IMG/VR virus record: IMGVR_UViG_2778261451_000003
Reading direction: 5' to 3' (one strand)
From: a virus
Taxonomy: Duplodnaviria; Heunggongvirae; Uroviricota; Caudoviricetes
DNA: 4,536 nucleotides
Part shown: positions 1 to 4,536 of the stretch, in pieces
Layout of the letters: every line of letters begins with the position of its first letter
How positions within the stretch are numbered: the first letter of the stretch is position 1
Position numbers and translations under genes: made by a program
The notes under the pieces: model-generated
What the model was told of the DNA's origin: nothing
What the model saw: only the letters and a program-made list of their open reading frames with translations
Databases searched by the model: none

Positions 1-181
1 CAGCGAGTAGGTATATGGGATAATCGCGGATTCAGGTGCTGGTACTGAATTCACCGGGAGGCACCCGGCACCATGCACTTCAATAGATTCTCTCCACATT
101 ATGGATATTCTTTCAGAATATCCCACGCAGACTTTGTGTAAATGTTAACAAATGTGCGTTTTATTTGATCTGATTCGCTGT

Positions 182-211
182 TTGAGCGTCCAAAACAACG
201 GTATATATAAT
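182..211 (+). promoter_or_regulatory. Candidate sigma70 promoter for the first lipoprotein gene: -35 TTGAGC (182-187), 18-nt spacer, consensus -10 TATAAT (206-211)
   Basis: Motifs read directly; the -10 is a perfect TATAAT inside a TATATATAAT run, about 30 nt upstream of the ATG at 241, with a GAGGA ribosome-binding site at 233-237. Not experimentally supported. Confidence 0.4.
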
Positions 212-240
212 CCTTTACTATATGACATATGTGAGGAAAA

Positions 241-669
241 ATGGGTTTTCGTAGCGCATCAATTCTTACGTTGATTATTAGTGGGATTATTATCGGGTGC
301 ACTGATGCTGTATCGACAAATTATCATGACCGTACATCATATTACTCCGATAAAGCAATAGAGACACAGTATGTGAGTTCATCTGAACGTACTTCTGATG
401 TTAGTGAGGATATCCGTCTGTATGCCCATCAAATCAAGAGCGCCATCGAAAAACAGTTCGGGGATGCGAGTAAGTATTCAGGAAAAGAGTGTACACTGAG
501 AATGCATATGGCCCCGAATGGCCTTCTACTGGAGGTTAAAAGAGAAAGTGGAGACCTCGATTTATATCGTGAAGCGATGAATGCGATAAAGAATGCTGAT
601 ATACCTGCCCCCCCTTCGCCGGAAGTATATAAAGTATTTCAAAATGGGGTGCTGGATTTTAAACCCTGA
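241..669 (+). CDS. Outer-membrane lipoprotein with a TolA C-terminal domain III-like domain (142 aa)
   Basis: Six-frame ORF with GAGGA ribosome-binding site. N-terminus MGFRSASILTLIISGIIIGC has a positive n-region, hydrophobic core and lipobox IIGC; Cys at 298-300 is followed by Thr, not Asp, which under the +2 sorting rule predicts outer-membrane sorting. The C-terminus YAHQIKSAIEKQFGDASKYSGKECTLRMHMAPNGLLLEVK...IPAPPSPEVYKVFQNGVLDFKP aligns by eye with the recalled E. coli TolA C-terminus (YAGQIKSAIESKFYDASSYAGKTCTLRIKLAPDGMLLDIK...IPKPPSQAVYEVFKNAPLDFKP), including the terminal LDFKP. Confidence 0.8.
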   Translation: MGFRSASILTLIISGIIIGCTDAVSTNYHDRTSYYSDKAIETQYVSSSERTSDVSEDIRLYAHQIKSAIEKQFGDASKYSGKECTLRMHMAPNGLLLEVKRESGDLDLYREAMNAIKNADIPAPPSPEVYKVFQNGVLDFKP

Positions 670-819
670 TATTTATTGTTTTGTAATAAACGGTTTCGGC
701 TTAGGTTTGTTCTGACACAACTACGGCACTGAGCTAAATTTAGCGGATAGTCAGCTCTGAGCCAGTGGCGGACGTAACAACTACTATTGCTGAGATTTTA
801 ATGGATTGAGGAGCAAGAA

Positions 820-1215
820 GTGGGATTAAAGAAAATCGTTATGTTGACTTTTTGGGTCGGTTTTGTTGCGGGATGCACACCTTTACACCCTTCAGATTGC
901 CACAAAACTACTGCTACAGGTAGTTGCAGTTCAGGACGCTGGGATGATCAGGATGAATGGGGGGCGCAAGCGCGGGGAATCAGAGCTGCAATTAATGCCA
1001 AACTTGATGAGCCGCATAACTGGAAAGGGAAAAAATGCAGGTTGCATATGGAATTCTCTCAGGATGGCACGGCGTTAAAAATATCTACCAGTAACGGTGA
1101 TAAAGCCTATTGCGAAGCGATAAAGTCCGCAGCTCATAAAGCCAAATTTCCGGCCTTCAACAATCCGGAAGTCTACAGAGATTTTCAGAAATCTGGCTTT
1201 GACATGCGAGGTTAG
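820..1215 (+). CDS. Second, divergent TolA domain III-like outer-membrane lipoprotein, paralog of 241-669 (131 aa, GTG start)
   Basis: GAGGAG ribosome-binding site at 807-812, 7 nt before GTG 820. N-terminus MGLKKIVMLTFWVGFVAGC has lipobox VAGC (Cys at 874-876, +2 Thr). C-terminus KKCRLHMEFSQDGTALKISTSNGDKAYCEAIKSAAHKAKFPAFNNPEVYRDFQ parallels the KECTLRMHMAPNG...PEVYKVFQ block of ORF 241-669 and the TolA domain III CTLRIKL...ALCQAAL...VYEVF pattern. Confidence 0.75.
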   Translation: MGLKKIVMLTFWVGFVAGCTPLHPSDCHKTTATGSCSSGRWDDQDEWGAQARGIRAAINAKLDEPHNWKGKKCRLHMEFSQDGTALKISTSNGDKAYCEAIKSAAHKAKFPAFNNPEVYRDFQKSGFDMRG

Positions 1216-1340
1216 CTCTTCAATTACTATATCTCATTCATAGCAAACTGACAGATTTGATGATGTTCTATATACGAAACCTGTGATGTCAAGTCTGAGC
1301 TAATACAAATAAACATAATATCAGAGAAATACATTTTATT

Positions 1341-1364
1341 AGCTCGCTACGGCGAGCTTTTTAT
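1341..1364 (+). terminator. Intrinsic terminator closing the lipoprotein cassette: stem AGCTCGC (1341-1347), loop TACG, stem GCGAGCT (1352-1358), then T-run
   Basis: Perfect 7-bp GC-rich stem with 4-nt loop followed by TTTTT; sits 126 nt after the second lipoprotein stop and about 100 nt before the holin start. Confidence 0.6.
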
Positions 1365-1466
1365 ATTGCATCGTCTCCAGCATATATATCAATTAAGGCT
1401 CTGATTGATGTGTCTGAAAGCCTACACATAATAACTATGCCATCCGTTCCGTGCGGAGGTGAGGCT

Positions 1467-1682
1467 ATGAAATCCATGGACAAAATTTCAACAGGCATTG
1501 CCTACGGCACCTCCGCAGGCAGTGCTGGCTACTGGTTTTTACAGTTGCTCGATAGAGTAACTCCGTCACAGTGGGCTGCAATCGGTGTGCTGGGTAGTCT
1601 GGTATTTGGCCTGCTGACGTACCTGACAAACCTTTATTTCAAGATTAAAGAAGGCAAGCGTAAGGCTGCACGGGGAGAGTAA
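1467..1682 (+). CDS. Phage-21-type pinholin (class II holin, S21-like), 71 aa, dual-start motif
   Basis: Translation [71 protein letters not shown] has two transmembrane segments and a charged C-terminus, matching the recalled S21/EssD family. Met1-Lys2-Ser3-Met4 is the classic antiholin/holin dual start. Strong ribosome-binding site GGAGGTGAGG at 1455-1464. The upstream extension of the six-frame ORF from 1410 has no ribosome-binding site and is not used. Confidence 0.9.
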
Positions 1683-1686
1683 TTCA

Positions 1687-2037
1687 ATGACTCAAAAATA
1701 TGAACTGATTGTGAAAGGGATCCGCAATTTTGAGAATAAAGTTACGGTAACTTTAGCGTTACGGGACAAAAAACGCTTTGACGGTGAAATTTTTGACCTG
1801 GACATCTCGCTGGACCGTGTTGAAGGTGCCGCGCTGGAGGTTTATGAGGCAGCAGCCAGAAGGAGCATCAGACAGGTCTTCCTGGATGTTGCTGCCGGGT
1901 TATGTGAAGGGGATGAGCAGTCGCCGGAAAAGCGCCCCGTAATTTTAGATGCGCAGAATGTGTGGATAACCTACAAAGGGAAGCTACCAGGAAGAATTAC
2001 TGGTTCTCTGAAGACTCCTCCAGCATCACAACCTTAA
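1687..2037 (+). CDS. DUF1327 / YdfR-like protein of unknown function, inserted between holin and endolysin (116 aa)
   Basis: ATG at 1687 lies 4 nt after the holin stop TAA (1680-1682), with ribosome-binding site GGGGAGAG at 1672-1679. No transmembrane segment. The N-terminal two-thirds (MTQKYELIVKGIRNFENKVTVTLALRDKKRFDGEIFDLD...EAAARRSIRQVF) resemble, from memory, the YdfR family that occupies the same holin-endolysin slot in the E. coli Qin prophage. The C-terminal ~40 aa could not be assessed. Confidence 0.65.
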   Translation: MTQKYELIVKGIRNFENKVTVTLALRDKKRFDGEIFDLDISLDRVEGAALEVYEAAARRSIRQVFLDVAAGLCEGDEQSPEKRPVILDAQNVWITYKGKLPGRITGSLKTPPASQP

Positions 2038-2100
2038 GTCACTGACCGGAACAGATAAACCTGTCCGTGGGCAGAAACCGATAAATCCTGATAAATATCC

Positions 2101-2634
2101 ATGAACGCAAAAATCAGATACGGCCTGTCGGCTGCCGTTCTGGCACTGATTGCCGTCGGTGCGCCCGCGCCTGATATTCTCGACCAGTTTCTGGATGAAA
2201 AAGAAGGTAACCACACAACGGCATACCGCGATGGGTCCGGCATCTGGACCATCTGTCGGGGTGCCACGATGGTGGATGGAAAACCCGTTTTTCCCGGTAT
2301 GAAACTGTCGAAGGAAAAATGCGACCAGGTCAACGCCATTGAGCGTGATAAGGCGCTGGCATGGGTGGAGCGCAATATTAAAGTACCACTGACCGAGCCA
2401 CAAAAAGCGGGTATCGCGTCATTTTGTCCCTATAACATTGGCCCCGGTAAGTGTTTTCCGTCGACGTTTTATAAGCGGCTGAATGCTGGTGATCGTAAAG
2501 GTGCATGCGAGGCGATTCGCTGGTGGATAAAAGATGGTGGGCGCGATTGCCGCATACGTTCAAATAACTGCTATGGACAGGTTATTCGTCGTGACCAGGA
2601 AAGCGCATTAGCCTGTTGGGGGATAGATCAGTGA
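2101..2634 (+). CDS. SAR endolysin (signal-anchor-release, T4-lysozyme-like muramidase, glycoside hydrolase family 24), 177 aa
   Basis: The N-terminal segment [17 protein letters not shown] is Gly/Ala-rich and weakly hydrophobic, as in SAR domains. The catalytic E-x8-D-x5-T spacing in [19 protein letters not shown] matches T4 lysozyme E11/D20/T26. Overall similarity to recalled phage 21 R and DLP12 RrrD-type lysozymes. Start has a weak ribosome-binding site. Confidence 0.9.
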
Positions 2635-3098
2635 GCAGAGTCGCCGCGATTATTTATGCTCTGGTTATCTGCATCATCGTCTGCCTGTCGTGGGCGGTCA
2701 ATCATTACCGTGATAACTCCATCGCCTACAAAGAACAGCGTGATAAAAAAGTCAGTGAGCTGAAGCAGGCGACCGCCACCATTACTGACATGCAGCAACG
2801 CCAGCGTGCTGCTGATGTACTCGATGCTAAATACACGAAGGAGTTGGCTGATGCGAAAGCTGAAAATGATGCTCTTCGGCGCAAGCTTGATAATGGTGGT
2901 CGGGTGCTCGTCAAAGGAAAATGCTCTGTGCCATCCTCAGCCGAAACCTCCAGCGCCTCCGGCATGGGCAATGATGCCACCGTCGAACTCTCTCCAGTTG
3001 CTGGACGAAACGTTCTCGGTATCCGGGACGGAATCATCAGAGACCAGACAGCACTGAGAACGCTTCAGGAATATATCAGGACGCAATGCCTTCGATGA
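2631..3098 (+). CDS. Rz: Rz i-spanin (inner-membrane spanin subunit), lambda-like, 155 aa, GTG start overlapping the endolysin stop
   Basis: From GTG 2631 (GTGA overlap with endolysin stop 2632-2634) the protein begins [39 protein letters not shown]..., close to recalled lambda Rz [39 protein letters not shown].... It has an N-terminal transmembrane segment and a coiled-coil periplasmic domain. The six-frame track's TTG 2616 start is an upstream extension. Confidence 0.9.
2851..3057 (+). CDS. Rz1: Rz1 o-spanin (outer-membrane lipoprotein spanin subunit) embedded in the +1 frame of Rz, 68 aa
   Basis: ATG 2851 preceded by AAGGAG (2838-2843). Translation [44 protein letters not shown]... has lipobox VVGC and a Pro-rich mature region, matching recalled lambda Rz1 (MLKLKMMLCVMMLPLVVVGCTSK...KPPPPPAWIMQPPP). 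Lies entirely inside Rz, the classic embedded architecture. Confidence 0.8.
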
Positions 3099-3272
3099 TA
3101 GCGATAATTTTACTCATCATCCTTCACATTTGGCTCTGTAGACAGGGTGGTGATCACTTCTGGAGTGAATCCAGATTAAACATCTCATTGCTGATGCTTG
3201 AAGTTGAGCATCTGGCGCGCGGTAAGGGGCTGCGTTGAAATAAGAGCCAGTCATTAAAAATACCTGGGTTTA

Positions 3273-3298
3273 GCCTCGCATTCGCGGGGCTTTTTATT
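3273..3298 (+). terminator. Intrinsic terminator for the plus-strand lysis operon: stem GCCTCGC / GCGGGGC (one G-U wobble), loop ATTC, then TTTTTATT
   Basis: 7-bp GC-rich stem at 3273-3279 / 3284-3290 followed by a T-run at 3291-3298; about 175 nt after the Rz stop. Confidence 0.55.
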
Positions 3299-3303
3299 GC
3301 CAT

Positions 3304-3333
3304 TACAAAAGCCACTCCCTACAGAGTGGCTTT
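3304..3333 (-). terminator. Hairpin GCCACTC / GAGTGGC (3311-3317 / 3324-3330, extendable by AAA/TTT), followed on the minus strand by TTTTGTAA; candidate terminator for the convergent minus-strand unit
   Basis: Perfect 7-10 bp stem with 6-nt loop. On the minus strand the 3' arm is followed by a 4-U run; on the plus strand by TTT, so it may act in both directions. Sits 45 nt after the stop of the 54-aa minus-strand ORF. Confidence 0.4.
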
Positions 3334-3379
3334 GATAATGGCTTATACCCTACACGGGATAACTTAACTGATATCCCTT

Positions 3380-3544
3380 TTAACGGATAAAGGTATTCAA
3401 GCCTGACACATCATGCGCTGTATCGTCGCCGTATTCCCGTATTAACAGAGACCGTAGCCTGACGGGGAACTCCTTCTGCGCGAGTGTGCGGGAATAATCA
3501 AAAACGATGCACACCGGGGTTACCGGGTACACATATTTCATCAT
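3380..3544 (-). CDS. Possible small ORF (54 aa, MMKYVYPVTPVCIVFDYSRTLAQKEFPVRLRSLLIREYGDDTAHDVSGLNTFIR), hypothetical
   Basis: Hand-translated from the minus strand; below the size cutoff of the supplied ORF track. No convincing ribosome-binding site. GC-richer than the adjacent gene. Sits between the YbcV-like gene and the minus-strand terminator hairpin. Could be a gene remnant. Confidence 0.2.
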   Translation of the reverse strand: MMKYVYPVTPVCIVFDYSRTLAQKEFPVRLRSLLIREYGDDTAHDVSGLNTFIR

Positions 3545-3589
3545 GCCAGCGAGTCCGGTTCTGGCGCGGAAGAAACCGGACGTTATGAT

Positions 3590-4000
3590 TTAGTGCGGAA
3601 ATATTTGTGTAGTGTTCTGAATGTTCTCAGTAAATAGTAATGAATTATCAAAGGTATAGTAATATCTTTTTTGTTCGTGGATATTTGTAACCCACCGAAA
3701 AACTCCTGCTTTAGCAAGGTTTCTTCTGTATTCCTGAAATGTGATCTCTCTGGATTTCAGCTTATTAGAGGTCGTTTCTATAAGATGCCTATCCTTTGAA
3801 AATTTGACAGACACAATGTTTTTTAGGCCCTTTAATAACACTGTATTATCATTTTTTAATACAATATGAACATTCTCTGTGGCTAAATAGTAAATGTAAT
3901 GTGAGACATTGTGACGTTTTAGCTCAGAATAAAACCAGTGATAGTTTAAATCGTTTCGAACTTTATCAAATATTTGTTTAAAAATGACTACCTGATCCAT
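3590..4000 (-). CDS. DUF1398 / YbcV-YdfO-like prophage protein (136 aa from the second ATG)
   Basis: Six-frame ORF 3590-4015. The second in-frame ATG (3998-4000) is preceded by GAAGG at appropriate spacing, whereas the first ATG (4013-4015) has no ribosome-binding site, so 136 aa is preferred. Markedly AT-rich coding sequence. Resembles from memory the YbcV/YdfO family of lambdoid prophage accessory genes in E. coli K-12 (DLP12, Qin); the family assignment was not verified. Confidence 0.65.
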
Positions 4001-4057
4001 AGATAAACCTTCCATGTGATATGAGGGGGCGTAGTCTGCACGATTATCTAAATTGCT

Positions 4058-4291
4058 TCAATCTGGTCTGACCTGCTTTCTGAGCAATTCAGTAATGTCA
4101 CTCTTTTCTTTGTTTGCTTCAGGCGAAACTCTTTTTTCTGAGCACAGTCTCCGGCGGCAGGCTTCAATGACCCAGGCTGAGAAATTCCCGGACCCTTTTT
4201 GATCAAGAGCGATGTTAATTTGTTCAATCATTTGGTTAGGAAAGCGGATGTTGCGGGTTGTTGTTCTGCGGGTTCTGTTCTTCGTTGACAT
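4058..4291 (-). CDS. Small ribbon-helix-helix (Arc/MetJ-like) DNA-binding protein, possibly YlcI/YnfO-like (77 aa)
   Basis: N-terminal basic tail (KNRTRRTTTRN) followed by IRFPNQMIEQINIALDQKGSGNFSAWVIEACRRRL, i.e. beta-strand then two helices as in Arc and CopG-type repressors. First gene of the minus-strand unit, immediately inside cos. Weak ribosome-binding site. Confidence 0.55.
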   Translation of the reverse strand: MSTKNRTRRTTTRNIRFPNQMIEQINIALDQKGSGNFSAWVIEACRRRLCSEKRVSPEANKEKSDITELLRKQVRPD

Positions 4292-4439
4292 GAGGTTGCC
4301 CTGTATTCAGTGTCGCTGATTTGTATTGTCTGAAGTTGTTTTTACGTTAAGTTGATGCAGATCAATTAATACGATACCTGCGTCATAATTGATTATTTGA
4401 CGTGGTTTGATGGCCTCCACGCACGTTGCGATATGTAGA

Positions 4440-4536
4440 TGATAATCATTATCACTTTACGGGTCCTTTCCGGCGATCCGACAGGTTACGGGGCGGCGAC
4501 CTCGCGGGTTTTCGCTATTTATGAAAATTTTCCGGT
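4440..4536 (+). other. cos: Lambda-type cos site: cosN with 12-nt cohesive end GGGCGGCGACCT at 4491-4502, cosQ-side sequence upstream, start of cosB-side sequence downstream (truncated by window end)
   Basis: 4441-4490 (GATAATCATTATCACTTTACGGGTCCTTTCCGGCGATCCGACAGGTTACG) matches the recalled right end of phage lambda with about one mismatch. 4491-4536 (GGGCGGCGACCTCGCGGGTTTTCGCTATTTATGAAAATTTTCCGGT) matches the recalled first 46 nt of the lambda left end. Confidence 0.85.

Follow-up and report, generated by a model that had tools for sequence, protein, structure and literature searches.

Two short lipoproteins with a TolA domain III fold in a lambda-like prophage cassette: candidate decoys for Tol-dependent import

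A lambda-like prophage (Caudoviricetes; IMG/VR record IMGVR_UViG_2778261451_000003) carries, just ahead of its lysis genes, an inserted cassette with two genes, ORF1 and ORF2, each encoding a short lipoprotein that ends in a copy of TolA domain III (TolAIII). This domain is the grip that many colicins and filamentous phages need for cell entry. We tentatively propose, at a little under an even chance, that both proteins are outer-membrane-tethered decoys for TolA-binding colicins and for the g3p protein of filamentous phages. The window, i.e., the whole stretch of DNA analyzed here, is 4536 nt long and comprises the following features.

1–130, plus strand: STnc100-family sRNA element ahead of the cassette, of which the window start leaves only the 3' part (context; Rfam RF02076, 51 bits)
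81–1430, no strand: inserted cassette (moron) with ORF1 and ORF2, delimited by comparison with cassette-less phages and by GC content
182–211, plus strand: sigma-70 promoter-like site, TTGAGC-18 nt-TATAAT (consensus match only; 10 of 12 positions, top score in 1–1700)
241–669, plus strand: ORF1, lipoprotein of 142 aa whose residues 55–142 form a copy of TolA domain III (PF06519, alignment to TolA, AlphaFold model)
241–300, plus strand: ORF1 lipoprotein signal peptide, lipobox IIGC with Thr at +2 (read from the sequence; Cys20 invariant in the alignment)
565–567, plus strand: ORF1 codon 109, TAT (Tyr), which is TGT (Cys) in relatives; equivalent of TolA Cys388, a disulfide partner lost here
820–1215, plus strand: ORF2, 131-aa lipoprotein (lipobox VAGC, Thr at +2) with a diverged TolA domain III at aa 46–131 (PF06519, model)
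1341–1364, plus strand: intrinsic-terminator-like hairpin (7 bp, 5 of them GC) with T-run at the end of the cassette, the only such site in 1–1700
1467–1682, plus strand: P21-type pinholin, with which the downstream lysis cassette begins (context; PF04971, E = 1.4e-34)

Both reading frames lie where a sequence-only reading of this DNA had placed them, and its assignment of their C-terminal regions to TolA domain III withstands profile and structure comparison. Against Pfam PF06519 (TolA C-terminal domain; gathering threshold 25 bits), ORF1 scores 75.3 bits (E = 4.4e-21, aa 49–140) and ORF2 54.6 bits (E = 1.3e-14, aa 44–125). Residues 55–142 of ORF1 align without gaps to residues 334–421 of E. 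coli TolA at 58% identity, and both sequences end in LDFKP, as that reading had noticed; ORF2 is about 31% identical to E. coli TolA (E = 5e-9). The AlphaFold2 models of both proteins reach a pLDDT of about 90 over the domain and show three strands and three helices that superpose on solved structures. In Foldseek, the best PDB match is 2x9a_B for ORF1 (target TM 0.92) and 3qdp for ORF2 (target TM 0.93, rmsd 1.0 Å), both TolAIII, with rmsd values of 0.8–1.0 Å for the two ORFs. The fold is the same as that of E. coli TolA domain III (residues ~330–421; PDB 1TOL, 1S62, 3QDP/3QDR and 2X9A). A linker of about 34 residues, predicted to be disordered, precedes the domain in ORF1, while the linker of ORF2 contains a conserved Cys-loop. 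ORF1 starts at an ATG with GAGG 4 nt upstream. For ORF2, the GTG at 820 is assigned as the start because of its Shine-Dalgarno sequence (GAGGAG, 6 nt upstream), the KK in the resulting n-region and homologues that open with MGVKK from an ATG.

Neither protein is a TolA proper. [quoted passage not shown] Both also remain below the cut-off of 213 for the TolA equivalog model NF007065 (ORF1, 100.5; ORF2, 53.7). ORF1 does pass the cut-off of TIGR02794 (70.1 against 59.45) through its C-terminal 97 residues only, which explains why RefSeq labels it 'cell envelope integrity protein TolA'. Nor do the genes belong to a tolQRA-tolB-pal operon; their place is the late region of the prophage, after Q/tRNAs and before the holin. 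An identity of only 58% at the protein level rules out that ORF1 is a recent capture of the host tolA.

The copy of ORF1 in the window is a rare allele. TolA has a conserved disulfide pair, Cys363–Cys388. Among the short lipoproteins, 52 of 55 clusters have the second cysteine, and among long TolA proteins 51 of 52 clusters do. ORF2 has both cysteines, as does the common allele of ORF1, whereas ORF1 here combines Cys84 with Tyr109 and may be less stable for want of one disulfide cysteine. Cys109Tyr is the sole difference between the window and mEp460_ev081 over positions 160–1370; position 109 is Cys in 80 out of 80 IMG/VR loci, and the exact Tyr109 allele is on record in two contigs only.

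Each protein opens with an n-region, an h-region and a lipobox that fits the pattern [LVI][ASTVI][GAS]C (ORF1, MGFRSASILTLIISGIIIGC; ORF2, MGLKKIVMLTFWVGFVAGC). In E. coli, Asp at position +2 is the signal for retention in the inner membrane. The two lipoboxes, IIGC|T and VAGC|T, are followed by Thr, as the sequence-only reading had it, and none of the 55 family clusters carries Asp at this position. Given the lipobox Cys, invariant across the family alignments, and the absence of Asp at +2, ORF1 and ORF2 are likely targeted to the outer membrane.

The cassette itself was delimited by comparison with two related phages, PhiR49_2 and vB_EcoS-611R1. They are 94–99% identical to the window over positions 1–80 and 1431–2873 and have 188 unrelated bp where the window has 81–1430. 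The insert thus measures 1350 bp rather than spanning 160–1370 as first read. It is present in some and absent from other related phages between conserved flanks, and it combines its own promoter-like and terminator-like sites, both consensus matches only, with a deviating base composition (38–47% GC against 50–54% in the lysis genes), as is characteristic of a moron. The promoter proposed earlier at 182–211 is the best of seven such sites where chance would yield 3.8, and is therefore weak evidence when taken alone. The stem of the proposed terminator (1341–1358), followed by its T-run, folds with −13 kcal/mol (z = −4.1 against shuffles). No terminator-like site was found between ORF1 and ORF2 when positions 1–1700 were scanned, so that both genes are probably co-transcribed. 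No Q gene lies within the window; the slot between Q and holin is seen in near-identical loci, where the gene order is Q antiterminator, two tRNAs, DUF3927, ORF1, ORF2 and holin. The spacing between ORF2 and the pinholin is a constant 255 nt in 75 of 77 viral loci. A complete copy of the STnc100-family element occurs at positions 5781–5971 of locus L001 (114 bits, RF02076).

While both genes encode TolAIII homologues, the idea of tandem paralogues does not extend to a duplication. ORF1 and ORF2 share only 28% identity and come from separate subfamilies, each with its own history; this identity and their different relatives rule out a recent tandem duplication. Similarly, the pair does form a distinct insert in its slot but is not obligatory: an ORF1-type gene is found alone in the same Q-to-holin slot, and ORF2-type genes alone on plasmids and chromosomes. 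Nor is the domain copy specific to phages. Short lipoproteins with a TolAIII domain, of which it is a part, make up a large family, with at least 55 distinct clusters (compared here with 52 long TolA clusters) spread over phages, plasmids and chromosomes. About a quarter of the complete E. coli genomes contain at least one gene of such a type. At the DNA level, conservation across 775 genomes amounts to 99.9%. ORF2-type genes are unevenly distributed and frequently mobile: they occur as stand-alone chromosomal genes across the Enterobacterales (30 loci in a scan of species-representative genomes, ~27 of them from named species), on about 600 plasmids and, as part of prophages, in 14% of the complete genomes of E. 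coli. Their chromosomal position is conserved in the Enterobacter cloacae complex, while gene neighborhoods vary between genera. The plasmid contexts include pO157-like IncF and IncK/IncI plasmids; a leading-region (early-transfer) logic does not account for them, as psiB/hok are close to the IncF copies, whereas those of IncK follow the relaxase gene. A Serratia copy adjoins GmrSD/HEPN genes. Small bacteriocin plasmids form a further context: a pore-former plasmid of E. hormaechei carries a TolAIII lipoprotein, and on a CloDF13-like plasmid of K. pneumoniae, a TolAIII lipoprotein is paired in tandem with a C-terminal domain of TonB that is secreted (locus L137, 8137–8502; PF03544, E = 9e-11), on the strand opposite to the cloacin-immunity-lysis genes. 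The CloDF13 proteins K and L are not such a TolA-like/TonB-like pair; that module is replaced on the Klebsiella plasmid. Among GenBank phage records, one of 50,697 holds the gene, and a search of viral folds in BFVD returned no TolAIII-like viral protein at E ≤ 1e-3.

The sequence-only reading knew of no characterized function for such a pair, which agrees with what we found. PHROGs places both proteins in phrog_5772, annotated as unknown function, and the PADLOC defence catalogue contains no match for either. No published characterization turned up in the full-text literature, the coverage of which excludes most subscription journals, so that this absence is no proof.

Indications for a function come from the edges by which TolA domain III is bound. 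TolB, colicin N and g3p all bind strand β3 of TolA, where the backbone of D418 and K420 provides the hydrogen bonds (PMC4339652). The sequence-only reading had both TolB and Pal dock on this domain; Pal as a partner is disputed in the reviewed literature (PMC7391070). The β3 edge of ORF1 is identical to that of TolA (VLDFKP), and residues L417, D418, F419 and K420 are conserved at least as well in the 55 short lipoprotein clusters as in the 52 long TolA clusters; D418, for instance, is retained in 39 of the former and in 19 of the latter. Colicin A uses another site, comprising L375–P380, K368, K379 and K396 (PMC3365938). This site is mostly intact in ORF1 (LLEVKR/H/K/K), whereas the contact residues are lost in ORF2 (E/ALKIST/K/H), which also has an altered β3 (GFDMRG). 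Both proteins are under purifying selection: dN/dS is 0.26 for the domain and 0.59 for the linker of ORF1, compared with a 65%-identical relative, and 0.08–0.12 for ORF2 compared with plasmid and chromosomal homologues (linker alone, 0.10).

In the decoy model, ORF1 and ORF2 would be exported, probably lipidated at Cys20 and Cys19, respectively, and delivered via Lol to the periplasmic side of the outer membrane. Each would then hold its folded TolA domain III copy on a tether of 25–35 residues between the outer membrane and the cell wall, and would present to incoming ligands the same edges for β-strand addition as energized TolA. These ligands may include group A colicins, cloacin- and klebicin-type toxins and the N1 domain of g3p. 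As the domain would have no coupling to TolQR and would be located at the membrane where the ligands first emerge, their capture would be unproductive and the lysogen would become tolerant of Tol-dependent toxins and phages. Each gene would probably suffice alone, the phage having stacked two subfamilies, probably with different ligand ranges: ORF1 would be the close mimic, with its identical β3 edge and mostly intact colicin A site, and ORF2 the variant diverged on both edges. The reported affinities favor selective capture, with KD values of 1 µM for colicin N and 1.3 µM for a colicin A fragment compared with 40 µM for TolA–TolB (PMC3365938, PMC4339652).

In favor of decoys are the TolAIII identity by both HMM and structure, the kept ligand edge, the likely outer-membrane targeting, the cargo contexts, the affinities and the purifying selection. 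There are also experimental precedents. Periplasmic TolAIII reportedly renders cells tolerant of colicins and phages (Levengood-Freyermuth et al. 1993). TolAIII fused to a signal sequence perturbs the envelope (PMC6195910). Five points count against this function. The β3 edge used by colicin N and g3p is also the site of TolB, so that an abundant decoy should weaken Tol-Pal; in E. coli, loss of tolA or pal results in bile-salt sensitivity (PMC12505904). ORF2 has lost the colicin A contacts and has an altered β3. The fixed chromosomal position of ORF2-type genes in Enterobacter fits a housekeeping role as well. The Tyr109 allele of ORF1 present here has one disulfide cysteine fewer, with a possible loss of stability. 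Finally, as the cassette lies inside the late transcription unit, expression may peak at lysis and not in the lysogen.

In a second explanation, which we consider unlikely, the tethered TolAIII would compete with TolA for the N-terminus of TolB, block the mobilization of Pal and so loosen the outer membrane. The expected outcome would be accelerated phage lysis, increased release of bacteriocins or a higher yield of outer-membrane vesicles. The cassette indeed lies within the Q-dependent late unit, with the pinholin, SAR-endolysin and Rz/Rz1 genes directly downstream, homologues occur on plasmids with colicin-release lysis genes, and the TolB-binding β3 edge is conserved. Moreover, periplasmic TolAIII serves as a tool for the release of periplasmic proteins from E. 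coli by leakage (PMC6195910). Yet, sister phages without the cassette have the same lysis genes, and the cassette comes with a promoter-like site of its own and with a terminator ahead of the holin. In the Klebsiella case, the plasmid carries the gene on the opposite strand, distant from the bacteriocin-immunity-lysis genes, and most family members are solitary genes of chromosomes or conjugative plasmids, where lysis functions are absent from the vicinity. The affinity of TolA for TolB (40 µM) is also weak.

Less probable still is that ORF2-type proteins are ordinary enterobacterial envelope proteins with a housekeeping TolAIII-like contact, e.g., to TolB or CpoB, the genes of which phages and plasmids merely acquired. 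Their occurrence in some 27 named species, their conserved position in the E. cloacae complex and the very strong selection all fit, and selection that includes the linker suggests a specific conserved partner. However, the neighborhoods that vary between genera and the patchy presence on plasmids and prophages do not, and the close mimicry of E. coli TolAIII by ORF1 would be left unexplained. Lastly, that the genes are decaying, non-functional pieces of a captured tolA, labeled TolA by annotation pipelines, might be suggested by the RefSeq name and the changed cysteine, but is very improbable and already contradicted by two intact frames that have gained lipoprotein signal peptides not found in TolA, dN/dS values well below 1, an architecture recurring in at least 55 clusters and the conservation of the DNA across hundreds of genomes.

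The systems nearest to ORF1 and ORF2 are found in different groups. In relation to TolA itself, they retain the domain (58% identical and gapless, with the final LDFKP strand, in ORF1; with the disulfide in ORF2 and the common ORF1 allele), but the lipoprotein signal and short tether, together with the lack of domain I, would place it on the opposite membrane, where it cannot be energized. Cor (phi80/N15/mEp167), Llp (T5), TraT (F) and Bor of lambda are likewise small outer-membrane lipoproteins encoded by accessory genes of temperate phages or plasmids. Their expression benefits the host, and several block the entry of phages and colicins; Cor and Llp inactivate the outer-membrane receptor FhuA. 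They show no sequence relationship to ORF1 and ORF2, and the mechanism proposed here would be mimicry of a periplasmic host hub domain instead of action on a receptor. Engineered signal-sequence fusions (Levengood-Freyermuth 1993; Wan and Baneyx 1998, both as cited in PMC6195910) similarly bring a free TolAIII into the periplasm with no link to TolQR and reportedly perturb the envelope; they are soluble, overexpressed laboratory constructs, whereas ORF1 and ORF2 are natural, mobile, under selection and predicted to be lipid-anchored. The secreted TonB domain on the Klebsiella plasmid is again an isolated C-terminal domain of an energy transducer exploited by bacteriocins and phages, and it adjoins a TolAIII lipoprotein. 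It differs in having a Sec signal peptide and no lipobox, belongs to another family and is absent from the window.

One possibility, about which we are rather doubtful, is that mobile elements of the Enterobacterales carry a widespread and so far unrecognized class of import decoys, in which isolated C-terminal domains of TolA (lipid-anchored in the outer membrane) or TonB (secreted, on some bacteriocin plasmids) catch bacteriocins and filamentous phages by their translocation epitopes ahead of any contact with the energized proteins themselves. Such decoys could explain some of the multi-colicin tolerance that is seen in natural isolates and still lacks an explanation. Tol-dependent colicins, klebicins, cloacins and filamentous phages are laboratory tools and are in development as narrow-spectrum antibacterials. 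Should the decoy function of ORF1 and ORF2 hold, it would represent a new kind of resistance determinant, based on mimicry of a host hub and neither on receptor loss nor on an immunity protein. The vehicles of its spread would be prophages and plasmids that pathogenic E. coli, Shigella and Klebsiella commonly carry already. The two proteins would also offer natural probes of the interplay between TolA, TolB and Pal at the outer membrane.

Both small proteins studied here, ORF1 (142 aa) and ORF2 (131 aa), carry the C-terminal domain III of TolA (TolAIII): they score 75 and 55 bits, respectively, against the Pfam TolA C-terminal model (cut-off 25). Residues 55-142 of ORF1 align without gaps to residues 334-421 of E. 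coli TolA at 58% identity, including the shared LDFKP end, and ORF2 is around 31% identical to the E. coli domain. The AlphaFold2 models are confident for the domain and disordered N-terminal of it, and they match solved TolAIII structures with a target-normalised TM of 0.92-0.93 and an rmsd of 0.8-1.0 Å. Each protein has a lipoprotein signal with a lipobox and Thr at +2 (IIGC/T in ORF1, VAGC/T in ORF2), and the lipobox Cys is invariant across the family alignments. Domain, LDFKP end and lipobox had all been proposed by the sequence-only reading and stand. For ORF2, GTG 820 is the better start, with GAGGAG six bases upstream, a Lys-Lys n-region and agreement with ATG-start homologues, support that the RefSeq start (ATG 841) lacks. 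Start annotation is inconsistent: the RefSeq prophage ORF2 at ATG 841 loses the n-region, and plasmid copies (L003, 5995-6426; L004, 3444-3875) carry 12 additional codons ahead of MGVKK, the likely start.

The window is late-region DNA from a lambda-like E. coli prophage, with the lysis genes 3' of ORF1 and ORF2:

182-211: promoter-like site (10/12 matches, best in 1-1700)
241-669: ORF1
820-1215: ORF2
1341-1358: terminator-like hairpin and T-run (only one in 1-1700; folds at -13 kcal/mol, z -4.1)
1467-1682: P21-type pinholin
1687-2037: DUF1327/YdfR-family gene, between pinholin and SAR endolysin
2101-2634: lysozyme with an N-terminus resembling a SAR signal-anchor
2631-3098: Rz, with Rz1 embedded
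2851-3057: Rz1 lipoprotein frame within Rz
3272-3300: terminator-like hairpin and T-run, 3' of the lysis genes
3590-4291, minus strand: DUF1398 (YbcV-like) and DUF3950 (YlcI/YnfO-like) genes, 31-43% GC
4380-4536: lambda cos region (98.7% identity to lambda/DE3)

The minus-strand genes between the lysis genes and cos look like a second accessory island. The DUF1327/YdfR-family gene is also found in cassette-less relatives. The sister phages PhiR49_2 and vB_EcoS-611R1 match window 1-80 and 1431-2873, with 188 unrelated bases between; the insert therefore spans 81-1430, which corrects the 160-1370 first suggested. Its GC content is 38-47% versus 50-54% for the lysis genes, and the terminator scan of 1-1700 found none between ORF1 and ORF2. 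The AT-richness and the candidate promoter and terminator of the sequence-only reading are borne out. Judged by sequence, the insert fits the definition of a moron. Directly 5' of the cassette, window 1-130 (+) matches the Rfam STnc100 sRNA family (complete copy in L001, 5781-5971); the match to the cassette-less phages ends at window 80, within this element, and its terminal hairpin here (103-123) is without the U-tract of the family consensus.

Phage mEp460_ev081 is 99.9% identical over 160-1370, and this stretch occurs at 99% identity or more in 14% (775/5,426) of complete E. coli genomes; 1,340 of the 5,426 hold at least one of the two ORF types. The gene order in matching records (Q antiterminator, two tRNAs, DUF3927, ORF1, ORF2, holin) confirms the Q-S slot, as the window alone cannot show Q. 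The order ORF1-ORF2-holin is fixed in 77 of 80 IMG/VR loci, the other three stopping too early to judge.

The pair is not a duplication, as tandem paralogues would be, but two acquisitions: ORF1 and ORF2 are 28% identical and their families differ in breadth. The ORF1 family is confined to Escherichia and Shigella; a 65%-identical variant fills this Q-S slot on its own, following an AraC-type gene. The ORF2 family comprises 368 clusters at 78-89% identity. A one-genome-per-species scan gave 30 ORF2-type loci, around 27 of them in named Enterobacterales species. Such genes stand alone on the chromosomes of Enterobacter, Citrobacter and Serratia in varied neighbourhoods, and also occur on around 600 plasmids, including pO157-like IncF and IncK/IncI.

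Both are working genes. Compared with its plasmid and chromosomal homologues, ORF2 has a dN/dS of 0.08-0.12; ORF1 gives 0.26 for its domain and 0.59 for its linker. At a dN/dS of 0.10, the Cys-loop linker of ORF2 (CHKTTATGSC...GRWDDQDEWG) is under constraint as strong as that on the folded domain, which suggests a function of its own; it is probably more than a tether. This linker (window 877-954, residues 20-45; PLHPSxCHKTTATGSCSSGRWDDQDEWG) holds two additional cysteines. At window position 566, A here versus G in mEp460_ev081 changes ORF1 codon 109 (565-567; Cys109Tyr). Cys109 corresponds to one partner of the TolA Cys363-Cys388 disulfide, and Tyr109 removes this conserved cysteine. All 80 IMG/VR loci have Cys at this position; the Tyr109 protein (WP_097680626.1), recorded on only two contigs, is a rare but real allele. 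ORF1 may be weakened in this prophage.

Searched with a profile, 1.84 billion cluster representatives gave 578 matches (234 at E <= 1e-10). Among the best 150 of these 578, 95 have at most 170 residues, and around 60 of those 95 have an N-terminal lipobox. Of 55 such short lipoprotein clusters, 52-53 retain the two disulfide cysteines and none has Asp at +2; their last strand (L417/D418/F419/K420, TolA numbering) shows conservation equal to or better than that of 52 full-length TolA clusters. Public names are all automatic ('TolA', 'colicin import membrane protein'). With the ORF1 domain, tblastn matched 1,307 plasmid records, 660 from Klebsiella; when these matches were sampled at even intervals, 10-13 kb Klebsiella plasmids accounted for around one row in four. 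One 10-kb CloDF13-like K. pneumoniae plasmid (NZ_CP033403.1) has the gene for a cloacin-type bacteriocin, together with those for immunity and lysis. In place of CloDF13 proteins K and L, and opposite in strand to the bacteriocin genes, it carries in tandem (8137-8870, minus strand) a TolAIII lipoprotein (PF06519, E 2e-24) and a TonB C-terminal domain (PF03544, E 9e-11) predicted to be Sec-secreted. A 6.4-kb E. hormaechei plasmid pairs a pore-forming colicin-like protein with a TolAIII lipoprotein, and on a Klebsiella IncR plasmid the lipoprotein gene adjoins a thioredoxin-fold gene. A further subfamily in Serratia (L131-L133, 6001-6444; domain 61-67% identical to E. coli TolAIII) lies directly after icd, where prophages are known to integrate, with prophage genes upstream in one genome.

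Published structural and mutational work defines two binding edges on TolAIII. At beta3, an extra strand is contributed by TolB, colicin N or g3p, via backbone bonds at D418 and K420 (PMC4339652); colicin A binds the opposite edge, at L375-P380 with K368, K379 and K396 (PMC3365938). ORF1 keeps beta3 exactly and the colicin A site mostly; in ORF2 both edges are altered. Reported affinities of around 1 µM for colicins A and N versus 40 µM for TolB (PMC3365938, PMC4339652) suggest selective capture. The domain would be anchored beneath the outer membrane, at the place where g3p and toxin domains threaded through porins first emerge, and would be uncoupled from TolQR; such a decoy could capture invaders with only mild Tol-Pal disturbance. 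Strong inhibition of Tol-Pal would carry a cost in the gut, since loss of tolA or pal makes cells sensitive to bile (PMC12505904). Fold, signals, context and selection are observed; beyond these, we infer that ORF1 and ORF2 may be anti-import decoys, one of the roles that the sequence-only reading had proposed, and favour this at slightly less than an even chance.

A role in release, with the outer membrane loosened as the lipoproteins compete for TolB, is rather unlikely. The cassette does adjoin the lysis genes and periplasmic TolAIII is known to cause leakiness (PMC6195910), but sister phages do without the cassette, its terminator is separate, the Klebsiella plasmid copy is on the strand opposite to the bacteriocin genes and many copies stand alone. 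Host housekeeping is somewhat less probable still: the mobile, patchy distribution speaks against it, although the ORF2-type position is fixed in Enterobacter and ORF2 is under strong constraint. Selection on both genes and the recurrence of the same architecture rule out decay products.

Neither PHROGs, PADLOC nor the literature covered, which included few subscription journals so that an older account is possible, gave a functional description of such proteins, in line with the earlier remark that no function was characterised for such a pair. The search of the BFVD viral structure library gave no similar fold at E <= 1e-3. We file ORF1 and ORF2 as accessory outer-membrane lipoproteins, a kind already known from temperate phages and plasmids, and propose for them an anti-import decoy based on host mimicry, which would be a mechanism not yet described for such lipoproteins in the literature covered.

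Follow-up and report, generated by a model that had tools for sequence, protein, structure and literature searches.

The C-terminal domain of Escherichia coli TolA (TolA III, about residues 334–421; PDB entries 1S62, 3QDP, 1TOL, 2X9A and 3QDR) is carried by a protein of about 350–420 residues that also contains domain I, a TolQR-binding transmembrane helix, and the long-helix domain II, and that is encoded in the tol-pal operon. The TolB N-terminus, colicin N and g3p-N1 bind to the β3 edge of TolA III through hydrogen bonds to the backbone of D418 and K420 (PMC4339652, PMC7391070). Colicin A occupies the opposite edge, formed by β2 residues L375–P380, and establishes cation-π contacts with K368, K379 and K396 (PMC3365938). 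It is this same interaction of TolA III with g3p-N1 or colicin T-domains that is titrated in the two described forms of exclusion closest to the proteins analysed here. In the first, reportedly described by Boeke et al. in 1982, filamentous-phage g3p excludes as a ligand occupying the real TolA. In the second, said to have been described by Levengood-Freyermuth et al. in 1993, overproduction of periplasmic TolA III leads to colicin tolerance and Ff resistance. The artificial soluble periplasmic TolA III fragment also makes cells leaky. In contrast to g3p and the laboratory fragment, the TolA III copies described below are natural, predicted to be lipid-anchored and diversified into subfamilies.

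Phages and plasmids are also known to encode outer-membrane lipoproteins that block entry, namely Llp of T5, Cor of lambdoid phages, N15 and phi80, and TraT. Cor binds and plugs the outer-membrane receptor FhuA, and to our knowledge neither Llp nor Cor is homologous to host proteins. Llp, Cor and TraT are products of moron-type genes, as the proteins of the present locus probably are. T5 Llp similarly binds and plugs its receptor FhuA (bioRxiv 10.64898/2026.03.26.714494). Whereas Llp and Cor plug a receptor, the proteins described here copy a periplasmic hub of the host and would decoy the translocation domain of the invader. The available labels for such proteins, PHROG 5772 and the RefSeq name of both window proteins, 'cell envelope integrity TolA C-terminal domain-containing protein', have no assigned function. 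A literature search for TolA III lipoproteins of phages and plasmids returned no functional study, only one article that refers in passing to a 'TolA protein' encoded by a cloacin plasmid (PMC10269471).

Two predicted TolA III lipoproteins in a Qin-like prophage

The window, the whole stretch of DNA analysed, is an entire draft contig of 4,536 bases (NOCQ01000072.1; GCA_002549575.1) and is part of the late region of an E. coli prophage that is lambdoid and Qin-like. Its features are the following.

1–130, + strand: match to the STnc100 small RNA family (Rfam; 51.2 bits against a gathering score of 47), with the 5′ end lost at the contig edge
182–211, + strand: sigma-70 promoter-like site 5′ of paralog 1 (TTGAGC-18-TATAAT, 10/12, a consensus match only)
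241–669, + strand: gene of paralog 1 (A-type), 142 residues, ribosome-binding site GAGGA at 233–237
820–1215, + strand: gene of paralog 2 (B-type), 131 residues, GTG start, ribosome-binding site GAGGAG at 808–813
1341–1368, + strand: intrinsic-terminator-like hairpin with a T-run, at the end of the insert of two genes and ahead of the lysis cassette
1467–3098, + strand: whole lysis cassette, given as context
1467–1682, + strand: P21-type holin of the lysis cassette
1687–2037, + strand: DUF1327 gene of the lysis cassette
2101–2634, + strand: phage lysozyme of the lysis cassette
2631–3098, + strand: Rz of the lysis cassette, with Rz1 embedded at about 2851–3057
Opposite strand: DUF1398 and YlcI/YnfO-family genes, the remaining genes of the window

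Bases 1–77 are common to Stx phages and other lambdoid phages, while the promoter-like site showed no conservation in the one other A-type locus compared. Over its first 1,400 bases the window differs from phage mEp460_ev081 at a single position, base 566. In complete genomes the module is preceded by the prophage genes dicB, ydfD and rusA, an antiterminator gene and two tRNA genes. The two TolA III genes form a moron-like insert with the Q/pR′ region on one side and P21-type lysis genes on the other, and in other phages the same Q/lysis slot holds different cargo. We take the slot between Q/tRNAs and holin to be the place of stx in Stx phages. Neither gene belongs to a ybgC-tolQRA-tolB-pal-cpoB operon, the flanks being the antiterminator/tRNA region and the holin. 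The explanation that best accounts for the locus includes both genes as independent cargo ('moron') genes of the Qin-like prophage.

Both proteins display the TolA C-terminal domain. Pfam family PF06519, which has a curated gathering score of 25 bits, matched paralog 1 with 75.3 bits (E = 4.4e-21) and paralog 2 with 54.6 bits (E = 1.3e-14), and phmmer against the TolA chains of the PDB gave E = 2e-26 and E = 5e-9, respectively. The HMMER alignments to E. coli TolA III (1S62, 3QDP, 2X9A and 1TOL) are ungapped for both proteins, with residue numbers converting as TolA minus 279 for paralog 1 and TolA minus 290 for paralog 2. Identity to E. coli TolA III is 58% for paralog 1 (residues 55–142 against TolA 334–421, no gaps) and 33% for paralog 2. 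An earlier note on this DNA had proposed that both open reading frames encode TolA III mimics, and the above-threshold Pfam matches and ungapped alignments bear this out. The anatomy of the two proteins is as follows.

Paralog 1, Cys20 (298–300, + strand): lipobox IIGC, Thr at +2
Paralog 1, residues 21–54: Ser/Thr/Tyr-rich tether of about 34 residues
Paralog 1, residues 55–142: TolA III domain
Paralog 2, Cys19 (874–876, + strand): lipobox VAGC, Thr at +2 (Ala in most homologs)
Paralog 2, about 25 residues preceding the domain: tether
Paralog 2, residues 45–131: TolA III domain

The N-termini of both proteins consist of a basic n-region, a hydrophobic core and a lipobox that satisfies the rule [LVI][ASTVI][GAS]C with no Asp at +2, and at least 90% of the 40 diverse homologs aligned have the lipobox Cys. 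Under the Lol sorting rule a lipoprotein lacking Asp at +2 is directed to the outer membrane, and both proteins are predicted to be outer-membrane lipoproteins. The AF2 model of paralog 2 has a pLDDT of 96–98 across residues 45–131 and the topology of TolA III, with helices at residues 46–60, 65–68, 95–107 and 116–122 and strands at residues 72–79, 85–93 and 124–130. Foldseek superimposed it on 3QDP, 2X9A_B, 3QDR_A and 1TOL with an rmsd of 1.1–1.2 Å. The target-normalised TM-score was 0.85–0.92 on the three chains that hold TolA III only and 0.52 on 1TOL, a g3p-TolA fusion. Both paralogs share the Pfam domain of E. coli TolA III and, by the model for paralog 2 and the gapless alignment at 58% identity for paralog 1, its α/β fold of a three-stranded sheet with the C-terminal β3 edge.

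In contrast to E. coli TolA, the two proteins (142 and 131 residues) lack domains I and II, in place of which they have a signal peptide and a short tether, and they are found on prophages and plasmids rather than in the tol-pal operon. Since domains I and II are missing, neither protein should be able to couple to TolQR or to substitute for TolA. Alignments to the full-length model PRK09510 span only positions 293–386 of 387 and score 100.5 for paralog 1 and 53.7 for paralog 2, both below the cut-off of 213. TIGR02794 has a cut-off of 59.45, which paralog 1 exceeds (70.1) and paralog 2 does not reach (47.2). Paralog 1 thus passes TIGR02794 on its C-terminal domain alone, which explains its PGAP name 'tolA'; this name, and the variant 'incomplete tolA', are misleading naming artefacts of a rule for full-length TolA. 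Both proteins matched PHROG 5772 ('unknown function'; E = 2e-60 and E = 7e-65), and neither had a match in PADLOC-DB 2.0 at E ≤ 1.

The core cysteine pair and the C-x8-C motif

TolA III contains a cysteine pair, Cys363/Cys388, which both paralogs share except for the allele of paralog 1 found in the window. The positions concerned are listed below.

565–567, + strand: Tyr109 codon of paralog 1, TAT (TGT in mEp460 and in 791/791 complete E. coli genomes with this stretch)
898–900, + strand: Cys27 of paralog 2, N-terminal motif
925–927, + strand: Cys36 of paralog 2, N-terminal motif
1036–1038, + strand: Cys73 of paralog 2, equivalent to TolA C363
1111–1113, + strand: Cys98 of paralog 2, equivalent to TolA C388

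In paralog 1, C84 is the equivalent of TolA C363 and Tyr109 takes the position of C388. The earlier note had equated these positions with the TolA pair and had assigned to paralog 2 both core cysteines plus two more, and alignment to solved TolA III confirms the two points, with C73 and C98 as the core pair and C27 and C36 as the additions. The Tyr in paralog 1 results from one base, A566, the middle base of codon 109. The 61-mer spanning positions 530–590 occurs exactly as in the window in 0/791 complete E. coli genomes, every one of which is 1 mismatch away, and with G566 it is exact in all 791. A Cys occupies this position in every full-length paralog 1 homolog retrieved, down to 65% identity, within the consensus ...D(L/P)(D/E/G)LCREAM.... 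For the whole gene the best match among 888 genomes is 99.8%, never 100%. The exact Tyr109 protein is found on 3 contigs of a large gene index, the window included. Sequencing error as the source of A566 is undercut by the presence of the same protein in two other sequencing runs, with certainty in neither direction; Tyr109 is either a genuine variant of low frequency or an error that has recurred.

The absence of Tyr109 from the complete genomes and from the full-length homologs means that the contrast in the core pair is not a property of the family. The Cys-then-Tyr arrangement described for paralog 1 therefore holds in the window and fails as a family trait, while the distinct redox states that had been suggested on its basis fall away, the difference being a rare single-base allele. 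The contrast amounts to one rare SNP and is not to be built on. The core pair itself is invariant across an alignment of 40 diverse standalone TolA III lipoproteins, and is predicted to form a disulphide. Loss of the Cys388 equivalent would leave an unpaired periplasmic cysteine, so that the Tyr109 allele more likely represents damage than design.

Paralog 2 displays two further cysteines, C27 and C36, close to its lipid anchor. Across paralog 2 and 120 homologs with 78–99% identity (from Escherichia, Citrobacter, Enterobacter, Serratia, Raoultella and Klebsiella), C19, C27, C36 and C73 are present in 121/121 sequences and C98 in 120/121. The least variable part of the protein reads C-A-P-L-H-P-S-G-C-H-K-T-T-A-T-G-S-C-S-S-G-R-W-D-D-Q-D-E-W-G. 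C27 and C36 are also invariant in a subfamily alignment of 28 sequences that reaches down to 30% identity, and the pattern lipo-Cys-x(4-10)-C-x8-C is common to representatives of distant clusters. What had been described as a Cys/Ser/Thr-rich 'linker' is thus the most conserved segment of paralog 2 and, as judged from these alignments, a deeply conserved subfamily motif rather than a loose linker. In the AF2 models the motif has a pLDDT near or below 50 with both a mixed and a subfamily-only alignment. A phmmer search of the N-terminal segment against the PDB gave only a chance match (E = 1.8), and its interpretation as a colicin TolB box or as a relative of a solved structure was dropped.

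These observations bear on the possibility that the two genes are a tandem pair specialised through their cysteines, paralog 1 functioning with no disulphide and paralog 2 with extra ones. The window itself would suggest this, with Tyr at the second cysteine position of paralog 1 and four non-lipobox cysteines in paralog 2, as would the invariance of C27 and C36 in the B subfamily. The specialisation is nevertheless very improbable: Tyr109 is found in none of the complete genomes and in no retrieved full-length homolog, the core pair is invariant in the standalone lipoproteins, and the two genes, which share only 28% identity, are also found apart from each other. For the core pair this explanation is largely refuted.

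Occurrence, selection and genomic neighbours

Paralogs 1 and 2 share 28% identity overall and 30% within the domain, in agreement with the strong divergence claimed for them in the earlier note. A recent tandem duplication is ruled out by this identity and by the solitary occurrence of each gene elsewhere, so that a tandem duplication diverged in place has to be abandoned as their origin; sequence comparison indicates that the A-type and B-type are old, separate subfamilies. Among 5,426 complete E. coli genomes, paralog 1-type genes are present in 888, essentially all of them chromosomal and 97 at 80–90% identity. Paralog 2-type genes are present in 1,269 of the same genomes, at 825 chromosomal and 525 plasmid places, and are widespread in Enterobacterales. 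The survey of one-copy and two-copy arrangements that the note had called for found both genes side by side in 775 of the 5,426 genomes, with one-copy loci common. Only one of 50,697 phage records holds either gene.

A solitary A-type gene is located between Q/tRNAs and a SASA-family esterase gene, presumably again the stx position of Stx phages. Solitary B-type genes lie directly 3′ of the relaxase gene on IncK/IncI-complex (MPF_I) plasmids, on the Citrobacter chromosome, and on the Serratia chromosome adjoining GmrSD and HEPN genes. The B-type gene is also present in every pO157 inspected, where it is intact and the relaxase gene is a pseudogene.

Compared with plasmid copies, paralog 2 has a dS of 0.53 and a dN of 0.055–0.058 (dN/dS about 0.10), and the best 120 clusters of homologs are all full-length, 119 with at least five cysteines and one with four. 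Paralog 2 is under strong purifying selection. The alternative that it is a decaying copy, which the earlier note had named as a possible outcome, is contradicted by this ratio, by the conservation of its cysteines and full length, and by its presence in 1,269 genomes. Paralog 1 has a dN/dS of 0.41 against a divergent A-type gene. About a quarter of the 1,177 members of its family are truncated or frameshifted, although some N-terminal truncations are contig-edge partials, so that the true broken fraction is lower, roughly one in six. One site of recurrent breakage lies inside the gene.

608–614, + strand: C7 homopolymer inside paralog 1, with recurrent frameshift alleles in public sequences

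Frameshifts at the C7 run remove the last helix and the β3 strand of paralog 1. The broken forms include a protein of 113 residues (123 members) and a Shigella sonnei form that lacks the signal peptide, and in some genomes PGAP labels paralog 1 a partial tolA pseudogene, 'incomplete, missing N-terminus'. Paralog 1, and not paralog 2, is the eroding gene.

The pseudogene label, the many broken forms of paralog 1 and the probably damaging Cys-to-Tyr change of the window would all be expected if the two genes were non-functional 3′ fragments captured from tolA. Each gene, however, has its own ribosome-binding site and encodes a lipoprotein signal peptide where TolA has domains I–II, paralog 2 combines the low dN/dS with invariant cysteines, and the architecture recurs across genera and types of element. 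Captured fragments are thus an extremely improbable explanation.

Standalone TolA III lipoproteins were also found on plasmids at greater distance. A tblastn search with paralog 1 retrieved 720 plasmid records at <60% identity, mostly from Klebsiella, of which 386 are small mobilizable plasmids; the 10-kb plasmids of Klebsiella, although numerous, seem to belong to a single type. The 10,060-bp ColRNAI plasmid NZ_CP026582.3 encodes a bacteriocin of cloacin/colicin E3 type (Cloacin, E2 R-domain and Cytotoxic domains) and a lysis protein, together with TolA III and TonB_C genes. The TolA III lipoprotein of this plasmid has 123 residues, the lipobox LTAC, the Cys pair and the terminus ...LDFRP, and its stop codon is overlapped by the gene of a secreted protein of 121 residues with a TonB C-terminal domain. 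In a 6.8-kb ColE1-like Enterobacter plasmid, the genes of a pore-forming colicin with a weak match to the ColA N-terminal domain, exc1, an Exc2-family lipoprotein and a TolA III lipoprotein of 139 residues stand in a row. Klebsiella IncF plasmids carry a further TolA III copy adjoining a thioredoxin-like gene, and on a Serratia plasmid an A-like gene adjoins psiA. On the colicin plasmids the TolA III genes accompany exclusion genes or lie on the strand opposite the colicin-lysis operon. The occurrence of a TolA end together with a TonB end would suggest that import routes are being blocked and not that the outer membrane is being maintained, although this is an argument of guilt by association.

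The plasmid neighbourhoods also suggest a function in conjugation or plasmid establishment, through entry exclusion or remodelling of the envelope at the mating pair, with the prophage copies as hitch-hikers. The position of the B-type gene after the relaxase on MPF_I plasmids would agree with such a function, as would the A-like genes beside psiA on the Serratia plasmid and beside exc1/Exc2 on the ColE1-like plasmid. The gene is, however, intact on pO157, which is non-conjugative and has only a relaxase pseudogene, and copies abound in prophages and chromosomal islands, which leaves a conjugative function improbable.

Ligand edges and candidate functions

The segments of TolA III that contact ligands correspond to the following residues of the two paralogs.

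TolA β3, L417–P421, LDFKP: LDFKP in paralog 1; FDMRG in paralog 2
TolA β2, L375–P380, LLDIKP: LLEVKR in paralog 1; ALKIST in paralog 2
TolA K368, K379 and K396: His, Lys and Lys in paralog 1; Glu, Ser and His (Gln in most homologs) in paralog 2

Paralog 1 retains an exact β3, a nearly exact β2 and two of the three colicin A lysines (K379 and K396). By this mapping it looks like a close mimic of both TolA ligand edges and could bind not only ligands like colicin A but also those of the g3p/colicin N/TolB N-terminus type. Paralog 2 keeps a β3-like strand but has none of the three lysines (K368E, K379S and K396H). Its divergence, the loss of the colicin A contact lysines and the addition of C-x8-C next to the lipid anchor suggest that its ligand range is probably different. 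Since the binding edges of the two paralogs differ, distinct targets are plausible, as the earlier note had supposed; the contrast in the core cysteine pair that it also cited does not survive at the level of the family. β-strand addition depends weakly on side chains, which limits any ligand assignment made from side chains.

The function that we tentatively favour, at somewhat short of an even chance, is that both proteins act as decoys that block the import of Tol-dependent colicins and of filamentous phages. A small lipoprotein tethered at the inner face of the outer membrane would display a copy of TolA III, a hub in the periplasm to which both group A colicins and the g3p of filamentous phages must attach, by β-strand addition, to enter the cell. 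The copy, uncoupled from TolQR, would capture the colicin translocation segment or g3p N1 ahead of the real TolA and so render the host of the element tolerant. Such decoys would fit the preserved ligand edges and the laboratory precedent with periplasmic TolA III. They would also fit the carriers: conjugative plasmids expose the host to pilus-dependent filamentous phages, and colicin plasmids, gut prophages and pO157 have colicin producers around them. The pairing with TonB_C is in agreement as well, parasitism by colicins and phages being the only property common to the ends of TolA and TonB. Against decoys, an intact β3 could let a TolA III mimic bind up the TolB N-terminus as well, to the detriment of the envelope. 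The PHROG label of 'unknown function', the negative PADLOC result, the promoter-like site that the other A-type locus does not share and the low model confidence of the paralog 2 motif weigh on the same side. The more detailed proposal, in which mobile-element decoys of colicin translocation domains and g3p have different A-type and B-type ligand ranges and the C-x8-C of the B-type serves as a second binding element, is possible but doubtful.

Sequestration of the TolB N-terminus could also be the function itself. The proteins would then be modulators of Tol-Pal that damp the mobilisation of Pal and loosen the outer membrane, to the benefit of phage lysis, colicin release, vesicle production or conjugation. 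The β3 of paralog 1 is identical to the strand with which TolA binds TolB (PMC4339652), and the genes lie just 5′ of the lysis cassette and are also found on plasmids with colicin lysis genes. However, the terminator-like hairpin stands between them and the holin, and on IncI/K plasmids, pO157 and the Serratia and Citrobacter chromosomes the families have no lysis genes nearby. The copies on colicin plasmids accompany exclusion genes or face the colicin-lysis operon from the opposite strand, and a TonB_C domain, such as the partner on the cloacin-type plasmid, plays no part in Tol-Pal. Modulation of Tol-Pal is thus an unlikely function, although it is the main rival of the decoys.

The standalone TolA III lipoproteins of mobile elements are annotated proteins that represent a new architecture of a well-known domain, and probably a new functional variant of TolA III. 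The decoy hypothesis lends itself to simple tests and is of ecological interest. If it is correct, the paralog 2-type genes, present in about a quarter of the complete E. coli genomes, would be mobile-element genes that weaken the action of Tol-dependent colicins and of filamentous phages by mimicry of a host domain, unlike specific immunity proteins or receptor-plugging lipoproteins. This would bear on the ecology of colicins in the gut, on the use of colicins against O157 and Klebsiella and on therapy with plasmid-dependent phages, and the two subfamilies would provide natural variants for dissecting the specificity of β-strand addition to TolA III.

Left edge and lysis cassette of the window

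Both the left edge of the window and the region downstream of the two TolA-III (TolA C-terminal domain) genes contain recognizable elements:

1-130, + strand, match to the STnc100 sRNA (Rfam, 51.2 bits against a gathering score of 47)
1467-2634, holin-to-lysozyme stretch with DUF1327 between the two
about 2851-3057, + strand, lipobox-bearing Rz1 o-spanin whose body is rich in proline, embedded in the +1 frame of Rz (2631-3098)

The STnc100 match lacks its 5' end, which is lost at the contig edge, and positions 1-77 are 100% common to Stx and other lambdoid phages, where they form unannotated DNA downstream of Q. In the lysis cassette the holin begins with MKSMDK, a dual-start motif of the P21 S type, and the hydrophobic N-terminus of the lysozyme makes it look like a signal-anchor-release (SAR) endolysin. 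Together these two proteins would constitute a pinholin/SAR-endolysin pair.

Frameshifts and naming of paralog 1

Paralog 1, the A-type predicted lipoprotein, contains a homopolymer:

608-614, C7 run within paralog 1

Among public sequences, nine or more protein clusters are shifted out of frame precisely at this run, reading ...PAPLRRKYIKYFKMGCW..., with the consequent loss of the last helix and the β3 strand. These frameshifts could reflect slipped-strand switching or assembly error. In L006 (NZ_CP024245.1, 9260-9520) PGAP treats paralog 1 as a pseudogene under the name "tolA, incomplete, missing N-terminus"; elsewhere it calls the gene full "tolA". Both names are misleading and stem from the TIGR02794 equivalog rule, which fires on the C-terminal domain.

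Related genes on plasmids and in Serratia

TolA-III genes are also found at the following loci:

L002 (pO157, NZ_CP017670.1) 3906-6426, B-type gene region
L004 (NZ_CP024040.1) 5217-6246, Klebsiella IncF plasmids, lipoprotein gene directly after a Thioredoxin_2-domain gene
L010/L011 (Serratia marcescens) 8001-10736, chromosomal B-type gene
L017 (NZ_CP053194.1) 2509-4267, ColE1-like plasmid, consecutive genes for exc1, an Exc2-family lipoprotein and a TolA-III lipoprotein
L016 (NZ_CP026582.3) 2725-3458, lipoprotein gene and secreted TonB C-terminal-domain gene

On pO157 the B-type gene lies just downstream of the nikB relaxase, itself a pseudogene, in a region bordered by IS fragments, between leading-region genes (psiB, psiA, hok) and toxB, and it is intact in all pO157 records among those listed. 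The Thioredoxin_2-domain protein of the Klebsiella IncF plasmids may serve the TolA-III Cys pair as a dedicated oxidoreductase. The Serratia gene, sited between nrdDG and the phn operon, adjoins GmrSD_N and HEPN-domain genes in defence-island-like surroundings. In L017 the signal peptides of the Exc2-family and TolA-III lipoproteins are near-identical (LVLFIPLF...C). L016 is a 10-kb Klebsiella cloacin/E3-type bacteriocin plasmid, of a type very common in K. pneumoniae, in which the TolA-III gene stop overlaps the start of the TonB C-terminal-domain gene; the two proteins possibly form an import decoy pair covering two routes.

Follow-up and report, generated by a model that had tools for sequence, protein, structure and literature searches.

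What is a gene without established function doing between the holin and the endolysin of a lambdoid phage, and does its place there mean that it takes part in lysis? The question is raised by a 4,536-nucleotide stretch of DNA, here called the window, from virus record IMGVR_UViG_2778261451_000003. The original prediction placed a gene of the DUF1327/YdfR kind between a phage 21-type holin and a SAR-type lysozyme, and suggested that it was either a lysis regulator or a late-expressed accessory gene. The identification holds, and its coordinates are exact. The open reading frame at 1687-2037 on the + strand (116 aa, with the stop codon included in the coordinates) matches Pfam PF07041 (DUF1327) over residues 1-112 with E = 9.5e-42 and 141.6 bits against a cut-off of 25, and it also matches PHROG 406 and 2091, both of which are families without known function. 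Many genomes annotate proteins 95-96% identical to this one as YdfR family proteins. Because of these annotated relatives, and because the core of the protein has a dN/dS of about 0.28, ydfR is a real gene and not a chance reading frame. It has what defines a member of the YdfR/DUF1327 family, namely the profile match, a core with the Y-E motif, and a place in the late region of a lambdoid phage of Enterobacterales. Neither the gene nor the order holin-YdfR-lysozyme is new, since both are already known and annotated in K-12 Qin, in Stx phages, and in mEp460.

The window is the late region of an Escherichia lambdoid prophage. At its 5' edge (1-130) is an STnc100-like RNA, which scores 51.2 bits (gathering score 47) and is the sole above-threshold Rfam match over the whole window, with ydfR, its tail, the spacer behind it, and their surroundings free of matches. 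Next come two lipoprotein paralogs, both with a TolA C-terminal domain (241-669 and 820-1215), then a terminator-like hairpin (1341-1358), and then the lysis cassette. The holin (1467-1682, + strand) is a 71-aa class II protein of the phage 21 S type (Pfam PF04971 Phage_holin_2_1, E = 1.4e-34); it has the MKSM dual-start motif and is 86% identical in DNA both to essD of DLP12 and to essQ of Qin. The lysozyme (2101-2634, + strand) is of the rrrQ type, 177 aa long (Pfam PF00959 Phage_lysozyme, E = 1.4e-24), related to phage 21 R (PDB 3hde, E = 4e-16) and 92% identical in DNA to Qin rrrQ, with a hydrophobic SAR-like N-terminus rich in Gly and Ala and the triad E35-D44-T50. An Rz-like spanin is encoded at 2631-3098 on the + strand (PF03245, E = 1.8e-28), its GTG start overlapping the lysozyme stop, and Rz1 lies within Rz in the +1 frame, also on the + strand, at about 2851-3057 (PF06085, E = 8.1e-21), as annotated in the 98%-identical locus L001. 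A conserved 50-aa reading frame (3086-3238) and a second terminator-like hairpin (3272-3291) complete the cassette side of the window, and downstream of that hairpin a DUF1398 gene and a YlcI/DUF3950 gene are on the minus strand.

The tight coupling of ydfR to the holin that had been predicted is borne out in detail. The holin stop TAA is at 1680-1682, a 4-nt gap TTCA follows at 1683-1686, and the ydfR ATG is at 1687, positioned 7 nt downstream of a Shine-Dalgarno-like GGGGAGAG (1672-1679, + strand) that forms part of the final holin codons. The same purine-rich holin end precedes rrrD in DLP12, the lysozyme in E. coli DEF2, and ydfR in the window and in Qin, and the putative Shine-Dalgarno site inside the holin appears to serve whichever gene comes next. 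At the other end, the ydfR stop TAA (2035-2037) and the lysozyme ATG at 2101 are separated by a spacer of 63 nt (2038-2100, + strand), a length that the original prediction also had right. The final ~30 nt of the spacer, CGATAAATCCTGATAAATATCC, are, by comparison with H-19B and Qin, a conserved AT-rich lysozyme leader without a Shine-Dalgarno sequence. Between 1359 and 3271 on the + strand there are no promoter-like or terminator-like sites, and the lack of such a site inside the cassette supports co-transcription of ydfR with the lysis genes, in agreement with the co-expression that had been claimed. Where ydfR is present, there are two routes to the lysozyme start, one by an ATGA overlap (the K-12 type) and one by a spacer of 50 or 63 nt that ends AT-rich without a Shine-Dalgarno sequence, and therefore the insertion of ydfR would alter how the endolysin is translated. 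In this way the insertion could influence lysis indirectly, even with a protein that plays no part in it.

The product had been called soluble, which is consistent with a GRAVY of -0.34 and a sequence that contains no hydrophobic stretch, no transmembrane segment, and no signal peptide. An alignment (A2) of the window protein to family members that are 25-50% identical defines a conserved core of about 72 residues (residues 1-72, encoded at 1687-1902, + strand), with which its dN/dS and an AlphaFold2 model agree. Within the core, Y53-E54 is invariant and Y5 nearly so, and this includes the members at 25-30% identity. The AlphaFold2 model of the core, mf726d4a275a9, built from the A2 alignment, has a pLDDT of 88.4 and is predicted to have antiparallel strands at 5-14, 18-27, and 34-43 and a long helix at 50-72 with Y53-E54 at its start, making a soluble beta-beta-beta-alpha domain; such a structure prediction had been proposed as a check. 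The full-length AlphaFold2 model has a pLDDT of 58, with residues 73-116 below 50, and was left out of the fold search owing to these poor values. Foldseek against BFVD gave zero matches at E <= 0.001, an NCBIfam scan has no model for YdfR, and the PADLOC defence models give no YdfR match; across the BFVD, PDB sequence, PADLOC, and NCBIfam searches there is no convincing structural relative of the core. A PDB sequence search with the family profile did bring up CENP-P, a chance match only (E = 1.3). Literature searches on essQ/rrrQ and on DUF1327 contributed nothing about function.

The remainder of the protein, residues 73-116 (1903-2034, + strand), is a C-terminal tail module, PEKRPVILxAQNVWITYKGKLPGRITGSLKTPP. 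Core and tail are separate units, because homology to Qin ends within ydfR and resumes near the lysozyme, and because tails vary among loci. Along the DNA, the window and Qin are 86% identical over 1440-1892, that is from the holin through ydfR codon 69, show no relation over 1893-2090 (tail and spacer), and are homologous again at 92% identity from 2091, which is 10 nt 5' of the lysozyme ATG. Among 294 Escherichia-type loci the protein is 103, 104, 110, 114, 116, 129, 148, 162, 176, 183, 206, 211, 213, 260, 268, 296, or 329 aa long, the length depending on the tail modules attached to the core. Where the C-terminal extension is long (the 176 to 329 aa forms), Pfam and PHROG scans of it match only families of unknown function. 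The median dN/dS of the core, about 0.28 over 2149 pairs, indicates purifying selection, which is tighter on the holin (0.11) and the lysozyme (0.065). For the beta2-beta3 segment of the core there are two alleles, DKKRFDGEIFD and IGGYPSLLLPD, which have diverged deeply, and in a region-wise calculation of dN/dS the pairs between the two alleles are saturated there. The tail has a dN/dS of 0.47, an unusually low dS of 0.15, and the lowest nucleotide diversity of the cassette. This low synonymous divergence is not accounted for by the model of an RNase E-binding cargo gene given below; recent recombinational spread would be our simplest guess.

The gene is common in E. coli. The 1.7-kb cassette is present at a coverage of at least 80% in 776 of 5426 complete E. 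coli genomes, where the annotation reads holin, YdfR family protein, lysozyme, lysis protein; the ydfR core is found in 4341 of the 5426 (about 80%), at 8503 places, with a maximum of 9 per genome. Phage records matching ydfR number 101, all of them Escherichia lambdoid or Stx phages, with 63 Stx-converting, and they include mEp460, BP-4795, and phage 86. The GenBank record of H-19B has an unannotated ydfR homolog within the 400-nt 'gap' between S and R. An O157:H7 prophage has the order SASA esterase, holin, YdfR, lysozyme, Ant, Rz, and the locus nearest to the window is downstream of Q and upstream of terminase. The family at large is nevertheless very small: 5.8 billion proteins yield 287 clusters of it at 90% identity, and an exhaustive HMMER search of 1.84 billion proteins yields 88 representatives at 50% identity. 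A motif-based scan of one genome per species returned Escherichia and Shigella only, plus probably contaminated records; that scan is insensitive to divergent DUF1327 members, which the exhaustive HMMER search recovered.

Within Escherichia the linkage to the lysis cassette is close, as brought out by a survey, also proposed originally, of the holin and endolysin types that co-occur with ydfR. A phage 21-type holin is immediately 5' of ydfR in 282 of 286 Escherichia-type loci, with the 4-nt gap in 279 of the 286, and the rrrQ-type 177-aa lysozyme is the next ORF after ydfR in 243 of 272. The gap between ydfR and the lysozyme is -4, 50, or 63 nt according to tail type, being -4 in 83 loci. As for cassettes that do not have ydfR, DLP12 carries a holin of the window type with the essD stop overlapping the rrrD start, so the original description of that endolysin as directly following the holin is correct. 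In DEF2, a holin of the window type abuts a lysozyme with 88% aa identity to that of the window, and this lysozyme occupies the 4-nt-gap slot behind the same purine-rich holin end. Complete E. coli genomes contain 11113 places with the lysozyme type and 8503 with the ydfR core, a difference of about 2600. We conclude that ydfR is optional at the holin/lysozyme junction. Strain 2015C-4136CT1 has a 10-codon relic of ydfR (MNKQYELVVK and a stop), then an unrelated 90-aa minus-strand gene, and then the lysozyme; with a ydfR relic and a different gene together in this strain, the S/R junction is seen to exchange cargo genes.

All 7 of the distant members with enough readable flanks, from Serratia, Sodalis, and metagenomes, are outside lysis cassettes, 6 of them inside lambda-like tail modules and 1 in the region from Q to the holin. 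In Sodalis ligni the DUF1327 gene is directly 5' of gpL, in Serratia it separates the genes for tail assembly chaperone and tape measure, and in metagenomic prophages copies are found at the gpL-gpK junction, at the gpM-gpL junction, and 5' of gpJ. A member with the domain in tandem is placed in the interval from Q to a holin that belongs to another family. The members in tail modules are 72-94 aa long, and prophage members from Yersinia, Serratia, and Sodalis, at 25-30% identity, are at unrelated positions. The tail-module copies are on the same strand as the flanking late genes and only 20-30 nt from them, and therefore they too would be late-operon passengers. In 9 of 10 non-Escherichia contexts a convergent minus-strand gene, varying by locus, adjoins the DUF1327 gene; one family of such neighbors, 183-187 aa long, recurs at 42% identity beside quite different DUF1327 proteins. 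The family is thus not tied to lysis. The original prediction had taken the position to imply a role in lysis and had named, among the findings that would speak against it, a homolog family that is as frequent outside lysis cassettes as inside them; for the divergent half of the family, occurrence outside lysis cassettes is what is found. Since ydfR is optional, its site swaps cargo, and divergent members are elsewhere, we argue that the linkage to the holin in Escherichia reflects history rather than function, although the near-constant position there (282 of 286) could reflect a functional, lysis-linked role within that group.

The best lead to what the protein does is from Gopel et al. (2026, RNA Biol, PMC13232886), who screened E. 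coli K-12 for proteins that interact with the RNase E N-terminal half. By bacterial two-hybrid, a clone of K-12 YdfR residues 1-72 was recovered three times, and it interacted with constructs bearing the RNase E catalytic domain (PMC13232886). The boundary of that fragment is exactly that of the core defined here by alignment, and the window core is identical to K-12 YdfR residues 1-72 at 58 of 72 positions. Strep-YdfR co-purified Rne1-598, and the eluate was enriched in DNase-resistant nucleic acid, RNA for which the authors could not exclude a contaminant source (PMC13232886). A full-length short-linker fusion of YdfR interacted with Rne1-597 only (PMC13232886). The core has a pI of 6.2, which is not basic and counts against the RNase E/RNA-binding reading given below. 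Overexpression of YdfR in uninfected cells altered few transcripts and left growth unaffected (PMC13232886), and therefore a global inhibitor or activator of RNase E is unlikely. In uninduced K-12 under standard growth, ydfR reads are near zero (PMC13232886). The description of the family as functionally uncharacterised was therefore nearly right, missing only this reported binding of RNase E by the K-12 ortholog. We infer that binding of RNase E or RNA is the biological function of YdfR and would apply to the window variant.

The reading that we prefer, with somewhat less than even confidence, is that ydfR would be an optional, promoter-less cargo gene of the late operon, encoding a cytoplasmic protein that binds RNase E or RNA and is not part of the lysis machinery. 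In such a scheme ydfR would be translated from the ribosome-binding site embedded in the holin gene, which the endolysin would use in cassettes lacking ydfR, and YdfR would be produced late, alongside the lysis proteins. The functional unit would be the 72-residue cytoplasmic beta-beta-beta-alpha domain, and the C-terminal tail and spacer would be replaceable filler that joins it to the endolysin leader. The core would dock on the catalytic N-terminal half of host RNase E, possibly also on RNA, and would thereby influence how certain RNAs are degraded or processed in the late stage of infection; its targets would probably be phage RNAs, which uninfected K-12 does not contain. Holin, endolysin, and spanin would not be acted on by YdfR. 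A more elaborate form, which we regard as quite improbable, makes YdfR a late adaptor on RNase E that directs it to, or shields from it, a specific phage RNA such as the late or lysis transcript, and thereby sets the amount or timing of the lysis proteins; Stx toxin release would then be influenced, and the tails and the beta2-beta3 alleles would specify partners.

The explanation closest to the position of the gene is that cytoplasmic YdfR regulates lysis, tuning pinholin triggering or the release or activation of the SAR endolysin. The near-invariant position with its 4-nt coupling, the pairing with one holin type and one lysozyme type in the Escherichia-type loci counted above, and the ATGA overlap in Qin, through which endolysin translation may depend on translation of ydfR, all argue for it. 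There is also a phenotype, in that the Keio ydfR mutant is CPRG-positive (envelope-leaky) at 30 C in LB without salt (Paradis-Bleau 2014 supplement, PMC3879167), but a kan cassette driving the downstream SAR-type rrrQ would probably explain this equally well. The absence of a transmembrane segment or signal peptide rules out the usual membrane antiholin, and a regulator recognizable by membrane association does not fit the GRAVY value and the soluble beta3-alpha model. Nor does family-wide co-occurrence with lysis genes obtain, 0 of the 7 divergent members being placed with them and distant homologs being found in tail modules or elsewhere, and overexpression of YdfR gave no growth defect. Natural cassettes also speak against it, since DLP12 has the window type of holin and DEF2 pairs the window types of holin and lysozyme, in both cases without ydfR. 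To our knowledge, lysis by phage 21 is attributed to S, R, and Rz/Rz1 alone. A direct role in lysis regulation consequently seems unlikely to us, and between the two options of the original prediction the late-expressed accessory gene fares better than the lysis regulator, which is disfavored by the optional occurrence and by the relatives elsewhere.

An accessory gene can be of more than one kind. A classical moron would be of advantage to the lysogen or shield the phage, for example through superinfection exclusion or defence, or by acting as an anti-defence decoy against a late-triggered host system. The sites of the family are classic ones for this (the S/R junction, chaperone/tape measure, around gpM/gpL/gpK, and the Q-S interval), and in the window ydfR is the extra gene between neighbors that are adjacent in DEF2 and DLP12. 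The variable convergent minus-strand neighbors in 9 of 10 non-Escherichia contexts are typical of accessory-gene hot spots, the beta2-beta3 segment has its two deeply diverged alleles, and one screen lists K-12 ydfR among its candidate survival genes, with a threefold higher streptomycin MIC on overexpression (PMC12924614). What makes a moron of this kind unlikely, if somewhat less so than a lysis regulator, is that a promoter or terminator of its own was not found on the + strand over 1359-3271, the start being coupled to the holin over 4 nt instead; that K-12 under standard growth yields hardly any ydfR reads (PMC13232886); that no PADLOC defence family matches; and that the 20-30-nt gaps of the tail-module copies indicate co-transcription with late genes. 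It might finally be supposed that ydfR is a functionless passenger, kept only as it is wedged between essential lysis genes and carries the endolysin start context in some variants. Its dispensability in the natural cassettes of DLP12 and DEF2 would suit a passenger, as would the database entries that are often truncated, frameshifted, or provided with replaced tails, and a constraint looser than that of its neighbors (core dN/dS 0.28 and tail dN/dS 0.47, versus 0.07-0.11). The core value is clear purifying selection all the same, the domain is kept to 25-30% identity in prophages of Yersinia, Serratia, and Sodalis with Y53-E54 invariant, and plaque-forming and Stx phages carry the gene among the 101 phage records. 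We accordingly hold a functionless passenger to be very unlikely.

With the ydfR core in about 80% of complete E. coli genomes, and with 63 of the 101 phage records Stx-converting, we rate the importance of the question as modest. For the function of the gene, RNase E binding is a concrete lead that can be tested. Because the S/R junction swaps cargo and divergent members are found in tail modules, tests of RNA metabolism late in infection are more promising than tests of lysis timing.

How the window compares with known systems is most directly seen in Qin, where the order is essQ-ydfR-rrrQ-rzpQ. K-12 YdfR (b1555, P76160) belongs to the same family PF07041, and Qin ydfR likewise starts 4 nt past a phage 21-type holin and is upstream of an rrrQ-type lysozyme. 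The two differ in their tails, which are unrelated and give 103 aa in K-12 versus 116 aa in the window, and in the join to the lysozyme, where Qin has the stop-start overlap and the window has its 63-nt spacer instead. Qin is a defective prophage, whereas the closest matches to the window are in prophages that carry Q, terminase, and portal genes and look intact. The cassettes of phage 21 and DLP12 (S21 pinholin, R21 SAR endolysin, Rz/Rz1) share with the window the Pfam family of the holin and the organization of Rz/Rz1, and DLP12 also shares the arrangement by which a Shine-Dalgarno site inside the holin gene precedes the next gene. Unlike the window, DLP12 has no ydfR and its endolysin start overlaps the holin stop, and the rrrD/R21-type endolysin has no DNA similarity to the window lysozyme, being related at the level of the protein family only.

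Lambdoid morons such as lambda bor and lom, and HK97 gp15 between chaperone and tape measure, are like ydfR in being optional single genes between genes otherwise adjacent, and the kinds of site used are shared, including the chaperone/tape-measure junction in the Serratia prophage. Classical morons in the sense of Juhala et al. 2000 and Cumby et al. 2012 reportedly carry a promoter and a terminator of their own, from which they are expressed in the prophage state, whereas the ydfR of the window, in which neither element was found, is translationally coupled to the holin. At the level of activity the comparison is with proteins that act on RNase E. No relation in sequence or fold was detected between YdfR and T4 Srd, T7 gp0.7, phiKZ Dip, or RapZ. 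YdfR is likened to RNase E modulators by the binding reported in K-12, with few transcripts changed on overexpression (PMC13232886). With RapZ and Srd, K-12 YdfR shares the catalytic N-terminal half of RNase E as its binding target, and with RapZ also the co-purification of RNA (PMC13232886). The phage modulators T4 Srd, T7 gp0.7, and phiKZ Dip are early, whereas ydfR is a late gene.

The junction between holin and endolysin, which in the window holds the DUF1327 gene ydfR (1687-2037, + strand), is a site of cargo exchange. At this position E. coli 2015C-4136CT1 (L314, 1342-2028) has a 10-codon ydfR relic together with a 90-aa minus-strand gene, and in E. coli DEF2 (L313, 1426-2179) the lysozyme directly adjoins the holin. 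Outside Escherichia, the gene that comes after the DUF1327 gene is in almost all cases a convergent one on the minus strand, as at L094 (4967-5515), L099 (5273-5821) and L310 (768-1328), and also at the loci L092, L097, L101, L307 and L308. A convergent protein of 183 to 187 aa, for which there is no Pfam match, recurs beside divergent DUF1327 proteins with 42% identity between its copies, and the remaining loci of this kind encode small helical proteins of 58 to 99 aa. The DUF1327 gene and its convergent partner may constitute a two-gene module, or the arrangement may reflect a simple insertion hot spot. E. coli-type ydfR loci are also found under the labels Veillonella parvula MAG, Bacillota MAG and Enterococcus faecalis (loci L086 and L088 and protein P0071), and these occurrences are most likely the result of contamination or binning errors.

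In YdfR, the conserved core is followed by a swappable C-terminal tail. The 112-aa protein P0154 has the tail module EKRPIILEAQRVWITYKGKLPGRITGSLKTPP behind an unrelated coiled-coil N-terminus, which is itself similar to the extension that YdfR forms of 183 aa have at their far C-terminal end. Small modules of this region evidently get shuffled. Along the cassette, nucleotide diversity is highest in the beta2-beta3 segment (window 1767-1796, pi 0.46), where a pair of deeply diverged alleles accounts for it. Diversity is lowest in the tail segment (window 1887-2036, pi 0.035-0.105), with low synonymous divergence (dS 0.15), and falls below that of the essential lysis genes.

At the 5' end of the window, an Rfam match to STnc100 (1-130, + strand), with its 5' part cut off by the window edge, reaches 51.2 bits and so exceeds the gathering score, which is 47. 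It is probably a marker of the late-promoter leader downstream of Q, in which case all sequence downstream would belong to the late operon. Between this leader and the holin are 2 paralogous lipoproteins in tandem, each carrying a TolA C-terminal domain, at 241-669 (+ strand; PF06519, E = 4 × 10−21) and 820-1215 (+ strand; PF06519, E = 1 × 10−14), both in phrog_5772. The pair could mimic TolA or serve as decoys, with colicins or phages that depend on Tol as examples of what they might counter. In O157 prophages, a related gene carries the annotation "TonB family protein".

Downstream, the end of Rz is overlapped by a conserved hydrophobic ORF of 50 aa (3086-3238, + strand; phrog_11822, E = 8.6 × 10−38), which carries the annotation "hypothetical" in L001, a locus with 98% identity, and a terminator-like hairpin follows at 3272-3291. 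Then come 2 minus-strand genes, a DUF1398 gene (3590-4015; as ybcV in DLP12 and ydfO in Qin), for whose family the PHROG label "head protein" looks doubtful, and a YlcI/YnfO (DUF3950) gene (4058-4291; as ylcI in DLP12 and ynfO in Qin). Identity to prophage Qin is 97% over window 3552-4536 but drops to 86-92% in the lysis region, a difference that shows mosaicism.

What the first reader, a model, noticed from the sequence alone, without database searches (positions are those of the whole stretch)
3380..4291. AT-rich convergent minus-strand unit (RHH protein, DUF1398 protein, small ORF) adjacent to cos, where lambda carries bor
Immediately inside cos, three minus-strand ORFs run opposite to the late operon: a 77-aa ribbon-helix-helix protein with a basic N-tail, a 136-aa DUF1398/YbcV-like protein in conspicuously AT-rich sequence, and a possible 54-aa ORF. 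No Bor-like lipoprotein is present on either strand between Rz and this unit. The arrangement of a small DNA-binding protein followed by an uncharacterised protein, expressed against the late operon, fits a lysogen-expressed accessory or defence/toxin-antitoxin-like cassette, but the function is unknown.
Basis: partly seen in the sequence, partly recalled or inferred. Interest (0 to 1): 0.5.

Follow-up and report, generated by a model that had tools for sequence, protein, structure and literature searches.

The report
Lambda-type ynfO–ydfO accessory genes beside cos
The region holds two already-annotated lambdoid prophage genes of unknown function: a small probable DNA-binding protein (YnfO/YlcI) and a DUF1398 protein (YdfO). 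Phage lambda, E. coli K-12 and about half of complete E. coli genomes also carry them, they are independent genes rather than a toxin–antitoxin or defence pair, and the third small ORF is probably not a gene.

Summary
The two larger minus-strand ORFs are real. ORF 4058-4291 is a YlcI/YnfO (DUF3950) protein. ORF 3590-4000 is a DUF1398 protein 98% identical to E. coli K-12 YdfO (PDB 2HH8). It lies in AT-rich DNA about 200 bp from cosN, and no bor is present.

The comparison with lambda is inaccurate. Lambda carries bor and also both of these genes (lambdap78 and an ORF at 48109-48303c). K-12 prophage Qin has the same ynfO–ydfO adjacency. 2676 of 5426 complete E. coli genomes hold at least 80% of the unit.

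The 54-aa ORF is not conserved as a reading frame. It lies on a conserved non-coding segment that in lambda carries the predicted bor promoter.

The two genes are not an obligate pair. 155 phage records carry DUF3950 but only 43 carry DUF1398. 36 of 102 viral loci have DUF1398 without DUF3950. The DUF3950 C-terminal tail is hypervariable, and no defence or toxin family matches.

Best reading: two independent, non-essential accessory genes transcribed against the late operon and ended by a strong terminator (3299-3342). One is a probable Arc-like DNA-binding protein under strong purifying selection. The other is a soluble protein whose conserved upstream leader begins at a PdhR-box-like palindrome. 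Neither has a known biochemical function. Already known; low interest.

The parts
4491..4502 (.). cosN 12-nt cohesive end (GGGCGGCGACCT). Window 4490|4491 corresponds to the lambda right end | left end junction.
   Evidence: the match ends at lambda 48502 and a second place lies in the record; annotated cos site of phage DE3 has the identical sequence
4292..4490 (-). Conserved cos-proximal intergenic region upstream of the DUF3950 gene. It must hold that gene's promoter, but no consensus sigma-70 promoter was found. It contains an 8-bp inverted repeat, ATCAATTA/TAATTGAT, with a 17-nt gap. A 37-aa ORF (4307-4420) is annotated in some phages, without support.
   Evidence: no promoter hit; near-invariant across 67 alleles; inverted repeats; annotation
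4058..4291 (-). YlcI/YnfO-family (DUF3950) protein, 77 aa. It has a basic N-terminal arm and a probable Arc-like ribbon-helix-helix core (residues about 12-50). The C-terminal tail is variable.
4065..4073 (.). Palindrome GGTCAGACC, at the place where PdhR genomic SELEX reported a site in K-12 Qin. It marks the 5' edge of the sequence block that travels with the DUF1398 gene, and it is conserved upstream of lambdap78.
4043..4048 (-). Candidate -10 hexamer GATAAT for a DUF1398-specific promoter. It is retained in lambda, and the -35 is poor. This is an inference.
   Evidence: read from the alignment; not found by the consensus scan
3590..4000 (-). DUF1398 protein, 136 aa. It could be 141 aa from the ATG at 4015, but GGAAGG before the ATG at 4000 fits the shorter form used by RefSeq. 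It is 98% identical to K-12 YdfO.
3552..3580 (-). Conserved stem-loop just after the DUF1398 stop codon. The stems are conserved and the loop is variable. It has no U-tract and its function is unknown.
   Evidence: -14.4 kcal/mol, z -1.55, not significant on its own
3414..3530 (.). Conserved non-coding core, homologous to lambda from about 46868 to 47000. In lambda-like HK629 this region carries the predicted bor promoter. Here the -35/-10 positions are degenerate (CGGTCT / TACGGC) and bor is absent.
3380..3544 (-). 54-aa ORF. It is probably not a gene, because the frame is not conserved among relatives and no family matches.
3299..3342 (-). Strong hairpin followed by UUUUGU on the minus strand: the intrinsic terminator that ends the leftward unit. 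The same hairpin also folds on the plus strand.
   Evidence: -30.1 kcal/mol, z -8.0, 0 of 200 shuffles fold as well
3272..3300 (+). Plus-strand terminator-like hairpin with a T-run after Rz, facing the unit.

Best explanation
The region is the ordinary right-end accessory segment of a lambdoid phage, in the same arrangement as E. coli K-12 prophage Qin (ynfO-ydfO next to the Nu1-type packaging gene).

It holds two separate, non-essential genes read leftwards from the cos side, against the late operon. An intrinsic terminator at 3299-3342 ends their transcription.

Gene 1 (4291->4058) encodes a small YlcI/YnfO protein. Its conserved N-terminal 50 residues most likely form an Arc/Mnt-like ribbon-helix-helix dimer that binds DNA and acts as a transcription regulator. 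This role is inferred. Its target is unknown and is not specifically the DUF1398 gene.

Gene 2 (4000->3590) encodes a soluble DUF1398/YdfO protein with a fold seen only in this family. It carries its own conserved upstream leader, which begins at a PdhR-box-like palindrome and may hold a promoter (candidate -10 GATAAT). It is probably expressed from the prophage under host control, like other lysogen-expressed accessory genes. Expression of the K-12 orthologues is shown. Its biochemical activity is unknown.

The 54-aa ORF is a chance frame over a conserved non-coding junction that in lambda carries the bor promoter. Here bor is missing.

The direct adjacency of the two genes is one of several recombination-generated arrangements left of cos.
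For: Identity:
- Pfam and NCBIfam hits are above their cut-offs.
- The DUF1398 protein is 137/140 identical to YdfO, PDB 2HH8.
- RefSeq annotates the same pair in K-12 Qin and in strain STEC346.
- Lambda-like phages carry both genes.
- 2676 of 5426 complete E. coli genomes hold at least 80% of 3590-4291.

Real genes:
- DUF3950 first 50 codons, window versus an HNH-type phage: differences by codon position are 5/2/21, with 18 synonymous and 5 non-synonymous codons.
- DUF1398 variable sites by codon position are 46/27/72.

Independence:
- 155 phage records carry DUF3950 and 43 carry DUF1398.
- DUF3950 occurs alone next to HNH or Nu1 in BP-4795 and other phages.
- Of 102 scored viral loci, 65 have the direct pair, 1 has the lambda type, and 36 have DUF1398 with no DUF3950 within 1.5 kb upstream.
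- Distant DUF1398 genes are solitary.

Transcription unit:
- The terminator hairpin folds at -30.1 kcal/mol, z -8.
- The 57-nt spacer between the genes has no structure.
- The block from GGTCAGACC to the start codon is conserved in lambda, although there it is not next to DUF3950.
- A PdhR SELEX site maps at ynfO/ydfO and at ybcV/ybcW, and ybcV falls 10-fold in a pdhR mutant.
- ydfO is stress-inducible.

Dispensability:
- Knock-down of lambdap78 has no effect on plating.
- Lambda x DLP12 ybcV::Kan recombinants are viable.

Ribbon-helix-helix:
- The profile alignment to Arc covers the beta-strand and helix A (E 0.043).
- There is a weak match to the HicB-like PHROG (E 0.0069).
- AlphaFold2 gives an extended segment plus two helices, pLDDT 71-84.

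Recombination:
- cos cutting stimulates exchange to its left.
- Lambda loses lambdap79 by recombination with Qin, which gives this adjacency.
Against: - No promoter was found by the consensus scan. No transcript data exist for this phage.
- The only phenotype in the literature for YdfO (oxidative stress resistance) is a misattribution of YfdO. No function is known for either protein.
- In this window the genes are 57 nt apart with no terminator between them, so co-transcription, and hence some functional coupling in this arrangement, cannot be excluded.
- The high nucleotide conservation of the whole 400 bp next to cos means that part of the DUF3950 conservation among lambda-type phages reflects recombination rather than selection.
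Confidence: 0.6

Rival explanations
1. The two genes form a type II toxin-antitoxin or abortive-infection/defence cassette. The ribbon-helix-helix protein would be the autoregulating antitoxin and DUF1398 the toxin or effector.
For: - The order is small DNA-binding-like protein then a larger protein, on the same strand, 42-57 nt apart with no terminator between.
- The weak structural neighbours of the small protein are mostly ribbon-helix-helix antitoxins.
- There is a weak HicB-like PHROG match.
- 65 of 102 viral loci show the direct pair.
Against: - Each gene is common without the other.
- Lambda and DLP12 have an opposite-strand gene between them.
- The C-terminal tail of the small protein is hypervariable while DUF1398 is conserved.
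- No toxin or defence family matches.
- YdfO was produced in quantity for an NMR structure (the inference is that it is not strongly toxic).
- The ybcV knockout and ybcV::Kan strains are viable in DLP12, where ylcI is not co-transcribed with ybcV.
Confidence: 0.07
2. The DUF3950 protein is tied to the packaging end rather than to gene regulation. It would be a small DNA-binding accessory factor acting at or near cos, for example in termination of packaging or protection of the end. DUF1398 would be an unrelated passenger.
For: - The only constant neighbour of DUF3950 genes is the start of the packaging module. This holds in two unrelated packaging types: Nu1/A, and HNH-TerS-TerL.
- The gene always lies at the lysis-packaging junction.
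Against: - The gene is antisense to the late transcript that supplies the packaging proteins.
- In HNH-type phages the HNH gene separates it from cos.
- No shared DNA motif was found between the two packaging types.
- Some lambdoid prophages with the same Nu1 lack it (L136-L158).
- From my own recall: minimal cos fragments suffice for lambda packaging.
Confidence: 0.1
3. The DUF1398 protein is a virion or envelope component, as the labels 'head protein' (PHROG 413, RefSeq) and 'putative envelope protein' (lambdap78) say.
For: PHROG 413 is labelled 'head protein', matched at E 1.8e-86. RefSeq and GenBank product names say the same.
Against: - The gene is read against the late operon.
- It is absent from most lambdoid phages, including those with the same head genes (43 versus 155 records).
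- Knock-down does not affect plating, and replacement by a Kan cassette gives viable phage.
- It has no signal peptide, lipobox or hydrophobic segment.
- Homologues sit alone outside phage structural modules.
Confidence: 0.02
4. Both ORFs are decaying passengers kept only by linkage to cos, with no function of their own.
For: - The whole 400 bp left of cos is nearly invariant, coding and non-coding alike.
- Recombination is stimulated there.
- Both genes are dispensable.
Against: - DUF3950 shows strong purifying selection between phages whose flanks are unrelated (18 synonymous versus 5 non-synonymous codons).
- DUF1398 keeps intact frames down to 21-25% identity in the same slot.
- The K-12 copies are regulated.
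Confidence: 0.05

Closest known systems
E. coli K-12 cryptic prophage Qin: ynfO (b4533) - ydfO (b1549) next to nohA
   Same: - Same two genes, same order and strand, about the same spacing, next to the Nu1-type packaging gene.
- The window protein is 98% identical to YdfO. The DUF3950 protein is 96-97% identical to its closest E. coli YlcI/YnfO homologues.
- The spacer containing GGTCAGACC is almost identical.
   Different: - Downstream of ydfO, Qin has gnsB/ynfN/cspI.
- The window instead has a non-coding remnant of the bor-upstream region plus a terminator, then Rz.
Phage lambda right end: bor, lambdap78, lambdap79, YlcI/YnfO ORF (48109-48303c), cos
   Same: - DUF1398 is 80% identical and the DUF3950 N-terminal 49 residues are 98% identical.
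- Both lie on the same strand and in the same position relative to cos.
- The same conserved segments lie upstream and downstream of DUF1398.
   Different: - Lambda has lambdap79 (ybcW-like, plus strand) inserted between the two genes. The insertion cuts into the C-terminal tail of DUF3950, which is 64 aa there.
- Lambda has bor with its predicted promoter downstream.
- The window lacks both.
DLP12 prophage: ylcI - ybcW - ybcV - borD
   Same: Same families and the lambda-type order. The PdhR site lies between ybcV and ybcW.
   Different: Same differences as for lambda.
P22 Arc / Mnt repressors (ribbon-helix-helix)
   Same: - Small size and a basic N-terminal arm.
- The motif N-x-R-aromatic-P is followed by helix, G-x-S turn, helix. 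YnfO NIRFP aligns with Arc NLRWP. The Arc sequence and the roles of its residues come from my own recall.
   Different: - The similarity is not statistically significant (E 0.043 for one comparison).
- No operator is identified.
- No antirepressor gene is present in this window.
- The gene lies at the lysis-packaging junction, not in an immI-like region.
Ribbon-helix-helix antitoxins of type II toxin-antitoxin systems (ParD, RelB, mycobacterial MazE)
   Same: Weak structural resemblance of the predicted core. The gene precedes a second gene on the same strand.
   Different: No obligate partner, a hypervariable tail, and no recognisable toxin.

Membership tests
DUF1398 / YdfO-like (Pfam PF07166) | Full-length match to the family profile above the curated cut-off | tested here: met
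   156.8 bits against a cut-off of 22; profile positions 1-119 of 119
DUF1398 / YdfO-like (Pfam PF07166) | Close relationship to the member with a solved structure (YdfO, PDB 2HH8) | tested here: met
YlcI/YnfO family (Pfam DUF3950 PF13132; NCBIfam NF041551) | Match to both family models above their cut-offs | tested here: met
   74.6 bits against 25; 35.7 bits against 30
Ribbon-helix-helix (Arc/MetJ-like) DNA-binding proteins | N-terminal beta-strand followed by two helices joined by a G-x-S/T turn | tested here: inconclusive
   AlphaFold2 monomer: extended 1-18, helices 19-32 and 34-52, pLDDT 71-84. The strand would form only in a dimer, which could not be modelled.
Ribbon-helix-helix (Arc/MetJ-like) DNA-binding proteins | Significant sequence or structure similarity to a known member | tested here: inconclusive
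   - hhalign versus Arc: E 0.043, probability 1%
- PHROG HicB-like: E 0.0069
- Foldseek best E 6, with ParD2 at E 8
- PDB profile search: nothing
Ribbon-helix-helix (Arc/MetJ-like) DNA-binding proteins | Dimerisation and sequence-specific DNA binding | not testable with these tools
   Needs EMSA, ChIP or a multimer model.
Type II toxin-antitoxin system | The two genes co-occur as an obligate adjacent pair | tested here: not met
   - 155 phage records carry DUF3950 against 43 with DUF1398.
- 36 of 102 loci have DUF1398 without DUF3950.
- DUF3950 occurs alone in BP-4795 and other phages.
Type II toxin-antitoxin system | The antitoxin has a conserved toxin-binding C-terminal region | tested here: not met
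   The tail after residue 50 differs completely in sequence and length among alleles.
Type II toxin-antitoxin system | The second protein belongs to a toxin family, or is toxic when expressed alone | tested here: inconclusive
   No toxin family in Pfam, NCBIfam or PADLOC. Toxicity itself is not testable here.
Known anti-phage defence systems (PADLOC) | Match to a protein model of a known or candidate system | tested here: not met
   Only a chance-level Csx23 hit, E 0.013.
Lysogen-expressed accessory genes of lambdoid phages ('morons', such as bor) | Own terminator, orientation against the flanking operon, deviant base composition | tested here: met
   Terminator at -30.1 kcal/mol, z -8. Minus strand between late genes. 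GC 0.29-0.33.
Lysogen-expressed accessory genes of lambdoid phages ('morons', such as bor) | Own promoter that is active in the prophage | tested here: inconclusive
   No consensus promoter. Candidate -10 GATAAT and a PdhR-box-like palindrome are conserved with the gene. The K-12 orthologues are transcribed in cryptic prophages. There are no data for this phage.
Virion structural protein ('head protein', PHROG 413 label) | Encoded in and expressed with the late structural operon; needed for particle formation | tested here: not met
   Antisense to the late operon. Dispensable. Absent from most relatives.

The most novel reading that the evidence does not exclude
Two related readings are not excluded.

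1. The YlcI/YnfO protein, conserved under strong purifying selection at the lysis-packaging junction of lambdoid phages with two unrelated packaging modules, could be an unrecognised Arc/Mnt-like prophage regulator. Its target could matter for lysogeny: antirepressor-type genes that often share this interval, or transcription entering the packaging genes.

2. The DUF1398 protein could be a host-regulated lysogenic-conversion or exclusion factor with a new fold and activity.

Both would then be overlooked functional genes of phage lambda itself.
Probability: 0.15. Interest if true: 0.55.

Novelty: already known. Interest (0 to 1): 0.2.

Why it matters
This changes little as a discovery. The genes, their families, their position and one structure are already in the public record, and the window adds only another mosaic arrangement.

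It has some value as a reminder that phage lambda and about half of complete E. coli genomes still carry two conserved genes next to cos whose functions nobody has determined. The current labels ('head protein', 'envelope protein') and one cited phenotype (oxidative stress resistance) are unsupported.

The interval is also a recombination hot zone where accessory genes are swapped. One of them, lambdap79, is absent here and is sensed by a defence system.

Tried and rejected
- **Parafibromin similarity.** The single-sequence search gave E 0.006. It vanished with a family profile, so it is chance.
- **233-aa DUF3950-DUF1398 'fusion' protein P0001**. The two ORFs are in frame with one TGA between them. 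The encoding DNA still has the stop under table 11, so this is a gene-calling artefact, not read-through evidence.
- **'YdfO overexpression increases oxidative stress resistance'** (PMC4077768). The cited paper names YfdK/YfdO/YfdS of CPS-53 and never mentions ydfO. The claim is rejected.
- **Scan of species-representative genomes for DUF1398**. Outside Escherichia and Shigella it returned almost only lambda control-DNA contamination and gave no distant contexts.
- **Promoter scan.** It found no sigma-70 consensus in 3000-4536.
- **Search for an operator motif shared by lambda-type and HNH-type DUF3950 upstream regions.** Only chance 8-10-mers turned up.
- **Rfam.** No RNA family lies in 3300-4536.
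- **Codon test on the 54-aa ORF.** It failed on frame integrity.
- **Internal duplication of DUF1398** (helix plus beta-hairpin, twice). Support is weak only: hhalign E 0.0031.
Full report
**What is there**

The window is the late-region end of a lambdoid phage. In order it holds:
- two TolA-domain lipoproteins;
- a P21-type holin;
- a DUF1327 protein;
- a lysozyme;
- Rz and Rz1;
- the minus-strand ORFs of the finding;
- the lambda cohesive end GGGCGGCGACCT at 4491-4502.

The ORF at 4058-4291(-) matches DUF3950 and the NCBIfam YlcI/YnfO model above their cut-offs. The ORF at 3590-4015(-) matches DUF1398 over the whole profile. RefSeq uses the ATG at 4000, which gives 136 aa; GGAAGG lies just upstream of it.

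GC drops to 0.285-0.335 across the DUF1398 gene. No Bor homologue or lipobox ORF lies between Rz and the unit.

**What these genes are**

The DUF1398 protein is 137/140 identical to E. coli K-12 YdfO, whose NMR structure is PDB 2HH8. The small protein is 96-97% identical to its closest E. coli YlcI/YnfO homologues.

K-12 prophage Qin has exactly this arrangement: nohA, then ynfO and ydfO on the other strand. RefSeq annotates the same pair in strain STEC346.

Lambda itself carries both genes. Lambdap78 (47042-47575c) is DUF1398, 80% identical. An ORF at 48109-48303c, named 'YlcI/YnfO family protein' in RefSeq records of lambda-like phages, is 98% identical over the first 49 residues. In lambda, bor lies further left, and lambdap79 (ybcW-like, plus strand) sits between the two genes.

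'Where lambda carries bor' is therefore not the right comparison. The window has the lambda genes minus bor and minus lambdap79. At least 80% of 3590-4291 is present in 2676 of 5426 complete E. coli genomes.

**The third ORF**

The segment 3414-3600 is homologous to the lambda DNA between lambdap78 and bor. In the lambda-like phage HK629, a predicted promoter for bor is annotated there. At the matching positions the window reads CGGTCT and TACGGC instead of TGGACA and TACAAT, and bor is gone.

I compared 16 sequence variants of this segment, taken from prophages and phages:
- About 110 bp form a conserved core.
- The part that would encode the N-terminal third of the 54-aa ORF varies by indels that are not multiples of three.
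- Lambda, DLP12-type and other copies have compensated frame shifts inside the core.
- Only near-identical copies keep an ATG-initiated frame.
- No protein family matches.

I conclude that the 54-aa ORF is a chance frame on conserved non-coding DNA. The same core follows DUF1398 alleles that are only 21-25% identical, and it precedes at least four different downstream modules. What it does is unexplained.

**Transcription unit**

On the minus strand a hairpin at 3299-3342 folds at -30.1 kcal/mol (z -8.0) and is followed by UUUUGU. This is a convincing intrinsic terminator for leftward transcripts. A plus-strand terminator-like site at 3272-3300 faces it.

The spacer between the two genes has no structure, so read-through from the first gene into the second is possible. 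The consensus scan found no sigma-70 promoter.

The block from the palindrome GGTCAGACC (4065-4073) to the DUF1398 start codon is conserved upstream of lambdap78, where DUF3950 is 700 bp away. It includes a GATAAT that could serve as a -10.

Genomic SELEX placed PdhR sites at this position in Qin and between ybcV and ybcW in DLP12. ybcV mRNA fell 10-fold in a pdhR mutant (PMC7660256). ydfO rose 117-fold by qPCR after ionic-liquid stress (PMC4077768). The DUF1398 gene therefore carries its own conserved upstream region, which may hold a promoter, and its K-12 copies are expressed from prophages that cannot grow lytically.

**Are the two genes a system?**

No, for these reasons:
- In 50,697 phage records, 155 carry the DUF3950 N-domain and only 43 carry DUF1398. 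The Stx-converting phages have DUF3950 alone.
- In BP-4795 the order is Rz, DUF3950 (antisense), HNH, TerS, TerL.
- Other alleles are followed by an opposite-strand PerC gene, an 82-aa gene or a 46-aa gene.
- Of 102 viral loci with enough upstream sequence, 65 have the direct pair, 1 has the lambda type, and 36 have DUF1398 with no DUF3950 within 1.5 kb.
- More distant DUF1398 genes stand alone. One lies next to an integrase. Another lies next to what I recognise from memory as Salmonella sopE2. K-12 ycgX is a further solitary copy (PMC3509220).
- The DUF3950 tail after residue 50 differs completely among alleles. In lambda the lambdap79 insertion falls inside it, and the old tail end ('…VRPD') is left as a remnant upstream of lambdap78.
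- PADLOC, Pfam and NCBIfam give no toxin or defence match.

**The small protein**

It is a real gene under strong purifying selection. Against an HNH-type phage whose flanks are unrelated, the first 50 codons differ at 5/2/21 sites by codon position, with 18 synonymous and 5 non-synonymous codons.

The evidence for a ribbon-helix-helix fold is convergent but weak:
- A profile alignment places TRNIRFPNQMIEQINIALDQKG on Arc QFNLRWPREVLDLVRKVAEENG (E 0.043).
- There is a HicB-like PHROG match at E 0.0069.
- AlphaFold2 gives an extended N-terminus and two helices at pLDDT 71-84.
- A PDB profile search found nothing.

From my own recall of the Arc-operator structure, the aligned N and R are DNA-contacting residues. 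That is a lead, not a test.

The only constant neighbour of this gene family is the start of the packaging module, of either type. The target of the protein is unknown.

**The DUF1398 protein**

The family is small. Only 198 clusters out of 1.84 billion representatives match, and many of those are fragments. It is essentially enterobacterial. Hits in other taxa are lambda control-DNA contamination.

The only solved relative is 2HH8. My model was too poor to search with. There is weak evidence for an internal repeat.

The labels 'head protein' and 'envelope protein' are unsupported:
- The gene is antisense to the late operon.
- The protein has no export signal.
- The gene is missing from most relatives.
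- Its knock-down does not reduce plating (PMC10695390).
- Lambda recombinants that carry ybcV::Kan are viable (PMC3945230).

The one phenotype quoted for YdfO is a confusion with YfdO.

**Why this arrangement**

Cutting at cos stimulates recombination on its left side (PMC3945230). A 2026 preprint reports that lambda escapes the Vulcan defence by losing lambdap79 through recombination with Qin. That event produces the adjacency seen in this window. The roughly 400 bp next to cos are nearly invariant across 67 alleles, coding and non-coding alike.

**Verdict**

Everything here is already annotated, down to a solved structure, and the same genes are in lambda and K-12.

Most likely mechanism:
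- An Arc-like DNA-binding regulator, about 0.5 likely for that step.
- An independently regulated soluble accessory protein of unknown activity.

Interest is low. The residual interest is that two conserved lambda genes still lack a function.

Noticed in passing
window 241-669 (+) and 820-1215 (+): Two tandem lipoproteins (lipoboxes IIGC and VAGC) whose mature parts are copies of the TolA C-terminal domain (Pfam TolA E 4.4e-21 and 1.3e-14). They sit between the Q/pR' region and the holin, the slot where Stx phages carry stx. They could act as decoys for TolA-dependent colicins or filamentous-phage entry.
   Followed up: no
window 1-130 (+): Rfam STnc100 small RNA, 51.2 bits (gathering score 47), cut off at its 5' end by the window edge.
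   Followed up: no
window 1687-2037 (+): A DUF1327/YdfR-family gene is inserted between the holin and the endolysin, as in Qin (ydfR) and BP-4795.
   Followed up: no
window 3086-3238 (+): A 50-aa hydrophobic ORF overlaps the end of Rz. RefSeq annotates the equivalent ORF as a hypothetical protein in strain STEC346.
   Followed up: no
window 3414-3530 and hairpin 3552-3580: A conserved non-coding core and stem-loop follow DUF1398 alleles as different as 21-25% identity, and they precede at least four different downstream modules. The function is unknown. It may be a recombination junction or an RNA element.
   Followed up: partly
window 4058-4060 (TGA) between the two ORFs: The DUF3950 and DUF1398 ORFs are in the same frame, separated by one TGA and 14 sense codons. 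A database 'fusion' protein of 233 aa with W at that codon is a gene-calling artefact, because its DNA does not translate with table 11.
   Followed up: yes
loci L013-L042: Assemblies of unrelated taxa contain roughly 3.5-kb or 48.5-kb pieces of lambda DNA. These are most likely sequencing-control contamination. Examples are Kitasatospora, a Brevibacillus 'plasmid', Arcanobacterium hippocoleae 'plasmid unnamed1' (3566 bp), Cohnella, Pedobacter and Flavobacterium.
   Followed up: partly
literature (PMC4077768 versus PMC3105296): The statement that YdfO overexpression raises oxidative-stress resistance cites a paper that reports YfdK, YfdO and YfdS of prophage CPS-53 and never mentions ydfO.
   Followed up: yes
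L160-L165 (for example L164 3896-4375): A 159-aa protein only 21-25% identical to the window's DUF1398 occupies the same slot between cos and the conserved core in other prophages, without a DUF3950 gene.
   Followed up: partly

Follow-up and report, generated by a model that had tools for sequence, protein, structure and literature searches.

The 4,536-bp stretch of DNA analysed here (the window) closes with a true cos site of the lambda type, of which the left 43% (positions 4434-4536, comprising cosQ, cosN and most of I2) is present, uncut, at the end of the late region of a lambdoid prophage. We place the probability of this reading at roughly 0.9. Direct comparison with lambda establishes what cosQ, cosN and I2 are, where they lie and which way they run, and cleavage at cosN is a function predicted for the site. 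This is the textbook element, already known, with no new biology implied. An earlier note on this DNA had gone further, taking the preservation of the cosQ-cosN region as a sign of recent or current packaging competence rather than of a long-decayed remnant. That inference fails, and the cos carries no information on competence.

The 3′ end of the window reads ACGGGTCCTTTCCGGCGATCCGACAGGTTACG, followed directly by GGGCGGCGACCT and then by CGCGGGTTTTCGCTATTTATGAAAATTTTCCGGT. The middle element, the 12-nt cohesive end, occurs in a single copy, at 4491-4502 on the + strand, with only about 0.01 matches expected by chance. In an ungapped comparison, window 4145-4490 corresponds to lambda (NC_001416) 48157-48502 and window 4491-4536 to lambda 1-46, with agreement at 345 of 351 bases up to the cut site and at all 46 bases after it. 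Over the last 306 nt (4231 to the end) the window differs from lambda only at 4302, 4429 and 4474, and over the last 97 nt (4440-4536; lambda 48452-48502 plus 1-46) there is one mismatch, which bears out the near-exact lambda match recorded in the earlier note. Its description of about 50 matching nucleotides on either side of the cohesive end holds for the left side (51 nt), but on the right only 34 nt remain before the window ends. In the 'phages' collection, HK629, HK630, DE3 and lambda itself match a terminal segment of 237 nt at 98.7%, the matching stretch of the DE3 record is annotated 'cos site', and the linear lambda records stop exactly at window position 4490. A search of the cos region against Rfam gave no match.

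The features found are those of a lambda-type cos, namely the cohesive end, its flanking CG pairs, the 7-bp cosQ at lambda spacing and I2 bases 18-46, all on the + strand. The cosQ element (GGGTCCT; 4461-4467) is intact, identical to that of lambda and located 23 nt before the cut. It lies inside a block, CGGGTCCTTTCCGG, that is invariant in lambda, phi80 and N15, and the phi80 record labels the 55 bp preceding the cohesive end 'cosQ; aka R4 region'. We take the exact lambda coordinates of cosQ to be 48473-48479 (presumably those of Wieczorek & Feiss 2001). The cosN core (4489-4504) is also intact, with GGGCGGCGACCT bordered by CG at 4489-4490 and at 4503-4504. The AT-rich I2, between cosN and cosB, occupies 4508-4536 and is identical to lambda bases 18-46, its last four bases falling past the contig end. 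The sole difference from lambda within 4440-4536, at position 4474 between cosQ and cosN, is a C where lambda has T (lambda 48486). The same C is found in phi80, N15, the K-12 prophage DLP12, STEC346 and AST215, which makes it a common natural allele, one that functional phages (phi80 and N15) carry; the T of lambda is the minority allele. The match does sit at a contig end, the least reliable part of assemblies, and chance resemblance or an assembly artefact might be suggested on that ground. Such an explanation can be dismissed in view of the extent of the agreement with lambda on both sides of the cut, the low expectation for the 12-mer and the presence of the identical 97-mer in the finished genome of E. 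coli F3.

The cos site of lambda is known as a region of about 200 bp made up of the 7-bp, highly conserved cosQ, then cosN, I2 and the 120-bp cosB (Feiss and colleagues; PMC4669245, PMC4856287, PMC9026076). Of these, cosB spans about bp 48-170 and holds R3 (about bp 48-65), the IHF site I1, R2 and R1 (PMC4669245, PMC4856287, PMC9026076), while I2 is the AT-rich cosN-cosB interval at bp 18-50 (PMC4856287). Initiation of packaging requires cosN and cosB, and termination requires cosQ and cosN (PMC4669245, PMC4856287, PMC9026076). The need for cosB at initiation is documented together with a termination at cosQ-cosN that is not cosB-specific (PMC4669245). The 5′-CG-3′ pairs flanking the nicks are conserved, and bases 1-6 of the cohesive end (its left half) are the most constrained (PMC4669245). 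In lambda-like phages, the small terminase subunit Nu1 binds the R sites of cosB, aided by an IHF-induced bend at I1, and thereby brings the large subunit A into position to cut the two strands of cosN 12 bp apart; the nicks predicted here follow 4490 (top strand) and 4502 (bottom strand). Packaging then starts from the Nu1 side, with the cosQ side entering last, and at the next cos the combination of cosQ and cosN triggers the terminating cut.

The window stops before cosB and therefore holds the termination half of the site and none of the initiation and specificity half. The complete cos clone used in experiments, which carries cosQ, cosN and cosB, is the 238-bp lambda segment 48446-182 (PMC4856287). 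Window 4434-4536 on the + strand corresponds to lambda 48446-48502 plus 1-46, or 103 of those 238 bp, and includes none of the cosB needed for initiation; the 'intact packaging signal' of the earlier note is unsupported on this point. The contig stops at lambda bp 46, about 2 bp short of R3 and thus of cosB, and R3-I1-R2-R1, Nu1 and A all lie outside the window.

Reverse-complemented, the draft contig NOCQ01000072.1 (GCA_002549575.1), 4,536 bp long, is identical to the window over its full length. Both ends of the window are therefore contig ends, and these are assembly breaks inside multi-copy lambdoid prophage DNA. Since the contig runs 46 nt beyond the cut site, its end is not a virion end, and the sequenced DNA carried cos in covalently joined form, whether as prophage, circle or concatemer. 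Among E. coli complete genomes, the 97-mer occurs at 8,716 places in 4,587 of 5,426 genomes (about 85%), with up to eight places per genome, and the break at bp 46 presumably arose from this repeat nature of the region. A perfect lambda cosQ-cosN in so large a share of genomes, often in several copies, calls for caution in annotation. An exact search with the 76 nt from cosQ to bp 46 (the 76-mer) returned 120 loci in IMG/VR and three in GTDB. A divergence of cos copies exactly at the I2/R3 border was considered as the cause of the stop and was rejected, bp 47-52 being identical in all 43 downstream variants seen among 122 loci; the first polymorphisms downstream of the 76-mer fall at bp 53-54.

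Upstream of cos, open reading frames and Pfam assignments made on the source contig define a lysis region on the + strand, with a class II holin of 71 aa (1467-1682), a YdfR/DUF1327 protein (1687-2037), a lysozyme (2101-2634) and an Rz-like spanin (2631-3098). Ahead of these, also on the + strand, are two tandem TolA-like open reading frames (241-669 and 820-1215) with a TolA C-terminal domain (PF06519) and lipobox-like N-termini (…IIGC and …VAGC). On the − strand, a DUF1398 gene lies between the lysis genes and cos, and its neighbor, at 4058-4291, is the last gene before cos and encodes a 77-aa protein of the YlcI/YnfO family (DUF3950; Pfam PF13132). The succession of holin, lysozyme and Rz, then cosQ and cosN, is that of lambda S-R-Rz-cos, and the order of the lysis cassette (1467-3098) fixes the orientation of the region relative to cos. 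Provided that the element is packaged, window 1-4490 would accordingly form the right end of the virion chromosome, the 4.49 kb that enter last. The earlier description of the window as the last ~4.5 kb of the virion genome is thus sound as regards its lambda orientation and, with that proviso, its terminal place, but the sequence itself is not a virion end. On the map of a lambda-type genome, cos puts the TolA-like pair, the lysis genes, DUF1398 and YnfO among the 4.5 kb packaged last. As had been proposed, both the TolA-like pair and the genes on the minus strand do lie inside phage DNA, and the same TolA pair is present in the sequenced phage mEp460_ev081.

Two features of the lysis genes may be added. 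The lysozyme has a hydrophobic N-terminus that suggests an enzyme of the signal-anchor-release type. Embedded in the +1 frame of the Rz-like gene is an open reading frame (2806-3057, + strand) with a proline-rich product bearing a lipobox (…MVVGCSS…), and this product is expected, from its sequence, to be an Rz1-like outer-membrane spanin.

The window shares with lambda the cosQ element, the cosQ-cosN spacing, the cohesive end, the CG pairs, I2 bases 18-46 and the orientation to the lysis genes, but differs from it upstream of lambda 48157, where it has a DUF1398 gene, a full-length ynfO, lysis genes of other types and the TolA-like pair in place of lambda bor and lambdap78/79. Homology to lambda sets in sharply near 4145 (lambda 48157), within the YlcI/YnfO gene, and marks a mosaic junction; lambda shares only the 5′ 147 nt of this gene, which is full-length in the prophages Qin and DLP12 and in the window. 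The TolA pair is located between the antiterminator gene Q and the holin gene in mEp460_ev081 and in prophages of E. coli AST215 and STEC346, the first copy in STEC346 being a pseudogene. Although mEp460_ev081 is the best match to window 1-2634, the expectation that it ends in the same cos had to be rejected: the cosQ-containing motif GGGTCCTTTCCGG is absent from its terminal 9.6 kb, and the record ends in unrelated sequence. Since this phage lacks the lambda cos at its end, the TolA and lysis module must be joined to other packaging modules too. STEC346 and AST215 share with the window the TolA-like pair, the lysis genes, DUF1398, YnfO and cos, matching 79-87% of the window at 94-96% identity, and both, like MLI023K1 and F3, have prophages with complete head modules in which cos is followed downstream by Nu1-A-W-portal-protease-D. 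The whole window is covered in no E. coli complete genome or phage record, the best matches covering 87% at 94.3% identity and 54% at 96.3%, and an exact 94-nt query spanning both window-specific SNPs found no match in the viral or genome contig collections. The window is a new mosaic of known modules, and its closest relatives mostly look intact.

What follows the same cos in other genomes bears directly on the matter of competence. A lambda-type cosB continues after the identical 76-mer in all 122 loci with enough downstream sequence, and for that reason very probably does so in this genome. Seventy loci, those with at least 2.65 kb downstream, could be evaluated for terminase, in a sample that leans toward phage-like regions through the bias of IMG/VR: Nu1 and A are both uninterrupted and full-length in 49, and one or the other is split, truncated or missing in 21 (30%). 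The ten non-redundant genomic contexts of a YnfO protein identical to that of the window divide evenly, five running from Nu1 through head and tail genes and five being decayed. Among the latter, L012 is devoid of any Nu1, L016 carries a deletion from Nu1 to E, and in L013, L019 and L021 what comes after Nu1 is IS1, host genes or genes for tail-fibre assembly. L012, L019 and L021 nevertheless have the same sequence as the window from cosQ to bp 46, and L013 and L016 differ from it by one base each, outside cosQ and cosN.

Across E. coli complete genomes, the 8,716 cos places compare with 5,371 places bearing any lambda-type A, fragments such as aaaD included, and a near-full cos match in 4,454 genomes compares with a near-full A match in 3,260; A genes less than about 85% identical to lambda escape both of the A counts. 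Conservation of the cos segment does not exceed that of its flank, with 1 mismatch to lambda in 97 nt compared with 5 in the 295 nt of adjacent ynfO and intergenic sequence. There is no signal of purifying selection specific to cos, and a stretch of about 100 nt is too short for decay to become visible at within-species divergence. Seven other contigs encode the exact DUF1398 protein of the window; Nu1 adjoins cos in all seven, and full-length A is present in six, the seventh (L030) ending inside A. One of the six, L026 (GCA_040340445.1, locus 1-1765), has intact Nu1, A, W, portal, protease and D genes, with an integrase in place of the capsid gene E, and an intact terminase beside cos is therefore no guarantee of a complete head module. 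Combining these samples of other genomes (5 of 10 contexts, 49 of 70 loci and at most 62% of the places in complete genomes), the odds somewhat favor an intact, full terminase after cos in this genome.

Two accounts of the element that carried this cos have to be weighed on this evidence. That it was a phage with an intact packaging signal, competent for packaging recently or still today, is, with reserve, the probable one: complete Nu1, A, portal, protease and head genes are frequent in relatives that share the 97-nt or 76-nt sequence, 49 of the 70 evaluable loci are intact, and the lysis open reading frames of the window are all uninterrupted. Against this stand the five decayed YnfO contexts with their identical or nearly identical cos, the 21 loci with a disrupted Nu1 or A, the surplus of cos places over A places, the unexceptional mismatch rate of cos, a cosB that lies outside the window, and the missing E of L026 in spite of its terminase. 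The cryptic prophages of K-12 provide the clearest counterexamples. Qin reads ynfO-cos-nohA and passes directly into a truncated tail gene, and DLP12, annotated 'cryptic prophage DLP12', reads ylcI-cos-nohD, then the aaaD pseudogene and tfaD; both keep cos yet have no full A gene, no portal gene and no capsid genes. Qin is identical to lambda over cosN and the 130 nt preceding it and matches window 4040-4536 at 98.6% identity over 497 nt, and DLP12 shares every base of the window from cosQ through bp 46, the C at 4474 included. Because it survives in prophages long devoid of terminase and head genes, cosQ-cosN alone is unusable as a marker of an inducible phage.

The window and these two prophages share a DUF1398 gene, a YlcI/YnfO gene and cos in the same layout; Qin and DLP12 have as their own feature a cos followed by a Nu1 homologue and then by truncated A or tail-fibre genes, all of which would fall past the contig end. 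The upstream layout is equally compatible with an orphan cos in a defective prophage like Qin or DLP12, a site that would be retained because it has had too little time to decay and recombines readily with infecting lambdoid phages, and that could still be cut by the terminase of a helper. DLP12 and lambda have in common a 3,353-bp stretch with R, Rz, cos, nu1 and A that is 98% identical (De Paepe et al. 2014, PMC3945230), junctions of recombination between them cluster next to cos, and R, Rz and nu1 of DLP12 function when moved into lambda (PMC3945230); recombination could in this way keep the cos region of defective prophages phage-like. The window itself has a flank (4391-4460) of the lambda/Qin type but at 4474 the C of DLP12, phi80 and N15, and this combination of a lambda-type flank with a C-type 76-mer was seen in none of the 123 C-type loci. 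It would fit a junction left by recombination beside cos, of the kind described for lambda-DLP12 hybrids (PMC3945230). With the two K-12 precedents, the five decayed contexts and the 30% of loci with a disrupted terminase also in its favor, an orphan cos is a real but tentative possibility, held back by the six of seven DUF1398-sharing contigs with full-length Nu1 and A (L030 ending inside A) and by the complete head modules of the prophages that are the best overall relatives. It is unlikely that the cos here belongs to a prophage remnant without terminase of its own and continues to be cut by the enzyme of a lambda-like phage that infects or shares its host. If that were true, the site would serve as a helper-driven packaging end and a recombination hotspot, mobilizing the TolA-like cassette and neighboring DNA into other phages.

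A lambda-type cos need not belong to a phage genome at all. Phage-inducible chromosomal islands (PICIs), such as EcCICFT073 and its relatives, have like the window a lambda-like cosQ and cosN at the same spacing, and their cos is near-identical to that of the helper phage in these elements and differs from it only from about bp 45 onward (PMC9026076, PMC6739421), close to where the window stops. PICIs differ, however, in having their own cosB, an rpp gene in place of Nu1 and no lambdoid lysis cassette upstream, whereas the context of the window is phage-like. In place of an island context of integrase, alpA and replication genes, the sequence upstream is a lambdoid late region (holin, lysozyme, Rz, DUF1398 and YnfO), as in lambda-type prophages, and the identical 76-mer continues into lambda-type cosB at every one of the 122 loci. 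A PICI origin is accordingly highly improbable, and the reading of the window end as the left part of a lambda-type cos in a lambdoid prophage is retained.

Some further observations concern the sequence outside cos. A promoter scan of 3000-4536 found none. Between the lysis genes and the minus-strand DUF1398 gene, just after a 50-aa open reading frame (3086-3238), a GC-rich hairpin with a T-run behind it, resembling a terminator, occupies 3272-3291 (+ strand). At the opposite end, upstream of the TolA-like genes, window 1-130 (+ strand) matches the Rfam family STnc100, a gammaproteobacterial sRNA, with 51.2 bits against a gathering score of 47; the match covers model positions 79-206 of 206, its 5′ end being cut by the contig end.
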